Source: Bacteroidales bacterium (lineage in GTDB: Bacteria; Bacteroidota; Bacteroidia; Bacteroidales; JAAUTT01). Taken from it: DNA of 64,000 nucleotides. The stretch is from contig JBBQTB010000015.1 of NCBI GenBank assembly GCA_038213375.1, forward strand, positions 385 through 64,384, written 5' to 3'. Below are positions 1 to 64,000 of this stretch, in pieces. The stretch's first letter is position 1; the number at the start of each line of letters is the position of its first letter. Both the position numbers and the translations under genes were made by a program. The notes under the pieces were generated by a model. The model had not been told where the DNA came from and searched no databases. It saw nothing but the letters and a program-made list of their open reading frames with translations.

Positions 1-922
1 CTTCAAGATCGTGATCTGGCATAGCGCCATGTCGTATTATAAATTCCGCCAATTGCAGATAGCTAACTCCTTCTTGAAAATCAGCACCATCGGTATACCC
101 CAGCAATGTCATTGCCGATGCAAAATGAATTCGTTCACCCTTTGGTGTCCGGTCAAATCTTTTAGTTAGATAAGTATGATCATTGGTTGTAAACTTTCGA
201 ACCATGGCCTCAGCAATATTCAGACCTGCACTTTTAGCCAAATCATTCACTACCATTTCCCAGGCTCCAATATCCCGGGAGTCGTTACCGCTAGGAAATT
301 TAGCAATCCATAAATTATTATCTTGATCCATTACACCGGCCTTTGGTCTTGCTCCACCCAATGACGACCCTGGAGCCATCAGCAAGTTTAACCACTTTTT
401 ATACTCAGGGTTGTCGATACGATCTTCTTTTTCAATTTGTAAGCTTGCATTTTCCAATTCTCTTAATGAAGTCCATGGTGGAGCTGAAAGATCTTTATTT
501 TTGTTCAAAAAGGGGTCATTTTCACTTTCTTTGAAACGAATCGCACCCATTCGATGTTCGTCATATACACCAAGAAGATAATCAATCTCAAAAAGAGTAT
601 TTACTTTACGATTTTCAGTTCTCGCTAAAAAAGCTTCCCGGCGATTCATCAACAATCTACCCCAGCGGTCTGGAGAAGAATCCAAAAAGATGCCGAAATT
701 ACTCTTTTCATCGTGAAGGTATTGCAGGCCGGAATATAATTGTAAATCAGGATCGAGCTGTTGAGCCTTCCCGGAATTTAACCACTCTGTGCCGTATTCA
801 AAAGAAAAAATCTCTTTCCCCCGAAGTAATGATGACTTAAGAGACCCCATCATTAAAGGCAACTGTAAACCTTTCCAGTGGGCATATACCAATATTTCCC
901 GTTGTTTATTTTTTAGTGACAT
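1..922 (-). CDS. hipA: HipA-family kinase toxin (type II TA), C-terminal part runs off the left edge
   Basis: Own minus-strand translation from ATG 922-920: MSLKNKQREILVYAHWKGLQLPLMMGSL...FEYGTEWLNSG...APGSSLGGARPKAGV...; open to base 1. Lies 12 nt downstream of a HipB-like XRE gene. Absent from the ORF track because there is no stop in the window. Confidence 0.8.
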   Translation of the reverse strand, partial: MSLKNKQREILVYAHWKGLQLPLMMGSLKSSLLRGKEIFSFEYGTEWLNSGKAQQLDPDLQLYSGLQYLHDEKSNFGIFLDSSPDRWGRLLMNRREAFLARTENRKVNTLFEIDYLLGVYDEHRMGAIRFKESENDPFLNKNKDLSAPPWTSLRELENASLQIEKEDRIDNPEYKKWLNLLMAPGSSLGGARPKAGVMDQDNNLWIAKFPSGNDSRDIGAWEMVVNDLAKSAGLNIAEAMVRKFTTNDHTYLTKRFDRTPKGERIHFASAMTLLGYTDGADFQEGVSYLQLAEFIIRHGAMPDHDLE

Positions 923-934
923 AATTTTCAGGAT

Positions 935-1273
935 TTACAGTGGTTTTTTGGGAGCTCGCTCTTTTACAAGAAGTTTAGCGTCCTGAAGTTTTCTCCCTAA
1001 TTTGTCATCACTGGCTATTTGGAGGAAATCTTTTTCGAGGCCTAATACAAAAAGAACCTGTAGATAAGTCCCCATGGCGACACTTGGGGTACCTTTTTCG
1101 ATTAACCATAATGTTGACCGACTGATTCCGGCTCGCTCGGATACTTGCTCAGTACTCAACTTTCTGCGTAACCGGGCTAGTTTTACGTTTTCGCCAAACT
1201 CATTCAGTACCTTTTGTAAAGAAGGGAGTAAAATAACTTTCTTACTTCTCATAATGTTTGATAATATGAACAA
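935..1273 (-). CDS. hipB: XRE-family HTH antitoxin (HipB-like)
   Basis: 112 aa with a Cro/C1 HTH (LSTEQVSERAGISRSTLWLIEKG), immediately upstream of hipA on the same strand. Alternative start at 1252. Confidence 0.8.
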   Translation of the reverse strand: MFILSNIMRSKKVILLPSLQKVLNEFGENVKLARLRRKLSTEQVSERAGISRSTLWLIEKGTPSVAMGTYLQVLFVLGLEKDFLQIASDDKLGRKLQDAKLLVKERAPKKPL

Positions 1274-1527
1274 ATATAGAGCATATGTTTATATTATCAA
1301 ACATTATTTTATTTATACGAATTAATATGAGCGAAAAATGATCATGGAGGTAATTTATTTTGTCAATTAATGCCGGGTCAAAGCAGCCAATTTTTCATGT
1401 GAATCGGCGTTTGTATCGCAGTTTGCATCTCAAAACTTATGGCAATAATATTGCTACTTATACGGGACAATAAGACGAAAAATAATAAACGTCAATAAAT
1501 CAAAGGTATAACTAAAAGACAAAATAA

Positions 1528-1565
1528 AATAACCAGTATGTTATAATTATAACATACTGGTTATT
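1528..1565 (-). terminator. Perfect 38-nt palindrome downstream of tRNA-Pro
   Basis: AATAACCAGTATGTTATAATTATAACATACTGGTTATT is self-complementary and lies 14 nt 3' of the tRNA on the minus strand. Confidence 0.5.
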
Positions 1566-1578
1566 AGCTATTTATAAG

Positions 1579-1652
1579 TCGGGGTGAGAAGACTCGAACT
1601 TCCGACCACTTGCACCCCATGCAAGTACGCTAGCCAACTGCGCTACACCCCG
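1579..1652 (-). tRNA. tRNA-Pro (anticodon GGG)
   Basis: Reverse complement CGGGGTG TA GCGC AGTTGGCTA GCGT A CTTGC ATGGGGT GCAAG TGGTC GGAAG TTCGAGT CTTCT CACCCCG A folds as a 74-nt cloverleaf. T-loop TTCGAGT, G37, anticodon GGG. Confidence 0.9.
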
Positions 1653-1858
1653 GTTTGTTTTTGTTGATTATTGCATATGTTAGTATATTTCTAATATACT
1701 TAAAGACAATAATCGTTTTTAAGGAACGCAAAATTAACAATCTTGCCATAATCTGCAAAATTTTGTGGGTTATTTATCGGCACGGCTTTTGAAAACAATA
1801 TATCTTTGAGATTCCTTATATAGTTGATAAATTTGAACAATACAAAAATAAGTAAAAC

Positions 1859-2845
1859 ATGAGTTTATTTAAACCCTTGGAAAATAATAACGACAAGAAA
1901 GAAAACATTGATTCAAAAGACGTTGTGGAACATGTAAAATGTTTAATTATTGGATCGGGTCCTGCCGGATATACTGCTGCTATTTATGCTGCACGTGCCA
2001 ATCTGTCACCAGTTTTGTATGAAGGATTGCAGCCAGGCGGACAATTAACCACAACTACCGAAGTCGAGAACTTTCCGGGTTATCCCGATGGTATCACCGG
2101 ACCTGAAATGATGGAGGATCTTAAAAAACAATCTTCCCGGTTTGGTACTGATGTACGTTATGGTTATGCTACTCAAACCGACTTCTCCTCGAAGCCTCAC
2201 AAAGTTTTAATAGATGGTAAAAAATGGATTTCTGCCGATGCTGTCATTATTTCTACCGGGGCTACTGCCAAATATCTGGGCATGCCTTCCGAAGAAAAGT
2301 TTAAAGGTTTTGGCGTTTCTGCTTGTGCTACCTGCGATGGGTTCTTTTATAAGGGAAAGGTGGTAGCCGTTGTTGGTGGCGGTGATACTGCCTGTGAGGA
2401 AGCTACCTATCTATCCGGCTTATGTAAGAAGGTTTACCTGATTGTCCGTAAAAATTATTTGAAAGCCTCAAAGGCTATGCAGCAGAGAGTATTTAATAGC
2501 TCTAACATTGAAGTGTTTTTTGAACATCAAACAAAAGAAATTATTGGAGGACAAGGTGTAACAGGAGTAATTTTAATCAATGCCAAAGGAGAAGATGTGA
2601 AAGTCGATATCGACGGTTTCTTTGTAGCGATCGGACATGTTCCTAATTCCGATATTTTTAAACCACTCATCGAAATGGACGAAACGGGATATATCATCAC
2701 TCAGCCAGGTACAACCAAAACAAATGTAACGGGCGTTTTTGCTTGTGGCGATGTACAGGATAAAAATTATCGTCAGGCAGTTACTGCTGCAGGAACCGGG
2801 TGCATGGCAGCATTGGATGCTGAGCGCTATCTGGGTGAACTGTAA
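1859..2845 (+). CDS. trxB: Thioredoxin-disulfide reductase
   Basis: 328 aa with the FAD motif GSGPAGYTAAIYAARA, redox-active CATCDG and NADPH motif GGGDTACEEA. Confidence 0.95.
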   Translation: MSLFKPLENNNDKKENIDSKDVVEHVKCLIIGSGPAGYTAAIYAARANLSPVLYEGLQPGGQLTTTTEVENFPGYPDGITGPEMMEDLKKQSSRFGTDVRYGYATQTDFSSKPHKVLIDGKKWISADAVIISTGATAKYLGMPSEEKFKGFGVSACATCDGFFYKGKVVAVVGGGDTACEEATYLSGLCKKVYLIVRKNYLKASKAMQQRVFNSSNIEVFFEHQTKEIIGGQGVTGVILINAKGEDVKVDIDGFFVAIGHVPNSDIFKPLIEMDETGYIITQPGTTKTNVTGVFACGDVQDKNYRQAVTAAGTGCMAALDAERYLGEL

Positions 2846-2870
2846 AAAAAACGACTGTCAAAAAATACCA

Positions 2871-2932
2871 TGAACACGAAGGGACGAAGAAAAACTCAGG
2901 AAATTAATTCTTTGTATCTTCGTGCCTTCTTG
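2871..2932. repeat. REP-like hairpin repeat (TGAACACGAA...ACGAAG family), copy 1
   Basis: TGAACACGAAGGGACGAAGA...TCTTCGTGCCTTCTTGT. Related copy at 48290-48347. Imperfect inverted repeat in a convergent intergenic region. Confidence 0.4.
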
Positions 2933-2964
2933 TAAAATAAATCCTCATTCCGGTGAACCGGATC

Positions 2965-4209
2965 CTATTTCGCCATCACCACATGGTCGCCCTGATATTT
3001 ACCTGCTTTTAATTTTTCCTGAACTTCAGCAAAAGCTTTAATGGTATATTCAACATCTGCGAGCGAATGCGATGACGTTGGAATAATCCGCAACATAATT
3101 ACTCCTTTTGGTACAACCGGATACACAACAATCGAGCAGAAGATATTGTAATTTTCTCTCAGATCAAGAATAATGTTTGTTCCTTCGGGTACAGAACCAT
3201 TAAGTATAACAGGTGTAACAGGCGATTCTGTATTTCCTAAATTAAATCCTTTGGCACGCAACCCTTCTTGAAGTGCGTTTACTATGGTCCATAGGTTTTC
3301 GCGTAGCTGTGGTTGTGTTTTTACCAGTTCCAATCGTTTCAAAGCTCCCACTACCATAGGCATGGGTAATGATTTTGCAAAAATCTGGCTACGCATATTG
3401 TAACGAAGATAATCGATCACAATCTCAGGTCCTGCAACAAAACCACCTATACCGGCCATTGCCTTTGCGAATGTGCCAAAATACAAGTCTATCTCGTCCA
3501 TTACTCCAAGATGTTCCGATACACCTCTTCCGTTTGCTCCCATTGTTCCAAAACCATGAGCATCATCAACCAGAATTCTGAAATCATATTTTTTCTTGAA
3601 TTCTGCAATCTTGTCAAGTTTACCAAGGTCACCGGACATTCCGAATACTCCCTCGGTAATAACAAGTACACCACCATTTTGTCGGGCGGCAAGTTTAGAT
3701 GCTTTATCCAGTTCTTTTTCAAATCGTACCATATCATTGTGTGGAAAAACAAAACGTTTTCCCATGTGTAAACGAAGGCCATCAATAATACATGCATGAG
3801 CCTCTGAGTCATATACAACCACATCATGACGGTTTAAAAGAGTGTCGATGATTGAAATCATGCCCTGATAACCAAAATTTACCAGGTATGCATCTTCTTT
3901 TTTCTCAAATTCAGCCAGTTGACGCTCTAGTTCTTCATGCATACTTGTTTGTCCCGACATCATACGGGCACCCATTGGATAACCTAGACCCCAGTCTTTA
4001 GCGCCTTCAGCGTCAGCTTTTCTAACTTCCGGATGATTCGCCAAACCCAGATAATTGTTTAAACTCCATGTGAGTACTTCTTTTCCACGAAATTTCATGC
4101 GTGGTTTAATTTCACCCTCTAGTTTTGGAAAAATGAAGTATCCGTGTGCTTCTTTTTGGTATTGTCCGAGAGGACCTTTGTTATTTTTTATTTTTTCAAA
4201 TATATCCAC
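2965..4209 (-). CDS. PLP-dependent alpha-oxoamine synthase family (KBL/BioF/SPT-like acyltransferase)
   Basis: 414 aa. Class I/II aminotransferase fold with DDAHG and the PLP-lysine context GTFAKAMAG. Substrate not assignable from sequence. Confidence 0.85.
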   Translation of the reverse strand: MDIFEKIKNNKGPLGQYQKEAHGYFIFPKLEGEIKPRMKFRGKEVLTWSLNNYLGLANHPEVRKADAEGAKDWGLGYPMGARMMSGQTSMHEELERQLAEFEKKEDAYLVNFGYQGMISIIDTLLNRHDVVVYDSEAHACIIDGLRLHMGKRFVFPHNDMVRFEKELDKASKLAARQNGGVLVITEGVFGMSGDLGKLDKIAEFKKKYDFRILVDDAHGFGTMGANGRGVSEHLGVMDEIDLYFGTFAKAMAGIGGFVAGPEIVIDYLRYNMRSQIFAKSLPMPMVVGALKRLELVKTQPQLRENLWTIVNALQEGLRAKGFNLGNTESPVTPVILNGSVPEGTNIILDLRENYNIFCSIVVYPVVPKGVIMLRIIPTSSHSLADVEYTIKAFAEVQEKLKAGKYQGDHVVMAK

Positions 4210-4556
4210 GGCTAAAAATATTGGTTATTTTTACGAAGGCACAAAACTACATGATTTTTTTAAAATCTTAACCTTTTTCAATCATAAACTTTAAGGACCC
4301 CCACTCTAAAACACCCTTCCAAACGGGTGATGACATGCACACATCCTTATATTTGTCGTCCTTAGGTGATTTGAAAAGCTAGAGATTTTCTGATACTAAA
4401 ATATTCAGCCTTTGCGGTGACAATAAAATATAAGTGTCATATAGTGGCGATAAAAATTGAAATATTTTGTACCAAAATCCGTTATAACTGAAAAAATAAA
4501 AGTTTTTTATGATTTATTTTTAATAATCAATTACATTTGCAAAACATTTTTCTTAT

Positions 4557-5342
4557 ATGAAATTTAAGCTATTATTTATTGGCATTCTGGTATTTACGTT
4601 GGTTTCCTGCGGCCAATATGAAAAGGTTCTTAAGAGTACTGATTATACCTTAAAGTATAAGAAAGCTTTTGAATATTATAATAATGAGGAATATACGCAT
4701 GCTGCAAATGTATTCGATCAAATTGTAGGAGTATTCAGAGGTACCAATAAGTCAGATACTGTGAGTTATTATCAGGCAATGAGTTATTATAAGCAGAAAG
4801 ATTTCATTATGTCAGGACATTATTTCAAAACTTTCTTTGAAACTTATCCTTATTCATTATTTGCTGAAGAGGCTGAATATTTATCTGCCTACTGTTATTA
4901 TTTGAATAGTCCGCCACCTACTCTTGATCAGGAAAATACGAATATAGCAATTGAATCATTTCAATCTTTTATGAATAAATATCCTGGTAGCAAGCATGTA
5001 TTAGAATCAAGACAGTATGTTGCAGAGTTACAAGATAAATTGGTTGAAAAATCAAAGCTAAGTGCTGTACTTTATTATAATTTAGGATTATACAAATCTT
5101 CAATTATAGCTTTGAAAAATAGTTTGGTTGAATATCCAAATACCAAGTATCGCGAAGAATTGATGTGGTTGGTTCTTGATTCGAATTACGAATTAGCCAG
5201 GGGTAGTGTGGAATCGAAAAAGAGAGATAGGTTTCAGTCTACAGTAGATGAATATTATTCTTTTATAGCTGAATTTCCTAAGAGCAAATATAAAAGGAAG
5301 GCAGAGGACATTTATGAAATCTCTGGGAAAATGGTTAAATAG
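4557..5342 (+). CDS. bamD: Outer membrane protein assembly factor BamD (TPR lipoprotein)
   Basis: 261 aa with lipoprotein signal (LVSCGQ) and TPR-like repeats. Conserved Bacteroidota bamD-rpoZ-coaBC neighbourhood. Confidence 0.85.
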   Translation: MKFKLLFIGILVFTLVSCGQYEKVLKSTDYTLKYKKAFEYYNNEEYTHAANVFDQIVGVFRGTNKSDTVSYYQAMSYYKQKDFIMSGHYFKTFFETYPYSLFAEEAEYLSAYCYYLNSPPPTLDQENTNIAIESFQSFMNKYPGSKHVLESRQYVAELQDKLVEKSKLSAVLYYNLGLYKSSIIALKNSLVEYPNTKYREELMWLVLDSNYELARGSVESKKRDRFQSTVDEYYSFIAEFPKSKYKRKAEDIYEISGKMVK

Positions 5343-5381
5343 TTTGTAAGTTTTATCAAGTAAATATAATTTTTTTTAGAT

Positions 5382-5711
5382 ATGATGGATTATAAAAAGT
5401 CGAAAGCTCCAATCACAACAGTAACAAGGGATTTGGACAAGCTTGATGCTCCCACAGGTAATATTTACGAAACTGTTATAATTGTTGCCAAACGGGCTAA
5501 TCAGATTAGCGTTGAAATGAAGCAGGAACTAAACCGTAAGTTGGAAGAATTTGCTTATTATACCGACAATCTTGAAGAGGTGTTTGAAAATCGTGAGCAA
5601 ATTGAAATTTCGAAATTTTATGAGCGGTTACCAAAATCAAATTTGATTGCGCTTCAGGAGTTTTTTGATGAAGAAATATATTATCGTAATCCTAATGCTA
5701 TAAAGGCTTAA
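5382..5711 (+). CDS. rpoZ: DNA-directed RNA polymerase subunit omega
   Basis: 109 aa with the Rpb6/omega core NIYETVIIVAKRANQI. Synteny between bamD and coaBC. Confidence 0.75.
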   Translation: MMDYKKSKAPITTVTRDLDKLDAPTGNIYETVIIVAKRANQISVEMKQELNRKLEEFAYYTDNLEEVFENREQIEISKFYERLPKSNLIALQEFFDEEIYYRNPNAIKA

Positions 5712-5794
5712 AAGAGTACATGGTATCATGTACTAAGAAAGTCGAAAGTTGTTGTATATAGGTTATTTTAATAGATTTGTAAACAACAAGTCTG

Positions 5795-7018
5795 ATGAGC
5801 CTGAAAGGGAAACATATTATACTCGGAATTACAGGTGGAATAGCAGCTTACAAGGCTGCTTTTCTTGTCCGGTTACTTGTGAAAGAAGGAGCGGAGGTAA
5901 AAGTTGTGATGACTGCTTTTGCTAAGCAGTTTATTACACCGCTAACCATGGCTACTCTTTCGAAAAATCCAATTATTGTTGAATTTTTTGATCCGGAAAA
6001 TGGGAAATGGAATAGCCATGTGGATCTGGGATTATGGGCCGACCTTTTTGTAATTGCCCCGGCAACAGCCAATACAATTGCTAAGATGGCAAATGGTATA
6101 GCCGATAATTTATTATTAACAACCTATCTTTCTGCTAGATGCCCGGTAATCATTGTCCCCGCAATGGATCTGGATATGTTTGCACATGCTACAACTCAAA
6201 AAAATATTAACACGTTACGGTCAATTGGGAATATTATCGTCGAACCCGCAACAGGTGAATTGGCAAGTGGCTTGGATGGAAAAGGCAGGATGGAAGAACC
6301 CGAAAATATCATTACAATGATTAGGAATATATTGGGCGATAAAATTAAGGATCTGGCAGGGAAAAAGATTCTGGTCACTGCAGGGCCCACTTATGAACCA
6401 ATTGATCCGGTTAGGTTCATTGGAAATTACTCCTCAGGGAAGATGGGGTATGCCATTGCCGATGAGTTGTGCTCTCGTGGTGCCGAAGTTACTCTTATTA
6501 GCGGACCCGTTTCGGTGAGCACCAAAAATAAAGACATTAGGGTAATTAAAATAAACACTGCGTTGGAGATGTTCAATGCAAGTGTAACTTGTTTCGAATT
6601 GATGGATGCAGCTATTTTATCTGCCGCTGTAGCTGATTTCACACCTGCCGCGCCAGCATCGGAAAAGATTAAAAGAGAGAAGGATGATCTTCATTTGGAA
6701 TTGAAACCCACAAATGATATTGCTGCCGAACTGGGTCTGCAAAAGCGTAAGGATCAGGTTTTGGTTGGCTTTGCTCTCGAAACCGCAAATGAACTTCAGA
6801 ATGCACAAAAAAAACTTCAGAAAAAGCAACTCGACTTCATTGTATTAAATTCACTGAATGACCGTGGCGCCGGATTTGGCGTTGATACAAATAAGGTTAC
6901 AATCATCGACAGGCACAATAATATCGAAAAACATGAGTTAAAATCAAAAGATGAAGTTGCTATCGATATTGTGAATAAACTGGTTTCGTTGATTAATAAT
7001 GTATGTATAGTTAACTAG
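5795..7018 (+). CDS. coaBC: Bifunctional phosphopantothenoylcysteine decarboxylase / phosphopantothenate-cysteine ligase
   Basis: 407 aa. N-terminal flavoprotein domain (ILGITGGIAAYKA, PAMD) plus C-terminal DFP ligase domain (GPTYEPIDPVRFIGNYSSGKMG). Confidence 0.95.
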   Translation: MSLKGKHIILGITGGIAAYKAAFLVRLLVKEGAEVKVVMTAFAKQFITPLTMATLSKNPIIVEFFDPENGKWNSHVDLGLWADLFVIAPATANTIAKMANGIADNLLLTTYLSARCPVIIVPAMDLDMFAHATTQKNINTLRSIGNIIVEPATGELASGLDGKGRMEEPENIITMIRNILGDKIKDLAGKKILVTAGPTYEPIDPVRFIGNYSSGKMGYAIADELCSRGAEVTLISGPVSVSTKNKDIRVIKINTALEMFNASVTCFELMDAAILSAAVADFTPAAPASEKIKREKDDLHLELKPTNDIAAELGLQKRKDQVLVGFALETANELQNAQKKLQKKQLDFIVLNSLNDRGAGFGVDTNKVTIIDRHNNIEKHELKSKDEVAIDIVNKLVSLINNVCIVN

Positions 7019-7022
7019 TGCT

Positions 7023-7145
7023 ATGTTAAATATAAATTTGTTGATGTGACCTGTCAGGTTTCAAAAACCTGACAAGCCTTTCAATGTTAAATATAAATTT
7101 GCTGATGAGACCTGTCAGGTTTCAAAAACCTGACAGGTCTTTCAA
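7023..7145. repeat. Tandem duplication, 2 x 61 bp, each unit containing a hairpin
   Basis: Units 7023-7083 and 7084-7145 (ATGTTAAATATAAATTTG.TGATG.GACCTGTCAGGTTTCAAAAACCTGACAGG...) differ at only a few positions. Confidence 0.85.
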
Positions 7146-7227
7146 CAGATAGAACCGCCAAATTATGTTTAATGTATCACGAGATAGCAAATGATCAATT
7201 GAAATAATTAATAATTAATTAAAAAGT

Positions 7228-7365
7228 ACCCCAACCCCTTGAAAAGGAGCTATAACAGTTTCTTACAATTCTGAAATACTTTGTAAACAACAGAAGAAAT
7301 TGTAGAGAAGAAGATAATAGCAGATAAGTAGCATATAGTTATTGCCTTTTCAAGGGATTGGGGTT
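7228..7365. repeat. Gene-less inverted pair of the CCCCAACCCCTTGAAAAGG..ATAAC repeat family
   Basis: ACCCCAACCCCTTGAAAAGGAGCTATAACAG (7228-7258) and its near reverse complement GTTATTGCCTTTTCAAGGGATTGGGGT (7338-7364) flank about 80 bp. Confidence 0.7.
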
Positions 7366-7398
7366 CAGGAATTATTCAATATAATTAATCAATGTAGC

Positions 7399-8310
7399 AT
7401 GAAAATAAAACTTCGGGTTTTAATTCTCTGTGGATTAATATTAATTGCCTGTACTGGTGTTGCACAGGAGTTAAAATGCAATATTCAAGTACTTTCCGAT
7501 AAAGTTCAGGGAACTAATAAGAAAGTATTTGAAACGATGCAGAATGCCATTTACGAATTTATGAATAATCGGAGTTGGACAAATCATGTGTATACCAATG
7601 AGGAGCGAATAGAATGTAATTTACTCTTTAATATTCAGGATTATACGGGTTCCGATTTTAAAGGTACTCTTCAGGTACAGGCACGCAGGCCGGTTTTTAA
7701 TTCTTCGTATAACACAGTGCTTCTTAATTACATGGACCAGAATATTCAGTTTACGTACGTTGAATTTCAATCACTGGAATTTAATGAATCGTCATTTACC
7801 TCAAATTTGACCTCTCTTTTAGCCTATTACGCTTATGTAATTATTGGTTTGGATTATGATTCATACTCAAATAAGGGAGGATCAGACATACTCCGAAAAG
7901 CCGAAACTATAGTAAACAATGCTCAAAATGCTTCGGAAAAAGGATGGAAACCCTTTGAGGGTAGCAGTAATAAAAATAGGTATTGGCTGGTTCAAAATTT
8001 GATGGATGATAAATATAGTCCTGTTCGCGACTTTTTTTATAAATACCATCGGTTGGGTTTGGATCGGTTAGCAGAAAAACCAATTGAAGGAAGAGACGAG
8101 ATAGCTGAGGATTTAAGGTTGTTGCAGCAAGTTTACCGAAATAAACCCGACCCTTATATGCATTTAATGCAGGTGGTTTTTGATGCAAAAAGTGATGAAT
8201 GGGTAAATGTTTTTTCAGACTCGTTTCCTGAAGAACGCACTAGAGTTCTTGCTGTTTTGAAAGAAATTGATCCTGCGAATGCCACTAAATATCAGAAAAT
8301 TGCGAAATAG
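7399..8310 (+). CDS. DUF4835-family secreted protein (family annotated in some genomes as T9SS-associated PorD)
   Basis: Track ORF 7342-8310. The start is moved to 7399 (MKIKLRVLILCGLILIACTGVAQ signal peptide) because the upstream codons lie in the repeat. Conserved position between coaBC and recN. Confidence 0.75.
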   Translation: MKIKLRVLILCGLILIACTGVAQELKCNIQVLSDKVQGTNKKVFETMQNAIYEFMNNRSWTNHVYTNEERIECNLLFNIQDYTGSDFKGTLQVQARRPVFNSSYNTVLLNYMDQNIQFTYVEFQSLEFNESSFTSNLTSLLAYYAYVIIGLDYDSYSNKGGSDILRKAETIVNNAQNASEKGWKPFEGSSNKNRYWLVQNLMDDKYSPVRDFFYKYHRLGLDRLAEKPIEGRDEIAEDLRLLQQVYRNKPDPYMHLMQVVFDAKSDEWVNVFSDSFPEERTRVLAVLKEIDPANATKYQKIAK

Positions 8311-8352
8311 TTTTTTATCTTTGTTTTTCGAACAGATGAAAACTGAGTTTGC

Positions 8353-10011
8353 ATGTTAACAACCCTAACAATTCAAAATTACGCTCTTATTCAGGAATTA
8401 AACATCGATTTTTCCGCTGGCTTGTCAATTATCACCGGCGAAACAGGCGCTGGCAAATCAATTCTTCTGGGAGCATTATCACTTTTGGTAGGTCAGCGTG
8501 CCGACACAACTGTTCTTCTCGATCAATCCCGTAAATGCATTGTTGAAGGTACATTTCATATCAATGGATACGGACTTGAAGATATTTTTGTTCAATATGA
8601 TCTTGATTTTGATGATATTTCTGTTATTCGGCGGGAGATCAGTCCTGATGGTAAGTCGAGAGCTTTTGTAAATGATTCACCTGTTAATTTAACGGTTCTC
8701 AGAGATCTTGGCGAACGGTTAATTGATATTCATTCCCAGCATCAAAATCAGTACCTCGAAAACCCACAATTTCAGTTAAAAGTACTGGATACTTTTGCCC
8801 GAAATTCCATTTTATTACAAAAATATCGGGAAACCTACACTTTACACCGCGCATTAAAAAGTGAATATCAGAACACTTCCGAAATGGTTTCCAAAAACAA
8901 AGCCGATCTGGATTATTTTCAGTTTCAATTTGATCAGTTAAACCTTGCTAAACTGATTGTTGACGAGTTTGATTCTCTCGAACAGGAACTTAAATTCCTA
9001 ACACATTCCGAAGAAATTAAATCTTCGCTGTTAGGGGTGTCAAACTGCATGTCGGGCGAATCTAATTCAGTAATTTTATTAATCAAAGATTCACTTGCAT
9101 TATTTAATAGAATTAAAGGATTTTATCCTCCGGCCATTGAACTACAAAACAGGTTAGATAGCGTATTCGTAGAAATTAAAGATATTGCCCACGAAACAGA
9201 AAACTTTTGTGAGCATATTGATCATGATCCGGTTCGGGTTGATTTTGTAAAACAACGTCTTGATTTAATTTATTCGTTGTTTCAAAAGCATCATAGTGGG
9301 AGTGTGGCTGATCTAATTGGTATTAGAGATAATTTTAAAAAGAAAATTGACGAAATATCAAATGTCGATTTTCGGCTGGAAGAATTGAAAAAAGAAATTG
9401 ATATGGTTCGGTCAAGCCTTGAAAACATTTCCAATGCTATTTCCTCTGAACGCAGAAATGTAATTCCTTCGATAGAAAATAAAGTGCTTGAATTGGTCAA
9501 ACAGCTTGGTATACCCAATGGTTTGTTTAAGATAGAGATGACAACAACCGACGACTTTACATCCAATGGCACTGACAGAGTGAGATTTTTGTTCTCAGCA
9601 AATAAGCAAGGTGTTTTACAGGAATTGGCAAGAGTCGCTTCGGGCGGTGAAATGGCAAGACTTATGCTAAGTATCAAGGCCACTATTTCTGATGAGATCA
9701 CCTTGCCAACCATCATTTTTGATGAAATCGATGCAGGTGTTTCTGGCGATATTGCTGATAAAATGGGGAATGTCATTTTTCATATGTCTGAGAATGCTCA
9801 GATTATTAATATAACCCATCTTCCACAAATAGCCAGTAAAGGACAAAATCATTATTTTGTGTATAAGGTTGATTTGGACGATAAAACACATACAAGCATT
9901 AAAAAATTGAAATCTGATGAACGCGTTATTGAAATAGCTAGGATGTTAAGTGGAGAACAACTTTCGGATGCTGCCATCAATAATGCAAAAGCACTTTTGG
10001 GTGTTGAATGA
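8353..10011 (+). CDS. recN: DNA repair protein RecN
   Basis: 552 aa. SMC-like with Walker A GETGAGKS, long coiled coil and C-terminal signature SGGE...IFDEIDAG. Confidence 0.95.
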   Translation: MLTTLTIQNYALIQELNIDFSAGLSIITGETGAGKSILLGALSLLVGQRADTTVLLDQSRKCIVEGTFHINGYGLEDIFVQYDLDFDDISVIRREISPDGKSRAFVNDSPVNLTVLRDLGERLIDIHSQHQNQYLENPQFQLKVLDTFARNSILLQKYRETYTLHRALKSEYQNTSEMVSKNKADLDYFQFQFDQLNLAKLIVDEFDSLEQELKFLTHSEEIKSSLLGVSNCMSGESNSVILLIKDSLALFNRIKGFYPPAIELQNRLDSVFVEIKDIAHETENFCEHIDHDPVRVDFVKQRLDLIYSLFQKHHSGSVADLIGIRDNFKKKIDEISNVDFRLEELKKEIDMVRSSLENISNAISSERRNVIPSIENKVLELVKQLGIPNGLFKIEMTTTDDFTSNGTDRVRFLFSANKQGVLQELARVASGGEMARLMLSIKATISDEITLPTIIFDEIDAGVSGDIADKMGNVIFHMSENAQIINITHLPQIASKGQNHYFVYKVDLDDKTHTSIKKLKSDERVIEIARMLSGEQLSDAAINNAKALLGVE

Positions 10012-10090
10012 AACTTTTTCATTAAAGCGGTGTTTGAATAAAGTTATCAATTTGAGGCTGTGAAAATCTAAAATCTAAAATCAGAAAAGA

Positions 10091-10936
10091 ATGTCGTACA
10101 ATTTATTAAAGGGTAAACGTGGTTTAATTTTTGGGGCTTTAAATGAGATGTCGATTGCCTGGAAAGTTGCTGAAAAGGCACATGAAGAAGGCGCAATATT
10201 TACATTATCAAATACTCCCGTGGCTATGCGTTTGGGAGAAGTTGATCAATTGGCTACCAAATGTGCCACTATTGTAATACCTGCTGATGCCACCAGTGTT
10301 GCCGATTTGGAAAAGCTCATATCAAAATCAGTAGAACATTTAGGAGGAAAGTTGGATTTTATTCTTCATTCTATTGGTATGTCCCCCAATGTTCGTAAGG
10401 GAATTCCTTATGATGATATTAATTATGAAAATTTTTTAAAGACGTTGGATATTTCGGCTCTTTCGTTTCACAAAGTACTTCAGGTTGCACGAAAACAAGA
10501 TGCAATTAACGAATGGGGTTCTGTGGTAGCTTTATCCTATGTTGCCGCGCAGCGCACTCTTGATAGTTACAATGATATGGCCGATGCAAAGGCATTGTTG
10601 GAATCGATCGCACGCAGTTTTGGATATATATATGGTAACGAAAAAAATGTACGGATCAATACTATTTCTCAATCGCCAACCATTACTACCGCGGGAAGTG
10701 GAGTGAAAGGTATTGAAACATTGATTGATTTTACCGAACGGATGTCTCCTTTAGGGAATGCCACAGCAGAGGAGTGTGCCGATTACTGTATAGCACTCTT
10801 TTCCGATCTTACACGCAAAGTGACCATGCAGAATTTATTCCATGATGGAGGCTTCTCCAGCATGGGTATGAGTAAAAAGGCTTTAAATCAATACGATAAA
10901 AGCTTTAAACCGTGTCCGGAAAAGGGAGAGAAATAA
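10091..10936 (+). CDS. fabI: Enoyl-[acyl-carrier-protein] reductase (FabI-type SDR)
   Basis: 281 aa. The LLKGKRGLIFG start, the HSIG motif and the overall FabI layout. Confidence 0.85.
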   Translation: MSYNLLKGKRGLIFGALNEMSIAWKVAEKAHEEGAIFTLSNTPVAMRLGEVDQLATKCATIVIPADATSVADLEKLISKSVEHLGGKLDFILHSIGMSPNVRKGIPYDDINYENFLKTLDISALSFHKVLQVARKQDAINEWGSVVALSYVAAQRTLDSYNDMADAKALLESIARSFGYIYGNEKNVRINTISQSPTITTAGSGVKGIETLIDFTERMSPLGNATAEECADYCIALFSDLTRKVTMQNLFHDGGFSSMGMSKKALNQYDKSFKPCPEKGEK

Positions 10937-10950
10937 GATTGAAAAAGGTT

Positions 10951-10989
10951 GCAAAAGCTGACAGGTTTTAATAACCTGTCAGCTTTTGC
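10951..10989 (+). terminator. 17-bp perfect hairpin downstream of fabI
   Basis: GCAAAAGCTGACAGGTT-TTAAT-AACCTGTCAGCTTTTGC, 15 nt after the fabI stop. Shares the CTGACAGGTT core with the 7.05/7.11 kb hairpins. Confidence 0.7.
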
Positions 10990-11044
10990 ATTGGTATTAA
11001 TGCAGAAAAAATCAAGTTAGTATCTATAACTAAGTAATTTGAAA

Positions 11045-11269
11045 TCATTTCTTAACTCCCTTAAGAAATTTATCCTCATTAGTATGCCACCAATCCTGAT
11101 TAATCTGTTCCGCTATACACAAAATATCAGAATTAAATCTTGACTTTTGAGCCAAATTCTCAATCTGTAAAAGTTTTACGAGCGAAATCAAATAATCATC
11201 ATCAAATCCTATTTTGTTGTGTTTTAGAATTATTTGATTTCCCTTAATTTCTATAACTAAGTTTTCCAA
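11045..11269 (-). CDS. Hypothetical small protein (74 aa)
   Basis: Isolated ORF with no recognisable motif. A 20-bp perfect palindrome lies 19 nt upstream of its ATG. Confidence 0.45.
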   Translation of the reverse strand: MENLVIEIKGNQIILKHNKIGFDDDYLISLVKLLQIENLAQKSRFNSDILCIAEQINQDWWHTNEDKFLKGVKK

Positions 11270-11287
11270 ACCAATAGTTTTTACAAA

Positions 11288-11307
11288 TTTACTGTATATA
11301 CAGTAAA
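11288..11307. promoter_or_regulatory. Candidate operator: 20-bp perfect palindrome TTTACTGTATATACAGTAAA
   Basis: Exact dyad symmetry, directly upstream of the 11269 start. Confidence 0.4.
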
Positions 11308-11738
11308 AAATTCAAGCTAAACAAATCATGTTGCTAAGTGTATATATTCAACATGTTACAAACCACAGCGCGTAATTTTCAACTATTGAGTCTTGATTCT
11401 TCATTATTCATATTCATTCTTCTTTACTTAATCTTCCAATTTATAATTAAGTACATGATCATAATTATGTTAGTTTATTTTTACTAAGGGGGTAGTTTTA
11501 AATATTGAATTGAATAAATATTGCATTATATTTGAGATTCTCATTAAAAATAAGGAGGGGGTGTGTTGAAAAAATGACATTTATCAGGGTTTTAACTTAA
11601 AATTTACTACCCATTTATAAAAAATGGGATAAAATTTAAAATACCCCCTTAAATTTAATTGTAGATTGAATATTTTTTTCTACTTTGCACCCGAATAATT
11701 ATTATGTACTATTTTTATAAACCTAAATTTCAAATTCT

Positions 11739-14700
11739 ATGAAAAGACTTGCAATGTTTCTTGCATTCTTTGTGCTTGTAGGGCTGCATCTTACTATGGC
11801 GCAAACGGTGCAAATTAAGGGTTTGGTTACCAGCTCCGAGGACGGGCAACCATTACCTGGCGCTTCGATAACAGTCAAAGGCACAACAATTGGAAGCGTA
11901 ACTGATTTTCAGGGAAAATATACTCTTTCAGTTCCATCCACTGCTCAATTATTGGTGTTTAGCTTCGTGGGGATGAAAACCCAGGAAGTTGCCATTAGCG
12001 GGCGGACAATAATTGATGCCATTATTGAACCTTCAGTAGTTGGATTGGAGGAGGTTGTGGTAACGGCGTTGGGTATTACAAGGGAAAAAAAATCTCTTGG
12101 TTATACAGTACAAGACGTTAAATCAGAGGAATTAAATCAAACTAGAACAGGAAACGTAGTTACATCTCTATCGGGCAAAGTTGCCGGTGTAAGCATTACA
12201 TCTGCAACGGGTAATATGGGAGGTTCAACACGTATCACTATTCGTGGTGTAAGATCCATTAGTGGTAATAATGAACCATTGTTTGTTGTTGATGGTGTTC
12301 CTCTTGATAACTCAAGTTTTAATACTTTAGATACTCAGCGCGGAGCAGGTGGTTATGATTATGGTAGTACATCCGGAGACATTAATCCGGACGATGTAGA
12401 ATCCGTTTCAGTATTAAAGGGACCTAGTGCTGCTTCATTGTATGGTTCACGTGCTGCTAATGGTGTCATTCTTATTACTACAAAAAAAGGGAAAGTTGGA
12501 AAAGAAAAAATTGGTGTTGAAGTGAATTCTTCGGTGGCTTTTGAACAAGTTGCTCTCCTTCCTAAATATCAAAATCTTTATGGTGGAGGTTCAATTCAAT
12601 CAGATACTCCTGAAGGGTTTGGAATAGCTACCATTAATGGAACTGATTTTTTAATTCCAGATTATGCGACAGACGAAAGTTTTGGACCTAAATATAATTC
12701 GAATTTCCAGGTTTTACAATCGCACAATTTATTCGATTGGGAAGCAAATGGCAAACAAGGATTACCAAGTACTAGCCCATGGGTAGCGCCGGCGCATGAT
12801 GTAAAAGACTTCTTTGAAACTGGAGTTGCTTACACAAACAATGTTGCAGTTGCGGGTGGTGACGAAAAATCAAGTTTTCGGCTTGCATATACAAATTACG
12901 ATTTAAAAGGATATATGCCTAATTCAAAAATGTCGAGAAATAGCATTAATTTTAATGGGGATACAAAACTCGGTTCTAAATTAAAGGCATTTACCTCTGT
13001 TAATTATGTTAATTCTGCTGCTACCGGGCGCCCTTCTACCGGGTATGATGATAACAACGTGATGCAGAAGTTTAACCAATGGGGTCAACGTCAATTGGAC
13101 ATGGAAATCATGAAAAATTATGTGAATCCTGATGGTACTCAACGTGCATGGAATCGCAATGCTTGGGATGATCCAACACCTGCATATTCTGATAACCCAT
13201 ACTGGACTCGTTACCGAAACTATCAAAATGATAGTCGTAATCGGTTTTATGGAAATGTTGGTTTGCAATATAGTGTTACTTCATGGTTAAGCCTTCAAGG
13301 TAAAGTGAATGCAGACTATTATAATAACAGGGAAGCTGAGCGCGTTGCCGTTGGTTCACAAGCACTTTCTCAATTCTATGAAGGGAAACGCGAATTCTTA
13401 GAAACCAATATGGATTTTTTAGCTACGGCTAAACAAAAATTTACTGACAATATTGATTTTACCGCTACCATTGGAGGTAGTCAAATGCACCGTAAAAAAA
13501 CAATCAATAGGGAACAAACTATTGGTGGCCTTGTGATTCCAGATTTATATATTTTAACAAATTCAGTTTCAAAGCCAAACATTATTAACGATTTAACACA
13601 AGAAAGACAAATAAACGGCATTTATGGAACTGTCAATTTTGGTTTCTACAACATGGTTTATTTGGATGCTTCTTTGCGTAATGACTGGTCATCTACTTTA
13701 GCTAAGGGAAAGAATTCATACATGTATCCTTCTGTAACTGGCAGTTTCTTGTTAAATGAACTTACTCCTTTGAAGGAAATTTCCTGGTTAAACCTTGGAA
13801 AGATTCGCGCTGGTTGGGCTCAGGCCGGTAATGACTCAGATCCTTATTCTGATAAAAAATATTACGGGTATGTAAGTAATTTTGGAAGCGATGCAATGTA
13901 TCGTGTGCCAAATACCTTACATAATCCTGAACTTAAATCAGAAATGACAACGTCTTTTGAAGTAGGAACTGACTTGCTTTTCTTTAACAAACGTATTGGA
14001 TTTAGTTTCACTTATTATAACGAAAAGACTACCGATCAAATTCTTTCGGTCGCTATTTCTGGGGCATCAGGTTATGGATTTAAAACGATAAATGCCGGTG
14101 AAATTACGAATAAGGGAATAGAAGCAACCTTGAATCTTACTCCAATCTTAACAAAGGATTTTTCTTGGGAAATTGCTGTAAATTTTACACATAATAAAAA
14201 TCAGGTTGTTAGTTTAGCCGATGGAATTAGTGTTTATCAATTGACGACTGGGCCTTTCAATGTCTCTGTTAATGCTGAAACCGGTAAAGCATATGGCTCA
14301 CTCATCGGTAGAGACTATGTTTACAAAGATGGTAATAAAATAGTTGCCGCCGAAAATGTTACGGCAAAAGGTAAATATTTGAATGGGCCTGTTCAATCTT
14401 TGGGAACTGTTATGCCCGATTATTTAGCTGGGATTTGGAATACTTTCAAGTTTAAGGGTTTTGAAGTAGCTGCATTAATTGATATCCGCCGAGGTGGTAA
14501 ATTATTTTCTACTACCAATATGTGGGGTACATATACTGGTATTCTGGAAGAAACTGCTGCAACCAATGCGAACGGAAAGAATGTTCGTGACGCTGTTGCT
14601 GATGGTGGTGGACATTTAAGTGCTGGAATATATGGTATTGCAAATGCTGATGGTTCTGTTTCATACACAGATAAGAATGGTAATCCAAGTGACGTGCCGG

Positions 14701-15017
14701 TTCAAAATGAAACTTACGTAGACGGTCAAACTTGGGCACATTGGGCTTATGATGGTCCTGCTGCTCAGAATGTTTTTAAAGCCGATTATGTTAAACTTCG
14801 TGAGATCCGTTTGGGGTATACCATTCCTGCAAAAGCTATTAAATTTGTTCAGAAAATAAAGGTATCGGTTTATGGGCGTAATCTTGCCATTTGGGGTAAG
14901 GACTGTCCTCACATCGATCCTGAAAATACAACCGGTTCTGGTAATATCCAAGGGATTGAAGGTGGAGCTTTACCAAGTTTACGGACTTTTGGTATAAATC
15001 TTAGCTTTAGTTTCTAA
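11739..15017 (+). CDS. SusC/RagA-family TonB-dependent outer membrane transporter
   Basis: 1092 aa. Signal peptide, carboxypeptidase-regulatory-like N domain (VKGLVTSSEDGQPLPGASITVKGT), plug (DVESVSVLKGPSAASLYGSRAANGVILITTKKG) and C-terminal beta-barrel ending in F. Confidence 0.95.
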   Translation: MKRLAMFLAFFVLVGLHLTMAQTVQIKGLVTSSEDGQPLPGASITVKGTTIGSVTDFQGKYTLSVPSTAQLLVFSFVGMKTQEVAISGRTIIDAIIEPSVVGLEEVVVTALGITREKKSLGYTVQDVKSEELNQTRTGNVVTSLSGKVAGVSITSATGNMGGSTRITIRGVRSISGNNEPLFVVDGVPLDNSSFNTLDTQRGAGGYDYGSTSGDINPDDVESVSVLKGPSAASLYGSRAANGVILITTKKGKVGKEKIGVEVNSSVAFEQVALLPKYQNLYGGGSIQSDTPEGFGIATINGTDFLIPDYATDESFGPKYNSNFQVLQSHNLFDWEANGKQGLPSTSPWVAPAHDVKDFFETGVAYTNNVAVAGGDEKSSFRLAYTNYDLKGYMPNSKMSRNSINFNGDTKLGSKLKAFTSVNYVNSAATGRPSTGYDDNNVMQKFNQWGQRQLDMEIMKNYVNPDGTQRAWNRNAWDDPTPAYSDNPYWTRYRNYQNDSRNRFYGNVGLQYSVTSWLSLQGKVNADYYNNREAERVAVGSQALSQFYEGKREFLETNMDFLATAKQKFTDNIDFTATIGGSQMHRKKTINREQTIGGLVIPDLYILTNSVSKPNIINDLTQERQINGIYGTVNFGFYNMVYLDASLRNDWSSTLAKGKNSYMYPSVTGSFLLNELTPLKEISWLNLGKIRAGWAQAGNDSDPYSDKKYYGYVSNFGSDAMYRVPNTLHNPELKSEMTTSFEVGTDLLFFNKRIGFSFTYYNEKTTDQILSVAISGASGYGFKTINAGEITNKGIEATLNLTPILTKDFSWEIAVNFTHNKNQVVSLADGISVYQLTTGPFNVSVNAETGKAYGSLIGRDYVYKDGNKIVAAENVTAKGKYLNGPVQSLGTVMPDYLAGIWNTFKFKGFEVAALIDIRRGGKLFSTTNMWGTYTGILEETAATNANGKNVRDAVADGGGHLSAGIYGIANADGSVSYTDKNGNPSDVPVQNETYVDGQTWAHWAYDGPAAQNVFKADYVKLREIRLGYTIPAKAIKFVQKIKVSVYGRNLAIWGKDCPHIDPENTTGSGNIQGIEGGALPSLRTFGINLSFSF

Positions 15018-15034
15018 TTTTAAAAATTAATAAA

Positions 15035-16594
15035 ATGAAGAAAATGAAAAAAATATATAATCTATTAGCTCTAGTTGGGTTGATAATATTTCTTAGTGCT
15101 GGCTGTACTAAAAATTTTGAAACGATCAACACGGATCCAAACCGGCCAAATATTGTGCCTACTGTAAACCTTATTCCGACTATTGAAAAAAGATTGTTGG
15201 ATTTAACTCGAGACATTTGGTTTAGTGGACGTCAAACACTGCTTTATTCTCAATACTGGTCTCAACGTAACTATACCTCGGAGGATCGCTATGCATTGAG
15301 AGATGGATCTAATAATAGTAACTGGAACAACGTATTTATTTATTTAAATAATTGTGAAGAAATTATTAAGTTAAATACCGATGTTACTACTAAATTAATG
15401 CAATCAAAGTATGGTAATAATGCAAATCAAATTGCTGCTGCAACTGCATTAAAAAGTTGGGGTATTCAATTAATGACAGATTTGTATGGTGATATTCCTT
15501 ATAGCGAAGCATTTAATGCTGCTACGATTGCTACACCTAAGTATGATTCCCAAAAAGATATCTATAAAGATCTTTTGATAAAATTGAAAGCTGCCTCCGA
15601 AATGATTGTCGAGGGTGATACTGCCTTCGTTTCAGGAGATATCATATATAGTGGGTATGCCCCATTATGGAAAAAATTCATCAATTCCATGCGCTTACGA
15701 ATTGCTTTGCGCTTATCGAAAATTACGGATGCTGAAATGGTAGCTTTGAGAAATTCAACCTATACCGAGGCTATTGCAGCCGGCGTATTTACATCAAATA
15801 ATGACAATGCATTTGTACAGTATATAGGCGATGGAGAAAGCAATGCTCCCATGTACGAAGGAACCTTTACCGCTAAACGTAATGACTTTACAGTAACCAA
15901 AACGTTAGTGGATTTATTAAAAGGTGTGAGCGATATAAAAAACAGTAAGGTGAATCCTTTTGCTGGAATCGTTGATCCCCGTATGTACATTTGGGTGCCT
16001 AAATCTGCTAACGGAGGTTATAACGGTATGCCTTACGGTATGACCGATGCTGAAACTGGTGCAATATGGTCAACAGGTCCAAAACCTGTTCCAAGTCTTA
16101 CTGGAGCAAAAAATATTGTACTAAATGCAAATGCTCAGGTTTTTTATATGGATTATGCTGAAGTTTGTTTTATGCTTTCTGAAATAAATGGTTGGGATCA
16201 AGCATGGTATACAAAAGGTATTAAAGCTTCAATGGAACGTTGGGGTGTTGCATCTGCTGATATCGATTCTTATCTTGCTTTTGTGCCTGCCGCTAGCGCT
16301 GAGAATGTTCTTACCCAAAAATACATAGCTCATTACATGGATGGAGCTGAGGCTTGGGCTGACTGGAGAAGAACTGGATTTCCAAAAAATCTTGTTCAAC
16401 CGGGTGAATTTACCGGCCCTAAAAAGGATGGTTCATATACTATTTTTACTCCAATTATTGGAAACGCAATACCTAGACGTGTAACATATCCTGTTCAGGA
16501 ATATACGATTAATAATGCCAATGTGAGCGCAGCTGCCACCCATATGGGTGGCAACGAGCTTAGCACCAAAGTTTGGTGGGACGGCGGTAAATAA
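15035..16594 (+). CDS. SusD/RagB-family nutrient-binding lipoprotein
   Basis: 519 aa with lipoprotein signal (LSAGCTKNF), 18 nt downstream of the SusC-like gene. SusD-like length and pairing. Confidence 0.9.
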   Translation: MKKMKKIYNLLALVGLIIFLSAGCTKNFETINTDPNRPNIVPTVNLIPTIEKRLLDLTRDIWFSGRQTLLYSQYWSQRNYTSEDRYALRDGSNNSNWNNVFIYLNNCEEIIKLNTDVTTKLMQSKYGNNANQIAAATALKSWGIQLMTDLYGDIPYSEAFNAATIATPKYDSQKDIYKDLLIKLKAASEMIVEGDTAFVSGDIIYSGYAPLWKKFINSMRLRIALRLSKITDAEMVALRNSTYTEAIAAGVFTSNNDNAFVQYIGDGESNAPMYEGTFTAKRNDFTVTKTLVDLLKGVSDIKNSKVNPFAGIVDPRMYIWVPKSANGGYNGMPYGMTDAETGAIWSTGPKPVPSLTGAKNIVLNANAQVFYMDYAEVCFMLSEINGWDQAWYTKGIKASMERWGVASADIDSYLAFVPAASAENVLTQKYIAHYMDGAEAWADWRRTGFPKNLVQPGEFTGPKKDGSYTIFTPIIGNAIPRRVTYPVQEYTINNANVSAAATHMGGNELSTKVWWDGGK

Positions 16595-16615
16595 TAAACA
16601 ACTCTTTTATTAAAG

Positions 16616-16647
16616 AAAAGCCCCAGCACTTCTGGGGCTTTTCTTTT
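16616..16647 (+). terminator. Rho-independent terminator after the SusD-like gene
   Basis: AGCCCCA-GCACTTC-TGGGGCT followed by TTTTCTTTT. Confidence 0.8.
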
Positions 16648-16789
16648 AAAAAGGCTATGATATGAAACATTACTTGTTTTTTGGATTATTTATTCTTTGC
16701 AACTCACTTGCTTCACCTCAGCAGAGCCAAGAGTTTACTATTTAGAAATAAAGCAATCTAAATGAAATACTTATGCAAGAGGTTCAATA

Positions 16790-17375
16790 TGTTTTTCCTA
16801 AAATTATAGATAGGTAGATTGAATATAAAAATAAGCTTGCTGAATATGGCAAATTGAATTATAGTATTCATGAAGCTTTCCGCTTATCAAACGGAGATAA
16901 ATTTATTGGACACCATACCCGGTGTGGACACAGAAGCCGCAATTGGTATTATTTCGGAAATAGGTACAGATATGTCGGTTTTTGCAGATGAGCAGAAATT
17001 TGCCTCATGGGCAGGTATGTGCCCGGGCAATAATGAGAGTGCTGGTAAAAAAAAAGTTCACGAATTACGCACGGCAATAAGACATTCAAAGCATTGTTAG
17101 TGCAAGTAGCATGGGCTGCAACTCGAACAAAAGGAACTTATTTACGGGCAAAATATGATAGTTTAGTAGGGAGACGAGGTAAAAAGAGAGCTTTAATAGC
17201 AGTAGGACATAAGATCCTGTGCTCTATTTACCACATACTCAAAAACAAAGAAGCTTACAAAGAATTAGGTTCGACTTTTTTAGAAGAGAAGAAAATTAAA
17301 AACAAACTCAAAAGTATCAATCAACAATTGAAAGATTTGGGTTACGAGCAGGTAGTGTTGAAACAAGCAATTTAA
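16790..17375 (+). pseudogene. IS110-family transposase remnant (C-terminal domain only, frameshifted)
   Basis: LLDTIPGVDTEAAIGIISEIGTDMSVFADEQKFASWAGMCPGNNESAGKK then, after an A9 run at about 17049, the frame continues as SSRITHGNKTFKALLVQVAWAATR...GRRGKKRALIAVGHKIL. The N-terminal DEDD domain is absent. Confidence 0.8.
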
Positions 17376-17703
17376 TATATTGAACAATTATAAAAACAAA
17401 GGACGATTTTTACTGGTGGTTCATAACCCCGAAAATGAAACTGTCTTCAACAGATAAGCACAAAGGATTGCTTCTTCGAGAGCGTACATGAAATTTTTAA
17501 TTTTTTATCTGTTGTTTTTATAATTACCTAAATATCATAGATTAACAAAATTATTTACACATGAAAAAAATTATGAGTGCATATATCTCAAATAACACAC
17601 CTTAAAATTATTTTTGCGAAGAGTATGAGGTTTTTATATTTAAGATATTCAGAGTAATTTTGCAGAAAAGGATAAAATTGAAGCATTCTAAAAACTTAAA
17701 AAT

Positions 17704-17913
17704 ATGATACGAACAGTATTTACGGCGAACAAAAATAATCTAACCTTATCATTGTCTGATAATTATATAAGTAAGCAACTCGAAGTTATCGCTTTTATGA
17801 TCGATGTAGGAAAAGAAACTGCCAAAAGCAAGAATAAGGAAGTTAGCTTTGATGCTGTGAAGCTTGATACCAGAGGGTTTAAATTTAACAGGGATGAAGC
17901 AAATGAACGATAA
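17704..17913 (+). CDS. Putative antitoxin (69 aa) of a disrupted VapBC-like module
   Basis: Small ORF ending ...GFKFNRDEANER that overlaps the start of a PIN-like fragment by 11 nt. Confidence 0.45.
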   Translation: MIRTVFTANKNNLTLSLSDNYISKQLEVIAFMIDVGKETAKSKNKEVSFDAVKLDTRGFKFNRDEANER

Positions 17914-17968
17914 GGTTTTTCTGGACATCAACGTACTTGTTTATACCCTTACTCGTCGTAGCTTATAG
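17903..17968 (+). pseudogene. Truncated PIN-domain (VapC-like) toxin, first about 20 codons only
   Basis: MNDKVFLDINVLVYTL then junk and a stop. Matches the canonical PIN N-terminus (first acidic residue). Truncated where the RAYT-like remnants begin. Confidence 0.4.
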
Positions 17969-18209
17969 CTGCCACATAGCCTTGAGCCACGTTTAATATG
18001 CCTTCCATTGTCTTGTTAAACTATAACATTCAATACCGGTTTAAAATATATTTTTTCATTAACTATTGTATCGCGTTTAAATATGAATTTTCATTTTTCT
18101 AAATGTCTAATAACCTTGAGTCTAAATAGCCTGAATAGGTATCATAACTTCCAAAATTCCCCATCATTTTTTTAAAACTTTACCTACCCCGGCTCGTCAT
18201 AGCGTTCCG

Positions 18210-18422
18210 CTACGTCGCTGCCATATGGCCTCCGGCCACATTGAATATTGTCTTCCCTTGCCTTGTTAAGACTGTAACTTTCAATACAGCCACCATTTCG
18301 GCGTAGTTTCTTGCACTCGAATAAATAAAATCTTCCTTTTGCTCAGTGTAATATTCGAAGCTGTGTGGCGAATGCCTCCTGACTTCGGCAGACGAATTTG
18401 TATTTCTGATATTTACAATCAA
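18210..18422 (-). pseudogene. C-terminal fragment of an IS200/RAYT-like Y1 transposase
   Basis: Contains ...EDFIYSSARNYAEM..LKV, the typical C-terminal motif of this family. Its 3' flank (18199-18290) is repeated in degenerate form at 17953-18035. Confidence 0.4.
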
Positions 18423-18964
18423 ATAACGATGGATTTCATAAACCTGATAATAATGAGGGAATTTTCCCTCTCAGTGGTTGAAGTTCTGTTTCAATTGTAG
18501 CCCAAATAATTTCATCCTTTATTTGATAATAACATGAACCAAAATATGACGCATTCCAATCTTATCAATCGACTCAATTGAATCAAGATGTGCCTAAAAT
18601 TTCTTAGTCAATAAATATACTGCGCCGAATGGTAAACTTAACGTTGGATAAACTTGCCGTCCTTTTAGAAGCCACAACAAGAGGATGATTTTACTATTAA
18701 GAAAAGTTACGAATGCTGGAACTTCGCCGTGCGTTCTGAGTGCTAAACACGCGCCTTGCTAATTGGGTATGCAACAAATAACAAAGGTTCAGGCGAAAAC
18801 ATTGGACAATTCTTATTTATGGCTGAAGGAAGTTGCAAAAGACTATCCAAACATGTGTTTGGACATTGGCACTATAGTTTTCGCCCGTGGCGTCTTATTA
18901 GAAAGAGCCATATGAGGCGATACTGGAACTGGAATAGGAATGAAATGTTTCTTTACCTGCCCGA

Positions 18965-19207
18965 CTATATTTTCCCCTCATGTAAATCCCATATTGGAAA
19001 ACACATTTCATAATCGTTCCAAATTATATCTCCATAATCAATCGAGTATTTTTTAAACAATTGTTTATCCAAATACTTTTTCGTCATTGGGTTCCTCGCA
19101 TTTTTTAAGAAGCTAGAGAAGTCTATCAGTCTCTCAACTCCATCAGAGAATTTAAAATTAATCATATATTCCCTAATATATTCCGCTTTATTTATCGAAA
19201 TTACCAT
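18965..19207 (-). CDS. DUF2442 domain protein (small TA-like pair partner)
   Basis: 80 aa, 5 nt downstream of a DUF4160 gene. This is the common DUF4160/DUF2442 two-gene module. Confidence 0.75.
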   Translation of the reverse strand: MVISINKAEYIREYMINFKFSDGVERLIDFSSFLKNARNPMTKKYLDKQLFKKYSIDYGDIIWNDYEMCFPIWDLHEGKI

Positions 19208-19211
19208 ATCC

Positions 19212-19514
19212 TTATATTTTTTTTGTTATTTTTTCTGGAGCAATCTCAATATTGTATACAAAAAAATCTATCCACTTTCTAACAATATCATCCCTATATA
19301 ACTCAACTATCTTTTTGAATTTCTTTAAGTTTTGAACATCAAGTGGCTCTTTCCCATTAACATCCTTTATAATAACCTCTTTAAATTTCCCATTCTCAAA
19401 AATAATTTCAGCTTTACTTTCTCTATCCTGATATTTTCCATGAACATGAATAGGCTCATGCTCTTGTGAATAAAACAAGAAAATCAATCCGAAATACTCA
19501 TACAATTTTGGCAT
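19212..19514 (-). CDS. DUF4160 domain protein
   Basis: 100 aa with the typical N-terminus GLIFLFYSQEHEPIHVHGKY. Confidence 0.75.
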   Translation of the reverse strand: MPKLYEYFGLIFLFYSQEHEPIHVHGKYQDRESKAEIIFENGKFKEVIIKDVNGKEPLDVQNLKKFKKIVELYRDDIVRKWIDFFVYNIEIAPEKITKKI

Positions 19515-19809
19515 ACCTTTATCTTCAAAACAAAGATAATCAATTTATGAAAGTTCATCGAGCTTTTTTTTTCACCTGCTTGCTAACGTTGGTATCACAC
19601 CCTCGCTGGTGTGTATTTGCTATCGGTGCCTTTTTTTTAATCGTTTCCGAACGATATACCCCCTTAAATTGTCAACAATATTTTTTCCATTGTTATGAAA
19701 TAATACAAACATCCATAATACTTGTCTATCCATCTTAATTTCCTGCCAAGCAGACAAATAATCTACTTGGGTCACAATCATGTCTTCCAAAGGATTATTA
19801 TGAATTATA

Positions 19810-20154
19810 CTACAAATGTTCAGATAATTTTTTTAAAACTTTACCTACCCGGTTAATATGCTCCACAAGATCTGGATTTTTGATCGCCTGGTAGTTTAAA
19901 ACATCAAAATGATATGGCATCGGGCTTTCTTCGTTAAGTTTCCAACTTATATCCATTATAGTTGTATGTGTTATTTGATCCCCTTTCAATGCTAGATCCA
20001 CATCACTCCCATGTTTAAAATTTCCTTTTGCACGGCTTCCAAAGATAATGACTTCTTTCACCTCCGGGTATTCAGAAACCGCAGTAATTATGGATTTAAT
20101 GTCGTTGTCCGATAATCCAAACATACTACCATCATTTTTGAAGGAGTTCTGCAT
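19810..20154 (-). CDS. Nucleotidyltransferase (MNT-type antitoxin)
   Basis: 114 aa with the Pol-beta NTase motif IFGSRAKGNFKHGSDVDLAL. Overlaps the upstream HEPN gene by 23 nt. Confidence 0.85.
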   Translation of the reverse strand: MQNSFKNDGSMFGLSDNDIKSIITAVSEYPEVKEVIIFGSRAKGNFKHGSDVDLALKGDQITHTTIMDISWKLNEESPMPYHFDVLNYQAIKNPDLVEHINRVGKVLKKLSEHL

Positions 20155-20530
20155 GTAACGTTCTGAGTAAAGGATAGTAATTATTTCTTATGAGATTTAC
20201 TATTTCATTAGTGGTTGCCTCATCATATGCGTGTGAGGTTAAATTACGATCCTCCAACGCTTTTAGCCAGCTGTGTCCCTCGGTGATCAGACCTGTTTCA
20301 AAGGATTTTTTTATAGCTGCCCTTGGAGATTTTACATCCATAAACCCATTGCCTTCCAAATAATCTTTCATGGTATTCCAGGCTAATTCGAAACTCATTT
20401 CGAAGAATTGGATCAGACCGGCCTTTTGAACGATATCAGGGTTGGCAATATGTAGTGCCTTTTCAAGATATTCTAACAATCTTTCAAAGTTGCTAAAGCG
20501 TTGTCGCCATCGAATGTCTGGTTCCATCAT
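20132..20530 (-). CDS. HEPN-domain protein, HI0074-type nucleotidyltransferase substrate-binding family (toxin)
   Basis: 132 aa with an R-X4-H-like RNLTSH motif. Paired with the MNT gene. Confidence 0.85.
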   Translation of the reverse strand: MMEPDIRWRQRFSNFERLLEYLEKALHIANPDIVQKAGLIQFFEMSFELAWNTMKDYLEGNGFMDVKSPRAAIKKSFETGLITEGHSWLKALEDRNLTSHAYDEATTNEIVNLIRNNYYPLLRTLHAELLQK

Positions 20531-20789
20531 ATTTATTTTTGAAAGAATATTTTTGTTAGTGCAAAATTAGAATAAATGATGTAACAACGGTTAAATTATA
20601 ACGATTACTATGAAATGGTTTCATAAATAGTCTGTTTTACTTTTATCTATCTTTTAAGTGCTTATAACGTTCTCTTTTCAACTCATCCAAATTTGTTTCC
20701 CTGCAATCCTTATAGCTGTGAACGTTAGGCAAAAGCTGACAAATGTAGTCTCGATTATTTTTGCTATATTTACAAAAAAAAATAAAATC

Positions 20790-20993
20790 ATGACAGCCAC
20801 AATGTTGTATTCAAAAATTAACACTTTATCGCCTTCAATGATTAAGGAGGTTGATGATTTTGTGGATTTTCTTAAAACCAAGCAAAAACAAAAGGATAAA
20901 GTAAAAGAACGTAAATTCGGTTGCGCAAAAGGATTGATGGTAATGCATGATGATTTTGACACTCCTTTAGATGATTTTAAAGAATATATGTAA
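20790..20993 (+). CDS. DUF2281-like antitoxin for VapC
   Basis: Start moved to 20790 (MTATMLYSKINTLSPSMIKEVDDFVDFLKTKQ...). Its stop overlaps the vapC ATG (TAATG). Confidence 0.7.
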   Translation: MTATMLYSKINTLSPSMIKEVDDFVDFLKTKQKQKDKVKERKFGCAKGLMVMHDDFDTPLDDFKEYM

Positions 20994-21379
20994 TGGACTT
21001 ATTGCTTGATACTCATGCATTAATTTGGTTTATAAATGGCGATTCGCAATTACCAGGTAAGGCTGTTAATTTGATTAAGGATTTGAATTCAAAGTGTTTT
21101 GTGAGTATTGCATCAATTTGGGAGATTGCCATTAAAATATCAATAGGTAAGCTGGAGTTGAATGGAGGATTTGATGATATTTCAAAACTAATGAAACGAT
21201 ATGAAATCGAGTTGCTCCCATTGACTTTTGAACATGTACAAAGACTATTAAAATTAGATTTTCATCATAGAGACCCTTTTGACAGGGTTATTATTTCACA
21301 AGGATTAGTTGAAAGGTTTACTATAGTGACAAAAGATGAGAACTTTCCAAAATATAATGTTAAAATAATTTGGAATTAA
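20993..21379 (+). CDS. vapC: PIN-domain toxin VapC
   Basis: 128 aa with LLDTHALIW..., SIASIWEIAIK and the HRDPFDR motif. Confidence 0.9.
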   Translation: MDLLLDTHALIWFINGDSQLPGKAVNLIKDLNSKCFVSIASIWEIAIKISIGKLELNGGFDDISKLMKRYEIELLPLTFEHVQRLLKLDFHHRDPFDRVIISQGLVERFTIVTKDENFPKYNVKIIWN

Positions 21380-21417
21380 TAAAGTCGAGTAGGTAAAGCG
21401 GAACAGCTTTTTCTAAA

Positions 21418-24400
21418 TCAATTTTTCCTATTTTGATACCGCTTTTTCCACCACCATCCTGCACATGCAATTACAACTATTGCTCCAATAGAAAGGTAGA
21501 TTGGGATTTTTCGGGTCTTTTGAAGTGTAAACGTAGTTGAAGAATTACCCGTAACAATATATCCGGCCCAGAAATAGGGATGAGCCAATACTGCATCGGA
21601 GTTTTCGATGTAGTCGATTTTGGCTTTTTGTAAGGCCTCGGAAATGGATTGGTGGCTTGCCAAATTGGTGTAAAAGTAATTCATGAGTCGTTGGCTTGTT
21701 TTGTCGGCAATAGCCCATAGCGTCATTACTACTGATTTGGCTCCGGCAGTAAAAAAACTACGTGCCAGACTAATGATGCCTTCTCCGTTATAAAACTTCC
21801 CGTTGCCCGAATTACAGGCGCTTAATACTACAAGAGTTGCTTTTATTTTCAGGTTGTATATTTCGTAGGTATATAAAAAGCCTTCGTTTACCGAATCGCT
21901 TGCATGGGTAAATATGAGCTTCGAAAACATGGGGTATTCGTTGTTAACGATGCCATGCATGGCTAAGTGAAGAACATCATAGTCAGGGGCAACCATTTTA
22001 AACCGTGCTTCGGTGGCCTCATTTTTCATCAGACTGTTACCTCCAAATATCTTGCGTATGCCTTTTACTTCTTCCAAAGTACCCGAAATTGTTGAAATCT
22101 TGCTTGAATCGCTTCGCATTGCCAAAGCATCTTTATTGATATAATTCGCAATTTTTAGATTTTTGTAAGATGGGGCTATGGATAACAGTGTTGGGTTATT
22201 GATATTTTGGCTGCCACTGTGCATAACAAATAAGGTGGCTGAGTAATTGTAGCTAATGGGGTGTTTCTTTACCAGATAGGAAAGATTGCGGTAATCAGAT
22301 TTTTTTAAAGTGTCTGGAACGTTTTCAACCAGGGTTTCAAAAGGAAGTTGAGTTAACACCCTGTCGGGGATGACTACGATGCTTTTCCCATGCAGATATG
22401 GCTCTGCGCGCTGAAACAATATCTTATAAAGGGCATTGGATTGGCAGGCAAACGAACGAATGGAAGAATCGCGCATATCTTCGTACGAAAACTCAGATAG
22501 TTTGCGGCGGTAAGTTTCCACTTTCGTGAAAAAAGAACGGTCGATGGAATCGCGGAATATCCTAAAATCCTTGCGGGTAACCAAAAAGAGTGTGAGTACA
22601 TTTTCTCCTACCAGGTATTGAAGAACAACCTGCCCCGGATTCAGAACCCGTTGCAACGAATCGACGTTAACGACATCGGTATTAAACTTTGTGTTGTAAT
22701 AGGCAGGGAATCGTTTTTTATATTTGGCAAACAGACTGTCCTGTTCCTGTTTTAGATGGTATAGCTCCACATTGTACTCGTCGATTCGCGAATAATCGGG
22801 CTTAGGTTGGCTATAGGCCTCAGAGCGGATGCGAGCCAATAGTTCCGTTCGCGTGCGTATCTTCTCTTCCGCTCCGGAAAGGCTATCGGGAATCAACTTC
22901 ATTTTTTGTGCCTTTACCCCGCGAACCATTGACAACAGCAACGACGATTTGCTTTTTTCGGTGTATTCGAACATCTGTTTGGCGTAATTTGCATTTCCTG
23001 TAAGGATATATAATTGGTTAAGCACTTCAACCATAGCAGGATAGTATTTCTTATTAAAATCGGAATAAAGCATTTTCTGCTCTTCTTTGGGGAGACTGAA
23101 TGTGTATTTTAGGGAAACATCAAAGGCTAGTTTGTAATGTGCCACCGATCCATTCCAGCATCGTTGCTTAAAGTCATTATTTTTGGTTGTTTTTGCCATT
23201 TCGTTAAAAGCCCATGCTTTGTTAATTAGGGCATTCACCAAATATTGATCGTTAATGGAATGCGTTACATCAGGTAACTTGAAAATGTCAGGCGAGTATG
23301 GCTCATTTATCAGTGAATACAATTGTTTATGATAATTTTCCATCACTTTGTTAAATGGTTTTGAATAATTCCAATATAATGATGCTAGTCCCTCATATGT
23401 TTTAGCAATGGATGTATGTATTTTCCCATAATGACCAAGATACCAAGATAATTCATAATTTGCATTTTGTTCACATTTTGTGAAATTTCCGATGAAGCAA
23501 TAATAACTGTACAAATTCCAGATTGTTTTTACATAAAGCATGTATTTTGAAGATAACCGTTGTTCAATATCTACTACCATATCTGATGCCTTACCGGAAT
23601 TCCCTGTTTTAATCAGACTATATGCAACAATTGATTGGTAATAAAGACTTAGCTTTTGTTGAGGGTTGTGTTGAACCCAATCAATTACTTTTGAATAGTT
23701 GCCTAAAAAATAATATGATTCCAACACGTAATTAAACACTTCTGATTGACGCAAATTGTTGGTTTGTTTGCTGAATTTTGCCGCGTTCAAATAAGCATCC
23801 AATGCTTCCTGAAAATCGCTTTTAGCATAGAAAAACATACCTTTCAGCAAATAGAATTCTATTAGGAGTACGGAACTTTTATTTTTGTTTTCAATTTTTT
23901 GGGAAATGCGCTGAAACCATCGGTCGCGCAGCTCGTTCTGGTTCGAGTAAAAAAAAATCGATAGCAGCCGGTGATAGCAATTGATCCATTCCGGACTTTC
24001 GATATGCCCATGTTCCCAAACATGGATAGCCGATTGGTAAGCAGCAATGCAGGCGGGGTAATTGGTTTCCTCGTAATAGCACCATCCGAGCGATACTTTG
24101 GCCATCGCAAATCCAAACCAGGCTGTATCGCCGTGTTGTTGTAAATAATTAAGGTAAGCAATCGTTTTTGGCTTGCATTCTTTTTCAGGCTGTTTGTTGA
24201 TGTCCCAATCGGCCAGGAACAAATTCACCAGCAAGGTCACCCGGGGATTTACAAATTTCGATTCTTTCCATGCATTTTTTAAATAATGAGCAGCATTCGT
24301 AAAATCCGATTTTTTGAAGGAATACAATCCAAGGTACATGTCCTCCCATATCGTTTTTGCCGGGATGTTTTTTATTTCTGATTTCTCCATGCAAATAGTC

Positions 24401-24690
24401 GCCAAATGCCGGCTGGCAGAGGCGAGGGGATAATTTTCCTGCAATAGGTACATCCAGGAGATATGATACCAATAGTGCGATTCGGAGAAATAATCGCTTT
24501 TGGAATGCGCCGCGTGTACAAGGTTATAGTAATAAAGGATGCATGAATCGAATTGCTGGCGGTTGAAACTTTTGTCAACCCGTTTTTGTAAGACGCTTAT
24601 TGCTTGTGCTTCGGCAGCTATTGTGGTGCTTAAGCAGCCAAAAACAAACCCAATCAGCCAAATTCGTAGCCGAAACCTTCGCGTTCCCAT
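21418..24690 (-). CDS. TPR-repeat CHAT-domain (caspase-like) protein with signal peptide and C-terminal TM anchor
   Basis: About 1090 aa from MGTRRFRLRIWLIGFVFGCL. Long TPR-like region, then a CHAT dyad context (LHLAMHG and VVLSACNSGNG), and C-terminal IPIYLSIGAIVVIACAGWWW. Confidence 0.9.
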   Translation of the reverse strand: MGTRRFRLRIWLIGFVFGCLSTTIAAEAQAISVLQKRVDKSFNRQQFDSCILYYYNLVHAAHSKSDYFSESHYWYHISWMYLLQENYPLASASRHLATICMEKSEIKNIPAKTIWEDMYLGLYSFKKSDFTNAAHYLKNAWKESKFVNPRVTLLVNLFLADWDINKQPEKECKPKTIAYLNYLQQHGDTAWFGFAMAKVSLGWCYYEETNYPACIAAYQSAIHVWEHGHIESPEWINCYHRLLSIFFYSNQNELRDRWFQRISQKIENKNKSSVLLIEFYLLKGMFFYAKSDFQEALDAYLNAAKFSKQTNNLRQSEVFNYVLESYYFLGNYSKVIDWVQHNPQQKLSLYYQSIVAYSLIKTGNSGKASDMVVDIEQRLSSKYMLYVKTIWNLYSYYCFIGNFTKCEQNANYELSWYLGHYGKIHTSIAKTYEGLASLYWNYSKPFNKVMENYHKQLYSLINEPYSPDIFKLPDVTHSINDQYLVNALINKAWAFNEMAKTTKNNDFKQRCWNGSVAHYKLAFDVSLKYTFSLPKEEQKMLYSDFNKKYYPAMVEVLNQLYILTGNANYAKQMFEYTEKSKSSLLLSMVRGVKAQKMKLIPDSLSGAEEKIRTRTELLARIRSEAYSQPKPDYSRIDEYNVELYHLKQEQDSLFAKYKKRFPAYYNTKFNTDVVNVDSLQRVLNPGQVVLQYLVGENVLTLFLVTRKDFRIFRDSIDRSFFTKVETYRRKLSEFSYEDMRDSSIRSFACQSNALYKILFQRAEPYLHGKSIVVIPDRVLTQLPFETLVENVPDTLKKSDYRNLSYLVKKHPISYNYSATLFVMHSGSQNINNPTLLSIAPSYKNLKIANYINKDALAMRSDSSKISTISGTLEEVKGIRKIFGGNSLMKNEATEARFKMVAPDYDVLHLAMHGIVNNEYPMFSKLIFTHASDSVNEGFLYTYEIYNLKIKATLVVLSACNSGNGKFYNGEGIISLARSFFTAGAKSVVMTLWAIADKTSQRLMNYFYTNLASHQSISEALQKAKIDYIENSDAVLAHPYFWAGYIVTGNSSTTFTLQKTRKIPIYLSIGAIVVIACAGWWWKKRYQNRKN

Positions 24691-24783
24691 AAAATCTTGA
24701 AAATATTCGCAAATATAAGCTGAAAACATATTGGAAATTGAGGATTATTTCTATAATTTTAAACAAACCAAAATTTATATGAT

Positions 24784-24903
24784 ATGGGGAATGAACGTTA
24801 CAACAATGCAAATTTTTTGTGTGGGTCTCAATTGGTAATGTGGAAGGATAAGCCAGTCGATCCTCCTTCTCCTCCTCCAGAACCAACGCCTAAGAAGGTT
24901 TGA
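24784..24903 (+). CDS. Possible small ORF (39 aa, Pro-rich tail), divergent from the CHAT gene
   Basis: MGNERYNNANFLCGSQLVMWKDKPVDPPSPPPEPTPKKV, followed by a hairpin (24902-24934) and a canonical terminator (24958-24988). No homology is recognisable. Confidence 0.25.
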   Translation: MGNERYNNANFLCGSQLVMWKDKPVDPPSPPPEPTPKKV

Positions 24904-24957
24904 TTTGAAAAGGAGACGCACCTCTTTTCAAATCGCAAGATTTTGAATGTACATGTG

Positions 24958-24988
24958 AAGTTCAGGAGAAATCTTGAACTTTTTTTTG
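24958..24988 (+). terminator. Rho-independent terminator (+ strand)
   Basis: AAGTTCAGGA-GAAA-TCTTGAACTT followed by T7. Confidence 0.6.
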
Positions 24989-25170
24989 TTAACCACAACC
25001 CTTTGAAAAAGGGTTATAACTGAGCCTTATTTATCACATGTTTTGTATTGTAGCAATAGTTTCATCTGATGGTTAATGAGAGTTCAAAAGATGCTGGAAG
25101 CTGTTATAGCCCATTTTAAACTTAGCAAAGCGATCTCACGACCTCAGGAAGTAGCGGGTTGGGTTTAATT
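24988..25170. repeat. Degenerate pair of the CCCCAACCCCTTGAAAAGGGG..ATAAC repeat family
   Basis: GTTAACCACAACCCTTTGAAAAAGGGTTATAAC (left) and GCTGTTATAGCCC...CGGGTTGGGTTTAATT (right, interrupted). TTAAGTCAACGAC at about 25177 also recurs at 48224. Confidence 0.5.
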
Positions 25171-25357
25171 TTGTTTAAGTCAACGACTTTTAAACACGGT
25201 ATATTATTTTAAACTGCTTTTCCCCTTTAATCAATTGATATTGACGTAAACTAAATAATATGTGCATATTATATCATCATGTTTTATTATACTAGCTTTT
25301 ATCAGTATATCAACCGATTACATGGTTTTACTTGTCTGAGAGAGATAAGCAGTTATT

Positions 25358-25935
25358 TTAATTAACCCCAACCCCTTGAAAAGGGGCTATAACAGTTTCG
25401 AACACATTTTTAAATTGTTAAATTTGAAGAAAAAATTTGATGCCCACAAAGTTAAACAACCTAACTCATTTAAAAGATACGCGTGATCATCTTCGAAAAA
25501 ATATGACCAAGGCTGAACTGGTGCTATGGGAAGTGTTAAAAGATAAAAAATTGAGTAAACGTAAATTTAGGCGCCAACATAGTATTGGAAATTATATAAC
25601 CGATTTCTATTGCCCCTCTGAAAAGTTGATTATTGAACTTGACGGACAACACCACTTTATGCCTGAAGGAATTGAAAAAGACTTGGAGAGGGATAATTAT
25701 TTGGCAATGATGAACATTAAAACACTTCGTTTCGAAAATATTGACGTACTTAATAATCTAACCAACGTACTGAAAATAATCAAGTCTCATTTTAAAACCA
25801 ACCAATAACTATCAAATAACATCATCCCTTTACATTTTTTGAGTGCTCTTTAAAAAATGATATTATTGTGAAGCATTATAACTTCCCGCTAGTAAGAAGC
25901 TGTTAGCCCCTTTTTAAGGGGTTGGGGTTAATTAA
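25358..25935. mobile_element. DUF559 gene cassette bounded by about 37-bp terminal inverted repeats
   Basis: Left TTAATTAACCCCAACCCCTTGAAAAGGGGCTATAACAG (25358-). Right end CTGTTAGCCCCTTTTTAAGGGGTTGGGGTTAATTAA (-25935) is its near-perfect reverse complement. Confidence 0.55.
25437..25808 (+). CDS. DUF559 (Vsr/restriction-endonuclease-like fold) protein
   Basis: 123 aa: TKAELVLWEVLKDKKLSKRKFRRQHSIGNYITDFYCPSEKLIIELDGQHH...D..RD..L, the typical DUF559 core. Confidence 0.85.
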   Translation: MMPTKLNNLTHLKDTRDHLRKNMTKAELVLWEVLKDKKLSKRKFRRQHSIGNYITDFYCPSEKLIIELDGQHHFMPEGIEKDLERDNYLAMMNIKTLRFENIDVLNNLTNVLKIIKSHFKTNQ

Positions 25936-25981
25936 ACAATACATTTTCCAGTACTCACCAAGCTTAAAGTTGAATTAAGGT

Positions 25982-26178
25982 GGAAATGGTCGTAGGGGTT
26001 TCCCTTGTTGTGTGTCGTCACATGTTAAAATGTGGTCCGGGGCCGGGCGATAACGTCGCATCGGGACGCTACAACGAATTTGGTCGAATGTCGTGTGGAC
26101 GACAGTATAAAAAAGACGCAGCCATGAAGGATATAGACGGCTAAGGCAAAGCCTAAGCCGAACAAAGGGGAGCATTTC
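25982..26178 (+). ncRNA. Candidate structured RNA or cis element (class unknown)
   Basis: GC-rich, ORF-poor block. Its ends pair (GAAATG 25983-88 with CATTTC 26173-78; CCCTTGTT 26002-09 with AACAAAGGG 26161-69). Internal hairpins TGTCGT-GTGG-ACGACA (26089-26104) and GGCTAAGGC-AAA-GCCTAAGCC (26139-59). The 3' half resembles repeats in the 54-59 kb element. Strand is tentative. Confidence 0.35.
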
Positions 26179-26252
26179 AAGAACAGAACAATGCCAGTCT
26201 ATCGTTGTTTTATTTCCATCATTTTTGTATCTTCGAACAAAAAAAATCTTTT

Positions 26253-29200
26253 ATGAAGCGGGCGTTGATTCTTGTCTTATCCATTGTGGTTTTTGCAGTA
26301 CTTGGTTATTCTGTTCTTCGTTATTTAAAATCTGATAAGAATTTGACCCCTTTTGGTCGGGAATCGGAAGAGGAGGAATCGGGGAAAGAGGGAAAGGACA
26401 AGCCAGAGAAATTTCTTGAATATTATCGTGCCATCACAACCCATATTGGTGAGACATCTAGCACGTTTCCTGAAGGATATGTGATGGAGGAATTTCTGAA
26501 GGCTACCACCCGTAATGCTGAAAAGTCAGCCAAAGCTCAGTTACCCTGGTTGAGTCGCGGTCCCTATAATGTTTCGGGTAGAGTGCGCAGTATAATTGTA
26601 GACCCGGACGATGCCACATCCAGTACATGGTTTGTGGGTTCCGCTTCAGGTGGGGTTTGGAAAACCACTGATGCAGGGAAAACATGGAATAATATCTCAG
26701 GGAATTTACCCAATCTTGCCACAGGCTCGCTTGCTATGGCAGCTACAAACCATAGTACCATTTATGCAGGTACAGGTGAAGGATTTGGCGGATCTGGTAT
26801 GGTTACCGGTGCCGGTATATTTAAAACCACAGATAAAGGGATTACCTGGACACTATTAACAGCCACGAGCAAGAATCGCGATTTTTTCTTTGTTAACCGA
26901 ATAATGATTGATCCGGCGGACGAAAATCATGTAATAGCCTGCACCAATACTGGCGTTTTTCGCTCCCTCGATGGGGGAACCAGCTGGAAGATAGTTTATA
27001 AAAGCAGTAATAAAGTTCAGGATATAAAAGCTGAACCGGATAATTTTCTTATTCAATACGCTGGCGTAAACTCTGTTGGAGTGATTAAATCCACAAACGG
27101 TGGTGAAACCTGGAATATTTCTTCTTCCGGAATTGGGGAATGCCATCGGGTGGGACTTACGATATCTGCCTCCAATCATAATAAAGTATATGCATGCATT
27201 GAGGGTCCAACCAGTTTGACCTATGTTTATCTTAGTCAGGATAGAGGAGTTACCTGGAGCAGGTTTAAAACGAGTGTCACCTCAAACTTTGTAGAATATC
27301 TTGGAGCGCAGGGCTGGTATGACAATACAATTGTTTGCCATCCATATAATGATTCCATTGTGTTTATCGGAGGAGTGTATCTTGGTTCTTATAAGTTTTC
27401 AAGCCAGAGCCAATTGTCAGCGCCTCAGGTTATAAGGGCAGATACTTTTCAAACTGCATCGTTTTTGTCGTTTATTAATTTTGGTGGGCAATTCCTCAGC
27501 GGAGGCCTTCAAACTGGTGATAAAAACAATGCAGTTAATTTAAAAGATTCTGATTGGGTTGAAGTAGAAGTGAGGTATGGTTCGGGAATATCGCAAAATG
27601 CCCACCGTTTTACTGTCCCTTCCACATCTGGAACCAATGGTGATGGTGGAGCTGGTGTTCCTGCAGGCAGCTATATATACAAAGATTATGTTTCTGTGCC
27701 TTTTCAGGCTTGGGATATAAAACATAACAGGCAACTTATGGTAAGCTTTCGCGATCAGGAGCGGGATGGGGCGTTTAACCTTATTCAGAGGAGCGCTGCC
27801 AGCGATGTCACTGGGCGTGAATATTTTTTTATCAACGCTGTGGCTTATAAACCATTGCCAGATACCAGTATTGCCAAAAACGGTGGGCAAGCCTATAAAC
27901 AATTGTATTTTTTCTGGCCAACACTGGCAACGGGAGCTATATGGAATCCGAATACACTTCTCACATCTAAAATAGTGATCAATTATGGACAAATCAAGCT
28001 CCAACTAGGACTCGCAACAATTGTTTCGGATGGAGCAGGGGATCAGGGAAGCAAAAATTCAAATTTACATGTCGATCATCATGTGCTTTTACCGATACCG
28101 ATTGATCCTGCCAAGGGTACATTTTATTTATTGAATGGTAATGATGGTGGTTTGGGTATTTCTAAAGATCAGGGGAATACATGGACCCAACTAACCAACG
28201 GGTTTATCAATACCCAGTTTTACGGAGTTGATAAAAAGCCAGGTTCGCAGGAATATATTGGAGGCATGCAGGATAACGGAACATGGCAGTCCCCTTCCGG
28301 AAAAATTGCAACCGACACGACAAAGTATTCCTTTAAAATTGGAGGTGATGGGTTTTCAGTACTTTGGCATTCGCAAAACACGAAACAGATCATCGGAAGT
28401 GTCTACAATAATAAGTTTTATTTGAGTAAAGATGGCGGTGCAACTTGGCAAACTGCCGATAAAGGAATTAATGAGGATGGCCCCTTCATTACCCACATAG
28501 GGTATTCCGATCAACGACCTGATGTGGTATTTGCTGTTGGGAAAAACGGGGTATGGAAGACAACCAGTTTTGCTACATCCTTAATAACTCCATGGAATAA
28601 AATAGTTATCAATGCCGGTTGGAGTTTGGATGGCGCTGTTAGCAGCCAACATAATGTGGCAGTGTCGTTAGCGAATCCTAATATTGTATGGGCTGGTGCC
28701 GGAATGTTAAAAAATCCTTTTCTGGCCTTATCCGTTTCCTTAAATGGAGGAACTAGTTTTGCGACAGCATCGGTATACGATTCAGTAACACTTGGTTATA
28801 TAAGTGGATTAGCTACCCATCCAACAAATCCGAATGAAGCATTTGCTTTGTTCTCGTATTATGGTAGCCCTAAAATATTGCGAACCATGGATTTGGGAAA
28901 ATCATGGAGAGACATTTCCGGGTTTAATAAGGACAGCACCAGCAAGAACGGTTTCCCCAATGTAATGGTAAATTGTTTGTTGGTGATGCCTTTTGATACC
29001 ACCTGGATATGGGCAGGAACCGAAATTGGTCTGTTTGAAAGTCGTGATAACGGAAAATCGTGGGCATATGCTGATAATGGATTGCCTCCCGTCTCCATCT
29101 GGCAAATGAAAACAAGGGATAATGAAGTATTGGTGGCTACCCATGGACGCGGAATCTGGACCACTCAGATTCCCGGAAGTGGTCTGGGTTTTAAAGATTT

Positions 29201-29462
29201 ATCGATAAAGCGTTTTAATATGACGGTCTACCCAAACCCGGTAGACGATAACATACGTATTACTTTCTCAAATACTTACAAAGGTCAGGTTGCTATTAGT
29301 ATCTATGACCTTGATGGACGAAAAATATATCAGACATTGACAACAAAATCGGGCCAAGACTTTGATTATAGTTTGGCTGTTAGTTTTTTACATTCTGGCA
29401 CCTACATTATCACGGTCGATTATCAGAATCAGCTGGCAACGGCTAAGGTGGTGAAACGTTAG
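26253..29462 (+). CDS. Secreted BNR/Asp-box (sortilin/VPS10-like) repeat protein with T9SS C-terminal sorting domain
   Basis: Start moved to MKRALILVLSIVVF. At least 9 Asp-box motifs (TTDAGKTW, SLDGGTSW, STNGGETW, SQDRGVTW, SKDQGNTW, SKDGGATW, TMDLGKSW, SRDNGKSW...). The C-terminus (TVYPNPVDDNIRITF...) is a T9SS CTD. Confidence 0.9.
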   Translation: MKRALILVLSIVVFAVLGYSVLRYLKSDKNLTPFGRESEEEESGKEGKDKPEKFLEYYRAITTHIGETSSTFPEGYVMEEFLKATTRNAEKSAKAQLPWLSRGPYNVSGRVRSIIVDPDDATSSTWFVGSASGGVWKTTDAGKTWNNISGNLPNLATGSLAMAATNHSTIYAGTGEGFGGSGMVTGAGIFKTTDKGITWTLLTATSKNRDFFFVNRIMIDPADENHVIACTNTGVFRSLDGGTSWKIVYKSSNKVQDIKAEPDNFLIQYAGVNSVGVIKSTNGGETWNISSSGIGECHRVGLTISASNHNKVYACIEGPTSLTYVYLSQDRGVTWSRFKTSVTSNFVEYLGAQGWYDNTIVCHPYNDSIVFIGGVYLGSYKFSSQSQLSAPQVIRADTFQTASFLSFINFGGQFLSGGLQTGDKNNAVNLKDSDWVEVEVRYGSGISQNAHRFTVPSTSGTNGDGGAGVPAGSYIYKDYVSVPFQAWDIKHNRQLMVSFRDQERDGAFNLIQRSAASDVTGREYFFINAVAYKPLPDTSIAKNGGQAYKQLYFFWPTLATGAIWNPNTLLTSKIVINYGQIKLQLGLATIVSDGAGDQGSKNSNLHVDHHVLLPIPIDPAKGTFYLLNGNDGGLGISKDQGNTWTQLTNGFINTQFYGVDKKPGSQEYIGGMQDNGTWQSPSGKIATDTTKYSFKIGGDGFSVLWHSQNTKQIIGSVYNNKFYLSKDGGATWQTADKGINEDGPFITHIGYSDQRPDVVFAVGKNGVWKTTSFATSLITPWNKIVINAGWSLDGAVSSQHNVAVSLANPNIVWAGAGMLKNPFLALSVSLNGGTSFATASVYDSVTLGYISGLATHPTNPNEAFALFSYYGSPKILRTMDLGKSWRDISGFNKDSTSKNGFPNVMVNCLLVMPFDTTWIWAGTEIGLFESRDNGKSWAYADNGLPPVSIWQMKTRDNEVLVATHGRGIWTTQIPGSGLGFKDLSIKRFNMTVYPNPVDDNIRITFSNTYKGQVAISIYDLDGRKIYQTLTTKSGQDFDYSLAVSFLHSGTYIITVDYQNQLATAKVVKR

Positions 29463-29523
29463 ATATTGATTCAAATCGAATAAAAAAGGACAGCGTTTAA
29501 TTGCCTTGCAAAACATCTAATTC

Positions 29524-31920
29524 ATGAAAACGTTTTTCGCAATCGGTGCAATTTTCTTATTAAATGTTGTTGTTTATGAGAATGGATATGGCCAAAAAAC
29601 AATGTCCATTCATCAAGTTCAAAACATGGAGTATGAAAGCTTAAAGCAAAACTATTCCGAGCAACAATGGGATAGCATTAATCAGTTTATTGCGTTAAAG
29701 TCGGTCAATATAAAAACGGGGCAATCATGTAATCTGAAGAAGATTGTTTTCGGCTGGCATCCATATTGGAATGGAACCGGTTACAACGAATATGATTTTT
29801 CACTTCTATCCGATATTGCTTATTTTTCCTATGAAGTAGATCCGTCAACGGGGAGTTATAGTTCCATTCATGCATGGAAGACAACCCCGGTAATTGATTT
29901 AGCCAAAGCCGCCGGAACAAGGGTAAGTCTCTCCGTTACTTTATTTTCGGGACACCACACCTTATTTGAAAACGAGGTAAGTTGCCAAACGCTAATTGAT
30001 AGCCTTATCAATTTAGTTACTTTTCGTGGTGCTACTGGTGTGAATATCGATTTTGAGGCAGTTCCTTCCAGTCAACGTGATAATCTTTCGCGATTTATTA
30101 AAAATCTAGGATCACAGTTCCATAATAAGATTCCGGGATCGCTTGTTTCCATTGCTATTCCATCAATCAATAAAAATCAAACGTTCGATGTAAAAAGTAT
30201 GGTTCCCTTTGTCGATTTATTTATTATTATGGGTTACGATTATTATTATGGAGGAAGTTCGAATGCTGGTCCCGTTTCGCCCAAAAATAATGGCAAACAA
30301 TGGCCAGCCTATGATGTAACCCGTTCGGTTCGGTATTATCTGGAAGCAGGTGTGCCAAATCAAAAATTGTGTTTGGGGGTTCCGTATTATGGGTACGATT
30401 GGCCCACAATGGATGAAAAACTTAATTCGCCCACTGAGGGTAAAGGTAATGCTCGTTTATATAAAGATGCGGTATCGCGTGCAGCCGATTATGGTCGTTT
30501 GTGGGACAGACATGCTTCGGTGCCCTATTTTGTATATCAAACCGGTGAAAAATGGCGACAATGTTGGTATGATGATGCCACGAGCCTGGGATACAAATAC
30601 GACCTTGTGAATATGTACAATATCGCAGGTATTGGAATTTGGGCACTGGGTTACGATAGGTCAAAAACCGATCTTTGGAATGTACTCCGAGAAAAGTTTT
30701 CGAACTGCGGCAATAATGAATGCTTCGGAAAGTTCAACGATATGGGAGGCCCGGAAGGTAATTATTTTTCTCCTGACCAATACTCGTTTACTATTCAACG
30801 GAAGGATACCGGAATGCTATCCCTAGTTTTTAATGACTTCGATGTTGCTGCCACAGATACAATTTGTTTTTACGATGGAAAGGACTTCACAGGAAAGCTT
30901 TTGGAAAAACTTACCGGTACCCAAACGCCCGGAGTGATTAGTTCGAAAAATGGAGCTATATCTATTCGTTTTGTTTCGGCCGGAACAAAAACTTCAAAAG
31001 GTTGGGAAGCACAGTGGAATTGTGGCGAAAGCTTGGTCCCCGAAAGTTTGAACTTGTCACATAAGTCATTATACGAAAATTTACCATTTGGGTCGTTTAT
31101 CGGGCGATTATCAATAAACGGGAATTTATTTAGTACAGCCAACACCAAGCAAACCTTCAGTAATAATGATAATTCCGACAATTCAAATTTCACTGTGTCA
31201 GGCGATTCGCTTTTTTCTAAGGTTGTATTCAATTTCGAAAAACGAAAATCATACAAAATAACTGTTCAAGGAATTGATTATTTAAACCGAAACGTAGCAA
31301 ATGCGTTTGAAATATCAGTGATTGATAAAAACGACCCCCCGGTATTTTTGAAGCAAATTCCCAATGTTTCAGTAAAATTGGGAGAACCCTTTCAATACAC
31401 GTTGCCGGAAAACCTGACATATGATGAGGATGGGGACAGGCTTTCGTTGGGGGTTAAGACCATAAGCGGATCCGTTGTTCCCGCCTGGCTTTTGTTTGAT
31501 AGCATAACGAACACTTTTTATGGAATTCCCGGAGGAGACCAGGCTGAAACGCTCAAACTGTTATTGGAGGTCTCCGATTCTAAAGGAGGTATTTCAACCA
31601 CTAGTTTTGGGATAGATATAGAAAAGCCGGTTGGTTATATCGATTCTTTATCTTCTGAAATTATGGTTTACCCAAATCCATCACGGGGAACTGTTTATTT
31701 GGTCGTTTCTCGTGAATTAGGCCAGCGTTTGTATCTTTATGTAGATGTGCTTGACAGCAAAGGGAAAAAAACAGGTCAGTACCCTTTACTTACCAATGCG
31801 TTGCATAGAAGAACTTTAACGCTCGATTTGTCGTTTCTTCCCAAAGGTTTGTATTTTCTGAAAATCAGGGCAGGAGATAAAATTTACGCAAAAAAAGTCA
31901 TCGTCTTTCCCTTGGAGTAG
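29524..31920 (+). CDS. GH18-family glycosyl hydrolase-like protein with cadherin/dystroglycan-like Ig domain and T9SS sorting domain
   Basis: 798 aa. Signal peptide, GH18 core (ATGVNIDFE, MGYDYYYG, GIWALGYD), Ig-like repeat (PPVFLKQIPNVSVKLGEPFQYTLPENLTYDEDGD) and CTD (MVYPNPSRGTVYL). Confidence 0.85.
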   Translation: MKTFFAIGAIFLLNVVVYENGYGQKTMSIHQVQNMEYESLKQNYSEQQWDSINQFIALKSVNIKTGQSCNLKKIVFGWHPYWNGTGYNEYDFSLLSDIAYFSYEVDPSTGSYSSIHAWKTTPVIDLAKAAGTRVSLSVTLFSGHHTLFENEVSCQTLIDSLINLVTFRGATGVNIDFEAVPSSQRDNLSRFIKNLGSQFHNKIPGSLVSIAIPSINKNQTFDVKSMVPFVDLFIIMGYDYYYGGSSNAGPVSPKNNGKQWPAYDVTRSVRYYLEAGVPNQKLCLGVPYYGYDWPTMDEKLNSPTEGKGNARLYKDAVSRAADYGRLWDRHASVPYFVYQTGEKWRQCWYDDATSLGYKYDLVNMYNIAGIGIWALGYDRSKTDLWNVLREKFSNCGNNECFGKFNDMGGPEGNYFSPDQYSFTIQRKDTGMLSLVFNDFDVAATDTICFYDGKDFTGKLLEKLTGTQTPGVISSKNGAISIRFVSAGTKTSKGWEAQWNCGESLVPESLNLSHKSLYENLPFGSFIGRLSINGNLFSTANTKQTFSNNDNSDNSNFTVSGDSLFSKVVFNFEKRKSYKITVQGIDYLNRNVANAFEISVIDKNDPPVFLKQIPNVSVKLGEPFQYTLPENLTYDEDGDRLSLGVKTISGSVVPAWLLFDSITNTFYGIPGGDQAETLKLLLEVSDSKGGISTTSFGIDIEKPVGYIDSLSSEIMVYPNPSRGTVYLVVSRELGQRLYLYVDVLDSKGKKTGQYPLLTNALHRRTLTLDLSFLPKGLYFLKIRAGDKIYAKKVIVFPLE

Positions 31921-32103
31921 ATGGATGCGTTTTCAAATTTAGATACATACTCCCTTAAAAAATATTGCCCTAATTTTGTAACCATCCAATAAGGTATAAG
32001 GTTAGATATAAAGATTATTTATTTTCTAATTAGTTCTACTCTCGCAGCTAAATTTTTTTATGATTTTTCAGCTTTTTTCCCTCCTGCACTAAAGGTAGAA
32101 ACC

Positions 32104-32152
32104 TGAAAAATCAACCTGTTTCCTCTAGAGATTTAGAGTAGAACAGGTTGGT
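32104..32152 (-). terminator. Hairpin terminator downstream of fucP
   Basis: CAACCTGTT (32112-20) pairs with AACAGGTTG (32142-50). A T-run follows on the minus strand. Confidence 0.5.
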
Positions 32153-32209
32153 TTTTCTAAAGTGTCAAAGTGGAATTTGGATATAGATACGAAACTAACC
32201 TTTTTATAA

Positions 32210-33463
32210 TCAGCCACCCAAAGGCTGTTTCCTTATTGCACTTCCCTTTAAGGCATAATACACTATAAAAATAAAAAACGGGATTGGGGCAAAGAAACCC
32301 GCCGACATATTGTATTTATCAGCTATGAGACCCATAATTGGCGGGAAAACAGCCCCTCCAACAATAGACATTACTATAAAGGAAGCAGCTTTCTTAGTTT
32401 TTGAACCAAGATCTTTGATACCTAATGCAAATATTGTTGGAAACATTATCGACATGAAAAAGAAAACAGCATAAAGTGCTATAAGTGATACCCAACCTGC
32501 ATTCATGCTCACAACAGGTAATAACAGGCAACACATCAATGCATATACTGCAAGCATTTTTGCTGGTTCAAAAAATTTCATTAGCAGACTGCCGGACATC
32601 CTCCCAATCATAAACAAAGCAAAACCGATAGAGAGAAAATATGGGCCGTTTGCTACATTAAAATGTGGGGTTTGGTTAGTATCCGTTACAAAATTGATAA
32701 GATAACTAAAAATACCCGTTTGCGCTGCTACATAGGAAAACTGAGCAATAACAGCAAGCACAAAGTGTCGTTGCTTAAATAACGGTTTGTTTAGGAACTG
32801 ATTATCAGTTACAGCAACATTAACGTGTTCATGGGAGACTTCTTCATCTGTTATTTCAGGTAACTTGGTTTTAATAAAGATGATAGCTACGAGTAACACA
32901 ATTCCTCCAATAATTGAATAGGGCAAAATCATGGAACTAAGTTTTTCACCTTCGGCGGCGCCATTATTTCCATAAATAAAAAGGCCGATAAGCGGGCCAA
33001 TTACCCATGCTAATCCATTGAATGATTGCGAGAAGTTAATACGACGTTCTGCCGATTCTTTTGGACCAAGTTTGGTTGTGTAAGGATTGGCGGCAGTTTC
33101 TAAAGTTGCCAGTCCGCATCCCATTACAAACAAGCAAATAAGGAAGATCCAGAAAGATTCGAAGGAAGTGGTTGCAGCAATTAGAAATGCTCCTGTAGCG
33201 AAAAGTGACAAGCCGAGTATGATGCCTTTTTTATATCCAAATCGTCGCATGAAATATCCTGCAGGCAATGCCATACCAAAATAGGCTGTATAAACGGAAA
33301 ATTGAATCATGCCAGACTGAGCTTTTGACATATTCAGCATATCCTGAAAATGTTTGTTTAATGTATCCAGCATCCCGTGAGCAATGCCCCACATAAAAAA
33401 TAGTGAGGTTATCAGAATAAATGGGATTAAATAATCCTTTGTCGTTAATTTATGTTTGTTCAT
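32210..33463 (-). CDS. fucP: L-fucose:H+ symporter permease (MFS)
   Basis: 417 aa, 12-TM MFS with a FucP-like N-terminus (LIPFILITSLFFMWGIAHGMLDTLNKHFQ). Located in the fucose operon. Confidence 0.9.
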   Translation of the reverse strand: MNKHKLTTKDYLIPFILITSLFFMWGIAHGMLDTLNKHFQDMLNMSKAQSGMIQFSVYTAYFGMALPAGYFMRRFGYKKGIILGLSLFATGAFLIAATTSFESFWIFLICLFVMGCGLATLETAANPYTTKLGPKESAERRINFSQSFNGLAWVIGPLIGLFIYGNNGAAEGEKLSSMILPYSIIGGIVLLVAIIFIKTKLPEITDEEVSHEHVNVAVTDNQFLNKPLFKQRHFVLAVIAQFSYVAAQTGIFSYLINFVTDTNQTPHFNVANGPYFLSIGFALFMIGRMSGSLLMKFFEPAKMLAVYALMCCLLLPVVSMNAGWVSLIALYAVFFFMSIMFPTIFALGIKDLGSKTKKAASFIVMSIVGGAVFPPIMGLIADKYNMSAGFFAPIPFFIFIVYYALKGSAIRKQPLGG

Positions 33464-33505
33464 GTTTTATATGTAATTAGCAGCATTGTGAGAACAAATT
33501 CGGAA

Positions 33506-34873
33506 TTATTTTAATTCAATTTTGATGACAGCATCAATTTTTCCGGGTGAATCTTTTGCTTTATCAGCGTTGATGAATAAATTGCCGGGTTCGTTATTGC
33601 CCCACCATGAATTTTGAAATGACAATTCAGCGCCGGAACTTAACAAAAATACATTTTTAGCTTTGTCGCCTATCCCCTTGGCATTGAGTGCTCCAAGAAT
33701 TGGGTGCATCCAATGAGCATAAACTGTATTGTTTTTTTGCGTGTAACGACCCCAATCAGGTTTGACTAAATTGGATGCGCCACAACCATAAATACTTTCG
33801 TTGTTTTTGTCCATCCATTTCCCCACTTCACTTAAAATGCGAATACTTTCGTCGGGTATGTTTCCACGTGCATCCGGACCAACATTCAACAGCATATTTC
33901 CGTTTTTACTTACACAGTTCACCAAACAATGCACAATCAATTCGGGCGATTTCCAGTTGTTGTCCGATTCAGTATATCCCCAGTTATTGTTAAGCGTTAA
34001 GCAGGTTTCCCATGGAATAGAATTGCCATATTTATCTATCAACGGGGCATCTGGAATGCCTTGTTCGGGTGTTTCAAAATCGCCGATGAAGCTCACCATT
34101 CTTCCTGTGGTGGTGGTTCCATTATTGATATCAAGGCGGTTATCGAGAATAATATCGGGCTGATATTTGTGAACCATTTGGAGCAGTGATTTGGCTTTCC
34201 ACTTTTCGCTATTATAGTTGTCAAACGAATAGTCGAACCACATGATATCGATTTTACCATAGTTTTTAACCAATTCTTCTACCTGACCATGCATGTATGT
34301 GAGGTAATTATCCCAATTAAATTTGCGTTTGGCATAATCTTTATCATCGCGTTGCGGATGATTGCCTACGTTAGGATAATCTGCATGATGCCAGTCGATA
34401 AGGGAATAATAAAGTCCCACTTTTAAACCTTCAGCACGAAATGCATCAAGAAACTCACGAACAATATCACGTCCGTTAAATTTTGTACTTGCTTTATAAT
34501 CTGTAAGTTTACTATCGAACATACAAAAGCCGTCATGATGTTTGGCAGTGAGTACAGCATACTTCATCCCTGCTGCTTTTGCAGCCTTTGCCCATTTTTT
34601 GGCATCAAAATCAATGGGGTTGAAAACATCTACATATTTCTGATATTGTTCTGTAGTCAATCGCTCATTTGATTTCACCCATTCTCCGCGGGCTGGCACG
34701 GCATAGGCTCCAAAGTGTATAAACATTCCAAAACGGGCATCACGCCACCATTGTGTGCGTTTCAATACCTGTTGGTAATTGGACTGATATTCTTTTGAAG
34801 CTGTTTCCTGACCGGTTATCATACTTCCAAATACAAAAATTGAAGAAATAAATAAAATGACTTTTTTTTTCAT
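33506..34873 (-). CDS. Alpha-L-fucosidase (GH29), secreted
   Basis: 455 aa. Signal peptide and GH29 motifs (FGMFIHFGAYAVPA, AKHHDGFCMFDS, WFDY). Confidence 0.9.
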   Translation of the reverse strand: MKKKVILFISSIFVFGSMITGQETASKEYQSNYQQVLKRTQWWRDARFGMFIHFGAYAVPARGEWVKSNERLTTEQYQKYVDVFNPIDFDAKKWAKAAKAAGMKYAVLTAKHHDGFCMFDSKLTDYKASTKFNGRDIVREFLDAFRAEGLKVGLYYSLIDWHHADYPNVGNHPQRDDKDYAKRKFNWDNYLTYMHGQVEELVKNYGKIDIMWFDYSFDNYNSEKWKAKSLLQMVHKYQPDIILDNRLDINNGTTTTGRMVSFIGDFETPEQGIPDAPLIDKYGNSIPWETCLTLNNNWGYTESDNNWKSPELIVHCLVNCVSKNGNMLLNVGPDARGNIPDESIRILSEVGKWMDKNNESIYGCGASNLVKPDWGRYTQKNNTVYAHWMHPILGALNAKGIGDKAKNVFLLSSGAELSFQNSWWGNNEPGNLFINADKAKDSPGKIDAVIKIELK

Positions 34874-34890
34874 GGTAGTTAATTATGTGT

Positions 34891-36672
34891 TTATTTATAA
34901 AGTGCACCGTAGGTATTGCAAGCCCTGTAATCTGATCCTTCAGCATCCATACCGAATGCACCCCAGGCGCTTGGGCGAAAGATATTAGCATCGCCTACAT
35001 TGTGCATCGAAACGGGTATACGAAGCATGGATGCAAGAGTGATTAAATCAGCGCCTATGTGTCCGTAACTGAATGCACCATGGTTTGCACCCCAATTGTA
35101 CATTACCGAGTAAACATCGGCAAAAGCTCCTTTGCCCGTAAGATTGGGAACAAACCATGTAGTGGGCCATGTTTGGTTAGTGCGCTCATCAAGAATTTTA
35201 TGAATATCGGCAGGAATGTCAGCCGTCCATCCCTCAGCTAATTGTAATACAGGACCCAAACCTTTGATAAGGTTAATTCTTGCCATCGTTACCGGCATAT
35301 TTCCTTTGGTAAGGAAGTGTGACGAATATCCACCTCCCCGAAAATACTCCTGAGAAGCCGGATACCATGTGGTAACATCAAGACATTTTTTTGCCTCTTC
35401 TTCCGAAATTTCCCAGAAAGGTTTCATCGCTGGTTTTCCGTTTTTGGACATTACTCCACTACCATCCAGCGATGCTGAACCGGAATTTATAAGATGGATC
35501 ATTCCATTAGCGGCCAATCCGGAGAGTGTTTTCCCTGTAACCCTTTTAACAGCTTCGGGACTCCAATATGTTCGCACATCAGCAAACACCTGGGCTGTAT
35601 TGGTAAGAAGATGGCCAAAAAGCATGGCTACACCGTTGAGACAGTCGTTTTCGGTAGCCACTACAAATGCTTGACGGATACCATTCCAATCGAAGGATGA
35701 ATTAAGAATTGCCTCTGCAAAATCGCCGTTTGGCATATGGTCGGTCCATTGACGTTGTCCCTGAAAACCAGATGCAATAGCATTATGCCCGTGAGCTTCT
35801 TCACCAAATCCCATAGCTGCAAGTTTCGGATTGCCAATCATCATGTCGCGCATAATGAGGGTCATTTTTATCACATATTCCCAGATTTCGTCTTTTTGCT
35901 TACGCGATTTCTGGTCTTTGGTGGCATTAAAATCATGTCCTTCTTTGCAATTAGCCTTAGTCCAGCTGAGGGCTTTTGCAAATTCTACTTTATCGTAAAT
36001 ACCTTCGTTTACACGACGGATAATTTCACTCATATCCGAATATTCAGTTCTCATTCCAAGATACGACTGAAAGAAATCAGCATCAACAATTGATCCTGCA
36101 ATACCCATCGACACCGAACCAATGGAAAGGTATGACTTCCCGCGCATAGTTGCCACTGCCAAACCGGCTTTGGAAAAGCGAAGGAGTTTTTCTTTCACAT
36201 CCTCAGGAATTGATGTGTCACTAGAATCCTGAACATCACGTCCGTATATGCTAAAAGCCGGGATGCCTTTTTGGTTATGACCGGCAAGGGCTGCTGCCAA
36301 ATATACTGCTCCGGGTCGTTCTGTACCATTAAAACCCCAAATTGCTTTAGGAATGGAAGGATTCATATCGATTGTTTCACTACCATAGCACCAGCAAGGT
36401 GTTACCGTAATAGATACACCTATGTTTTCGCGTTCGAATTTTTCGGCGCACAAAGCAGCTTCTGACACTCCACCAATGCAAGTGTCAGCTATCACACATT
36501 CGACTTTGCTTCCATCAGGGTGACGAAGGTTTCCGCTAAGCAGATCAGCCACACGTTTAGCCATTCCCATGGTTTGGTTTTCAAGTGATTCGCGGACACC
36601 ACCTAGGCGTCCGTCAATTGTTGGGCGTATACCAACTTTGGGTAGCGCACCACGTAATCTATTAGTTGTCAT
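34891..36672 (-). CDS. fucI: L-fucose isomerase
   Basis: 593 aa. Full-length FucI ([21 protein letters not shown]... C-terminal ...[10 protein letters not shown]). Confidence 0.95.
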
Positions 36673-36753
36673 AATAATATAAATTTATTCGTTAATTTTT
36701 AAATGATACTTGTTACTTGTTGCTTGTTATCTCAATCTAAAATCTAAAATATT

Positions 36754-37749
36754 TCACAAAGATCCTCTCATAATCAATTTTGTAGGAATCATTTCATACA
36801 TTTTTTGTTTGGTACTGATAAACTCTGCCGCTTTGGCACCCATGGCAGCAAAATCAGTCGAAATCACCGTGATACCATTTTCAATAATTTCGTACATGGG
36901 TGTATCATTGTAGGCAATAATGCCAACATCTGTTCCAATTTGCAGCCGTTTTTCCCTGCAACACTTTACTATTTCAACCAAATCGTTTTGCCTGATGATG
37001 AAATAAATATTTCCTTTCATGAAATTTGCGCATTCAATAGATTTTATGACTTCTGATTCAAGGTTTTGATCTTTGCAAAATTTCTTAAAGTATTTGGTTG
37101 TTATTTTGGGATGTTCCGATTCTTCCTGCATATAGAGGTAAAATTTCTTATATTTTTTAATCTGCTCAATTCCGGAAAGGAGACACTGATATACTGATTT
37201 TCCAAAATCTTGATAAACATAAGAATAGCTTTCTTTATCAAAATCTCCCAAGTCGAGAAGCAGGAGTTTGTTGGGGTCAATCTTGCGCAATGATGCATGT
37301 ATGTTTTCGTTGCTAAAATTCATTACCACATAATTATTATATCTGCCCAAACTGTCTAATATTACAGTTTCAAATAAATATTCATTATAAAAATGAAAAA
37401 CAATGTCGACCTTATAGTTTTTTGGCAGATTTTTTATAAACGAATTGTATAACACGTCTTTGAATGGACTGTACACATCAAGAAGCAGCAATATTTTATT
37501 CATATTACCAATTACATGATAACCTTTTCCTGGTGTAGAATCTACAATTCCCCGTTGTTTTAATTCCTGATAGGCTTTAAAAACAGTATCCCTCGATAAA
37601 ATATATTGATTGCTTATTTTATTTACTGATGGTAATGCATCTCCGGGTTGAAAATCACCCTGACTTATGGCGTTCGCTATAACATCTACCAGATGTTGAA
37701 CTTTGGTAGAGCTATTGGTTGGATTTATTTGAAGTTCCAAAGACTTCAT
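36754..37749 (-). CDS. GntR-family HTH regulator with periplasmic-binding-protein-like sugar sensor domain (FucR-like)
   Basis: 331 aa with a GntR wHTH (LPSVNKISNQYILSRDTVFKAYQELKQRGIV), upstream of fucI in the same orientation. Confidence 0.85.
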   Translation of the reverse strand: MKSLELQINPTNSSTKVQHLVDVIANAISQGDFQPGDALPSVNKISNQYILSRDTVFKAYQELKQRGIVDSTPGKGYHVIGNMNKILLLLDVYSPFKDVLYNSFIKNLPKNYKVDIVFHFYNEYLFETVILDSLGRYNNYVVMNFSNENIHASLRKIDPNKLLLLDLGDFDKESYSYVYQDFGKSVYQCLLSGIEQIKKYKKFYLYMQEESEHPKITTKYFKKFCKDQNLESEVIKSIECANFMKGNIYFIIRQNDLVEIVKCCREKRLQIGTDVGIIAYNDTPMYEIIENGITVISTDFAAMGAKAAEFISTKQKMYEMIPTKLIMRGSL

Positions 37750-37921
37750 TTAGTTATATTATTAATATACAATTAAATATATCTATCCTGTCCTGTTCTG
37801 TGCTGATACAAATATATTAAATTTTTGAAATTGACAATAAGTTTTATAAAGGGAAATAAAAATAAATGTAAAGTGTTGTATTTTTGCGCGATTAATTTTT
37901 TTTGAAAATAATAGATGCGTT

Positions 37922-38578
37922 ATGGAACTCCGATTAACTGCCGATGGATCAAATACTGTGGTTTCTGATATTTTTTCAGAAACATATCATTCAGTGAATG
38001 GCGCCGTTACAGAGTCAATGCATGTGTTTATCGACACTGGATTAAAAGCTTGCACGAAAAAGCGCATCCGCGTTTTCGAGGTAGGTTTTGGAACCGGACT
38101 TAATGCCTTATTAACAAGCATTGAGGCTGAAAAACACAACCTTCATATTGAATATCATTCTGTTGAACTTTATCCGATAACTTTAGAAACCGTTGAGCAT
38201 CTGCGTTATCATGATTTTCTTTCGTCGGATATTCAAATATTTAAAACCATGCATGAGGCACCTTGGGATCTGCTTGCACAAATCTCACCAAACTTTCAAT
38301 TAAAAAAAATCGCCGCTAATTTGCTTAATATTCCTTTGACAGATTTTTATGATGTGGTTTATTTTGATGCATTTTCACCTGGTATTCAGCCGGAATTATG
38401 GACCAGAGACATTTTTACAAAATTTTACAATCATATGTTTCCCGGTGGAATAATAACAACTTATTGCGCAAAGGGCGAAGTTAGAAGGAATATGAAAGCT
38501 TCGGGGTTTGAAGTGGAACGCTTGCCTGGCCCTCCCGGGAAAAGGGAGATGTTACGTGCAAAAAAAGAGCGTAGCTAA
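37922..38578 (+). CDS. mnmD: tRNA (mnm5s2U34)-methyltransferase MnmD
   Basis: 218 aa with the SAM motif VFEVGFGTGLN and DVVYFDAFSP typical of the MnmC/MnmD methyltransferase domain. Confidence 0.8.
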   Translation: MELRLTADGSNTVVSDIFSETYHSVNGAVTESMHVFIDTGLKACTKKRIRVFEVGFGTGLNALLTSIEAEKHNLHIEYHSVELYPITLETVEHLRYHDFLSSDIQIFKTMHEAPWDLLAQISPNFQLKKIAANLLNIPLTDFYDVVYFDAFSPGIQPELWTRDIFTKFYNHMFPGGIITTYCAKGEVRRNMKASGFEVERLPGPPGKREMLRAKKERS

Positions 38579-38625
38579 AAACTACGCTCAGCACTTTGAG
38601 TGACAGAAAATTCAAAATCTTATGT

Positions 38626-38955
38626 TTAATTTTTTGAACCAAGCAGTTCAAGATCCTTAATGTTGATAACCAAAGACGATTTTACCCCACCTTCTTTCGA
38701 TTCGTATCCTTCACTTGTTGGTATTCCTTCAATATAAACGCGTTGCCCTTTTTTCAGAAATTCGGTTATTTTAGTACTTTGGTCGCTGTTTTTCCAAAGA
38801 ACGGCCTTAACCCATTCTGTTTTTTCAACTTTGTTTCCATCCTGATCCTTGTAATCCTGATGAACTGCTACGTTAAAATTAATGGCCTTTCGATTGCCTA
38901 CTTCCCTAATTTCGCAATCATTGCCTAATGCTCCGGTTAACAAAAGTTTAATCAT
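38626..38955 (-). CDS. Single-stranded DNA-binding (OB-fold) protein, short form
   Basis: 109 aa: LTGALGNDCEIREV...TEWVKAVLWKN...GQRVYIEG pattern of the SSB OB fold. No acidic tail. Confidence 0.75.
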   Translation of the reverse strand: MIKLLLTGALGNDCEIREVGNRKAINFNVAVHQDYKDQDGNKVEKTEWVKAVLWKNSDQSTKITEFLKKGQRVYIEGIPTSEGYESKEGGVKSSLVINIKDLELLGSKN

Positions 38956-39102
38956 GGTTGTTTATTTTTGATTAATAATTAATAATTAGGTACAATGGAA
39001 ATTTAAAACAATGATTTGATATTCGCAAATACATTTGTAAGTTTTTTGTTAAAAACCTGACGGAGTAATATTTATATTTTTTAGAGGGATATTATACGAT
39101 TC

Positions 39103-39222
39103 TCATTGATCGTGTTGCTTTTCATTTTCGTTACGCTCTTGATTTCGTTTGTATAGTATATAAACAACTACGCCAAGGGTTACAATGATAATTAGTTTTA
39201 TAAATGCGTAGAATGAATACAT
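39103..39222 (-). CDS. Possible small membrane protein (39 aa)
   Basis: Own translation: MYSFYAFIKLIIIVTLGVVVYILYKRNQERNENEKQHDQ, with one TM helix plus a charged tail. Below the ORF-track size cutoff. Confidence 0.3.
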   Translation of the reverse strand: MYSFYAFIKLIIIVTLGVVVYILYKRNQERNENEKQHDQ

Positions 39223-39286
39223 GGCGTATGGTTTACATATCTTTATTTTGTAAGCAATTTTATATACCAATATTACAAAATATCTT

Positions 39287-40072
39287 CTATGCCGGCAGCA
39301 TTTTTTTGATAATTCTTAACTTATGTGAGTATTGATGTGTATCAACATTAAAAATTCCCTGTTCGTCCAGCTTATCTATTCTTACCTTGCCTGATGAATG
39401 AATTATAAATGACTTTTCCAGAATAATTCCGGTATGAATAATATGTCCATCTTCTCGCTCAAAAAATGCAAGATCTCCGGGATGGGCTAAAGTAATTTTA
39501 TCAATTGTTATTCCTGTTTCCGCCTGTTGATGTGCATCCCGGGGAATAGAAATACCGTTCATTTTAAATACAATCTGTGTTAATCCCGAACAATCGATGC
39601 CAAAAATGGTGCGCCCACCCCATAAATATGGAGTATTCAGATATTTAACTGCTGTACCGGCGATGTCTGTTTTTGAATTAGGATGTTGAAGTTCGGCACT
39701 ATTTTCAAGCATTATGGCACTATTCCCAATTATAATTTGGCCGTTTTCTTCAATTAGTGTGCTTCCGCCTGCTAAAAAAGTAATTGGAATATGGGTAACC
39801 GATTGAAATATCTTACAAACAACATCTTTTAGATATACCTTCTGTTTTTTCTTAAAACTGAGCATATCTTTTTCGTCTAAAGGCGTAATCATCTTCGATG
39901 TTATCCAACCCTTATAATTGTCAAAATGTGTTTTAATCAGGCTCCAGGCGCCATCCGTTTGTATTACATCAAATGTCTCCCCAAATAAAATCTGGGTCGT
40001 CATCTCACTTCGTTCGGCAGGCTCTTTTCTAACCGGTATTAATGTTAATTGGCAAATCCCTTGGTTTCCCAT
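39287..40072 (-). CDS. C40-family (NlpC/P60) peptidoglycan peptidase with N-terminal SH3-like domain
   Basis: 261 aa with the catalytic context GGRTIFGIDCSGLTQIVF and HTGI. Confidence 0.85.
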   Translation of the reverse strand: MGNQGICQLTLIPVRKEPAERSEMTTQILFGETFDVIQTDGAWSLIKTHFDNYKGWITSKMITPLDEKDMLSFKKKQKVYLKDVVCKIFQSVTHIPITFLAGGSTLIEENGQIIIGNSAIMLENSAELQHPNSKTDIAGTAVKYLNTPYLWGGRTIFGIDCSGLTQIVFKMNGISIPRDAHQQAETGITIDKITLAHPGDLAFFEREDGHIIHTGIILEKSFIIHSSGKVRIDKLDEQGIFNVDTHQYSHKLRIIKKMLPA

Positions 40073-40473
40073 AGCTTTGTATTAAACTAGTTAAGTATCA
40101 ATTTGCATCTTGTAAAACAATATAATGATGAAAGAATTAATTCAGCCTTCTTGCATTTTAGATTTTCAAAATATAAAATTAATCCAATAATCTATTGTAG
40201 TAACCATTTTACGTAATTTTCTCTAATTGTTCATTAGGATAAGAATTTTTTATTTAGAATATTTATAACATTTATTCGCTAAAAATCAAATTATAAGTTA
40301 GATACGTTTAAACTAATTTAGAAACTACATTCTCTGTAGTTCGGATTAAAATAGAATAATAAAAGATACATTTGTCTTAAATTATTAATTGTAAAATATC
40401 GTTGTCAAACTAATAACTTTTTGTCGTGATACTAACAATGATTGCTTTAATTGCTTTTACTACTCGTTTTTTT

Positions 40474-40584
40474 ATGAAAAAGAAGAGTAGTGCCGTAAAC
40501 ATTAATCAAACCAACCTTGCTTACGATGGCCAATCTGGCGATTGTGGTTGTGGTGGATGTGGTTGTGGCGGTGGTGGTAACTAA
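40474..40584 (+). CDS. Unannotated small ORF encoding a Cys/Gly-rich 36-aa peptide
   Basis: Own translation: MKKKSSAVNINQTNLAYDGQSGDCGCGGCGCGGGGN, followed 36 nt later by a strong hairpin terminator. Confidence 0.35.
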   Translation: MKKKSSAVNINQTNLAYDGQSGDCGCGGCGCGGGGN

Positions 40585-40616
40585 TTCATTAAGGTGTTGT
40601 TTTCTTTTCTTAGATC

Positions 40617-40646
40617 GAAAAGGTGGAAGGGGTTCCACCTTTTTTA
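40617..40646. terminator. Bidirectional hairpin terminator (small ORF / apbE)
   Basis: AGGTGGAA-GGGG-TTCCACCT flanked by A-run and T-run. Lies just past the apbE stop on the minus strand. Confidence 0.7.
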
Positions 40647-41639
40647 GTTTGTAACCATGTGTTTCAGTTTTTCGGTGATATACGTTTTCAGTTTACCGTT
40701 GTTGTCGCTGTAAATAAAGTATCCATCAAGTCCTTTCTCTTTTAAAAGGCCAACACTCTTTTCGAGACCCAGCACCATGCAGGCGGTACCGTAAGCGTCG
40801 GCTGTTATACAATCGTCGGTAACAATCGTTGCGCTTAATAAGGTGTTTTTTGCCGGGAAGCCGGTTTTAGGGTTTAAATGATGGGCGAACTTAACTCCGT
40901 TTTCGATAATAAATTTTCTGTAATCGCCTGAAGTAGCCATCGCCTTATTGCTAATTTCAATAATGGTTTGTAATTCGGTGCCCGGGGTCATGCTGCCATC
41001 AACAGGTTTATCAATGCCGACACGCCATTTGTTTCGTTTCGGATTTTTCCCTGCTGTTTTCAGTTCTCCACCAATTTCAACACAATAGTTTTTAATATTT
41101 TGTTTCTCAAGAAATTCAGAAACAACATCTACGGAATATCCTTGAGCTAAGGCATTCACATCGAGGATAATACTATCGTTTTCCTTTTTAATTTTTCCGT
41201 TTTCGAGGTGAACTTTATCCATACCAACATATTTTAAAATTTGCAGGATACGTGCGCTATCATGTGCTGCATGAGTTTTATTATAAAATCCCCAGGCTTT
41301 TACCAATGGGCCAACGGTGATATCGAACATTCCTTCGCTGGCTTTATTTACTTCTAATGCTTTGTTAAAAACTTTGGTAACCATTTCATCTGCCATCACA
41401 TCTGAATCGTTTCGGTTAATTCGTGAAAGAACGGAATTCGGTTCCCAAGCCGAAAGGGACATATCGAACGCTTTTAAAACGCTGTCAATATCTTTAGTAT
41501 ATGATCGATGGGCCTGGTAAGTTATATGGAACGATGTGCCCTGTACACCACCTTCCATAAAAAAATACTCCTGTTTTTTGCATGATCCCACAAGCAGAAA
41601 TAAGATGATTATAGGTATTATAAGTTTTTGCATTTTCAA
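40644..41639 (-). CDS. apbE: FAD:protein FMN transferase (ApbE family lipoprotein)
   Basis: 331 aa with lipoprotein signal (LLVGSCKK) and ApbE motifs (GTSFHITY, ALAQGYSVD, ATSGDYRKF, HHLNPKTG). Confidence 0.9.
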   Translation of the reverse strand: MKMQKLIIPIIILFLLVGSCKKQEYFFMEGGVQGTSFHITYQAHRSYTKDIDSVLKAFDMSLSAWEPNSVLSRINRNDSDVMADEMVTKVFNKALEVNKASEGMFDITVGPLVKAWGFYNKTHAAHDSARILQILKYVGMDKVHLENGKIKKENDSIILDVNALAQGYSVDVVSEFLEKQNIKNYCVEIGGELKTAGKNPKRNKWRVGIDKPVDGSMTPGTELQTIIEISNKAMATSGDYRKFIIENGVKFAHHLNPKTGFPAKNTLLSATIVTDDCITADAYGTACMVLGLEKSVGLLKEKGLDGYFIYSDNNGKLKTYITEKLKHMVTN

Positions 41640-41798
41640 TCCTTTATTTTATGTCGAATCTAAATCAAATCTTTGAGATAATGAAAATAAGCTGAAAAAA
41701 TATTCGTTAAATGCGATTATCATCTTTCTCTTTTCAGACTATAATAATTTCCTTACTTTTAGGTTTTAGCTATAAGATTATTTAACTCAAAAAAAATT

Positions 41799-43091
41799 AT
41801 GTACAGGGTAAGTATTAAGTTGATTTTACTTTGGCTTCTGGCTTCTTTTATAATACCGGAAGCTTGCATAGCTTTACCTCAAGGCCCTTTACCTGATGCC
41901 GTTTTTAACAGAAACATAAAGACTGTAGTGTTTTATAAACAAGGCTGGGAGTTTTCGTATCCTATATTGCAATTGAATGACGCTAACCCACTTTTTTTAA
42001 GTTTTGATGAATTAAATGCTTCATCGAAAAATTACAACTACTCTGTTGTATTGTGCGACGCCAATTGGATGCCTTCCCGATTGTCCTTTTCGGAATATCT
42101 CGATGGATTCTTTCAAAATCCGTTAGTTACTTATGAATCATCTTTTAGTACACATATTCCTTATACTCATTATTCTCTGCAAATTCCTAACGAAAACGTC
42201 AAGTTGAAATTGTCAGGAAATTATGCATTGTTAATCTATGAAAATGGTAATGAAGATGAGCCTGTTCTTATTAAGCGGTTTATGATTGTGGATGATAAAA
42301 TTACTATAACTTGTGATATGAAAAGGCCTATTTTGCCAGTTTATCAGGATGAGTATCAACAACTAAATTTTTCTGTACAACATCCTGATTATATCATTGA
42401 AAATCCATATCAGACCGTTATGGTGAATATTCTTAAAAATGGTGTTTGGAAATTTTCAAATACTGATATTAAACCACTATATATCAGAGATAAGGAGATA
42501 CTTTATGATTCTCCTGATAAAAATTTGTTTTTGGGCGGTAATGAATATCGAAGTTTCGATTTAAAAAGTCTAAAATATCAATCCTCTAACATCGAATCAA
42601 TTGAATTTGTTAATGACGCCTATCAAATGGTGCTAAAACCTGAAAGTGCTCGTAACAGAGCCGGGTATTTTTTTAATGAGGATCTAAATGGCAAATACCT
42701 TATCCAGAATCAACAAGGTAGAACTCCTGAGACGGACGCTGAATATGTGCATGTTTTGTTTTCTTTTAAAAGGGACGTTGTTTTGGATAGTGGTGATATT
42801 TATGTGTTTGGAGCTTTTTCGGATTTTAATTGCTATGACGATAATAAGATGAAATATAATCCAGAAAAGAACCGTTACGAACTTGATATGCTTGTAAAAC
42901 AAGGATATTATAATTATCAATATGTCTTTGTTCCAAAAGATTCGGGCGATGTAGATGAGAAGTATTTCGAAGGCAGTTATTATGAAACCGAAAATGATTA
43001 CCTTATTTTAGTTTATCATCGACCTTATGGAAGCCGCTATGATCGCCTTATTGGTATGAAAGTTGTAAATAGTTTGAAAAGGGGACAATGA
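41799..43091 (+). CDS. DUF5103-family protein (family annotated as T9SS plug protein in some genomes)
   Basis: 430 aa. Signal peptide and the Bacteroidota-specific pattern IKTVVFYKQGWEFSYPILQLND...LSFDEL. The family call is from memory of the domain and is moderately certain. Confidence 0.7.
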   Translation: MYRVSIKLILLWLLASFIIPEACIALPQGPLPDAVFNRNIKTVVFYKQGWEFSYPILQLNDANPLFLSFDELNASSKNYNYSVVLCDANWMPSRLSFSEYLDGFFQNPLVTYESSFSTHIPYTHYSLQIPNENVKLKLSGNYALLIYENGNEDEPVLIKRFMIVDDKITITCDMKRPILPVYQDEYQQLNFSVQHPDYIIENPYQTVMVNILKNGVWKFSNTDIKPLYIRDKEILYDSPDKNLFLGGNEYRSFDLKSLKYQSSNIESIEFVNDAYQMVLKPESARNRAGYFFNEDLNGKYLIQNQQGRTPETDAEYVHVLFSFKRDVVLDSGDIYVFGAFSDFNCYDDNKMKYNPEKNRYELDMLVKQGYYNYQYVFVPKDSGDVDEKYFEGSYYETENDYLILVYHRPYGSRYDRLIGMKVVNSLKRGQ

Positions 43092-43190
43092 GGAGTAAAA
43101 AATCGTGATAAAAATCATTTTTATCCTTGGTCGTTTAAAAATCTTTTTCTAATTTTGCAACAGTAATAATATGAATATTCAAACAACAGG

Positions 43191-43295
43191 ATGATGATTT
43201 CTTGTTTACATATTTCCGATTTCAAAGCCTATGCTGGAAACTTTTTTGGTTTTTGGTTTTATTTTTTTTATACCTCGGCAAGTTTTCGGGATTAA
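43191..43295 (+). CDS. Leader peptide rich in Phe/Trp/Tyr (attenuator of the aromatic amino acid operon)
   Basis: Own translation: MMISCLHISDFKAYAGNFFGFWFYFFYTSASFRD. Nine of ten consecutive codons (18-27) are F/W/Y. Followed by alternative antiterminator/terminator pairings. Confidence 0.6.
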   Translation: MMISCLHISDFKAYAGNFFGFWFYFFYTSASFRD

Positions 43296-43327
43296 TAGCG
43301 GTATGTAAATACTAAAATATTAAAGTG

Positions 43328-43359
43328 AGTCCCGAAAGTAGTTTCGGGACTTTTTTTTT
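43328..43359 (+). terminator. Attenuator terminator upstream of pheA
   Basis: AGTCCCGAAA-GTAG-TTTCGGGACT followed by T9, 13 nt before the pheA ORF. Confidence 0.8.
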
Positions 43360-43371
43360 ATACGTAGATTT

Positions 43372-44238
43372 ATGGAAAATTCAATTGGTTCGCAAACAAA
43401 AATGAAGAGAGTTGCAATACAAGGGGGGGCAGGTGCATTTCATGAAATAGCAGCACTGCATTATTTTGGAACCGAAAACGTTGAAATTGTTCCTACACTC
43501 ACATTTAAGGATTTATTTCAATCACTGAAACACCAACATGCCGACTATGGAATAATGGCCATCGAAAACATGGTGGCCGGAAGTATTCTTCCAAATTACA
43601 ATTTGTTACGTACATCGAATATGAAGATCATAGGCGAAATTTATCTCAGGATAATCCAGAATCTGGTTGCTTTACCGGGACAATCCATCGATCAGATTAC
43701 TGAAGTCTATTCGCATCCAATGGCGATTTTACAGTGCCAGAATTTTTTCGAAGAATATCCTCATATCCGGTTGATTGATAGTGTTGACACTGCATTAAGT
43801 GCAAAGGAGATTTCGGATAAAAAACTAAAAGGAATAGGTGCTATATCCAGTTCTCAGGCAGCTGAGAAATATGGTTTGGAAATTATGTACTCCAGCATCG
43901 AATCCAATAAAATGAATTACACCCGTTTCCTTATCCTTACTGATAAAGATGAACAGATAGAGTTTGCTGAACAGGTAAACAAATCGTCACTTCAATTTGC
44001 ACTGGCTCACGAAATTGGTAGCCTTGCAAAAATTCTATCCATCTTTTCCTATTTCAATATCAACCTTACAAAAATTCAATCATTACCCATTGTTGGTCAG
44101 GAGTGGGAATACTTCTTTTATGTAGATGTTGAATTTTCCGATTACAAAATTTATCAACACGCCCTCGATTCGGTAAAGCCATTCACCAGTGAGCTGGAAA
44201 TTTTGGGTGAATATCATAAGGGGAAATCAATAGTTTAA
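43372..44238 (+). CDS. pheA: Prephenate dehydratase
   Basis: 288 aa. PDT domain (VAIQGGAGAFHEIAA..., TRFLIL) plus C-terminal ACT domain. Confidence 0.9.
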   Translation: MENSIGSQTKMKRVAIQGGAGAFHEIAALHYFGTENVEIVPTLTFKDLFQSLKHQHADYGIMAIENMVAGSILPNYNLLRTSNMKIIGEIYLRIIQNLVALPGQSIDQITEVYSHPMAILQCQNFFEEYPHIRLIDSVDTALSAKEISDKKLKGIGAISSSQAAEKYGLEIMYSSIESNKMNYTRFLILTDKDEQIEFAEQVNKSSLQFALAHEIGSLAKILSIFSYFNINLTKIQSLPIVGQEWEYFFYVDVEFSDYKIYQHALDSVKPFTSELEILGEYHKGKSIV

Positions 44239-44305
44239 ATATGAATAAAGTACAAGGAATGAAGTAGGAAGATAAAATAAACACGTAACCAGTAAAACGA
44301 AATAT

Positions 44306-45412
44306 ATGAGTGTGAAATTAAATATTGAGCCAATTGTATTACCGGGAGTCAGTTCTGAGCGTCCAATGATTATGGCGGGACCTTGCAGCGCAGAATCTGA
44401 AGAACAGGTTTTAACAACAGCAAGACAACTTAGTCAGCAGGGAATAAAAATATACAGGGCGGGAATATGGAAACCACGAACACGACCAAATGCTTTCGAA
44501 GGTGTTGGTTCAGTTGGTTTGCCATGGTTGAAAAAAGTGAAAGATCAACTTGGAATGTATACTGCTACTGAAGTGGCCAACGTAAAACATGTTTATGAAG
44601 CGCTGAAATTCGGCGTGGATATTCTATGGATTGGTGCACGAACAACAGCCAACCCATTCGCAGTGCAGGAAATTGCCGATACACTTAAGGGGATGGATAT
44701 TACAGTGTTGGTAAAAAATCCTGTAAACCCCGATATTGAACTTTGGATAGGTGCACTTGAGCGTTTAAACGATGCCGGAATTAGGAAACTGGCAGCTATT
44801 CATCGTGGTTTTTCAACATACGATAAAAGCCTTTACAGGAACGATCCGCACTGGCAAATCCCTATTGAATTACGTCGTCGTATTCCTAATTTGCCAATCA
44901 TTGTCGACCCTAGTCATATAGGCGGAAAACGCGAACTGATTTTTGATATTTCCCAAAGAGCTATGGACTTAAATTTCGATGGGTTAATTATTGAATCTCA
45001 TTGCAATCCTGATGCCGCCTGGAGTGACGCAAAGCAACAAGTAACTCCCGATGCATTGAAATGCATTCTGGATAAGTTGATTCTTCGCCATTCGGATGTT
45101 GATAAACAACAGTCATCAACCTTGGAAGAACTTCGTGCAAAAATAGATAAGTATGACGATGAAATTTTGAATATTTTCGAAGAACGCATGAAAATAGCCG
45201 ATCAAATAGGGCGATTCAAAAAAGAAAACAATATTACCATTCTTCAAACAAACCGGTGGGATGCTATTCTGACAAAAAGGACTACGATGGGGTTGTTTAA
45301 AGGACTGAGTGAAGAATTTGTCATGACAATTTTTAGCGCTATTCATCAGGAATCTATTAATCACCAAACCAAAGTAATGAATCAGGAAACTGAAGAGCAA
45401 AAAACTTCATAA
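44306..45412 (+). CDS. Bifunctional 3-deoxy-7-phosphoheptulonate (DAHP) synthase / chorismate mutase
   Basis: 368 aa. Class I-beta DAHPS core (AGPCSAESEEQ, KPRT, DPSH) with a C-terminal CM type II domain (LEELRAKIDKYDDEILNIFEERMKIADQIGRFK). Confidence 0.9.
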   Translation: MSVKLNIEPIVLPGVSSERPMIMAGPCSAESEEQVLTTARQLSQQGIKIYRAGIWKPRTRPNAFEGVGSVGLPWLKKVKDQLGMYTATEVANVKHVYEALKFGVDILWIGARTTANPFAVQEIADTLKGMDITVLVKNPVNPDIELWIGALERLNDAGIRKLAAIHRGFSTYDKSLYRNDPHWQIPIELRRRIPNLPIIVDPSHIGGKRELIFDISQRAMDLNFDGLIIESHCNPDAAWSDAKQQVTPDALKCILDKLILRHSDVDKQQSSTLEELRAKIDKYDDEILNIFEERMKIADQIGRFKKENNITILQTNRWDAILTKRTTMGLFKGLSEEFVMTIFSAIHQESINHQTKVMNQETEEQKTS

Positions 45413-45433
45413 ATGAGCCAACGATAGAAATTT

Positions 45434-46465
45434 ATGCAAACAATAGGCATTAAAACCGAAACCGGTGAGTCCAATATTTACCTTGGTGAGAAGATTGAAA
45501 ACCTCCGGGCGTATCTCCCTCTCGATAGAAAGGTGGTGATTGTTACGGATGAGCATATCCTTCAACATTACTCACAATACTTGCAAGATTATCCGATTGT
45601 TACGATTGGGTTGGGTGAAAAAAACAAAAACCTTCAAACGATTGAACACATTTTTGCCGAATTTATCCGTCTTGAAGTGGACAGGTCAAGTTTTATTGTG
45701 GCAGTTGGCGGTGGCATAGTGTGCGATGTTTTAGGTTTTGCAGCCTCAACATTTATGAGAGGTATACCCTTCGGTTTTGTTTCTACTACCTTGCTTTCGC
45801 AGGTTGACGCTAGTGTTGGTGGAAAAAATGGGGTTAACTTTCAGGGATATAAAAATATGGTTGGTGTATTTATGCAGCCGCAGTTTGTTATTTGCGATGT
45901 TACCATGTTTAAAACCCTTGATAATAAACAATTTATTTCGGGTTTTGGTGAAATTATTAAAGCCGGAGCTATTCGCGACATCAAATTGTTTGAATATCTG
46001 GAAACCAATTACAAACGTGCCCTAAATTACGATACAGAAGTTCTTGAAAAAGTGATTTATGAATCGGTTCGAATTAAAGCCCAGGTGGTTCAAAATGACG
46101 AGAAAGAAAAGGGAGAGCGTCGAATATTAAATTTTGGTCATACCTTTGCCCATTCCATTGAAAAAAATACCGGGATGTTACATGGCGAGGCCGTTAGTAT
46201 CGGCATGGTTCTGGCTGCCAGAGCATCGGTAAAACTGGGACTTCTTACCATCGGTGAAGCAGAAAGAATTGAAATGGTTTTGGTGAATTATAATTTACCT
46301 GTTAAATTAACTCTCGAAAAAAATAAGGTGTTCGATGCATTGTTGAAAGACAAAAAGAGAGAAGGTAACTATATCAATCTGGTTCTTTTAAGTGGCCTTG
46401 GCAATGCCGTGGTTCAAAAAGTGGCAATTACACAAATGGAGGAAATTATCAATGATTTGTATTAG
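45434..46465 (+). CDS. aroB: 3-dehydroquinate synthase
   Basis: 343 aa with GGGIVCDVLGFAASTFMRGIPF, VGGKNGVN and the GHTFAH metal site. Confidence 0.95.
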   Translation: MQTIGIKTETGESNIYLGEKIENLRAYLPLDRKVVIVTDEHILQHYSQYLQDYPIVTIGLGEKNKNLQTIEHIFAEFIRLEVDRSSFIVAVGGGIVCDVLGFAASTFMRGIPFGFVSTTLLSQVDASVGGKNGVNFQGYKNMVGVFMQPQFVICDVTMFKTLDNKQFISGFGEIIKAGAIRDIKLFEYLETNYKRALNYDTEVLEKVIYESVRIKAQVVQNDEKEKGERRILNFGHTFAHSIEKNTGMLHGEAVSIGMVLAARASVKLGLLTIGEAERIEMVLVNYNLPVKLTLEKNKVFDALLKDKKREGNYINLVLLSGLGNAVVQKVAITQMEEIINDLY

Positions 46466-47087
46466 TTTGGCAGGTATTACTTTTCAGGAATGCATTAAAG
46501 CAATAAGCAAATCTGACTTTGTGGAGATTCGGATCGACCAGCTGGATTTATCTGAAAGTCAGTTGGAAGCATTATATGTGATTAAGAAGAATACCATTGC
46601 CACATGTCGCCCAGGACAATACCCCAATGAGAAACGCTTGTCATTATTAATACATGCGATCAATTCGGGAGTTGGTTACATAGATATTGAATATGAGGCG
46701 CCGGAACAGTACCGGAAGAAGCTGATTGAGTGTGCTCATGATAAAAATACATTAATCATTATTTCTTATCATAATTATGAAAAAACACCAAATATAATTG
46801 ATCTTGAGCATATTATTGAACAATCAAAACATATGGGTGCAGATAGGATAAAACTTGCTACTATGGCAAACTCTAAAGCCGATAATGCACGCATTCTTTC
46901 CCTGTATGAAAACCATACTAAACTGATTGCCTTTTGCATGGGTGAAATAGGGATGATTACCCGAGTAGCTGCTCCTATGCTTGGCTCGGAATTTACTTAT
47001 GCATCACTGAACAAAAAACTTGCAACAGCGCCCGGACAACTTACTTACGATGAGTTTTTAGATATATATGATATAATAAAGTGGTGA
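46452..47087 (+). CDS. aroD: Type I 3-dehydroquinate dehydratase
   Basis: Start moved to the internal ATG 46452 (MICISLAGITFQEC...), which overlaps the aroB end by 14 nt. The track start 46392 lies inside aroB. The EIRIDQL and IISYHNYEKTP pattern supports the call. Confidence 0.85.
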   Translation: MICISLAGITFQECIKAISKSDFVEIRIDQLDLSESQLEALYVIKKNTIATCRPGQYPNEKRLSLLIHAINSGVGYIDIEYEAPEQYRKKLIECAHDKNTLIIISYHNYEKTPNIIDLEHIIEQSKHMGADRIKLATMANSKADNARILSLYENHTKLIAFCMGEIGMITRVAAPMLGSEFTYASLNKKLATAPGQLTYDEFLDIYDIIKW

Positions 47088-47141
47088 TAAGTAATAGGTA
47101 AACTCTTAACTCCTAAATTTTAACTTCAAACTCCTAAAAAA

Positions 47142-48119
47142 ATGAATGCTTTTGGAAGAATATTCAAAATCACCATATATGGAGAGTCGCATGGCGCTTC
47201 TGTGGGTATTATTATAGATGGATGCCCTCCGGGGATATTCTTAAATCGTGAGGATTTTGATGCAGACATTGCCCGACGCAAAAGTGGCGCAAAAGGAACA
47301 ACTCCGAGATTGGAGGGCGACCATCCGATGATTATCAGTGGTGTTTTTAACGATTTCACTACAGGCGCTCCCATTAACATTATGTTCGAAAATACAAACA
47401 CACGGTCAGGTGATTATTCCGAATTCAGGGAAATTCCTCGACCCGGGCATGCCGATTTTGTTGCCAATAAAAAATACAAAGGTTTTGAAGATTACCGCGG
47501 CGGAGGTCATTTTTCGGCTCGTCTCACTCTTGGGCTTGTTGCTGCCGGGGTAGTCGCAAAAAAAATAATTCAACCAATTAAAATTGAGGCCTCGTTGGTA
47601 GAAGCTGGTGGGATTTCCGATATTGAAAAGGCCATCGATCTGGCTATAGCTGATAATGATTCCATTGGAGGTGTTATCGAATGCCATGCAACTAATCTTC
47701 CTGTTGGATTGGGTGAGCCATATTTTGATTCTGCGGAAGCGTTACTCAGTCACATTATCTTCTCCATACCTGCTACCCGGGGTATAGAATTTGGAACCGG
47801 ATTTGCTGCTGCACGGATGCGAGGTAGTGAGCATAACGACTGGTTTGTGGATACATCTGGTAAAACCAGAACGAACCATGCCGGTGGTATAAACGGCGGA
47901 ATTACCAATGGAAACGATATTGTTTTCCGGGTGGCTATCAAACCAACCTCTTCTACATCCAAAAATCAGCAGACAATGAACTTTAAAACAGGTGAAATGG
48001 CCGATTTTGTGGTGAAAGGCCGTCACGATGTTTGTGTGGCGCTGCGTGCTCCGGTTATTGTGGAAGCTGCAACGGCCATTGTGCTTGCCGATTTGCAATT
48101 AACGAATCAATGTCGTTGA
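47142..48119 (+). CDS. aroC: Chorismate synthase
   Basis: 325 aa with GESHG, RPGHADF, GGGHFSAR, NHAGGINGGITNG and KGRHDVCV. Confidence 0.95.
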   Translation: MNAFGRIFKITIYGESHGASVGIIIDGCPPGIFLNREDFDADIARRKSGAKGTTPRLEGDHPMIISGVFNDFTTGAPINIMFENTNTRSGDYSEFREIPRPGHADFVANKKYKGFEDYRGGGHFSARLTLGLVAAGVVAKKIIQPIKIEASLVEAGGISDIEKAIDLAIADNDSIGGVIECHATNLPVGLGEPYFDSAEALLSHIIFSIPATRGIEFGTGFAAARMRGSEHNDWFVDTSGKTRTNHAGGINGGITNGNDIVFRVAIKPTSSTSKNQQTMNFKTGEMADFVVKGRHDVCVALRAPVIVEAATAIVLADLQLTNQCR

Positions 48120-48243
48120 CTTAATCAAAATTAACCCCAACCCCTTAAAAAGGGGCAATAACTTGTGACTGGCAATTTTAAAGTTAACCCTCCTTTTTAA
48201 AGAGGGTTGGGAGGTCAACAACTTTAAGTCAACGACATTGATT
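48105..48243. repeat. Nested palindromic element overlapping the aroC stop codon
   Basis: Perfect 20-bp inverted repeat AATCAATGTCGTTGACTTAA (48105-24) / TTAAGTCAACGACATTGATT (48224-43). It encloses TTAACCCCAACCCCTTAAAAAGGGGCAATAAC and GTTAACCCTCCTTTTTAAAGAGGGTTGGGAGG half-sites. Confidence 0.8.
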
Positions 48244-48289
48244 AACAAATAGATAATTGTATAAAGACAACTGAGGAAAAGTTATAATA

Positions 48290-48347
48290 TGAACACGAAA
48301 ATACGAAGGTTACAATTCTTTTTTTTCTTCTTGACTTCGTGTTTGAC
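48290..48347. repeat. REP-like hairpin repeat (TGAACACGAA family), copy 2
   Basis: TGAACACGAAAATACGAAGG...CTTGACTTCGTGTTTGACC. AACACGAA (48292-99) pairs with TTCGTGTT (48336-43). Confidence 0.4.
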
Positions 48348-48370
48348 CTTTTCTTTATAAAAAACAGTAA

Positions 48371-49144
48371 ATGAAAATTCTTGTTCTTGGCGCCGGAAAC
48401 ATGGGCGCATGGTTTGTTGAAACACTTTGTTTGGATTATGAAGTGGCCGTGTACGATACGAATCTCGAAAAGATGAAGTACTTTTTTCGTACCCGTCGTA
48501 TCGAAAACCTCGAAGAAATAAGCGATTTTGATCCTGATTTGTTGATCAATGCCGTTTCGTTACAACATACTATGGCGGTATTCGAAAGAGTGATACCATT
48601 TATTTCCGACAAATGCATTATCTCCGATATTGCTTCAGTTAAAAATGGTATTCCCATGTACTATCAATCGTTGAAACATCGTTTTGTTTCCACACATCCC
48701 ATGTTTGGGCCAACGTTTGCCAATGTGAAAGATCTTTCGGATCAAAGCGCTATTATTATCAAAGAATCTGATCCTTGGGGAAAGGCTTTTTTTCGCGATT
48801 TCTATGCTAAAATGAAATTAAATATTTACGAATATTCTTTTGAAGAGCATGACCAAACCATCGCTTATTCACTTTCCATCCCTTTTTCGTCCACCTTGGT
48901 TTTTGCTGCGTGTATGAAAAAGCTGGAGGCGCCTGGTACGACTTTTAAAAAGCACATGGCCATTGCCAAAGGGCTGATGTCAGAAAACGACTATCTGCTT
49001 TCGGAAATTTTATTTAATCCATACACATTGCCTCAGGTAGAGCAAATCCACGAGAAACTCACTTATCTTATTGAAGTAATTAAGGATCGTGATTCCGAAT
49101 CGTTACATGAGTTTTTTGCTGAGTTAAGAAAAAATATTGGGTGA
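48371..49144 (+). CDS. tyrA: Prephenate dehydrogenase
   Basis: 257 aa with the Rossmann N-terminus MKILVLGAGNMGAWF and the HPMFGP motif. Last gene of the aromatic cluster. Confidence 0.85.
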   Translation: MKILVLGAGNMGAWFVETLCLDYEVAVYDTNLEKMKYFFRTRRIENLEEISDFDPDLLINAVSLQHTMAVFERVIPFISDKCIISDIASVKNGIPMYYQSLKHRFVSTHPMFGPTFANVKDLSDQSAIIIKESDPWGKAFFRDFYAKMKLNIYEYSFEEHDQTIAYSLSIPFSSTLVFAACMKKLEAPGTTFKKHMAIAKGLMSENDYLLSEILFNPYTLPQVEQIHEKLTYLIEVIKDRDSESLHEFFAELRKNIG

Positions 49145-49231
49145 AACTGAAAAATATTAGTTTAAAGGTTGTTGAGGCAATTTCGAATAACGATCTTAAA
49201 ATGTGTATCTTTGTAAAAAGGGTATGATTAT

Positions 49232-49312
49232 GCCAAAAATCCTATGACAATGAAATATATTGATAAACAATTGTTTATGAAGTATTCAATTGAATATGGA
49301 AATATCATTTGA
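49232..49312 (+). pseudogene. Remnant of a DUF2442-family gene (C-terminal 26 codons)
   Basis: AKNPMTMKYIDKQLFMKYSIEYGNII* aligns with ARNPMTKKYLDKQLFKKYSIDYGDII of the intact gene at 18965-19207. Confidence 0.5.
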
Positions 49313-49362
49313 ATCATGGCCCTTGTATCTTTTTCCTACCTTTACCCAAAACTTCATAAATT

Positions 49363-52300
49363 TTGTCAGGACTTACTATTTACAAAGCTTCAGCCGGTTC
49401 GGGTAAAACGTTTGCCATTACACGCGAATACATTCATTTACTTTTTCGTGATACGGAGAATTATAAACGAATACTGGGAGTAACGTTTACCAACAAGGCA
49501 ACTGCCGAGATGAAGAGTCGCATCATTTCCGACCTTAACAAGCTTGCCCGTGGCGAGAAATCTGATTATTCCGAAGGATTGTTAAAAAGTTATCATCTTT
49601 CTCCGGAAGAATTGCAAGAACGGGCTTCGCTTATCCTGTCAAAAATCCTGCATGACTATTCGCATTTTTCAATCCTAACTATCGATAGCTTTTTTCAGCG
49701 AGTTATCCGTGCCTTTGCCAGGGAAATTGGATATTATCAGGGCTTCGATATTGAACTGGATCAGGATCGTATTTTAACGGAAGCTGTGGACAAAATGATT
49801 TTTGATCTCGACTCAAATCCTTCACTAAAAGACTGGCTGGTGAAATTTGCCGAGGAGAAAATTCTCGAAGGCAATAGCTGGGATGTTAACAGAGATATTG
49901 AACGACTTGGTAGCGAGGTTTTCAAGGAAAATTTCAAAGAGTTTGGTGATGTGTTGGTTGAGAAAATTTCAGATAAAACATTTCTTCAGCATTTCAATGA
50001 GGGGTTAAACCAGATAAAGACTGAGTTCGAAAATAAACTAAAAGAATTTGCAGGCGAAGCAGTTGCTATTATCAGGAAATATGGTCTTGAAAGTGACTAT
50101 TTTTCTAATAAGTACAATACAAATATCAGTTTGTTTTTTTTAAAGTGGTCAGATGCCGATAAATTAGCCGATTTTAAAATTACGAACACCGTCCGCAATC
50201 ATTTTGACGATGTCGATCAGTGGACAACTAAAACTTCAAAGAAGAAAGCTGAAGTACAACAGGCTTTTGATGGGGGATTAAACAAATCGCTCGGGAACAT
50301 TATTGATTTACACGATGATCGGTTTTCAATTTATCTGTCAGCAGCCACTATTCAAAAGAACCTTTATGTTCTTGGTGTTGTGGCCGATTTACTGAAACAT
50401 ATCCGCGAATACACTTCAGGAAAGAACTTGTTTTTATTGTCCGATTCTACTGAGTTTCTCCAAAAGCTGATCAGTGGAAGCGATGCTCCGTTTGTTTTTG
50501 AGCGCATTGGCACCTTCATAAGGCATTTTATGATCGATGAATTTCAAGATACTTCATCATTGCAATGGAACAATTTCAAACCGTTAATATTAAATAGTCT
50601 TGCCGAAAACAACGAAAACTGGGTTGTTGGCGATGTAAAGCAGTCGATTTATCGTTGGCGAAACAGTGACTGGCGTATACTTTCCGAACGGATTTTCGAC
50701 GACCTAAAACCTCATGAGCTGAATGTTGAAACTCTTAATTACAACTGGAGGAGCAGCCGAAATGTAATCCGTTTCAATAATTCGTTTTTCGGGAATGCGA
50801 TAGAATTGCTTTTGCAGGAAGTCTCATCAATTGAAGGTGAGTCGCAAGTGGAAGGAATGGATGATTTTCAGGGTTTATTGAATAATGCATATAGTGACTT
50901 TGGACAACTTGTTCCTGAGCACAAAAATACCGACCGTGGTTTGGTGAAGGTCGATTTTGTGAAACGAACAAACGAGAGAACAAAGGAATGGATGGACGAT
51001 GCTTTGGATAAACTGCCTGCTATCCTCGAAAATCTTCAGGACAACAACTATCACTTGAAAGACATAGCGATACTGGTGCGGGAACGTGCCGAAGGGGATA
51101 AAGTGTCAGAATTTCTTTTAAAATACCAGAAAATTAAGAGTGATAGTGATAGTGCGTATCGTTACGATATCCTTTCGAACGATTCGTTACTGTTGCGAAA
51201 TTCCGAAACGGTAAAATGGATCATATCGGTTATTACATATATTGTTTATCCTGACGACCATTTGAATAAATTGTTTTTATTGTACGATTATCTTGAGTAT
51301 ATTACGGATGAAGCAAAAAATTCTCCATTTGTTGAATTCGTTAAAAACAATGGAACTGTACTTTTGTCGGAAAAGCTTGAAAACTTTCTTTCTCAGGAAA
51401 GTCTGAAACAATTTTCGGTATATGAACTATGTGACTGTATCATATCATCATTTCAATTGTCGGAACTAAAAAGTGAGTTGCCATTTATTCAAGCATTTCA
51501 GGATATGCTTCAGGAATATACACGCAAAGAACCTGTCGATTTGAATTCTTTCCTCCAATGGTGGGAAAAAAACCAGAGCAAACGCGTAATCACTATGCCC
51601 GATGGCCAGGATGCAATTCGCCTGATGACTTTTCACAGCGCTAAAGGGCTTGAATTTAAAGTGGTGATTGTTCCTTTTGGTGATTGGAGTTTTATGAAGT
51701 CGGGCAGGAGCGGAGGCATTCTCTGGTGCGCAACGGATGTGGCTCCATTCAGCGATTTAAATTTGTTACCGGTGAACCTTACATCAGGCTTGCAGAAAAC
51801 CATTTTCAGTCGTAATTATTTTCGCGAGAAAGCATTGGCATATGTCGACAACCTCAATTTGTTGTATGTAGCTTTTACACGCGCCATTGATGCATTGTAT
51901 GTGATTGTGCCGGAATCGGATAAGGAATCGATCGAGAACAGTGTGGGCAAATTGGTTTCTCAATCTTTGAAAAATCAATTGTTCGATCCGCTTAAGGTTG
52001 ATTATCCTGCCATTCAAATGACTGATTACTGGAATGAAGAAGACATGAACTTCACGTATGGGATATTGCCTCTTGCGAAGGAATCATTGCTTCACACATC
52101 CACAATTTCTCTCGACGATGTGAAATATTACGTTCGTTCCGTTTCCGATGTAGTAAAACAAGTAATTCCGGCATCCGAATATTTGACATCCGACGGAAAC
52201 GTGCTTGCATCGAGGATAAATTCAGGGAAGATCATGCACGAGGTTTTTCAACGGATAAAAACTGCAAGCGATATAGATGATTCCCTTTTATCAATGCTTC

Positions 52301-52665
52301 TGGAGGGGAAAATAAGAGAGACGGAGCGAAAAGATCTCTCCCGGCAAATAAAAGCGTTGTTAAATAATCCGAAGGTGGAAAGCTGGTTTTCTGATGAATG
52401 GGAAGTACGTACCGAAGCTGCCATTCTTTTGGAAGATGGGTCGATGCCTCGTCCCGACAGGGTTTTACTAAAAGATAAAAAAGCCATTGTGATTGATTAC
52501 AAATTTGGCGAGTCGGAGCATTCCTCTCACCAATGGCAGGTGCAAAACTATATGAAATATCTGAAGTTGATGAACATTACTCAGGTAGAAGGCTTTTTGT
52601 GGTATGTGAATCTGAATAAAGTGCTACAGGTAAATATGACTCATGAGCAAGGCAAGCTTTTTTAA
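49363..52665 (+). CDS. UvrD/Rep-family helicase fused to a PD-(D/E)XK nuclease (AddA/RecB-like)
   Basis: 1100 aa. Walker A ASAGSGKT, DEFQDTS, the VGDVKQSIYRWRNSD motif, and a C-terminal nuclease motif RPDRV...IVIDYKFG. Non-ATG (TTG) start as given by the track. Confidence 0.85.
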   Translation: MSGLTIYKASAGSGKTFAITREYIHLLFRDTENYKRILGVTFTNKATAEMKSRIISDLNKLARGEKSDYSEGLLKSYHLSPEELQERASLILSKILHDYSHFSILTIDSFFQRVIRAFAREIGYYQGFDIELDQDRILTEAVDKMIFDLDSNPSLKDWLVKFAEEKILEGNSWDVNRDIERLGSEVFKENFKEFGDVLVEKISDKTFLQHFNEGLNQIKTEFENKLKEFAGEAVAIIRKYGLESDYFSNKYNTNISLFFLKWSDADKLADFKITNTVRNHFDDVDQWTTKTSKKKAEVQQAFDGGLNKSLGNIIDLHDDRFSIYLSAATIQKNLYVLGVVADLLKHIREYTSGKNLFLLSDSTEFLQKLISGSDAPFVFERIGTFIRHFMIDEFQDTSSLQWNNFKPLILNSLAENNENWVVGDVKQSIYRWRNSDWRILSERIFDDLKPHELNVETLNYNWRSSRNVIRFNNSFFGNAIELLLQEVSSIEGESQVEGMDDFQGLLNNAYSDFGQLVPEHKNTDRGLVKVDFVKRTNERTKEWMDDALDKLPAILENLQDNNYHLKDIAILVRERAEGDKVSEFLLKYQKIKSDSDSAYRYDILSNDSLLLRNSETVKWIISVITYIVYPDDHLNKLFLLYDYLEYITDEAKNSPFVEFVKNNGTVLLSEKLENFLSQESLKQFSVYELCDCIISSFQLSELKSELPFIQAFQDMLQEYTRKEPVDLNSFLQWWEKNQSKRVITMPDGQDAIRLMTFHSAKGLEFKVVIVPFGDWSFMKSGRSGGILWCATDVAPFSDLNLLPVNLTSGLQKTIFSRNYFREKALAYVDNLNLLYVAFTRAIDALYVIVPESDKESIENSVGKLVSQSLKNQLFDPLKVDYPAIQMTDYWNEEDMNFTYGILPLAKESLLHTSTISLDDVKYYVRSVSDVVKQVIPASEYLTSDGNVLASRINSGKIMHEVFQRIKTASDIDDSLLSMLLEGKIRETERKDLSRQIKALLNNPKVESWFSDEWEVRTEAAILLEDGSMPRPDRVLLKDKKAIVIDYKFGESEHSSHQWQVQNYMKYLKLMNITQVEGFLWYVNLNKVLQVNMTHEQGKLF

Positions 52666-52758
52666 TTTGAAGATGAGGGGATTAAAAAGTGTAAATGACT
52701 CAGATCGTGCTATGAAGAAGTGAAAGTATTGTAGGAAATCTAAAATCTAAAATCTAAA

Positions 52759-53697
52759 ATGCCATACCCCTGGGGTCATCAACGACGATTCAACAATTAC
52801 GCTGAATATTTTCGTACAATATTTGGTGAGCGTGTTCAGAAGGTAACGATAGATGCCGGATTCACCTGCCCGAACCGCGATGGTTCGAAAGGTTTGGGAG
52901 GTTGCACCTATTGCAACAACGATGCTTTTAATCCCTCGTATTGCATGCCCGAGAAATCGGTAACTCAACAAATAACGGAAGGAATTGAATTCCATGCTAA
53001 CCGGTATCGGAGAGCCAATAAATTTTTAGCCTATTTTCAGGCTTTTTCTAATACCTATGCACCTATTGATCAATTACGGAAACATTACACCGAAGCATTG
53101 TCGGTGCCCGGCATTATCGGTCTGGTTATTGGAACACGACCCGATTGCGTCGATTCCGAAAAGCTCGATTTCTTTCAGGAGCTAGCCGAGAAATATTACA
53201 TTACCATTGAATATGGCATTGAGTCATGTTATAATGCTTCAATGAAACGCATTAACCGCGGACATACCTTCGAAGAAAGCATTTTTGCTATTGAAGAAAC
53301 TGCCAAGCGTGGAATTAAAACCGGGACTCACATTATTTTTGGGTTACCAGGCGAAACCCGTTTTCAAATGCTCGATGAAGTGAATCTGATTAACCAGTTG
53401 CCTTTACATAGTATTAAGTTTCATCAGTTGCAGATTATCAAAGATACACATATGGCGATGGAGTATGCCCGAACGCCTGAAGATTTTCAGTTATTTGGAA
53501 TGGAGGAGTACATTGAATTTTTCATCACTTTTCTCGAAAGATTAAATCCCGCTTTTGTGGTCGAGCGATTCACTTCCGAAGTTCCACCTCGCTATCTGGC
53601 TGGTCCAGATTGGGGATTAGTACGAACTTTTACACTTTTACAGATGCTCGAAAAGAGACTGGAAGAATTGGATACTTGGCAGGGGAAGCTGTATTGA
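52759..53697 (+). CDS. TIGR01212-family radical SAM protein
   Basis: 312 aa with CPNRDGSKGLGGCTYC (CxxxxxxxxxCxxC variant typical of this family). Confidence 0.85.
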   Translation: MPYPWGHQRRFNNYAEYFRTIFGERVQKVTIDAGFTCPNRDGSKGLGGCTYCNNDAFNPSYCMPEKSVTQQITEGIEFHANRYRRANKFLAYFQAFSNTYAPIDQLRKHYTEALSVPGIIGLVIGTRPDCVDSEKLDFFQELAEKYYITIEYGIESCYNASMKRINRGHTFEESIFAIEETAKRGIKTGTHIIFGLPGETRFQMLDEVNLINQLPLHSIKFHQLQIIKDTHMAMEYARTPEDFQLFGMEEYIEFFITFLERLNPAFVVERFTSEVPPRYLAGPDWGLVRTFTLLQMLEKRLEELDTWQGKLY

Positions 53698-53830
53698 GAG
53701 GAATACCCAAAGTGTAAATTATTCTTCGGATTCAAAACTCTACTGATTTATTGATAAATCCTTTACCACGATTTTGTTATTTTTGGACTTTTATTTCATA
53801 AAACTATTATTAATAAATGTGCATTGAGCG

Positions 53831-54223
53831 ATGAACGAACATATAAGTGAATTTTGTGTGCGAGACTACGAGTTGGATTTGCAGGGGATTGTGAACAACG
53901 CTAATTACCAGCATTATCTGGAACATGCCCGGCATGAATATTTATGCACGATGAATATCGATTTTGCTAAACTACATGATGAAGGCAAAGACCTGATGGT
54001 GACACGAGTTGAGATTGACTATAAATATCCGTTGAAAAGCCGCGATAAGTTTAAAGTGATAAGCTTAATGCATAAAGAAGGAAACTTGCGGATTGTTTTT
54101 GATCAGCATATCCTGCGAATACCTGATGGGAAAGTTATTATTAAGGCCAGGGTGATAGGCGTTTGTTTGTTAAATGGTCGACCAACTAAACCCGAATCTG
54201 TAATCGATTTGATTCATTTATAG
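53831..54223 (+). CDS. Acyl-CoA thioesterase (4HBT/YbgC hotdog fold)
   Basis: 130 aa with VRDYELDLQGIVNNANYQHYLEHAR, the typical YbgC-like N-terminus with catalytic Asp. Confidence 0.85.
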   Translation: MNEHISEFCVRDYELDLQGIVNNANYQHYLEHARHEYLCTMNIDFAKLHDEGKDLMVTRVEIDYKYPLKSRDKFKVISLMHKEGNLRIVFDQHILRIPDGKVIIKARVIGVCLLNGRPTKPESVIDLIHL

Positions 54224-54247
54224 TACAATTCGTATACAGGTCATATC

Positions 54248-54483
54248 ATGAGAGAAAATATAAAAAAACAATTTGGGTTATTGCCCGGGAATATAACCAA
54301 CAACGTAAGGAGCTAATTACATGCTTCGACGATTTCTATGGATTTCAGTTACTTGCTACGAAGGATTCCCCAAAACATCAAACAATACTTGATGTGGGCG
54401 CAGGTACTGGATTTTTAACATCATTGATTTACCAGATATTTCCTGAATCGCAGTATACTTTGATTGACTTATCACCTGAAATG
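54248..54483 (+). pseudogene. Class I SAM-dependent methyltransferase, N-terminal fragment (frameshifted, truncated)
   Basis: MRENIKKQFG.. shifts frame to ..IAREYNQQRKELITCFDDFYGFQLLATKDSPKHQTILDVGAGTGFLTSLIYQIFPESQYTLIDLSPEM. Similarity to methyltransferases ends at about 54483. Confidence 0.6.
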
Positions 54484-54602
54484 ACTTTTCAGGACAACAA
54501 CGGTTTGATGGAGTGGCGAATATTGCACAACATCCCTGCTGCATGGCACCTCGTTCTATTTTACCGCGCCGCCTGTTTCTTGTTAAATACGGATTGACTT
54601 TG

Positions 54603-54755
54603 CTTGCTGCGCAAATGTCGTTACAAATGACAATTAGAAAGGCACGGATTACAAATCCGAGCCAGCATGGGGGCTTACATGCGGGGGGGTACTCTCCATC
54701 GGTGAGAGGTGAAAGGAACAAAGTAGACGTTAGATGGCTAAAAGGTGAAAGGAAC
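54603..54755. repeat. Structured repeat copy A (3' of fic) plus 13-nt direct repeat
   Basis: CTTGCTGCGCAAATGTCGT-TACAA-ATGAC..GAAAGGCA-CGGATT-ACA-AATCCG..GGGGCTTACATGCGGG. AGGTGAAAGGAAC occurs at 54707-19 and 54743-55. Confidence 0.6.
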
Positions 54756-54779
54756 TCCCATTTGGGAACCTGTAAAATG

Positions 54780-55877
54780 CTATTCTTTTGCGTGATACCT
54801 AACTCCCCGTCCTTCGCCTGTTTTTAGCAATATACCTTCTCTGACCAGATAAGCAAGGTCTTTTTTTAATGTATTCCGAGAGTAATCTTTTAATTGACTT
54901 TCAAGTTCTCCAACTTGTATTGTTTTCTGTTCTTTAATGTATGCTAAAACAACTTGCTGACGCTCATTTAATACCGTTTTTAGCTTGCTGTAAGTTTCAT
55001 ATTTTGCATCAAGCTTTTGGGTTAATATAATCAGACATTCTAAAAAAAACAGTATCCAACTATCAATACGCTCAATTTCTTTGCCCCGATTCTTCTGACC
55101 TTCCATCAACGCCCTGTAATATTCTTCTTTCTTGGTTTCTATTACATTTTCAAAGGATACATACTGGATGAATTTGTAATCCTGCTTCATCAGCAATAGA
55201 GAAGTCAAAAGCCTTGACAAACGTCCGTTTCCGTCTTGGTACGGATGGATTGACAAAAACTCGTAAATAAACGCCGCTGTTATCATTAACGGGTGTAAAT
55301 CATTCTTTGCAAGCCTTTCGTTTGTCCATTCGATTAAACCCAGCATCTCATTGGGCGTTAAATGTGGTTCCGTTGTCCTAAATATTGTTCGCTGTGTGCC
55401 ATTTGGATAATTGGCCACTACTTGGTTAGAAAGGTTTTTGTATTTTCCTTTGTGAGCCTGGTCTTTGTTGCTATATTTTAAAAGAATGCCGTGCATTTGA
55501 TGGATGTAACGTTCCTCTAAAGCAATATCGACGTAACTGTCTAAAATGATTTCTAATGCTTCATAATAGCCCACCACTTCTTGTTCGTCCCGGCTTTGCA
55601 GCTTGGTTATTTTAACAGATTTCAAAAGCTTTTCTACTTCTTCATCGGTAAGTGTTGCCCCTTCAATACGGGTCGAAGAACCGATACTTTCTATCGTGGC
55701 TATTTTCCTGAGATCTTTCAAGTATTTGCTTTGTTGTCTTTCAATTGCTTTCCAGTTGCCTTTAAAGGTGTCTACCACGCTAAGTTGTTGGCTTATTTGT
55801 TGATAAACTGTACTGTTAAAGTCCAGTTTTATCTTCATATTATTAGGTATATCCATTTTGTATCCAATTTTATCCAA
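54780..55877 (-). CDS. Fic-family protein (AMPylase-type) with C-terminal wHTH
   Basis: 365 aa with the Fic motif HPYQDGNGRLSRLL. The C-terminal DNA-binding-like domain ends GEGRGVRYHAKE. Confidence 0.9.
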   Translation of the reverse strand: MDKIGYKMDIPNNMKIKLDFNSTVYQQISQQLSVVDTFKGNWKAIERQQSKYLKDLRKIATIESIGSSTRIEGATLTDEEVEKLLKSVKITKLQSRDEQEVVGYYEALEIILDSYVDIALEERYIHQMHGILLKYSNKDQAHKGKYKNLSNQVVANYPNGTQRTIFRTTEPHLTPNEMLGLIEWTNERLAKNDLHPLMITAAFIYEFLSIHPYQDGNGRLSRLLTSLLLMKQDYKFIQYVSFENVIETKKEEYYRALMEGQKNRGKEIERIDSWILFFLECLIILTQKLDAKYETYSKLKTVLNERQQVVLAYIKEQKTIQVGELESQLKDYSRNTLKKDLAYLVREGILLKTGEGRGVRYHAKE

Positions 55878-55914
55878 ATGTAATAATTATCTTTTTATCA
55901 CTTGATTAATGGGT

Positions 55915-56186
55915 ATATTTTTGTATTCCCGCCTTCAGCTCCTCTATTCCAGTCTGCCGTTATTTCTCAGTGCTTCCGGTGTATTTATGCCCGGGAAAAA
56001 GCTGCACCAGACCTAATTCATGGCCAGATTTTAAAAGGTTGGCGATGACCGATTGACGGATGGTTGTGGTATTCAAATTCATGTCGGGGAACAAGTGTAG
56101 AGCGCTTTCCAGTAAATAACTAATTCCTTCGCCTTTTTACGGTGGCCCGGATTTGGTAATTATTAAACTGTCGGTTTCGACAATTG
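55915..56186 (-). pseudogene. 3' fragment of a tyrosine recombinase gene (paralog of 59709-60572)
   Basis: The DNA aligns along its length with 59725-60000 (e.g. CCTTCAGCTCCTCTAT, CTTCCGGTGTATTTATGCCCGG, GATTTTAAAAGGTT.GCGATGACCGATTGACGGAT, ATTAAACTGTCGGTTTCGAC). The rest of the gene is missing. Confidence 0.8.
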
Positions 56187-56284
56187 GAAGACGAAGACAA
56201 ACAAACCATTTTCCGGCTTATCGATAAAATGCTCACCAATAAGAAGTTTAAAGACTTCTTCCAGAAAAATATTGCTGCTTTATA
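56183..56284 (+). pseudogene. C-terminal fragment of an XRE-type HTH regulator
   Basis: LEDEDKQTIFRLIDKMLTNKKFKDFFQKNIAAL* with no N-terminal HTH part. Followed by a small hairpin with a T-run (56299-56322). Confidence 0.4.
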
Positions 56285-56508
56285 AAAACAAGAAAACCGG
56301 GGTAGCGCGGTTTTTAGGTTTTTATCCTGTTGCCGGTTTGCAAAATCAGCTATGTTTCAAGCGGTATTGCAAATGCGGCTTATCTCTCCGAACTTTTAGC
56401 CGAGCTTAGGGCTTTGTCGATGTCGCGTATTTTGTATTTATCGGACATACACAAATAGAATTGGTATCGAAAAATACAAAAATTACCTAAAAATTTAACA
56501 AGCGACTC

Positions 56509-56961
56509 CTATAAAAAAATTCTTGCTGCGCAAATGTCGTTACAAACGACTGTAAAGAAAGGAACGCGATGCAATCGCGCTCCACCAGCTCGGCCGAACA
56601 TGCGCGCTAGCTGGGGAAGGAATTGACCTGTTGCTTTTACAGAACTCGCTTCTGCTGCATTAACTGCTCTAAATACAGTAGTCCCCGTATTAGCGGCAAC
56701 ACTATTGCTTACTCCAAAAAATATATTACCTGATGATACAATAACATTTTGCCTAACAACAAAAATACCAGTAGTAATCTTAGGTATATCTTCCTGTTCA
56801 ACTATATTATTATGAAAACCCTTATAGCTATGATGTGATTGGCCATAGAATATTGAATTTGCTGATACAGGTACGACTATTGAAGACATACAAAGAAGTA
56901 TTGAAATAATGATAATCACTATTTCAATACTTTTCCTAATATGTTCTATTATGTGTTTCAT
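56509..56961 (-). pseudogene. Chimeric ORF: TM/secreted N-part fused to a truncated orphan toxin-domain start, running into repeat copy B
   Basis: ...NTGTTVFRAVNAAEASSVKATGQF parallels ...[23 protein letters not shown] of the upstream toxin. The last about 35 codons are read from the repeat sequence. Confidence 0.4.
56522..56616. repeat. Structured repeat copy B (3' of toxin/immunity module)
   Basis: CTTGCTGCGCAAATGTCGT-TACAA-ACGAC..GAAAGGAA-CGCGAT-GCA-ATCGCG..CCAGCT-CGGCCGAACATGCGCGCT-AGCTGG. Confidence 0.6.
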
Positions 56962-56974
56962 CTAATTACCTTTA

Positions 56975-57286
56975 TTAAAAAGCAGTAATTATTTTAATGT
57001 CCCCTATTGGTTCAGGTCCTCTTAAAACTTCATATGTTTGATTTAGCTGAATAAGTTTTTTCACTTCCTCAATAAGCATAAACGATAATTTAGCGTTAAA
57101 AGGCTTGTCATAACTTGCTTCTCTAGTTTCATCAATTTTATAAATGAAACTAAATTGTCTTTCTCCAATTTTCATAAAGAGCCAATTAACTTTATCATCC
57201 TTTGGATGCTTATAAGAATTCAAAATATTACTTCTTTTTATTATCAATTCACCAGTAAAATGAAATTCTCTGTCAGTGGATATCAT
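56975..57286 (-). CDS. Putative immunity protein for the upstream toxin tip
   Basis: 103-aa cytoplasmic ORF, 9 nt downstream of the toxin ORF. The call is by position only. Confidence 0.5.
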   Translation of the reverse strand: MISTDREFHFTGELIIKRSNILNSYKHPKDDKVNWLFMKIGERQFSFIYKIDETREASYDKPFNAKLSFMLIEEVKKLIQLNQTYEVLRGPEPIGDIKIITAF

Positions 57287-57294
57287 AGTTTAAT

Positions 57295-57999
57295 TTATTT
57301 AGGGATAATATATGGAAGGACTTCTTGAGGAAAAGCATAAGCTCCAATATCGACATTCGGGTACCAAAACTTGTTAATATTAAGTGGTCCTTTTACGGTA
57401 GCTTCTATGACTTTATATCCATCTTTATACAGCCACTGTCCATATTGATGAGCATCTTCAACAGATTTAGCAAAATATTTAAGCCCAATATCTTGACCTT
57501 CTAAAGAAAATCTACCAGTACTATTAATAACAGCCTCCTCGGTTGCATTTACAGCTCTATAAATTGTTTGCCCCCCTGCGTTAGCGGCATTAGCAGCTTC
57601 GCCAACTTTTGCTAATTTATCCAATCCTTTCGTGCCAGCAACCGCTAAGCCAACTTGGGTAATAACTTCCCCTGTGAGTTCTCCTGCTTTTCCTCCAGTC
57701 TTATCATCTTTGGCTTCTTGAATAGTGTTTTTTACACTTTGTTTTATATTGTTATAAGCCTGTTTAGGATTTGTAGCAGCTACAGCAAGTCCAATTTTGA
57801 ATTGACTGGCAGGCGATGGGTCTAACATTTGAGCCACGCCTACCGCAGTATTCACAACTCCGTTGACTACTCCCTTTCCAACACCCTTTAGAAAATCAAT
57901 CCAGTCATTTCCATCTGGGTCGATAAAACGCATTGGATTATCAATTGCATAAACGTACGGACTCCATCTTCTGGACTTCTCTGCTAATCGGTCGACACT
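57295..57999 (-). CDS. Orphan RHS/YD-type polymorphic toxin C-terminal tip (no RHS core upstream)
   Basis: The open frame from 57999 reads [33 protein letters not shown], the conserved end of the RHS core (..SPY.Y..NNP..fiDPDG). A variable about 200-aa toxin domain follows. The track ORF starts at Met 57933. Confidence 0.7.
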
Positions 58000-58172
58000 C
58001 TAAAACCACTGCACACTATTTTTCCATCAGTTCAGGGCTCTACACGGTATTCAAAGAACATTAATTGTTTCATATACAGTTTAAAGATATAGTTTTTTTT
58101 CTTTCATTTGAACTTTTCATTTGAAAGAAAAAAAGGCTAGCGCGTTTTGGGGATGGGACGATAAAATAAAAA

Positions 58173-58254
58173 CGGCGCATAATAGCCATTAAACGCCATA
58201 CCTACGGGATTTTTGGGGATCCCTTCACCACGGCGTTTACTTTTCATTATGCGC
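58173..58254. other. Three-tier perfect hairpin (82 nt)
   Basis: GGCGCATAAT (58173-82) pairs with ATTATGCGCC (58245-54), TAAACGCC (58189-96) with GGCGTTTA (58231-38), and GGGAT (58205-09) with ATCCC (58218-22). Confidence 0.6.
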
Positions 58255-58381
58255 CATTAAAAATTGCTCCGAAGTTTTATAAATAATTAATTTATAGATT
58301 ATTGTTTCAAATAAAGGATTCTGATGAAAAGGCTCTATTGAAAAGAAAAAAAATAGCACGAGAGCGATATATTATCCTTTG

Positions 58382-58925
58382 TCACGGGTGAAGGGACGGT
58401 TGGAAAAAGGTTGGTGTAAAGATGAAGTAAACCCGTCCGTTCAGACGTGATGAAGGTGCCGGGGTTTGGGGGTGGATTAGAGCCACCAATTAAAAAAGCT
58501 TTTTTAAAAACTGTCACAGATAAAAAACAATGTGTAAAAGTGGGTAACTGTGAGTCGTTGTGAGCCGTAAGCGAGTGTGGCCGGGGGCTTGCAAAAGGGA
58601 ACATGAAGGATTGAGTGTTCTTTTGCAAGTCCCGCACGCGGCAAAGGGCCGTAACAACTTTAATAAATACACAACCTACCGGCCCTGCAGCCCCGGCCAC
58701 CCGTAGGCGAGCCAAACATGGGCAGCATCCGGGCCGTAAGCGTTGCCGTTAAGTTACGGTTATGTTGCTGTGGGCTTTGTGGCAATGCTTACGGAACGGG
58801 GGGCGCTGCCATGAGGAGGCGGAAGGAACGCTAAAGGCATGACGGCCTTGCCCTTGTTTGTAACTGTAAGTAAATAAGAGCTGTAAAAAGGGCAACCCAA
58901 CGGGCGGTACAGCTTATTTTTTAAC
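58382..58925 (+). ncRNA. Candidate large structured RNA (or ori/ssi-type DNA structure) of the element; strand tentative
   Basis: ORF-free and locally very GC-rich (43 of 60 bases G/C in 58681-58740). At least 7 nested stems. Two G-T pairs are tolerated only as G-U on the + strand. See findings. Confidence 0.4.
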
Positions 58926-58970
58926 CCTTAAAAATAAACATAAAAAAATGGGCTGTGCCGGGCTGGCGTG

Positions 58971-59068
58971 GCTTTTGCTGACGACTGAGGACGAATACCG
59001 CTTTTCCGACGTGCGTGTAAGGAGCTGTCGGTATTTATGGGGCTTACATGCGGGTGGAGGTCTCTTTC
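58971..59068. repeat. Structured repeat copy C (3' of ORF6N gene), with internal deletion
   Basis: CTTTTGCTG-ACGACTG..GAATACCG-(loop)-CGGTATT-TATGGGGCTTACATGCGGG. Abuts the ORF6N stop codon. Confidence 0.5.
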
Positions 59069-59626
59069 TTAACTCTCCTGTTTCGGGGGCTTAAAACCTA
59101 TTTTGGGGCGTTGTTTTTGTTCGAGTTCCTGTTGCTTGGATTTCTCAAATTGCTTCAGGTATTCAAATACCAATAAAATTCTGTCTTCATGGTCACTTAC
59201 CTGATTCTTTATCCGTTCTATCTCCAATAACACATCTTTATGGGTCATCAACATTTCACGCATCCTATTAAAAATACGGACTATTTGGATGTTTACATGT
59301 ATTGCCCGGTCACTGTTCAGTATGCTTGCAAGCATTACTGCGCCATGCTCGGTAAAAACATACGGCAAATATGGAGAGAACTTAAGCTTTTTAAGGTGGT
59401 CGCAATTTGCGACCACCTGATCTTTCTCTTGTTCAGTCAATTGGAACATAAAATCTTCAGGAAAGCGTTTAACATTACGTTTAACTTGTTCATTGAGCCT
59501 CTTTGTGGTTACTCCGTATAATTCAGCCAAATCACTATCAATCATAACTTTTAAATCCCTAACAAGTAGTATTTTACTCATTATTAATTCATCCGGGATT
59601 GCAATGTTTTTTATTGGCTCAGTCAT
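59069..59626 (-). CDS. ORF6N-domain (KilA-N-like DNA-binding) protein
   Basis: 185 aa: ILLVRDLKVMIDSDLAELYGVTTKRLNEQVKRNVKRFPEDFMFQLT...FTEHGAVMLASIL is the ORF6N signature. Confidence 0.85.
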   Translation of the reverse strand: MTEPIKNIAIPDELIMSKILLVRDLKVMIDSDLAELYGVTTKRLNEQVKRNVKRFPEDFMFQLTEQEKDQVVANCDHLKKLKFSPYLPYVFTEHGAVMLASILNSDRAIHVNIQIVRIFNRMREMLMTHKDVLLEIERIKNQVSDHEDRILLVFEYLKQFEKSKQQELEQKQRPKIGFKPPKQES

Positions 59627-59708
59627 ATTTAATTGTTTTACAGTTACAAAACTATTATTTTTTTCTTTGGTTTTGTTTTTAAGGTCACAATTTACAACCT
59701 TAAAACTT

Positions 59709-60572
59709 TCATTTCAATGGATGATACTTATTAATTCCGGCCTTCAGCTCCTCTATCCCCGTCTGCCTGTATTTCTCCGTACTTCCGGTGTATTTATGCC
59801 CGGCAAAGACCTGCACCAACCGTAAGTCATGGCCGGATTTTAAAAGGTTAGCGATGACCGATTGACGGATAGTTTTTGTATTTAAATTTCGGCCGGGGAA
59901 CAGGTATTGTGCTGTTTCCAGCAGGTAGCTGATGCCTTCTCCATTTTCAGGTGTTCCGGATTTGGTAAGTATTAAACTGTCGGTTTCGACTGTCTTTAAT
60001 TTCTGTCGGATGTTATGAATATACTTGTAAATTAACATGATCTGGTTTGGTCTTAATTTCAACGTCCGGCTGTTGGTCTTGGTGTCGGGTTTTATGTAGA
60101 TTGTTCCGGCTTCCAGATCAATATCTTTTAAGGTTAAACTTACGATGTCATTTCTGGTTAAGCCTTGGTAAATGAGTAAACTTATGATTGCCTGGTTCTT
60201 TATCTTCACATCTTTGTAGCGTTCTTTGCGTTCCATCAGCAGTTCCAGTTCTTCGGGTTTAAACAGGTCTTGTATTTGTATGTCCCTACTGGTTTTGTCC
60301 TTTAATTGGAGGTTGCGGCAGGGGTGGTCGTTGCGCTGCCCGGTGTGGTTGAGCCAGTAATAATATTTCTTGATGGCATGTATAATGACTTTTATTGTTT
60401 GGGGGTTGCTGTATTTCTTTCGCAATGTCCCCACGTAGTCCATTATATCACTGTAGGTTGCTGATTGTGCTTTTTGCTGGGTGATTGCTTCGAAGAAGTT
60501 TTCTATATCCCTGTAATAGCGGGATGCGGTGCTTTTTGTATGCCTTTTTTGTAAATACTCTTTTAGGTTCAT
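59709..60572 (-). CDS. Tyrosine-type recombinase/integrase (second of tandem pair)
   Basis: 287 aa with catalytic-region residues GLTRND, TIRQSVIANLL, AGHKY and EKYRQ. Its ATG overlaps the upstream integrase stop (ATGA). Confidence 0.9.
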   Translation of the reverse strand: MNLKEYLQKRHTKSTASRYYRDIENFFEAITQQKAQSATYSDIMDYVGTLRKKYSNPQTIKVIIHAIKKYYYWLNHTGQRNDHPCRNLQLKDKTSRDIQIQDLFKPEELELLMERKERYKDVKIKNQAIISLLIYQGLTRNDIVSLTLKDIDLEAGTIYIKPDTKTNSRTLKLRPNQIMLIYKYIHNIRQKLKTVETDSLILTKSGTPENGEGISYLLETAQYLFPGRNLNTKTIRQSVIANLLKSGHDLRLVQVFAGHKYTGSTEKYRQTGIEELKAGINKYHPLK

Positions 60573-61453
60573 AGTTCTGATAATCTTTTCTTTGATATTC
60601 TGGTATAAAGCTGTGTTGCCTCTAAATGCTTATGCCCTAAAAAATCACGCACATATTCTACTGACAGGCCGTTTTCTAAAAGGTGGGTGGCGATGGAGTG
60701 GCGCAGGTTGTGCAAACTGATTGCGCTTTCTATTCCTGCTTTTTTAAGGATGGCTTTTACTATTTTGTTGTAACCGTTCCCGTTTGTCCTCTTTCCTCCA
60801 CTGTTGGTTATAAATGCAAGTTCATTTTCTTTGGCAAATCGTTCGTTATGCAGGTAGTTTTTAAAATCGTTTTTTACCTTTTCGTTTATTGGTATTGCCC
60901 TGCGCTTGTTGCCTTTGCCTTGCCGTACATACATGAGCGAACTGTTAAAACTGATGTCTTTTATATTCAGGGCAACCCCTTCGCTACGTCTGAGGCCACA
61001 ACCATAAAACAGTCCTATGATGGCTTTCTCCCTGTTGGTTTCGCAGGTTTCATAAAGTTTTTTGATTTCTTCTACAGTAAGAATTTCACGCTCTTGGCTT
61101 TCAGGACGTGGGAAGTTTAGGCCGCTCATTGGGTTTTCGATGATCTCCCCGGTTTGTTCCTGGTAGTTTAAAAACAACCGGATGGCGTAAAGGTGGTGGG
61201 TTATCATCCGGCTGCTTAATCCGCCGGGTTTTCTTTGGTTGGGACGCTGGGTTAAATATTCGTAATGTGCCTGGATGTGTGGGGGCTGGATTTCGTGCAG
61301 GTTGTAAATGTCCTTTTGCGCTAACTGGCTTAAAAACTCGGCCACACAGGTGGGCAACATGCTTTGGCTGCTTTTGGAGTAGCCTAACCGCTCCAGATGG
61401 GTTTTAAATTGCTCCGTATATACACTTTTCTGGGTCATGGGTCGCAAAGCCAA
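60569..61453 (-). CDS. Tyrosine-type recombinase/integrase (XerC/D-like, first of tandem pair)
   Basis: 294 aa with R (GLRRSE), K (GKGNKRR), HxxR (LHNLRHSIATHLL), H (LGHKH) and Y (LYTR). Confidence 0.9.
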   Translation of the reverse strand: MALRPMTQKSVYTEQFKTHLERLGYSKSSQSMLPTCVAEFLSQLAQKDIYNLHEIQPPHIQAHYEYLTQRPNQRKPGGLSSRMITHHLYAIRLFLNYQEQTGEIIENPMSGLNFPRPESQEREILTVEEIKKLYETCETNREKAIIGLFYGCGLRRSEGVALNIKDISFNSSLMYVRQGKGNKRRAIPINEKVKNDFKNYLHNERFAKENELAFITNSGGKRTNGNGYNKIVKAILKKAGIESAISLHNLRHSIATHLLENGLSVEYVRDFLGHKHLEATQLYTRISKKRLSEL

Positions 61454-61542
61454 TTACTAATTACAGATGACAAATTATCAATGATTTATTATCTATTCTG
61501 GCGACCCATTTGGTGAACCAGCGGTTTGGGCTGCCAGTGCTT

Positions 61543-64000
61543 TTAAAGTTCATCGAGTTGGTTTTGCAGGTATTGTTTTATCTTGTTCCTGAGCGCTTTG
61601 ATGTTGTCCCAATACGTTATCTTATAGGTAAAACCACGATTTATAAAACCTCCCGATTGACTTATGTATTCAAGCTCCAATAAATCATTTAAATAGCGTT
61701 GCAATTGGCTTTTGCTAATGTTTAATGCCTGGCGTATTTCCCGTTGGGTAAACTTATAATTCTGGTATTCATTTCCCTGCTTCGTTATAAAAGCCTTCAA
61801 ATCCTCGTAAAACTGCCGTAGGCTGCCGTCCAGCTCGTCTATTTTCAGGATGATGCTCTCGAACATGATTTCGATGGCCGTTTGTATATCTTCCTTTTCG
61901 GTGATTAACCGTCCGTGATGGTCTCGCTTGCGTTGGTATTGGTTTAGGAGCGTGATTTGGTTGATGAAGGCGTGGTAAAGCTCTGTGAGTCGCCGTATTT
62001 TATGGGCTTCGGGTGGCAACAGTATTTTGTTGGCAAAAGGGTTGATGACCTCGTAAGGTTTTAGCATGCGGATACAGTTTTGGATAAATGCCTTTGTTTC
62101 CCGTTCTTCTGCTTTATTAATGCCCCCGGCGGCTCGCCGGTTCTGGTAATTTATAATCCGGTTGGTTTGGGCTTTGCTTTCATCCACGGCCAGTAAAAAA
62201 ATACGGCTCATGTTGTCTTCGTAAATTTCGCCACGGGTGGTGGTGGCGATGCTGCCGATGGGGCCGCGTACCCGTTTTATCTGCGCCCGTATTTGTCCGC
62301 TGCCTTCGTCCTTGGTGCTGGTGGAGCTGATGATCTCGCCATTGCTCTGCAGTTCACGAAAAGCAAATTCGGCTTCTTCTTTCAGGCCGTCAACATCTTC
62401 CAATGCGATGAGTTTGTGCTGTATTTCGTATTCGCCATAATTATAAAAACTACTTTCGGTAACGCGTGTAAGCCGTATCACGTCTTCCTTAGGCATTAAA
62501 TCGGTAATTTGTCGAGATAGATACGTTTTGCCACTTCCGCTACTGCCCTGTATTAGAGCGTGTAACGTGTCGGGCATTTTGTAACTGGTGGCTATTACAA
62601 ACAAAAATATGCGGTTGTTTTCTTCGCCTGTGATCCCTGCTTTTTCTATCTGCTGGTTAAACATTTTTATCAGGTTCTTTTGGTTCAAAAAGCTCAAACA
62701 CCTTTGCTGTTCGGAGATGGGGACAATAACTTTTTCATTCTTTTCTATCGGTTCGCTTTCTTTTATTTGCTGTTCTCTATGGCTATCAAGTAAATCGGTT
62801 AGACGGCTTAAATCTAATTCGATTAAATCAGCCCGTATTCCTAATTTTTCTCCAGCTTCCTTTGCTACTTTTTCCACTTGCTTATCTTCATACAGGTCGG
62901 GTTTGGTGCGGCTTTTTCGGCCTGTTGCGATGTTTTCTATTTCCAGGGTGATTTTCAGGCTGTCCATGGCTTTGGGGATGCCGCCTTTGATATGGTAAAT
63001 GGCGGTTTCGGTTGCGTAGGTTATTTTGTATGGATTGGTGGTATTTAGCTGTTGAGACACCATGCGTGGTGTCTGTATTGTACTGATTGGCTGTTGTCCT
63101 GCTGCTGTTTTTTCTTTTTCACCTGAACTGCTTTCTGTTGAAAAAGAAAAAGGCTTGCCCTGAGCAGGGTCGAAGGGCTTTCTATTGTTTAATAATTCTG
63201 TAAATATTCCCGGCTCATGCCCGGTTGATAAGCTATTAATGTCTTCGCCTTCGGGAGTTTCTACATAACTGATTTTTATTCCCGCTATTATTTCCCTTAA
63301 CTCGCCAGCCCTGGCATTTGCCCCTGTCCTTCCGGCTTCGTCACCATCAAAAAAGAAGATAATTTCTTCTAAATCTTTTAGTTCTTTGATGGCTTGTTTG
63401 TGTTCGTCGGTGATGCCGTTGGTCCCATAGCTTGCAAGTAGCTCGTAATTTTTTGTTATTCCCGAGATTTGTTGTAAACTGGCTGTGTCAATGATGCTTT
63501 CGGTAATGATTAGTTTGGTTGTTTCCGGTTTGGGATAACTTGGGTAAAGCCCTTTGCGGTTTAGGGTGTAGTAATGGCGGGCGTTATCTTTGTCCTTGAT
63601 ACTTCGCCCGTAGAGGGAAACGATTTTATTTTGTTTGTCCCTCAAACCGAAGGTGATGCAGCCTCGCAAATAATTGAAACGGCTTTCTTTAAAGGCATTG
63701 TAGCCTATTTGCAAGGTTTTCCAGTTTAGGTTGCGGCTTTCGGCGTATTCCCTTGCGGTGCTGCTGCTTAAAAAGCTGCTTTGCATTTGCTCAAAGTTAG
63801 CTTGGTAGTTTTGTATAGTTTCTGTTTTGGGTGTGGTTTGTGGCTTGTCATCTCTTGCTTGGCCTTCTGCAAGTTGGGTCAGGTATATCAAAGCTTCATG
63901 GGTGGTTATGTTTTTGTATTTTTCGGTAAGGCTTACGATGTCCATTGTGCCGGCTGTGCAGTTGCTGCTAAAACAGGTGCAGATGTTTTTCTCACGGCTA
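61543..64000 (-). CDS. CHC2-zinc-finger/Toprim DNA primase fused to a P-loop NTPase; N-terminus off the right edge
   Basis: The frame stays open upstream of Met 63945 to base 64000 (..SREKNICTCFSSNCTAGTMDIV.. is the CHC2 finger). Toprim motif (IITESIIDT...FFFDGDEAGR) and Walker A GSSGSGKT. Confidence 0.85.
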   Translation of the reverse strand, partial: SREKNICTCFSSNCTAGTMDIVSLTEKYKNITTHEALIYLTQLAEGQARDDKPQTTPKTETIQNYQANFEQMQSSFLSSSTAREYAESRNLNWKTLQIGYNAFKESRFNYLRGCITFGLRDKQNKIVSLYGRSIKDKDNARHYYTLNRKGLYPSYPKPETTKLIITESIIDTASLQQISGITKNYELLASYGTNGITDEHKQAIKELKDLEEIIFFFDGDEAGRTGANARAGELREIIAGIKISYVETPEGEDINSLSTGHEPGIFTELLNNRKPFDPAQGKPFSFSTESSSGEKEKTAAGQQPISTIQTPRMVSQQLNTTNPYKITYATETAIYHIKGGIPKAMDSLKITLEIENIATGRKSRTKPDLYEDKQVEKVAKEAGEKLGIRADLIELDLSRLTDLLDSHREQQIKESEPIEKNEKVIVPISEQQRCLSFLNQKNLIKMFNQQIEKAGITGEENNRIFLFVIATSYKMPDTLHALIQGSSGSGKTYLSRQITDLMPKEDVIRLTRVTESSFYNYGEYEIQHKLIALEDVDGLKEEAEFAFRELQSNGEIISSTSTKDEGSGQIRAQIKRVRGPIGSIATTTRGEIYEDNMSRIFLLAVDESKAQTNRIINYQNRRAAGGINKAEERETKAFIQNCIRMLKPYEVINPFANKILLPPEAHKIRRLTELYHAFINQITLLNQYQRKRDHHGRLITEKEDIQTAIEIMFESIILKIDELDGSLRQFYEDLKAFITKQGNEYQNYKFTQREIRQALNISKSQLQRYLNDLLELEYISQSGGFINRGFTYKITYWDNIKALRNKIKQYLQNQLDEL

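Follow-up and report, generated by a model that had tools for sequence, protein, structure and literature searches.

Free-standing homing endonucleases include the Vsr-like EDxHD family (I-Bth0305I) and the GIY-YIG Seg genes. The DUF559 family is very large and its fold has been solved, but we know of no function for it. Repeats of the BoxC/TM type have been catalogued since the 1990s, and to our knowledge they have been assigned no origin, mobility mechanism or protein partner. As described by Holder et al. 2015 (PMC4666352), citing Hoyne et al. 2000, the BoxC/PIT/TM(ECO) intrastrand-triplex repeats are dispersed and intergenic, often form inverted type-A/type-B pairs, and occupy loci that vary between strains. 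That paper gives no protein partner for them, and the terms 'DUF559' and 'endonuclease' have no occurrences in it (PMC4666352). Nor did we find any description of a DUF559-repeat partnership in the searchable literature. Here we describe a locus in a Bacteroidales genome at which a DUF559 gene lies between two repeats of this design, and we follow the repeats and the gene through related genomes.

The locus lies in the window, that is, the whole 64,000-nt stretch of DNA analysed, positions 385-64384 of contig C15. A sequence-only reading had proposed that a 578-bp unit in it consists of a DUF559 gene framed by inverted repeat arms, and this was upheld. A repeat search returned the arms as 25357-25389 and 25904-25936, 33 nt that are 97% complementary and lie 514 nt apart. 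On direct reading the match covers about 38 nt of the left arm and 36 nt of the right, interrupted by one loop mismatch and a 2-nt indel (CTATAACAG vs CTAACAG; Table 1). With the indel allowed, the arms are TTAATTAACCCCAACCCCTTGAAAAGGGGCTATAACAG and its complement. The likeness of the left arm to the gene-less 'CTATAACAG' doublets described below runs on to about 25413, and the right-arm extension, CTTCTTAC, ends at 25892. Each arm folds into a 6-7-bp CCCCTT/AAGGGG mini-hairpin, as had been noticed from the sequence. The 21-nt arm core CCCCAACCCCTTNAAAAGGGG, with up to three mismatches, has six occurrences in the window, compared with a mean of 0.01 in shuffled sequences.

Two arm types share one layout, a C-run/G-run mini-hairpin with a third run 2 nt off. 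The A arm reads CCCC-AA-CCCC-TTRAAAA-GGGG and the B arm CCCTCC-TTTTTAA-GGAGGG-TT-GGGAGG. Both arms of the cassette are A-type (..CTATAACAG..), whereas the gene-less doublets pair an A arm with a B arm; the cassette is thus not merely a gene dropped into a doublet. An Rfam scan of the locus found no family, its sole match being at chance level. Two simpler interpretations of the arms were rejected. The arms do not look like terminators, and only an upstream hairpin at 24957-24982 is terminator-like; copies of the arms are polymorphic between this genome and a close relative. TTAA had been suggested as a target duplication, but TTAATTAA belongs to the inverted repeat itself, and the insertion site of the cassette in that relative has no TTAA.

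Table 1. Features of the cassette and of related repeat loci in the window
Feature	Position	Strand	Description
Left arm, A-type	25358..25395	+	TTAATTAA-CCCC-AA-CCCC-TTGAAAA-GGGG-CTATAACAG
Right arm, A-type	25900..25935	-	2-nt deletion and one loop change relative to the left arm
DUF559 (PF04480) Vsr-fold nuclease gene	25440..25808	+	122 aa from ATG; 123 aa from TTG at 25437
Putative promoter box TAAATTTG	25419..25426	+	Fits the Bacteroidota -7 box TAnnTTTG; 14 nt ahead of the ATG
M140 MITE, 133 bp	48108..48240		IS4-type terminal repeats CAATGTCGTTGACTTAA around an A/B doublet; single-strand fold z -8.5
Decayed MITE-type doublet upstream of the cassette	24989..25188		A arm 24989-25022, decayed partner 25083-25125
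Gene-less doublet, CTATAACAG subfamily	7228..7365		Without IS terminal repeats; one long hairpin, z -7.0
Empty recN-fabI spacer	10010..10090 (approx.)		75 nt, no arm here; ~735-nt insert in G003

The sole sizeable ORF between the two arms starts at 25437 or 25440. Its product matched PF04480 at E 6.9e-30 (103.6 bits vs a cut-off of 20.6; profile positions 4-106 of 109, 103 covered) and the 'endonuclease-like protein' of PDB entry 3HRL at E 4.8e-15. The acidic/His motif DF..(x10)..IELDGxxH is intact, TDFYCPSEKLIIELDGQHH aligning to VDFMCVTPKLIVEADGGQH of 3HRL, and the D..ExDG..H motif is retained in the orthologues of the congeners G003, G010 and G004. We take the motif residues to be catalytic, as predicted from the Vsr/PD-(D/E)XK fold. 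Vsr proper (PF03852) had no match in the cassette protein, for which the profile search gave PF04480 plus a weak PF18741; the true Vsr of another congener, G005, is unlike the cassette protein and lacks arms. We know of no activity of a DUF559 protein on such repeats, and 3HRL is a structural-genomics entry.

The motif TAnnTTTG is the -7 promoter consensus of Bacteroides and Bacteroidota. A matching box, TAAATTTG, precedes the gene and is conserved 5' of the G003 and G010 orthologues, and we infer that it is the promoter of the DUF559 gene. Comparison of this gene with that of G003 (G004, misaligned by one codon, was left out) gave a dN/dS of 0.21 at a dS of 0.73. Judged by these substitution rates, purifying selection maintains the gene and its protein is predicted to be functional. 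By our estimate the dS of the cassettes exceeds that of host genes about twofold, which points to old and separate cassette lineages. Only one intact DUF559 gene is present in this genome; a frameshifted DUF559 fragment opens contig C73 and is followed by a CCCCTCCTTGAAAAGGAGGGG hairpin. With a single intact gene here, the question of whether DUF559 paralogues are flanked by arms was addressed in relatives only.

Orthologues with 67-75% identity were found in three congeners, G003 (two copies), G010 and G004. The CTGTTATAGCCCCTTTTTAAGGGGTTGGGGTTAAAA arm starts 20-30 nt past the stop codon in G003 and G010, and the G004 orthologue is flanked by whole doublets. We then surveyed 60 genomes across the order, 22 of which held homologues, giving 27 DUF559 loci at which bracketing was scored as an inverted-repeat score of at least 15. 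Arms bracketed 13 of the 27 loci, compared with none of 102 control positions shifted 800-1000 nt within those loci. The nuclease-repeat association is real, specific and general. Across the order the arm sequence is lineage-specific whilst the hairpin-plus-mirror design is retained.

A second arm family, CCCCCTTGGNGAAGGGGGNAGGGGG, unrelated to the first, is present in 34 copies in G008, three in G007 and none in 11 other genomes of the genus. G008 and G007 carry a distant DUF559 gene (35-43% identity), tightly framed by CCCCCTTGGNGAAGGGGGNAGGGGG arms at an orthologous locus, and G008 has at least 10 gene-less CCCCCTTGGNGAAGGGGGNAGGGGG doublets whose arms are nearly perfect and whose interiors vary. 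DUF559 clades thus carry differing arm families, and each of these families is also found as gene-less inverted doublets in the genomes concerned. Family-1 arms occur in eight genomes vs four with the cognate gene, counts that amount to few independent events because the genomes within the genus are kin. G005 (98% complete, 20 contigs) lacks a DUF559 gene, its sole PF04480 match being the true Vsr, but it carries 30 family-1 arms, many of which are perfect. G001, G006 and G009 each have 5-12 family-1 arms and lack the cognate gene clade.

In five relatives an arm-DUF559-arm cassette lies in frame within the gene for IleRS, LeuRS or an Eco57I-like RM methylase. These in-frame cassettes carry their arms with them, indicating that the arms move together with the gene. 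At the cassette site of these relatives, the IleRS of this genome has an arm-like 9-aa insert, ASPLSEGPG (CTCACCCCTATCGGAGGGGCCGGGAG). Such findings bear on the view that DUF559 is an ordinary repair or defence nuclease with no functional link to the repeats, which would be mRNA-stabilising, insulating or merely selfish MITEs of the REP-like kind that gather near small horizontally acquired genes. Purifying selection on the gene is what a host gene would show, gene-less copies do lie in ordinary intergenic spacers, even that between nuoD and nuoH, and MITE insertion accounts for most copies (see below). Coincidence of this sort would nevertheless have to produce the excess of bracketed loci over shifted controls, the same arm beside orthologues at differing loci in four species, two arm families tracking two gene clades, cassettes in frame within essential genes, and arms that are not terminator-like. 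We consider it improbable.

The position of the cassette was next compared with G003, a very close relative whose fabI protein is 100% identical and whose flanking DNA is 91-93% identical. The recN-fabI spacer, empty in the window, is filled in G003 by a decayed doublet followed by arm-leader-DUF559-arm. The boundaries of this insert are the outer ends of arms, and the empty site has no arm, so the arms came in with the insert. The junctions read gtgAAAA/AAAACAAC... and ...GTTAAAA/tttaaaatc, where the slash marks the boundary. At most an imperfect 8-10-nt repeat, GATGTGAAAA / GGTGTTAAAA, is found there; it overlaps the arm end and may be microhomology. At the window cassette's own site, the CHAT-BNR interval, G003 does not offer a clean empty site, since an 851-aa ORF lies there along with other repeats, and the remaining congeners are too diverged. 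The G008 doublet sites were also compared with G007 (first 5,045 of 6,720 bases), where flanks 74-80% identical were too diverged and no junction was covered.

The cassette thus occupies different loci in close relatives, the recN-fabI site filled in one genome being empty in the other. The sequence-only reading had envisaged such presence/absence polymorphism among related genomes; the gene-less copies proved polymorphic too. Arms and gene very probably form one mobile unit, their association being specific. A different kind of rearrangement, programmed inversion of the DUF559 segment mediated by its inverted arms, would accord with the 33-nt inverted repeats of the cassette and with the odds ratio of 14.3 reported for 'DUF559 domain-containing protein' among predicted programmed-inversion targets (PMC9881135). 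There is however no invertase nearby, and relatives differ in presence or absence of the segment, not in its orientation. Since the segment also contains the putative promoter, flipping it would have no switching effect. We regard programmed inversion as very improbable.

We also examined where the gene-less copies come from. A genome-wide census (blastn-short, nhmmer) counted about 45 arm copies in the source genome of the window, which measures 4.95 Mb at 37% G+C and carries T9SS and SusC/D genes. The DUF559 pair is the sole gene-bearing pair in this genome; no other gene is framed by arms. Between 18 and 19 of the gene-less copies belong to a 133-140-bp palindrome, here called M140, which is built from an outer 19-nt terminal repeat (CAATGTCGTTGACTTAAGG) with an A-arm/B-arm doublet inside and is flanked by 10-11-bp direct duplications. 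The sequence-only reading had listed gene-less pairs at 7228-7365, 24988-25170 and 48131-48219. All three exist, but the latter two are MITE-derived. The last is the interior of an M140 copy in which the arm match at 48135-48155 has a B-type partner and the flanks ATTAACGAAT / ATTAACAAAT form a 10-bp target duplication with one mismatch. The pair upstream of the cassette, with its core match at 24993-25013, is a decayed relative that keeps an outer arm half and a single IS-type terminal repeat at 25176-25188. Its partner-arm loop is broken at about 25120-25150 by a relic insert, CTTAGCRAAGCGATCTCACGACC, which also interrupts an arm loop at C9:69380 and differs from the GIY-YIG element of G005 described below.

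M140 ends lead to an insertion sequence. In G005, CAATGTCGTTGACTTAAGG bounds an IS with a DDE_Tnp_1 (PF01609) transposase, and there the doublet already sits between the IS end and the transposase gene. In the genome studied here CAATGTCGTTGACTTAAGG also opens a longer repeat, on which contigs C22 and C59 end, 137 nt inside; the interior of the parent IS is missing from the assembly. The M140 copy on contig C17 is missing in G003, where the empty site has one copy of ATTATCGAAT, proving that this M140 arrived by insertion with target duplication; two other M140 sites are likewise empty in G003. The IS4-type MITE accounts for about 25 of some 40 arm loci here, and four further doublets lie within another, small MITE frame, CAATAGAGTTTATATAAGTTA. 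Most gene-less arms in this genome were thus spread by an IS4-family transposase and not by the nuclease. The ends of an IS4-family insertion sequence came to enclose a doublet, giving the 133-140-bp MITE that a DDE transposase then multiplied with 10-11-bp target duplications. Since the arms have been amplified second-hand by capture in this MITE, repeat copy number should be treated with caution as evidence of nuclease activity. Neither an outer terminal repeat nor a clear duplication is seen at the DUF559 cassette, which lacks the M140 signals (CAATGTCGTTGACTTAAGG and the 10-11-bp target duplication).

About 13 arm loci are without IS ends. A few doublets, at 7228-7365 (core matches at 7229-7249 on the + strand and 7343-7363 on the - strand), C10:99174 and C21:43291, have about 55 nt in common with the cassette ends, through CTATAACAGYTTC..CA..TTTT.AA. 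This small 'CTATAACAG' subfamily speaks for the proposal of an autonomous element with its MITEs. The proposal is not supported by the main gene-less family, which is the IS4-derived MITE, nor by G005, which keeps its 30 arms with no DUF559. Non-IS doublets also differ between close relatives. One of 187 nt in the nuoD-nuoH spacer, with AGATAA on both sides, is absent in G003; another has unrelated DNA in its place; and at a third G003 has a mini-palindrome without the inner arm halves.

One arm pair of G005 frames a gene of another nuclease family, GIY-YIG (PF01541). The element that carries it is about 640 bp long and present in 15 copies of 89-100% identity, and is bounded by 18-nt terminal repeats of its own (GCATAGCCGTCAGGTTAA). 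Its insertion point is always an arm-hairpin loop, with an 8-bp duplication (CTTAAAAA, CTTCTTAA or CTTTTTAA). In G010 a relic end of the same element breaks the arm 3' of DUF559; in the genome of the window a search for a small GIY-YIG gene found none. Arms can therefore act as landing pads, as they do for this element in G005.

Arms and doublets might accordingly be an independent repeat family, spread by transposase hitch-hiking, recombination or another factor, into which nuclease genes home; the arms around the DUF559 gene would then be target halves, and the nuclease would do nothing for the gene-less copies. The GIY-YIG element of G005 fits such homing, and loop-insertion relics lie both after DUF559 in G010 and in the window upstream of the cassette. 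The plentiful arms of G005 without DUF559, and the multiplication of arms here mostly inside the IS4-type MITE, point the same way. The DUF559 cassette departs from the GIY-YIG pattern, however. Its arms are complete and of A/A' type, neither split hairpin halves nor an A/B doublet, and its empty recN-fabI site is arm-free, the arms of G003 having arrived with the insert. In-frame cassettes bring arms into aminoacyl-tRNA synthetase genes, and family-2 arms occur solely where their DUF559 occurs. We think it rather unlikely that DUF559 genes simply home into pre-existing arms.

We prefer to read the 578-bp unit as a selfish cassette for a nuclease gene, made up of a DUF559 gene, its own putative promoter and two inverted, genus-specific repeats of the BoxC/PIT/TM type. 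We hold it tentatively, as a possibility that falls a little short of evenly balanced. In the mechanism we envisage, the DUF559 nuclease would recognise the folded arm as a hairpin, cruciform or triplex and would nick or cut there, and subsequent repair or recombination would copy or maintain the cassette and the gene-less doublets. The outcome would be akin to that of REP/REPIN-RAYT systems or homing endonucleases, reached with an unrelated enzyme. That the nuclease itself acts on the arms is possible but doubtful. With a single gene copy and cassette lineages this old (dS 0.73), nothing points to recent spread driven by the nuclease.

A broader proposal, which we put forward as speculative and on balance unlikely, is that BoxC/PIT/TM repeats have their missing protein partners in the DUF559 nucleases, each clade nicking its own folded arm and so copying, homogenising or moving cassette and doublets. 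If true, this specific pairing would explain the repeats and the protein family at once. It would also mean that there is a second route to the REP/RAYT lifestyle, one without an HUH enzyme, and that other mini nuclease elements, the GIY-YIG element of G005 among them, use these arms as landing sites as well. The genus is a good test bed for these ideas, with its two arm families and their own DUF559 clades, the gene-less G005 and the pair of filled and empty sites. New from this locus are the filled/empty pair, two arm-gene lineages in one genus and a genome with arms only, together with proof that IS4-type MITEs make up most of the gene-less copies here and the finding of a GIY-YIG element that targets the same arms. 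The sequence-only reading, of a possible selfish nuclease/MITE system, is as a whole partly supported.

Compared with known systems, the locus resembles IS-derived MITEs (Correia, RUP and IS4-family derivatives) in that M140 has its ends in common with a DDE (PF01609) IS and makes 10-11-bp duplications. The DUF559 cassette differs from them in having no MITE features of its own, the MITE only carrying a triplex-type doublet inside. With homing endonucleases it shares a small nuclease-only cassette that is present or absent at one locus in close relatives and lies in frame within housekeeping genes of relatives, and the arms of a congener are used by a GIY-YIG element. Unlike them, it has structured inverted ends and lies outside any intron or intein, with no obvious half-site at the empty locus.

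The likeness to REP/REPIN-RAYT systems, which had been suggested from the sequence, holds for a single-copy gene within inverted repeats, accompanied in the genome by dozens of gene-less doublets, and for the lineage specificity of the arm families. It does not hold for the enzyme, which is of the Vsr-fold PD-(D/E)XK type (PF04480) and not an HUH/Y1 (IS200/IS605-like) transposase. Co-occurrence is also imperfect, with arms and no gene in G005, and most copies here belong to the IS4-type MITE.

In design the arms match the BoxC/PIT/TM repeats. Here too the repeats are scattered between genes, often paired as inverted A and B motifs, at loci that vary among relatives. Like them, the arms consist of a pyrimidine-purine hairpin, a short linker and a third run that mirrors the stem, and the stems CCCCTT/AAGGGG and CCCTCC/GGAGGG are both pyrimidine-purine hairpins of this kind. 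Third runs lying 1-4 nt from the adjacent stem strand were scored for mirror against direct symmetry. The third run of the B arm matched in mirror orientation at 7/8 positions vs 2/8 in direct orientation; the A arm is homopolymeric (C4/C4/G4), which makes its mirror symmetry uninformative. Of 13 arms taken from this genome and from relatives, 10 matched better in mirror than in direct orientation, and the E. coli TMECO repeat scored 10/10 vs 6/10. The triads are shorter here, at 4-6 nt vs about 10 nt in E. coli TMECO, whilst some relatives reach 8-11 nt. Judged on sequence design, the arms that frame the DUF559 gene share the 'intrastrand triplex' architecture of the BoxC/PIT/TM family.

The arms, short triplex-type hairpin repeats, serve as the target of a second small element in the congener G005, a genome that has arms without DUF559. 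This element of approximately 640 bp is present in 15 copies with 89-100% identity. It is bounded by terminal repeats of its own (18 nt, GCATAGCCGTCAGGTTAA), and its sole ORF encodes a GIY-YIG nuclease of 93-99 aa. Every copy sits within a triplex-type arm, inserted at the hairpin loop and flanked by an 8-bp target duplication. A larger duplicated composite in G005 contains five copies. Relic inserts also split arm hairpins precisely at the loop in the genome under study (G000) and in the congener G010. The G000 loop insert reads CTTAGCRAAGCGATCTCACGACC at both of its sites. In G010 the interrupted arm lies directly 3' of the DUF559 stop codon, and its insert CTTAGTCGTCAGATTAATG is similar to the end of the GIY-YIG element. 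The locations of these and the other features are collected below.

Locations of arm-associated features in G000 and its relatives
Feature	G000 (window or genome contigs)	Relatives
GIY-YIG element		G005 loci L074, L081, L084, L086, L088-L093; e.g. G005:C7:37890-38573
Arm hairpins with relic insert	window 25120-25150; C9:69380-69410	L006 (G010)
M140 and parent IS sites	window 48108-48240; C22:87418-87558; C59:1-137	L094 (G005)
M140 copies without left terminal repeat	C6:147934-148071; C7:65372-65502	
Doublet-bearing insert, nuoD-nuoH spacer	C10:68633-68819	
Other palindromic repeat family	window about 7040-7190; C10:98400-98500; C28:52000	
CHAT-BNR interval	window 24989-26200	G003:C279:3600-7600 (L062)
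Second arm family		G008 loci L095-L119; G007 locus L106
Second DUF559 copy	C73:1-260	
In-frame arm-DUF559-arm cassettes		L010 (G041), L014 (G009), L021 (G037), L031 (G013), L016 (G044)

Arms are also carried by M140, a MITE enclosing an inverted arm pair (doublet). The family has 18-19 full copies with the terminal repeat CAATGTCGTTGACTTAAGG and target duplications of 10-11 bp, and its parent is an IS4-family (PF01609) IS. The interior of this IS is unassembled in G000 because two contigs stop 137 nt into it. In the G005 IS, a triplex-type doublet adjoins the IS end. Two M140 copies, on C6 and C7, lack the left terminal repeat and have direct duplications of 27 bp and 36 bp at their flanks. 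The 36-mer is single-copy at the empty site of the very close relative G003, and the duplications are therefore real target duplications of unusual length. The duplicated ends are similar to the absent left terminal repeat.

Doublets without IS ends were found as well. One lies in a 187-nt insert within the NADH dehydrogenase operon, with AGATAA at either flank; G003 lacks this insert and has a spacer of 10 nt. Immediately 5' of another, at 7228-7365, a palindromic family GAGACCTGTCAGGTTTCAAAAACCTGACAGGTCTC occurs in tandem, and it is also found downstream of several genes. A variable spot is the interval between CHAT and BNR (CHAT-BNR). In G003 it contains an ORF of 851 aa together with tandem copies of CCAAGTCCCATCGGGACGGCATTATGGTAG and a triplex-type repeat of another kind, CCCTCTCCCAAAATCCCTCTCCC. 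In G000 it is instead occupied by the DUF559 cassette, with a decayed MITE and an element rich in GC.

A second arm family (CCCCCTTGGCGAAGGGGGCAGGGGGATTGA, outer extension TTTACTACGAAGCWCAAT) is present in 34 copies in the congener G008 and three in the congener G007, and at one locus common to both its arms frame DUF559. In some of its doublets the partner is a B-type arm, CTCCCTTACCCTCTTCTCCAAGAGGG. The second DUF559 copy of G000, with a CCCCTCCTTGAAAAGGAGGGG hairpin after it, is a frameshifted fragment of another clade, truncated by the contig start.

In other relatives, arm-DUF559-arm cassettes sit in frame within IleRS, LeuRS and an Eco57I-like methylase. At the IleRS cassette site, the G000 gene has a 9-aa insert, ASPLSEGPG, encoded by an arm-like hairpin (C22:70327-70360). 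This insert may be a cassette footprint or a solo arm within an essential gene.

Follow-up and report, generated by a model that had tools for sequence, protein, structure and literature searches.

Three related non-coding repeats beside paired tyrosine recombinase genes in a Bacteroidales contig as probable cargo-slot tails of an Rhs-associated integrative element

The window analysed here (64,000 nucleotides of a Bacteroidales contig) contains three related non-coding repeats, A, B and C, close to two overlapping tyrosine recombinase genes, rec1 and rec2, whose products are about 290 aa long (Table 1). A sequence-only reading had proposed that the repeats are attC-like sites, att copies left by serial integration or an RNA motif. 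The question is which of these, if any, they are. We consider it probable (about 0.6) that A, B and C are diverged tails of the cargo slot of an integrative element which inserts at the Y-G-F-N-G codons of rhs genes, and that the window holds serial copies of this element.

Table 1 Features of the window discussed in the text
Feature	Position	Strand	Description
Recombinase gene scar	54490..54560	-	Putative remnant of a decayed tyrosine recombinase gene; Box II-like ...GMLCNIRHSI...
Repeat A	54603..54779	+	29-mer with hairpin 1, hairpin 2, ACATGCGGG block, 2 x AGGTGAAAGGAAC
Cargo gene fic	54780..55877	-	Fic domain and DeoR-type HTH; Pfam Fic 3e-15
rec1 3' fragment	55915..56193	-	Residues about 191-283; 82% nucleotide identity to 59724-59990
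HTH regulator gene tail	56181..56285	+	C-terminal 34 codons; tblastn matches to HTH genes of relatives
Orphan Rhs-type toxin tip region	56509..58005	-	Displaced; Rhs core-end remnant fused in frame to ORF 57295-57933
Repeat B	56522..56616	+	Tail 3' of toxin/immunity module
P	58094..58134	.	Two TTCAnnTGAA-type operator copies; T/A-rich, promoter-like; upstream of orphan tip
RNA-like structured module	58140..58978	+	Antisense to recombinase genes; RNAalifold and pair counts
Repeat C	58971..59068	+	Final 8 nt of closing helix, then conserved tail GACGAATACCGCTTTTCC ... TTACATGCGGG
Cargo gene ORF6N	59069..59626	-	ORF6N/Rha-type DNA-binding protein; Pfam ORF6N 6.5e-32; intact element
rec1	59709-60572	-	Xer-like tyrosine recombinase; Pfam Phage_integrase
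rec2	60569-61453	-	Xer-like tyrosine recombinase; Pfam Phage_integrase
Primase-helicase-like replication gene	61543..64000	-	Toprim/DnaG core and C-terminal winged helix (Pfam, NCBIfam)

Sequence, folding and termination

The 29-mer CTTGCTGCGCAAATGTCGTTACAAAYGAC is common to repeats A and B (54603-54631 and 56522-56550) with one mismatch; 0 chance matches are expected and the 64 kb hold only these two copies. To the right of the 29-mer the two are diverged homologous sequences of about 55% identity, and to the left they are unrelated. The ordered blocks previously described for three copies were confirmed over about 95 nt in A and B but not in C, whose likeness to the others is confined to two short blocks. 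A and C share the 19-mer GGGGCTTACATGCGGGKGG (54670-54688 and 59039-59057). The pattern GGCYKWACATGCGSG matches all three copies if one mismatch is permitted in A and one in C, and was matched four times at up to two mismatches (0.5 expected). The GAAAGGMAC box was found four times against 0.9 expected, but this count was reached in 4 of 100 shuffles and the excess is marginal. The 13-nt direct repeat AGGTGAAAGGAAC reported after A is present, nested in a 22-nt repeat (54698-54719 and 54734-54755). As had been noted, each copy is located on the 3' side of minus-strand genes; B overlaps the 3' end of ORF 56509-56961. The repeats are GC-rich islands within AT-rich DNA.

Hairpin 2 stands in the same register in A (CGGATT-ACA-AATCCG) and B (CGCGAT-GCA-ATCGCG) with both sides changed at three pairs, exactly as first read. 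On both strands, folding is better in A and B than in shuffled sequence (z -2.7 to -3.5). In contrast, C and its relatives in loci L033, L017 and L018 gave z values near 0, and the tails of relatives share no consensus fold: C-type tails are conserved in sequence, and their fold is no better than that of shuffled sequence. If the repeats were a small RNA, or a cis-acting motif within the 3' UTRs of the mRNAs for cargo, the compensatory changes in hairpin 2 and the GC richness would be accounted for. However, A, B and C had no match in Rfam, even at E up to 10, the tails of relatives lack a common fold and the covariation comes from two sequences only, which makes this explanation highly improbable.

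Hairpin 2 of B together with the GAAAGGAAC box is an ordinary intrinsic terminator of the minus (gene) strand, the hairpin and T-rich tract running from 56583 to 56561; A and C do not qualify as terminators. A bidirectional terminator is located at 56292-56315, after the HTH gene tail, and in L036 the HTH gene is followed downstream by a B-like hairpin, CACGATGCAATCGTG. In both L036 and L114, small GTT-NNN-AAC hairpins whose stems covary are repeatedly found after genes. These recurrent hairpins, the textbook terminator in B and the equal folding of A and B on both strands would all suit repeats that are only terminators, or REP-like palindromes between genes, and are functionally unconnected to the recombinases. 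We nevertheless judged this quite unlikely. It is because the 29-mer occurs just twice in 64 kb and C-type tails keep their primary sequence and a fixed position relative to rec1 where the rec1 proteins are only 45-55% identical.

The structured module beside copy C

Copy C abuts an RNA-like module of about 0.8 kb that is conserved and specific to one strand. Its closing helix pairs 58830-58848 with 58960-58978 and has 17 bp, with compensatory changes at 12-15 pairs; it is strand-specific, with a U.G pair that does not vary and A.G mismatches conserved at two positions. Bases 58560-58584 and 58693-58712 form a second long-range helix, and a hairpin occupies 58584-58633. The covariance model R1 matches 58791-59009 at 147 bits, the module has no Rfam family match, and its GC content is 0.46-0.50 compared with 0.38 for the window. 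Judged from sequence, the conserved folded structure is this neighbouring module and not the repeats. The earlier proposal of selection on structure applies to the module and not to C-type tails. The start given for copy C (58971) also shifts: 58971-58978 are the end of the long-range helix, and the conserved unit begins further upstream.

The stem raises the possibility of integron-like cassettes. The helix (7 bp, mismatch, 4 bp, mismatch, 6 bp) would be the folded single-strand analogue of attC, the tails an attI-like partner, and the RNA module, fic and toxin/immunity cassettes would be swapped at a ...CTTTT(T)G|C junction. Apart from the strand-specific, strongly covarying stem with its invariant U.G pair and conserved A.G mismatches, this is favoured by L018, which lacks the whole 650-nt module with a CTTTTTG|CC junction, by L017, where CTTTTTG stands on both sides of the module, and by the homology that A and B share with C, which begins near the 3' end of the closing stem. 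However, other module deletions (L030, L029 and the second L100 copy) stop at varied internal points, which suits ordinary decay. On its left, A breaks off about 8 nt within the 3' strand of the stem and off the junction, and the sequence adjoining P is not conserved between lineages. Further covarying long-range helices, as the module has, would be expected if it is an RNA but not if it is cassette cargo. The recombinases also argue against it. Against the integron-integrase model they score 33 and 120 bits (cutoff 265), in agreement with the first reading that they are not IntI-like. Both are under every NCBIfam cutoff, those of XerC, XerD and IntI included, and their best sub-threshold models are XerC/XerD (110-172 bits against equivalog cutoffs of about 330). 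We therefore regard integron-like cassettes as very unlikely, and the attC-like sites were not borne out, since no inverse-core/core pair was found and what C-type tails preserve is sequence rather than fold.

As in integrons, co-oriented modules end in a related non-coding element near recombinase genes, and one module boundary carries a strand-specific stem of attC-like size. Unlike in integrons, the recombinases fall short of the IntI model, core and inverse-core boxes are absent and the tails are unfolded; the arrays also hold fragments of recombinase and regulator genes, so they would have grown by accretion of whole elements.

The element in related loci

The order HTH | primase, rec2, rec1, with the regulator divergent, was found in dozens of the related loci, with fic, ORF6N or toxin-antitoxin genes directly 3' of rec1 (fic in L018, L029 and L035). 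Homologues of the C-type tail lie downstream of rec1 and its cargo in at least 12 distinct loci, which supports the supposed link of the copies to the recombinase pair. The indels in their blocks are not multiples of three. Gene order varies by lineage, and in L008 the tip stands between rec1 and the tail. Among the genome-collection loci, the named hosts are mostly Cytophagales, Saprospiraceae and other non-Bacteroidales Bacteroidota.

The boundaries were read in relatives with clear element boundaries. Direct repeats of Rhs codons (Y-G-F-N-G, TAYGGNTTYAAYGG) bound an 8-9 kb element in Aureibacter pAT2, a Cyclobacterium genome and a Cytophagaceae MAG. In Aureibacter pAT2, a unit of 8169 bp is present twice (99.98% identity) and the 14-nt core TAT(C/G)G(T/G)TATGGATT occurs at all three junctions. 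The first of these lies in the gene of a 2390-aa RHS protein, and beyond the last comes a different toxin tip. A 22-nt repeat recurs in L017 at a spacing of 8240 bp, and the cores in L006 are 9270 bp apart, which is the tandem period. In total, TAYGGNTTYAAYGG was found 58 times in 40 of 114 loci, every time on the recombinase strand. Of the 37 loci that extend far enough, 17 have it downstream of rec1, mostly at a distance of 0.8-2.1 kb; on the upstream side it lies 5.4-7.2 kb away in 16 of 23. Because these direct repeats inside rhs bound the whole unit, the insertion site would be the conserved Rhs core end. The tail lies inside these boundaries, with one Y-G-F-N-G junction about 1 kb away, and the tails are thus most probably not crossover sites.

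Near-identical direct repeats around a decayed backbone, A and B also resemble attL and attR. They could be the ends of a smaller unit, HTH-primase-rec2-rec1-fic, integrating through rec1/rec2 at a module-end site, with the crossover in the 29-mer and inverted arms GCAAATGTCG / YGACWRTWA around the 7-nt spacer TTACAAA. The 29-nt near-identity with its unrelated left and diverged homologous right border (about 55%), the direct orientation of A and B exactly bracketing the backbone remnant, and the sole mismatch directly after the putative spacer are in line with this. On the other side, the arms are short and imperfect, the A/B-type 29-mer is absent from all 114 related loci, leaving no second example, and the backbones of L114 and L017 lack a comparable flanking repeat pair, the unit boundaries being at Rhs codons. 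We therefore consider the smaller unit unlikely.

Under the cargo-slot reading, A, B and C would each be a diverged copy of the same backbone feature in a family of Bacteroidota integrative elements, namely the non-coding tail after a variable cargo slot. The element would run from the divergent HTH regulator through primase-helicase, rec2, rec1, cargo, tail, antisense module, P and a leader to the Rhs core-end codons Y-G-F-N-G, a toxin tip and its immunity gene. Inserting at the conserved core end, an incoming element would fuse its own tip to the resident Rhs and displace the old tip and immunity gene downstream, orphaned behind P. The tails would end cargo transcription by hairpin 2 and a U-tract (clear in B, weak in A) and probably also hold protein-binding sequence, since their conserved blocks are unpaired.

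Tip displacement in Rhs is usually attributed to homologous recombination or unspecified transfer. Orphan toxin/immunity arrays produced by displacement of Rhs C-terminal tips (Jackson et al. 2009, as cited in PMC13183296) have the same layout: behind a main rhs gene come displaced tips that have each kept a short core-end piece and their immunity gene, and new tips substitute old ones at the conserved core end. The account in PMC13183296 describes tip displacement without a dedicated vehicle, and our literature search found none. In contrast, here an 8-9 kb unit (two tyrosine recombinases, primase-helicase, regulator, structured module) travels with the tip, and its ends are marked by short direct Y-G-F-N-G codon repeats. 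Recombinase-associated acquired interbacterial defence clusters of Bacteroidales (rAID-1; Ross et al., bioRxiv 10.1101/471110; PMC12247911) are also headed by a Xer-like tyrosine recombinase followed by co-oriented short genes of toxin-immunity type, and their repetitive intergenic sequences were called reminiscent of integrons. By description, they are set apart by one recombinase, orphan immunity gene arrays and restriction to Bacteroidales, with primase, HTH and rhs target unreported, as against two recombinases, a replication gene, whole-element remnants and mostly non-Bacteroidales named hosts here.

Islands targeting tRNA or tmRNA genes and P4-like primase elements, which integrate site-specifically at the 3' end of a conserved gene and replace it, likewise carry a tyrosine recombinase, primase-helicase and regulator together; such elements accrete in tandem at one site and bring a replacement for the severed part of the target gene. 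What is targeted here, however, is a repeat motif in the protein-coding sequence of a polymorphic toxin, the replacement is a new, different toxin, and there are two recombinases, neither with an obvious arm-binding domain. The pair of about 290-aa Xer-like recombinases recalls XerC/XerD-dif systems and IMEX, but the pair described here is element-encoded and scores far below the equivalog cutoffs, and no dif-like 11-6-11 site was identified for this element. A structured non-coding module at the element end beside a recombinase gene is also known from IS110/IS1111, whose DEDD/serine-type recombinases use bridge/seek RNAs that pair with target and donor DNA (PMC11208158); here the recombinases are of the tyrosine type and the complementarity of the module to the att core is no more than expected by chance.

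Serial copies in the window

The window contains one intact copy (ORF6N, tail C) and at least two decayed ones. By the cargo-slot reading, repeated arrivals and subsequent internal deletions would have left the present array: an intact backbone that carries ORF6N and tail C; toxB, the displaced tip, with tail B and a putative immunity gene; the remains of an earlier backbone, namely the HTH tail, the rec1 3' fragment, fic and tail A; and, older still, the recombinase scar. Serial arrival, which the sequence-only reading had suggested, is supported by the rec1 fragment, the HTH tail and the rec1-fic units of L035 and L018, but the crossover sites appear to be the Y-G-F-N-G repeats and not the copies.

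Repeat A is the non-coding tail 3' of fic in a decayed element and the positional ortholog of the fic-downstream tail in L035 and L018, where rec1-fic is an intact unit. As the intact rec1-fic of L035 (84% identical to 54781-56166) precedes a C-type tail, A is read as the counterpart of C, and these relatives are the main support for that homology. The rec1 fragment (tblastn, 79.6% aa identity) is directly joined to the HTH gene tail. Such a joint is expected from an internal deletion, of which the fragment would be a leftover; internal C-terminal rec1 fragments recur elsewhere (e.g. L026 and L029-L032). The matched HTH genes stand divergent from primase in L007, L010, L029 and L036. The scar adjoins a truncated methyltransferase pseudogene (about 54250-54489) and shares a 24-nt match with rec2 (54507-54530 and 60692-60715); tblastn gave no match for it, and its origin from an even older element copy is only weakly indicated.

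The orphan tip has a core-end remnant of 31 residues and is followed 3' by a putative immunity ORF (56975-57286) and ORF 56509-56961. The toxB core-end match is weak (tblastn with the Aureibacter RHS core end, E 0.038) and the ORFs have no Pfam match; the layout agrees with the orphans annotated in L114, where a main rhs gene precedes displaced tips, each with a short core-end piece and immunity gene. Since neither a Y-G-F-N-G core nor a full rhs gene was seen within the window, the rhs link there rests on the synteny of relatives. P, inferred to be an operator and promoter, is conserved in L002, L004, L017, L018, L027, L029 and L030, and also lies directly upstream of the primase gene in L017 and L033 (second match, L033 2950-2996).

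In the intact copy, the tail of C lies 3' of ORF6N. An ORF6N gene also stands 3' of a rec1 fragment in L031, and L033 is colinear over the whole stretch at the nucleotide level. The N-terminus of the primase-helicase extends beyond the window end, its alignment passing the listed ATG to 63975 with L017 and to 63992 with L033; the full-length L033 protein has an N-terminal CHC2 zinc finger and a Walker A motif.

The probable rhs target of the element

Repeats A, B and C, the non-coding tails after the cargo genes (fic, toxin/immunity and ORF6N), are an ordinary part of the locus: accretion and decay have multiplied what are tails of the backbone and terminators. What is of interest is their surroundings: an rhs-targeting element and an uncatalogued structured module.

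Positions of features in the window and in related loci (L-numbers)
Feature	Sequence	Positions	Remark
Repeat A	window	54603-54779	
Repeat B	window	56522-56616	
Repeat C	window	58971-59068	
Structured module	window	58140-58978	
Fic + HTH	window	54780-55877	Pfam
ORF6N	window	59069-59626	Pfam
Two Phage_integrase proteins (rec1, rec2)	window	59709-60572, 60569-61453	Pfam
Toprim/DnaG-like protein	window		Pfam; runs out of window
P (putative operator/promoter)	window	58094-58134	
P	L017	6007-6028, 12204-12248	
P	L029, L030		several copies
Element between Y-G-F-N-G direct repeats	L114	7785-24136	
Element between Y-G-F-N-G direct repeats	L017	4096-12357	
Element between Y-G-F-N-G direct repeats	L006	2769-12052	
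Post-immunity repeats	L114	9377-9469, 25320-25435, 26308-26426, 26574-26657, 27135-27335	

In pAT2 of Aureibacter tunicatorum (L114), a complete replicon, a 2390-aa RHS gene is followed by an immunity gene, HTH, primase, the two overlapping recombinase genes (rec2, rec1), the module recognized by the covariance model R1 and an RHS orphan. The unit, which is 8169 bp long, is then repeated with 99.98 % identity between the copies, and further orphans follow. All three junctions carry TAT(C/G)G(T/G)TATGGATT, a 14-nt core that encodes Y-R/G-Y-G-F at the Rhs core end. The full-length RHS gene contains the first junction, the left half of which is of the host type; a different tip (a type 47 toxin) follows the last one. 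In L017, these codons form a 22-nt repeat with its copies 8240 bp apart, and in L006 they recur 9270 bp apart, which is the tandem period. An att core repeated in direct orientation on either side of the inserted unit, a feature of site-specific integrative elements, was observed in the relatives L114, L017 and L006, which include a Cyclobacterium genome and a Cytophagaceae MAG.

When all 114 loci were considered, TAYGGNTTYAAYGG (Y-G-F-N-G) was found 58 times in 40 of them, always on the recombinase strand. It is located downstream of rec1 in 17 of the 37 loci with enough sequence (mostly 0.8-2.1 kb) and upstream of rec1, at 5.4-7.2 kb, in 16 of 23 loci. As the boundaries are at Rhs codons, both tail and module belong to the interior of the element, at a distance of about 1 kb from one att junction. 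The element probably inserts into rhs genes and displaces the old toxin tip, and an excised circle in pAT2, if formed, would join leader to tip across TATGGGTATGGATT.

In the case of L008 (Saprospiraceae), the Y-G-F-N-G core (10924-10937) is 75 nt after rec1, with tail and module further downstream. Thus, the architecture of the element differs between lineages, and we infer that the cargo slot of L008 is filled by a toxin tip.

Rhs and other polymorphic toxins exchange their tips by displacement, and arrays of orphan tips and immunity genes are left behind; to our knowledge, the acquisition of new tips has for the most part not been explained. In the relatives, a dedicated vehicle for tip exchange is indicated, a self-contained element with its own recombinase pair, replication gene and regulator. 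This vehicle would land in the conserved last Rhs core repeat, install a new tip with its immunity gene and keep the displaced tip under its own promoter. Toxin exchange in Bacteroidota would then be active and site-specific, which is directly testable in the cultured strain Aureibacter tunicatorum NBRC 107587 with its two tandem copies.

The closest descriptions found were rAID-1 clusters and the Rhs C-terminal displacement arrays (PMC13183296, citing Jackson 2009). The criterion for a rAID-1 recombinase is an identity of at least 44 % to BF9343_RS08045 (bioRxiv 10.1101/471110; PMC12247911). The window resembles rAID-1, which has at least two co-oriented low-GC downstream genes and conserved intergenic motifs, in that its downstream genes are on the minus strand with a GC content of 0.36-0.37 and A, B and C lie between them. 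However, rAID-1 is a single recombinase heading orphan immunity genes, whereas the window has two recombinases and a primase, and its array holds fragments of recombinase and HTH genes. In addition, rAID-1 belongs to Bacteroidales, whereas most hosts named for the genome-collection loci are Cytophagales, Saprospiraceae and further Bacteroidota outside the Bacteroidales, with other phyla given in a few MAG titles. Neither a recombinase-borne rhs-targeting element nor a tyrosine-recombinase-associated structured RNA was found in the open-access literature, an absence that is not proof of novelty.

The structured module and P

When the region ending in the C block was aligned, CTGGCGTGGCTTTTGC was recognized as the 3' strand of a long-range helix, the partner of which (GCAAAAG-A-CATG-A-CAGCCT) is roughly 40-130 nt upstream. 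In the window, this closing helix pairs 58830-58848 with 58960-58978. Among 10 sequences, 93.5 % of cells were paired and both sides had changed in 12 of the 17 pairs; none of 500 shuffles reached the observed values and slid controls were 24-49 % paired. In 30 model matches, 15 of the 17 pairs covary. One U.G pair, which never varies in the 10 sequences and hardly ever in the 30 matches, ties the fold to one strand, the one antisense to the recombinase genes.

Conservation extends upstream, where another long-range helix (58560-58584 with 58693-58712) covaries at 7 of 17 pairs and a hairpin (58584-58633) covaries as well. The GC content of the module is 0.46-0.50 versus 0.38 for the window. 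Being large, strongly covarying and without an Rfam family, the module is a candidate for a new class of RNA whose genetic context is defined. The CTGGCGTGGCTTTTTG block was considered as a terminator and dropped once alifold paired it with GCAAAAGACATGACAG, which precedes it by about 110 nt. The interval 58171-58258, at the 5' end of the module, which is variable, contains an imperfect inverted repeat of 40 nt (70 % complementary). This part could not be aligned with L017, and the interval from P to the aligned part is approximately 490 nt in L033 versus 240 nt.

R1 gave one match per element copy, on the antisense strand and 32 nt to about 2.2 kb after the end of rec1 (L002, L003, L005, L008, L017, L033-L035, L053, L054, L088, L089, L100, L114 and others); without exception, the module follows rec1 and is antisense to it. 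In L005, L064, L066 and L114 the match is at most 100 nt from rec1, which leaves no room for a cargo gene. The window was matched at 58791-59009 only, with no match in A and B. The module is absent from L018 and partly deleted in L030, L029 and the second L100 copy, with varying end points. For more distant relatives, a covariance model search with filters off gave only matches of 11-13 bits right after rec1.

The module (approximately 0.6-0.8 kb) and the adjoining conserved, unpaired tail may be a functional partner of the paired recombinases, either as RNA or as a folded single-strand site, with Rhs re-arming by insertion at Y-G-F-N-G. We consider this unlikely, with a probability of roughly 15 %. 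As RNA, it would be a scaffold, regulator or guide. If true, this would be a nucleic-acid-assisted tyrosine-recombinase system which re-arms Rhs toxins. In the IS110 family, the loops of bridge/seek RNA are complementary to target and donor cores, and the recombinase class differs from that of the window. A guide role found no support from simple complementarity, as uninterrupted Watson-Crick pairing of the module with the att core (+/-20 nt) extended over no more than 6-10 nt in 10 loci, which is not beyond that of shuffles.

The closing stem and tail could also be a second recombination site. However, the evidence for a fixed breakpoint is thin: the break in A is inside the stem strand and other module deletions end at varied points elsewhere, for which reason a fixed crossover at the left edge of the tail was rejected. 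We also rejected the tail as part of the fold, because it does not pair with the 5' region and no hairpin is common among tails.

P, between module and leader, consists of paired TTCAnnTGAA-type repeats within a T/A-rich stretch; P sites are found upstream of orphan Rhs tips, and a second site precedes the primase gene in L017 and L033. P is probably the operator of the HTH regulator of the element, and it may also be the promoter that keeps the displaced tip and immunity gene expressed.

The array in the window and its probable decay

In intact relatives, the order is HTH (divergent), then primase, rec2, rec1 and cargo. In the window, 55915-56181 is a copy of the rec1 3' end (82 % identical) and directly joins the 34 C-terminal codons of an HTH gene on the plus strand. 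Thus, 54603-56290 was considered as an old backbone with an internal deletion, and the serial integration proposed by the sequence-only reading is borne out by these remnants. In L018, L029 and L035, fic comes directly after rec1. In L031, ORF6N comes after a rec1 fragment, and the colinearity of L033 with the window spans ORF6N. Fragments of the rec1 C-terminus turn up again in other genomes. A and B could instead be attL and attR of the backbone, as they provide 29-nt direct repeats bracketing it.

Taking 54603-56290 as a deleted old backbone, the minus strand would read primase, rec2, rec1, ORF6N and tail C, then module, P and leader. These would be followed by a truncated core end, the orphan tip (ORF 57295-57933, a displaced Rhs toxin C-terminus), a putative immunity ORF, ORF 56509-56961 and tail B. 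Next would come the end of the HTH gene, the deletion, the rec1 fragment, fic and tail A, and then a recombinase scar and host genes. A stretch of 31 residues, the putative core-end remnant preceding the orphan tip, is in frame with ORF 57295-57933; its tblastn match to the Aureibacter RHS was weak (E 0.038) and there were no Pfam matches. A core-end remnant (...SVDPL...DPxG) with a variable C-terminal domain and a small immunity gene is clear in L114 and L017. No Y-G-F-N-G core was found in the window, and the missing att core is read as decay. From synteny, the main rhs gene of the locus, if present, would be on the same strand beyond position 64000.

To the left of A, 54250-54600 is a frameshifted, truncated class I SAM-methyltransferase remnant (..LDVGAGTGFLT..DLSPEM) fused to unrelated sequence. 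Together with a Box II-like remnant, the truncated methyltransferase weakly hints at a still older scar, and the array seems to have destroyed its own original left flank. Integron cassettes are excised as circles that insert at attI. Exact-protein look-ups for such rearrangements, an empty site or alternative junctions gave the same arrangement only, from one sample (SRR19962014), with rec1 not on record. No tRNA or tmRNA target was found near the array.

At the other end, the primase-helicase ORF (61543-64000; listed ATG at 63945) is cut by the window edge, and its homologues have a CHC2 zinc finger at a start some 59 codons further upstream.

Repeats A, B and C and their counterparts

The repeats are real: A and B have the 29-mer CTTGCTGCGCAAATGTCGTTACAAAYGAC in common, with two copies in 64 kb and 0 expected by chance. 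When the window was compared with itself, GGGGCTTACATGCGGGKGG was found to be common to A and C, and the duplication of AGGTGAAAGGAAC was confirmed. The degenerate 15-mer matches at A, B and C if one mismatch each is allowed for A and C, and the GAAAGGMAC box is present at a count barely exceeding chance. In hairpin 2, three pairs differ between A and B and every change is compensated, as had been noted. The proposed selection on structure is seen in the adjoining module. Of the repeats themselves, A and B, taken as single strands, have more stable folds than their shuffles for either strand (z -2.7 to -3.5), but C and its relatives do not (z about 0).

The sequence-only reading also likened the repeats to attC sites, which are imperfect palindromes with an inverse core RYYYAAC and a core GTTRRRY that fold as hairpins. 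This is not supported. No such boxes are present in A, B and C, C and its homologues are no better folded than shuffles, and A and B form only small local hairpins. The recombinases are not IntI, as had been stated (integron-integrase model TIGR02249 with its extra domain, 32.9 bits for rec1 and 119.7 bits in two separate stretches for rec2, versus a cutoff of 265); both are Phage_integrase by Pfam and neither reaches any NCBIfam cutoff.

The link of the repeats to the recombinases was upheld by the C blocks CTGGCGTGGCTTTT(T)GC ... GAYGASGAAYRCCGCTTTWCC, which at least 12 distinct loci have on the opposite strand downstream of rec1 and cargo. At the protein level, rec1 of these loci is only 45-85 % identical to that of the window. 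Tail indels are not multiples of three, so the sequence is non-coding and a coding origin was ruled out. In L035, a rec1-fic segment 84 % identical to window element A is followed by a C-type tail and then by approximately 25 nt of an ORF6N 3' remnant; A therefore holds the position of C. A, B and L018 have a short tail type without the GACGAA block. No conserved site was visible downstream of the HTH gene across loci.

In B, which is inside the 3' end of ORF 56509-56961, hairpin 2 and a T-rich tract make up an intrinsic terminator on the gene strand (56583-56561, minus strand; 10 pairs, tail TTTCTTTACA). The arrangement in A is the same except that its tail is weaker; neither A nor C was called as a terminator. 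Downstream of the HTH gene, the close relative L036 has a near-identical B-type hairpin in which one pair has changed with compensation. In Aureibacter, five copies of a repeat of approximately 90 nt follow immunity genes, with a hairpin CAAGTT-TGT-AACTTG and a terminator; its loop and top equal hairpin 1 of A and B (GTCGTT-TGT-AACGAC, gene strand) and its outer stem is changed on both sides. From these examples, repeated module ends seem to be a general by-product of such arrays.

No further A/B-type copies were detected in 109 loci, whether by BLAST, by nhmmer or with a profile derived from A, B and L018. When 54200-59800 was compared with Rfam 15 (E up to 10), the sole match was a chance miRNA (E 3.6), with nothing for the repeats or the GC-rich module; across the whole window, the gathering score was reached by tRNA-Pro only. 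The C-terminus of ORF 56509-56961 over B (56557-56640, minus strand) showed a weak likeness to the Rhs core end (...PFGLQMIGRMTGAKGYRYGF; E 0.55), which is probably due to chance.

In L036, the palindrome TTGGGTTTGCAACCCAA with conserved flanks is found on either side of the 3' half of the HTH gene (66-82 and 333-349, a distance of 267 nt), and looks like a small repeated or inserted element. One Saprospiraceae MAG (L003 3421-3700; L019, L023, L025, L028) contains at least five paralogous units of rec1 3' end, cargo and tail, which share 89-96 % identity and carry different cargo; tandem 90-nt duplications of tail pieces were observed in L003.

Follow-up and report, generated by a model that had tools for sequence, protein, structure and literature searches.

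What does a GC-rich block of DNA without a credible open reading frame (ORF) do among the genes of a bacterial element? The question is raised by one locus in the window, the whole stretch of 64,000 nucleotides of Bacteroidales DNA that was analysed. At this locus, an earlier note made from the letters alone had marked out positions 58382-58925 as a candidate for either a large noncoding RNA (ncRNA) or a cis element for replication or transfer. The RNA reading is supported by conservation, four covarying helices, an asymmetry that favours the + strand and the lack of any Rfam match. Taken together, the sequence comparisons give about an even chance that the stretch from 58374 to ~58985 is the gene for a previously undescribed structured ncRNA that acts in trans.

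The proposal began with stems that can be read directly on the + strand, and all seven of them were located again by direct reading and string location:

58382-86 with 58446-50, + strand, stem TCACG / CGTGA
58394-99 with 58433-38, + strand, stem GGACGG / CCGTCC
58577-86 with 58691-700, + strand, stem GTGGCCGGGG / CCCCGGCCAC
58588-97 with 58620-29, + strand, stem CTTGCAAAAG / CTTTTGCAAG
58645-51 with 58680-86, + strand, stem AGGGCCG / CGGCCCT
58734-47 with 58781-94, + strand, 14-bp stem, G-T pair included
58848-55 with 58888-95, + strand, stem TTGCCCTT / AAGGGCAA

The count of 43 G/C among the 60 positions of 58681-58740 is likewise correct. The region as a whole, the GC-richest stretch of the window, has a GC content of 50.6% against an overall 37.9%; of 544-nt segments, just 0.3% reach its value. 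In single-sequence folding, its minimum free energy lies well below that of shuffled sequences (z-score -3.9). The - strand also beats its own shuffles (z -4.0); single-sequence folding therefore leaves the strand undecided, and because it cannot discriminate, the strand is decided by comparative data. The sequence CCGTA(A/G)GCG, said to recur three times, does occur three times, with two of the starts off by one (they lie at 58701 and 58734). As a repeated motif it was rejected, two copies being the two strands of helix P3 and the third not being conserved.

The lack of a credible ORF in the region was confirmed. The sole long ORF (126 aa) lies on the - strand, in a frame that is not preserved among homologues. 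Gene-caller ORFs of 120-162 aa, also on the - strand, are predicted in most homologues, in frames that differ from one homologue to another. Variable columns have no codon periodicity (56/64/52), and indels in the alignment of the block are mostly 1-2 nt long. ORFs of the RNA region have no match in Pfam, and an exhaustive profile search with the pseudo-ORFs returned no new members, only the same pseudo-ORFs and chance WD40 matches. The three long profile matches are WD40 proteins, with a chance similarity to the peptide AFNPSGTLL encoded by the P4 palindrome. Hence, the block has neither a conserved frame, nor a third-position substitution bias, nor homology to a protein family. The earlier note had held that an intact gene at this site in other genomes would mark the region as a decayed one; no homologue has such a gene, and the pseudogene reading was rejected on the differing frames, the 1-2-nt indels and the lack of third-position bias.

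Conservation beyond this strain, on which the proposal also depended, is evident from eight homologues that are 73-85% identical in nucleotide sequence. Homologous DNA was reached with the spurious - strand ORF as protein query, and the eight homologues come from at least five independent assemblies (NCBI, ENA, JGI and Logan). The alignments thus hold nine sequences only, from about five lineages. The RNA block is far more conserved than the proteins encoded beside it: its 73-85% nucleotide identity compares with protein identities of 39-55% for the primase and 31-46% for the second integrase, IntB, and the first integrase, IntA, has an amino-acid identity of 30-43% between loci (73% for one pair). 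Moreover, the window and locus L002 share the most similar RNA (85%) and the most divergent proteins (31-39%).

The sequence is also sparsely distributed. A search with nhmmer found one RNA copy per locus, and the window holds no second copy; only a 19-bp motif at the edge of the block recurs. No match to 58100-59070 was found by blastn in plasmid and phage collections, and an exact-pattern scan of viral contigs for the RNA returned nothing. A primase-based scan of viral contigs gave only distant phage primases (24-32% identity) and no RNA. Loci of the primase family number at least 2,460. A 20-nt pattern that is invariant in the nine copies has no true match in 185,579 species-representative genomes, its sole match, in Roseateles, being judged a chance one. 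The RNA family looks rare and environmental, and its general importance may therefore be limited. A host gene serving as integration target was considered and rejected, the RNA being too rare and, in L002, lying inside a repeat-bounded unit.

The alignments (A4 and A6) give the predicted fold the following parts:

58374..58985, + strand, conserved structured unit and proposed ncRNA gene, ~0.61 kb
58374..58457, + strand, P1, long irregular hairpin of the 5ʹ domain; outer ATCCTTTGTCACGG / CGTGATGAAGGT, inner GGGACGG / CCGTCC
58466..58489, + strand, P2, short hairpin with conserved loop GGATTAGAG
58490..58561, + strand, A/U-rich linker, variable in sequence and length; palindrome AAAAAAGCTTTTTT at 58492-58505
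58562..58713, + strand, central domain, closed by long-range P3 (58562-58587 with 58691-58713)
58588-58629, + strand, P4, with invariant 11-nt loop TGAAGGATTGA at 58604-58614
58630-58644, + strand, invariant joining strand TCCCGCnnGCGGCAA between P4 and P6
58645-58686, + strand, P6, with variable loop
58721..58810, + strand, P7-P8, long hairpin; GGCAGC/GCTGCC, TCCG/CGGG, then the 14-bp stem
58846..58897, + strand, P9, hairpin CCTTGCCCTT / AAGGGCAACC with invariant stem and variable loop
58903..58985, + strand, 3ʹ tail; GGCGGTACAGC, T-run 58914-58922, A-run and invariant GGGCTGTGCCGGGCTGGCGTGGCTTTTGC

Covariation, which the earlier note had put forward as a check, bears out the pairing: among the nine sequences, P1, distal P4, P6 and P8 are maintained by compensatory changes. 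P1 forms the same hairpin in eight homologues of four sequence types and has eight pairs with such changes. Covariation extends to three of the four pairs of distal P4, and at the base of P6 the pair is A-U in some sequences and G-C in others. P7-P8 comprises 22 pairs, 5 of them with compensatory changes, and 98-99% of its cells are paired. P3, proximal P4, P7, P9 and the 3ʹ tail are invariant and thus uninformative on pairing, either way. In P2, where this window has a G-A mismatch, L006, L007 and L010 have a G-C pair, and the linker of L009 carries an insertion of ~50 nt. The 3ʹ tail can pair ACAGCTTATTTTTT with AAAAAAATGGGCTGT, a pairing without covariation support. Other strands of the fold are invariant as well (TCCCGCnnGCGGCAA, GAACGGGGGG and TGAAGGATTGA), and the P9 loop has a ACTGTAAGT-like motif that is likewise present in the P1 and P8 loops of homologues. 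Two further pairings were rejected: one between the P4 loop and the 5ʹ strand of P1 is not preserved in L007 and L010, and an RNAalifold mini-helix, CCC/GGG at ~58631-58648, competes with P6, which covariation favours.

Overall, RNAalifold predicts 111-115 pairs. In alignment A6, 96% of cells are paired and 13 pairs have compensatory changes; in paired fraction, double changes and covariation score alike, none of 500 shuffles comes up to the real alignment, and slid controls are just 39-49% paired.

Comparative data also bear on the strand, which the earlier note had called as + from two G-U pairs. That call is favoured by the G-U/A-C asymmetry and by the alignment folding energy, which is -210.9 for the + strand vs -185.2 for the - strand. 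Pairs predicted on the + strand contain 97 G-U vs 9 A-C cells, and Watson-Crick and G-U pairing occur side by side in 21 of them, Watson-Crick and A-C in 6. When the - strand is folded de novo, there are 41 G-U and 20 A-C cells, with 8 vs 9 mixed pairs. Within the covarying helices the asymmetry is modest (16 G-U vs 5 A-C cells). These comparisons favour the + strand as the strand of the putative RNA.

The limits first given to the region, 58382-58925, proved too short, as the conserved fold in the alignments spans 58374 to ~58985. Its 5ʹ end is taken from the base of P1 and its 3ʹ end lies between the T-run at 58914-58922 and ~58985. The terminator-like hairpin noted at this end is present in the window, where its stem occupies 58880-58914, and is not kept in the homologues; the 3ʹ end of the block has no canonical intrinsic terminator that is shared across the loci. 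Upstream of P1 there is no Bacteroidota-type promoter (TAnnTTTG). In L005 and L008, a sigma-70-like TTGACA-N17-AATAAT precedes P1, an observation that is not relied on here. RNA strand, transcript ends and function are all things that we infer from the sequences.

The block belongs to a unit of ~7.7 kb, bounded in L002 (GCA_038245465.1) by 22-bp direct repeats, in which the order is an HTH gene, primase, IntA, IntB, the RNA, an Rhs core fragment with toxin tip, and an immunity gene. In all nine loci, the RNA is antisense to the integrase genes and lies just downstream of IntB. A 4.6-kb contig reached through P0039 ends within IntB. The window holds these features:

61543..63945, - strand, primase, DnaG-type with P-loop NTPase and winged helix; start beyond the window end (database copy P0016, 861 aa)
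60569..61453, - strand, IntA, Xer-like tyrosine recombinase with canonical catalytic residues
59709..60572, - strand, IntB, second tyrosine-recombinase paralogue; box II reads IRQS, not LRHS
59069..59626, - strand, ORF6N-domain gene, accessory; separates IntB from the RNA block only in this window
59039..59057, unstranded, 19-bp motif GGGGCTTACATGCGGGTGG at the integrase-side edge of the conserved noncoding block
58171..58258, - strand, terminator-like hairpin GGCGCATAAT ... ATTATGCGCC with T-run, upstream of the RNA 5ʹ end
58093..58134, unstranded, A/T palindrome TTTTTTTTCTTTCATTTGAAC TT TTCATTTGAAAGAAAAAAA, part of the element backbone, seen in L002, L005 and L008
58002..58090, unstranded, conserved element end segment ATGTTCTTTGAA ... 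GTGCAGTGG
57295..57999, - strand, orphan Rhs toxin tip; short core fragment ending DPxG, then the tip
56975-57286, - strand, candidate immunity gene following the Rhs toxin tip

Both integrases have Xer-like scores that lie below every NCBIfam cut-off, and IntB is missing Arg-I in three of five copies. The ORF6N-domain gene is absent from the corresponding position in L002, L005, L008 and L010. A second copy of the 19-bp motif, at 54670-54688, adjoins a degenerate second unit. The terminator-like hairpin is found in L002, L005, L008 and L009 and not in L007 and L010; with its T-run, it would fit a - strand transcript that crosses the region. In L007 and L010, a different gene lies on the 5ʹ side of the RNA, and there are no palindromes beside it. 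A related copy of the palindrome lies inside the primase gene (63107-63158). Past the element end, Rhs core fragments begin directly, and the point of the core at which they start differs from locus to locus. The Rhs tip, the immunity candidate and ORF150 are co-oriented and have a GC content of 26-38%. Repeated sequences occur at 56522-56550 and 54603-54631, and the window has blocks in common with L002 and L005.

In Rufibacter quisquiliarum, an element with this primase-IntA-IntB-Rhs order encodes a primase that shares 50% identity with the window's own, and it has an intragenic palindrome copy and a similar end (GTTCTcTGAA ... GTGGCGCAGCGG); it contains no homologue of the RNA. This unit without the RNA, together with the incongruence between RNA and backbone, points to an exchangeable accessory module; on sequence grounds, the predicted RNA is an optional, horizontally exchanged part of these elements and not core recombination or replication machinery.

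In agreement with the earlier note, which could place the region in no RNA family it knew, a scan of the region with Rfam 15 gave no match. At the gathering threshold, the 64-kb window yields a single hit, the tRNA at 1579-1652; up to E = 10, positions 57900-59200 yield only noise (16-19 bits, outside the core), and up to E = 5 the RNA region of the eight homologous loci yields nothing. The families covered include GOLLD, ROOL, HEARO, OLE, raiA, STAXI, RNase P, tmRNA, 6S, SRP and riboswitches. Neither Intron_gpII nor group-II-D1D4 matches the region or the homologous loci, and no examined locus has a reverse-transcriptase ORF; a group II intron was rejected. The likeness of GAGCCGTAAGCG to the start of domain V is superficial, and this sequence pairs over a long range in P3. 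ARAGORN found no tRNA or tmRNA genes in 54000-64000. A riboswitch or 5ʹ leader was also rejected: all neighbouring genes are on the - strand, so the RNA has no + strand gene downstream to lead into.

Guide function was considered through complementarity. RNA segments compared with their cognate loci have longest matches of 10-14 nt, which lie in inconsistent places and do not recur between loci, and complementarity of the variable loops to element ends, flanks or mRNAs is not consistent either. A guide RNA of the bridge or omega kind was rejected on this lack of recurring complementarity and on a strand opposite to that of the enzyme gene. Integron attC sites are imperfect palindromes of 57-141 nt at the boundaries of cassettes, one for each; an attC-type site was rejected as well, the fold being of ~600 nt with many helices and present once per locus, not repeated after Rhs/immunity cassettes. 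Literature searches on RNAs connected with tyrosine recombinases, with Rhs loci or with elements of Bacteroidota turned up rAID-1 as the one relevant system.

Among rival explanations, a cis-acting replication RNA is unlikely, whether it is pictured as a ColE1 RNA II-like pre-primer or as an activator of an adjacent origin; its G-rich fold would make an R-loop or open the duplex for the primase-NTPase. The element does encode a DnaG-type primase fused to an NTPase, the + strand of the block is G-rich (167 G vs 108 C, with a GC skew of up to +0.4), the DNA that directly follows the T-run does not vary, and the palindrome that is repeated within the primase gene lies ~250 nt away. Like RNA II, whose length is close to that of the block, this would be a folded, G-rich transcript of ~0.55 kb beside replication functions in a small replicon-like element. 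ColE1, however, needs no element-encoded initiator, makes a pre-primer that ends at the origin and is processed by RNase H, and has the antisense RNA I against its 5ʹ stem-loops, whereas the present element encodes a primase-NTPase, shows no evident antisense partner and has no similarity in sequence or model; RNAI or a related Rfam family has no match in the region or the eight homologous loci. Moreover, the Rufibacter element keeps its primase and intragenic palindrome without the RNA, and such RNA-less relatives argue against an essential ColE1-type role. L007 and L010 have the RNA without adjoining palindromes, transcription would head away from the palindrome, and the similarities of RNA and primase are incongruent, which is unexpected for a co-evolving pair of origin and initiator. 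Of the cis-element reading that had been offered beside the ncRNA, a role in replication or primase loading is disfavoured, both by the RNA-less Rufibacter element and by the palindrome at 58093-58134, a better candidate for the origin than the RNA block. There is a somewhat smaller chance that the - strand is the functional one, as a long structured 3ʹ UTR of the integrase operon or an intergenic stretch within it, with a role in processing, stability, termination or insulation before the Rhs tip and immunity cargo. Every flanking gene is on that strand, a conserved - strand hairpin with T-run lies just past the region, a + strand promoter was not recognised upstream of P1, and the - strand folds better than its shuffles (z = -4.0). 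Against this stand the G-U/A-C asymmetry and the alignment folding energy, which point to the + strand; furthermore, positions that alternate G-U with G-C or A-U would be broken C-A pairs on the - strand, and L007 and L010 are without the - strand terminator-like hairpin.

Other alternatives start from the recombinases. Folded single-stranded DNA, acting as a priming site of the ssi/sso type or as a substrate for Xer-like recombination, is improbable. As with attC and CTX-phage attP, strand-specific intramolecular pairing occurs here beside two Xer-/integron-like tyrosine recombinases, with a primase adjoining, in a locus that resembles integron-like toxin/immunity cassette arrays. However, attC and attP span ~60-150 nt, with an attC for each cassette, whereas this block runs to ~600 nt, is present singly in each unit and combines complex multi-helix junctions with long stretches that are unpaired and invariant; no attC, attP or ssi site is known to come near that size. 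The examined elements encode neither a relaxase nor a rolling-circle Rep, so that they would not be expected to pass through a single-stranded stage. Conservation of G-T wobbles is seen more typically in RNA, and RNA-less sister elements retain both recombinases. Still less probable is an RNA cofactor of IntA and IntB that guides or scaffolds the choice of site in integration or in capture of Rhs tip/immunity cassettes. The RNA adjoins IntB in nine of nine loci, IntB is atypical in its box II and in the frequent loss of Arg-I, and Rhs fragments meet the element end at varying points. IS110 bridge RNA and the omega RNAs of TnpB/IscB are likewise ncRNAs in the noncoding end of an element beside its recombinase. 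Those RNAs, however, are on the same strand as the enzyme gene, contiguous with it, and have loops complementary to target or donor, whereas this one is on the opposite strand to the recombinase genes and has no consistent loop complementarity to element ends, flanks or mRNAs. The similarity of the RNA does not track that of the recombinases, and the Rufibacter element, which lacks the RNA, shares both the IntA/IntB pair and the Rhs junction. To our knowledge, no tyrosine recombinase is guided by RNA. There is very little probability that the RNA works together with the two tyrosine recombinases and scaffolds or directs capture and exchange of Rhs toxin-tip and immunity cassettes or integration of the element; if it did, this would be the first RNA-assisted tyrosine-recombinase system. 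Finally, a decayed protein-coding gene or an array of binding sites in double-stranded DNA (att arms or operators), for which the - strand ORFs called in most homologues could speak, is effectively refuted: the frames, indels, substitution pattern and profile searches described above tell against a gene, and long-range compensatory changes and strand asymmetry are unexpected for duplex DNA.

In the preferred reading, a structured ncRNA encoded by the + strand, the transcript would fold into a 5ʹ domain of P1 and P2, a linker, a centre closed by P3, then P7-P8, P9 and the 3ʹ tail. The folded RNA would itself act, most likely in trans, as a scaffold or decoy for a conserved protein of the host or the element. 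This idea is prompted by the extreme conservation, by the invariant loops TGAAGGATTGA and GGATTAGAG and by the recurring ACTGTAAGT-like motif; the protein-scaffold role of the predicted RNA is one that we infer from loop motifs only.

Few bacterial structured RNAs exceed ~400 nt (chiefly OLE, GOLLD, ROOL, HEARO, and group I and II introns), and several large structured RNAs have proved to hold unexpected biochemistry. HEARO turned out to be a guide RNA, and ROOL and GOLLD reportedly form large assemblies. The candidate RNA resembles ROOL, GOLLD, HEARO, OLE and raiA in its length of several hundred nucleotides and its many helices. As in these RNAs, invariant unpaired segments alternate with variable hairpin tips in an RNA that is borne on mobile DNA and is GC-rich within an AT-rich host. 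It differs from them in that the Rfam models do not match, in its phylum and in its gene neighbourhood, an element with primase and two tyrosine recombinases that lies within Rhs loci, in being much rarer and in having no observed association with tRNA or phage. Its interest lies in unusually strong constraint, the DNA being 73-85% identical vs 30-55% for the element proteins, and in a clear multi-domain fold set in an optional cargo slot of small primase/dual-integrase elements of Bacteroidota, which ferry spare Rhs toxin tips and immunity genes. As the RNA is optional, its role can be tested directly: carriers and non-carriers lend themselves to comparison, and the element would survive loss of the RNA.

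A second lead, independent of the RNA, comes from the host elements. These look like mobile vehicles for cassettes of Rhs tips and immunity genes, conceptually related to rAID-1 of gut Bacteroidales, in which a XerD-like recombinase is followed by arrays of orphan immunity genes (bioRxiv 10.1101/471110; 10.1101/2025.05.03.651265). In both cases, a Bacteroidota locus has a tyrosine recombinase, a conserved noncoding stretch and then co-oriented, low-GC orphan tip or immunity genes, with repeated intergenic sequences. Unlike rAID-1, the present elements form discrete units of ~7.7 kb that carry two recombinases as well as HTH and primase genes; no RNA is described for the rAID-1 systems. The definition of rAID-1 calls for a XerD-like recombinase at least 44% identical to BF9343_RS08045, and the further marks that it lists are found at this locus: at least two co-oriented downstream genes, a GC content of at most 41% and repeated intergenic motifs.

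The GC-rich region at 58382-58925, which an earlier note had proposed to be either a large noncoding RNA or a replication or transfer element, specifies a fold that is conserved, covarying and strand-asymmetric. Its composition is as the note described: the region has 50.6% G+C compared with 37.9% for the window, only 0.3% of equally long windows in the 64 kb are as G+C-rich (with the peak at 58540), the 60 positions of 58681-58740 contain exactly the 43 G/C that were counted, and reading the sequence locates all seven of the stems listed in the note where they were placed. The view that no credible ORF is present also holds, as the sole notable frame, of 126 aa on the minus strand, has no family match. 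Among homologues, the frame of such minus strand pseudo-ORFs differs, variable columns are spread evenly across codon phases (56/64/52), and indels are mostly 1-2 nt; on these grounds, a protein-coding gene or pseudogene was rejected.

The noncoding region also matches no known family, in keeping with the note. Rfam 15 is empty over it, both at gathering scores and up to E = 10, with no match to GOLLD, ROOL, HEARO, OLE, raiA, STAXI or group II intron domains. A tRNA/tmRNA test was negative, membership as an attC-type site failed, and plasmid and phage collections held nothing resembling the region. The RNA stands alone, with no plus strand gene to regulate, and a riboswitch or leader was therefore rejected; a guide RNA was rejected because complementarity to flanks, element ends or mRNAs is limited to chance-level matches. 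The closest parallel to the putative RNA is found in large orphan ncRNAs carried by mobile elements, yet it belongs to none of those families, and from these failed membership tests it is rated a new family. This rating concerns the RNA as a family and is not extended to its function.

A DNA scan of viral contigs gave no match, and a 20-nt pattern run over 185,579 species-representative genomes returned one chance match only. Relatives were instead found with the spurious minus strand ORF as a protein query, followed by a profile of the first matches and a metagenome scan, a route chosen because GC-rich RNA genes are often annotated with ORFs by gene callers. In this way, homologous loci were recovered from at least five studies, eight in all (L002 from NCBI, GCA_038245465.1; L003, L006, L007 and L008 from ENA; L005 and L010 from JGI; L009 from Logan), so that the region is conserved beyond the strain of the window; one further JGI contig matched, without DNA. 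An exhaustive profile search covering 1.84 billion representative proteins found no further members, its three extra matches being WD40 proteins with chance similarity to a peptide that the P4 palindrome encodes. The family, though real, is rare, and the comparison comprises nine sequences of about five lineages.

Nucleotide identity of the noncoding block among loci is 73-85%, whereas amino acid identity is 39-55% for the neighboring primase, 30-43% for the tyrosine recombinase IntA (one pair 73%) and 31-46% for the second recombinase, IntB. Constraint on the RNA is thus stronger than on any element protein. Within the alignment, invariant blocks alternate with hairpin tips that differ in sequence and length. 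RNAalifold predicts 111-115 pairs, and in the core alignment of the nine sequences, 96% of cells hold standard pairs and both partners change in 13 pairs. In 500 column shuffles, the paired fraction, the double changes and the covariation score of the real alignment were never reached, and pairing falls to 39-49% if the 3ʹ partners are shifted by 1-3 columns. Covariation is found in three of four pairs of distal P4, around the invariant loop TGAAGGATTGA, at the base of P6, in five pairs of the long P7-P8 hairpin, which corresponds to the 14-bp stem of the note, and in P1, which forms the same long hairpin in eight homologues of four sequence types. P3, proximal P4, P7, P9 and the 3ʹ tail are invariant, and pairing there is consequently neither supported nor contradicted. 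The conserved unit exceeds the extent given in the note, running from 58374, the base of P1, to about 58985.

Single-sequence folding gives -210.8 kcal/mol for the plus strand (z = -3.9), and the minus strand also betters its shuffles (z = -4.0); this shows excess pairing and leaves the strand undecided. The alignment is more informative. Its fold energy is -210.9 for the plus strand versus -185.2 for the minus strand, and the plus strand structure contains 97 G-U versus 9 A-C cells, with Watson-Crick/G-U alternation in 21 pairs versus Watson-Crick/A-C in 6. A de novo minus strand structure has 41 versus 20 such cells and 8 versus 9 alternating pairs, and in the covarying helices alone the asymmetry is smaller (16 versus 5). 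These measures agree with the plus strand call of the note and make the plus strand quite probably the one that folds, in which case the RNA unit would be antisense to every neighboring gene and convergent with the integrase operon. Neither a Bacteroidota-type promoter upstream of P1 nor a conserved canonical terminator for a plus strand RNA was found.

A SusC/SusD pair shows that the host belongs to Bacteroidota. The RNA lies among the genes of an element whose left end is beyond coordinate 64000.

Features of the element in the window and of related loci
Minus strand gene order: primase-NTPase, IntA, IntB, ORF6N, noncoding block, orphan Rhs tip, candidate immunity gene, degenerate second unit
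61543-64000: primase ORF, truncated where the window stops; P0016, an identical database protein, has 861 aa
59057-58002: conserved noncoding block, about 1 kb, between ORF6N and the orphan Rhs tip
59039-59057: 19-bp motif GGGGCTTACATGCGGG; second copy at 54670-54688 in the degenerate unit
58171-58258, minus strand: long terminator-like hairpin, GGCGCATAAT ... ATTATGCGCC, inner stem AAACGCC/GGCGTTT, then a T-run
58093-58134 and 63107-63158: A/T-rich palindromes; also L002 6221/10723, L005 3682/8213 and, in a further element locus, L089 11040-11087
55915-56181: IntB 3ʹ fragment of the degenerate second unit, 82% identical to 59724-59990
54780-55877: Fic/DOC gene of the degenerate second unit, after the IntB 3ʹ fragment
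About 54500: chromosome resumes beyond the degenerate second unit

The layout HTH, primase, IntA, IntB, RNA and cargo is repeated in L002, L005, L008, L010 and a JGI contig; to its left are a full Rhs gene and the immunity gene belonging to it, and to its right an Rhs core fragment joined to a tip and accompanied by an immunity gene. A 7.7-kb unit of L002 (4618-12319) that holds the RNA and orphan tip is bracketed by a 22-bp direct repeat, TTTAAAGTGCAGC(G/A)ATATTTTT, one copy of which lies at the HTH gene's 3ʹ end and the second after the orphan immunity gene; this places the RNA inside a small integrative element with Rhs tip and immunity cargo. Rhs core fragments follow the shared end sequence GTGCAGTGG (window 58002-58014; L002 about 10850, L005 about 8330, L008 about 3520) and start variably, at NKYLYNGKE in L002, YDPQI in L008 and DPLAEK in the window and L005; the element/Rhs junction is thus not at a fixed site of the rhs gene. 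The unit resembles a mobile vehicle for spare Rhs toxin tips and immunity genes. It is close in concept to the rAID-1 systems of gut Bacteroidales (10.1101/471110), for which no RNA is described. Integrative units are inserted beside full-length DUF6443 Rhs genes, sometimes in tandem (window 54500-64000; L002, L005, L008, L089), and many database contigs with the primase are only 5-9 kb.

Within this element, the RNA is an optional module that can be exchanged. At least 2,460 proteins make up the primase family, with names from Rufibacter, Cytophagaceae, Flavobacteriales and Bacteroidales, and the Rufibacter quisquiliarum element shares the architecture, Rhs junction included, while the roughly 450 nt between its IntB and Rhs fragment contain no RNA homologue. 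Similarity of the noncoding block is highest between the window and L002, at 85% (about 80% across the full 1 kb), yet their proteins are the most divergent. ORF6N lies between IntB and the RNA in the window, and Fic follows IntB in the degenerate unit. Together, these occupants, the RNA-less relative and the incongruent similarity identify the site downstream of IntB as a cargo slot with the RNA as one occupant. In L007 and L010, an unrelated small gene after the RNA replaces the palindromes and Rhs fragment. A PIN-domain toxin-antitoxin pair (L002 4043-4607) lies just outside the 22-bp repeat at the HTH end (4618) and separates this repeat from the Rhs immunity gene upstream; such cargo hot spots (PIN pair, ORF6N, Fic) are consistent with the RNA being accessory cargo.

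The region would be transcribed from the plus strand into a folded RNA that works in trans, with binding to a conserved protein as its most plausible mode of action, a proposal for which the case is about evenly poised. Protein binding is favored because two loops share GGATT(A)GA and because, in many homologues, a motif resembling ACTGTAAGT is found in the P1, P8 and P9 hairpin loops. That the RNA is conserved although the backbones diverge also suggests that its partner varies independently of the element. A cis role, like that of RNA II or in activating an origin, is unlikely. RNA-less relatives exist, and as a candidate origin the A/T-rich palindrome at 58093-58134 is preferable to the GC-rich region; of the two proposals in the note, the ncRNA is supported and the replication element is disfavored. 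This palindrome (TTTTTTTCTTTCAxxTGAA ... TTCAxxTGAAAGAAAAAAA) occurs twice per element, 4.5-5 kb apart, once in the noncoding end and once within the primase gene, whose linker F-S-F-S-T-E...E-K-E-K it encodes. This intragenic copy is found in the window, L002, L005 and even Rufibacter. Paired palindromes recall the ori/crr pair of phage P4.

A 3ʹ UTR or insulator on the minus strand is quite unlikely, although the minus strand hairpin and T-run at 58171-58258, kept in L002, L005 (centre deleted), L008 and L009 and absent from L007 and L010, keep a transcript of that strand in contention. A folded single-stranded DNA site is very unlikely, and an RNA cofactor of the recombinases is highly improbable. 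IntA has canonical catalytic residues; IntB (59709-60572) is atypical, with box II IRQS rather than LRHS in five of five copies and the first catalytic arginine missing in three (L005, L010 and Rufibacter). In a literature search, neither tyrosine recombinases nor Rhs loci nor these elements were found to be linked to any RNA. Hardly tenable is a pseudogene or a set of duplex binding sites. Returning to the folded plus strand RNA, its P9 loop contains the 13-nt TTTGTAACTGTAA (58857-58869), an identical copy of which lies on the minus strand at 59638-59650, just upstream of the ORF6N start codon, and in L007 and L010 the sequence upstream of P1 has related TAAGTTATA motifs. Such recurrence may reflect a shared protein-binding or promoter-like motif, or chance.

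In the degenerate unit, a repeat (54603-54631 versus 56522-56550) is joined directly to the 19-bp motif, whereas the full unit has this repeat on the far side of the Rhs tip and immunity genes, an arrangement that suggests deletion or recombination next to the motif. At the chromosome/island junction (54249-54560), a truncated, frameshifted SAM-dependent methyltransferase gene can be read, with DVGAGTG at about 54390-54410, and a thioesterase gene (53831-54223) lies just before this remnant.
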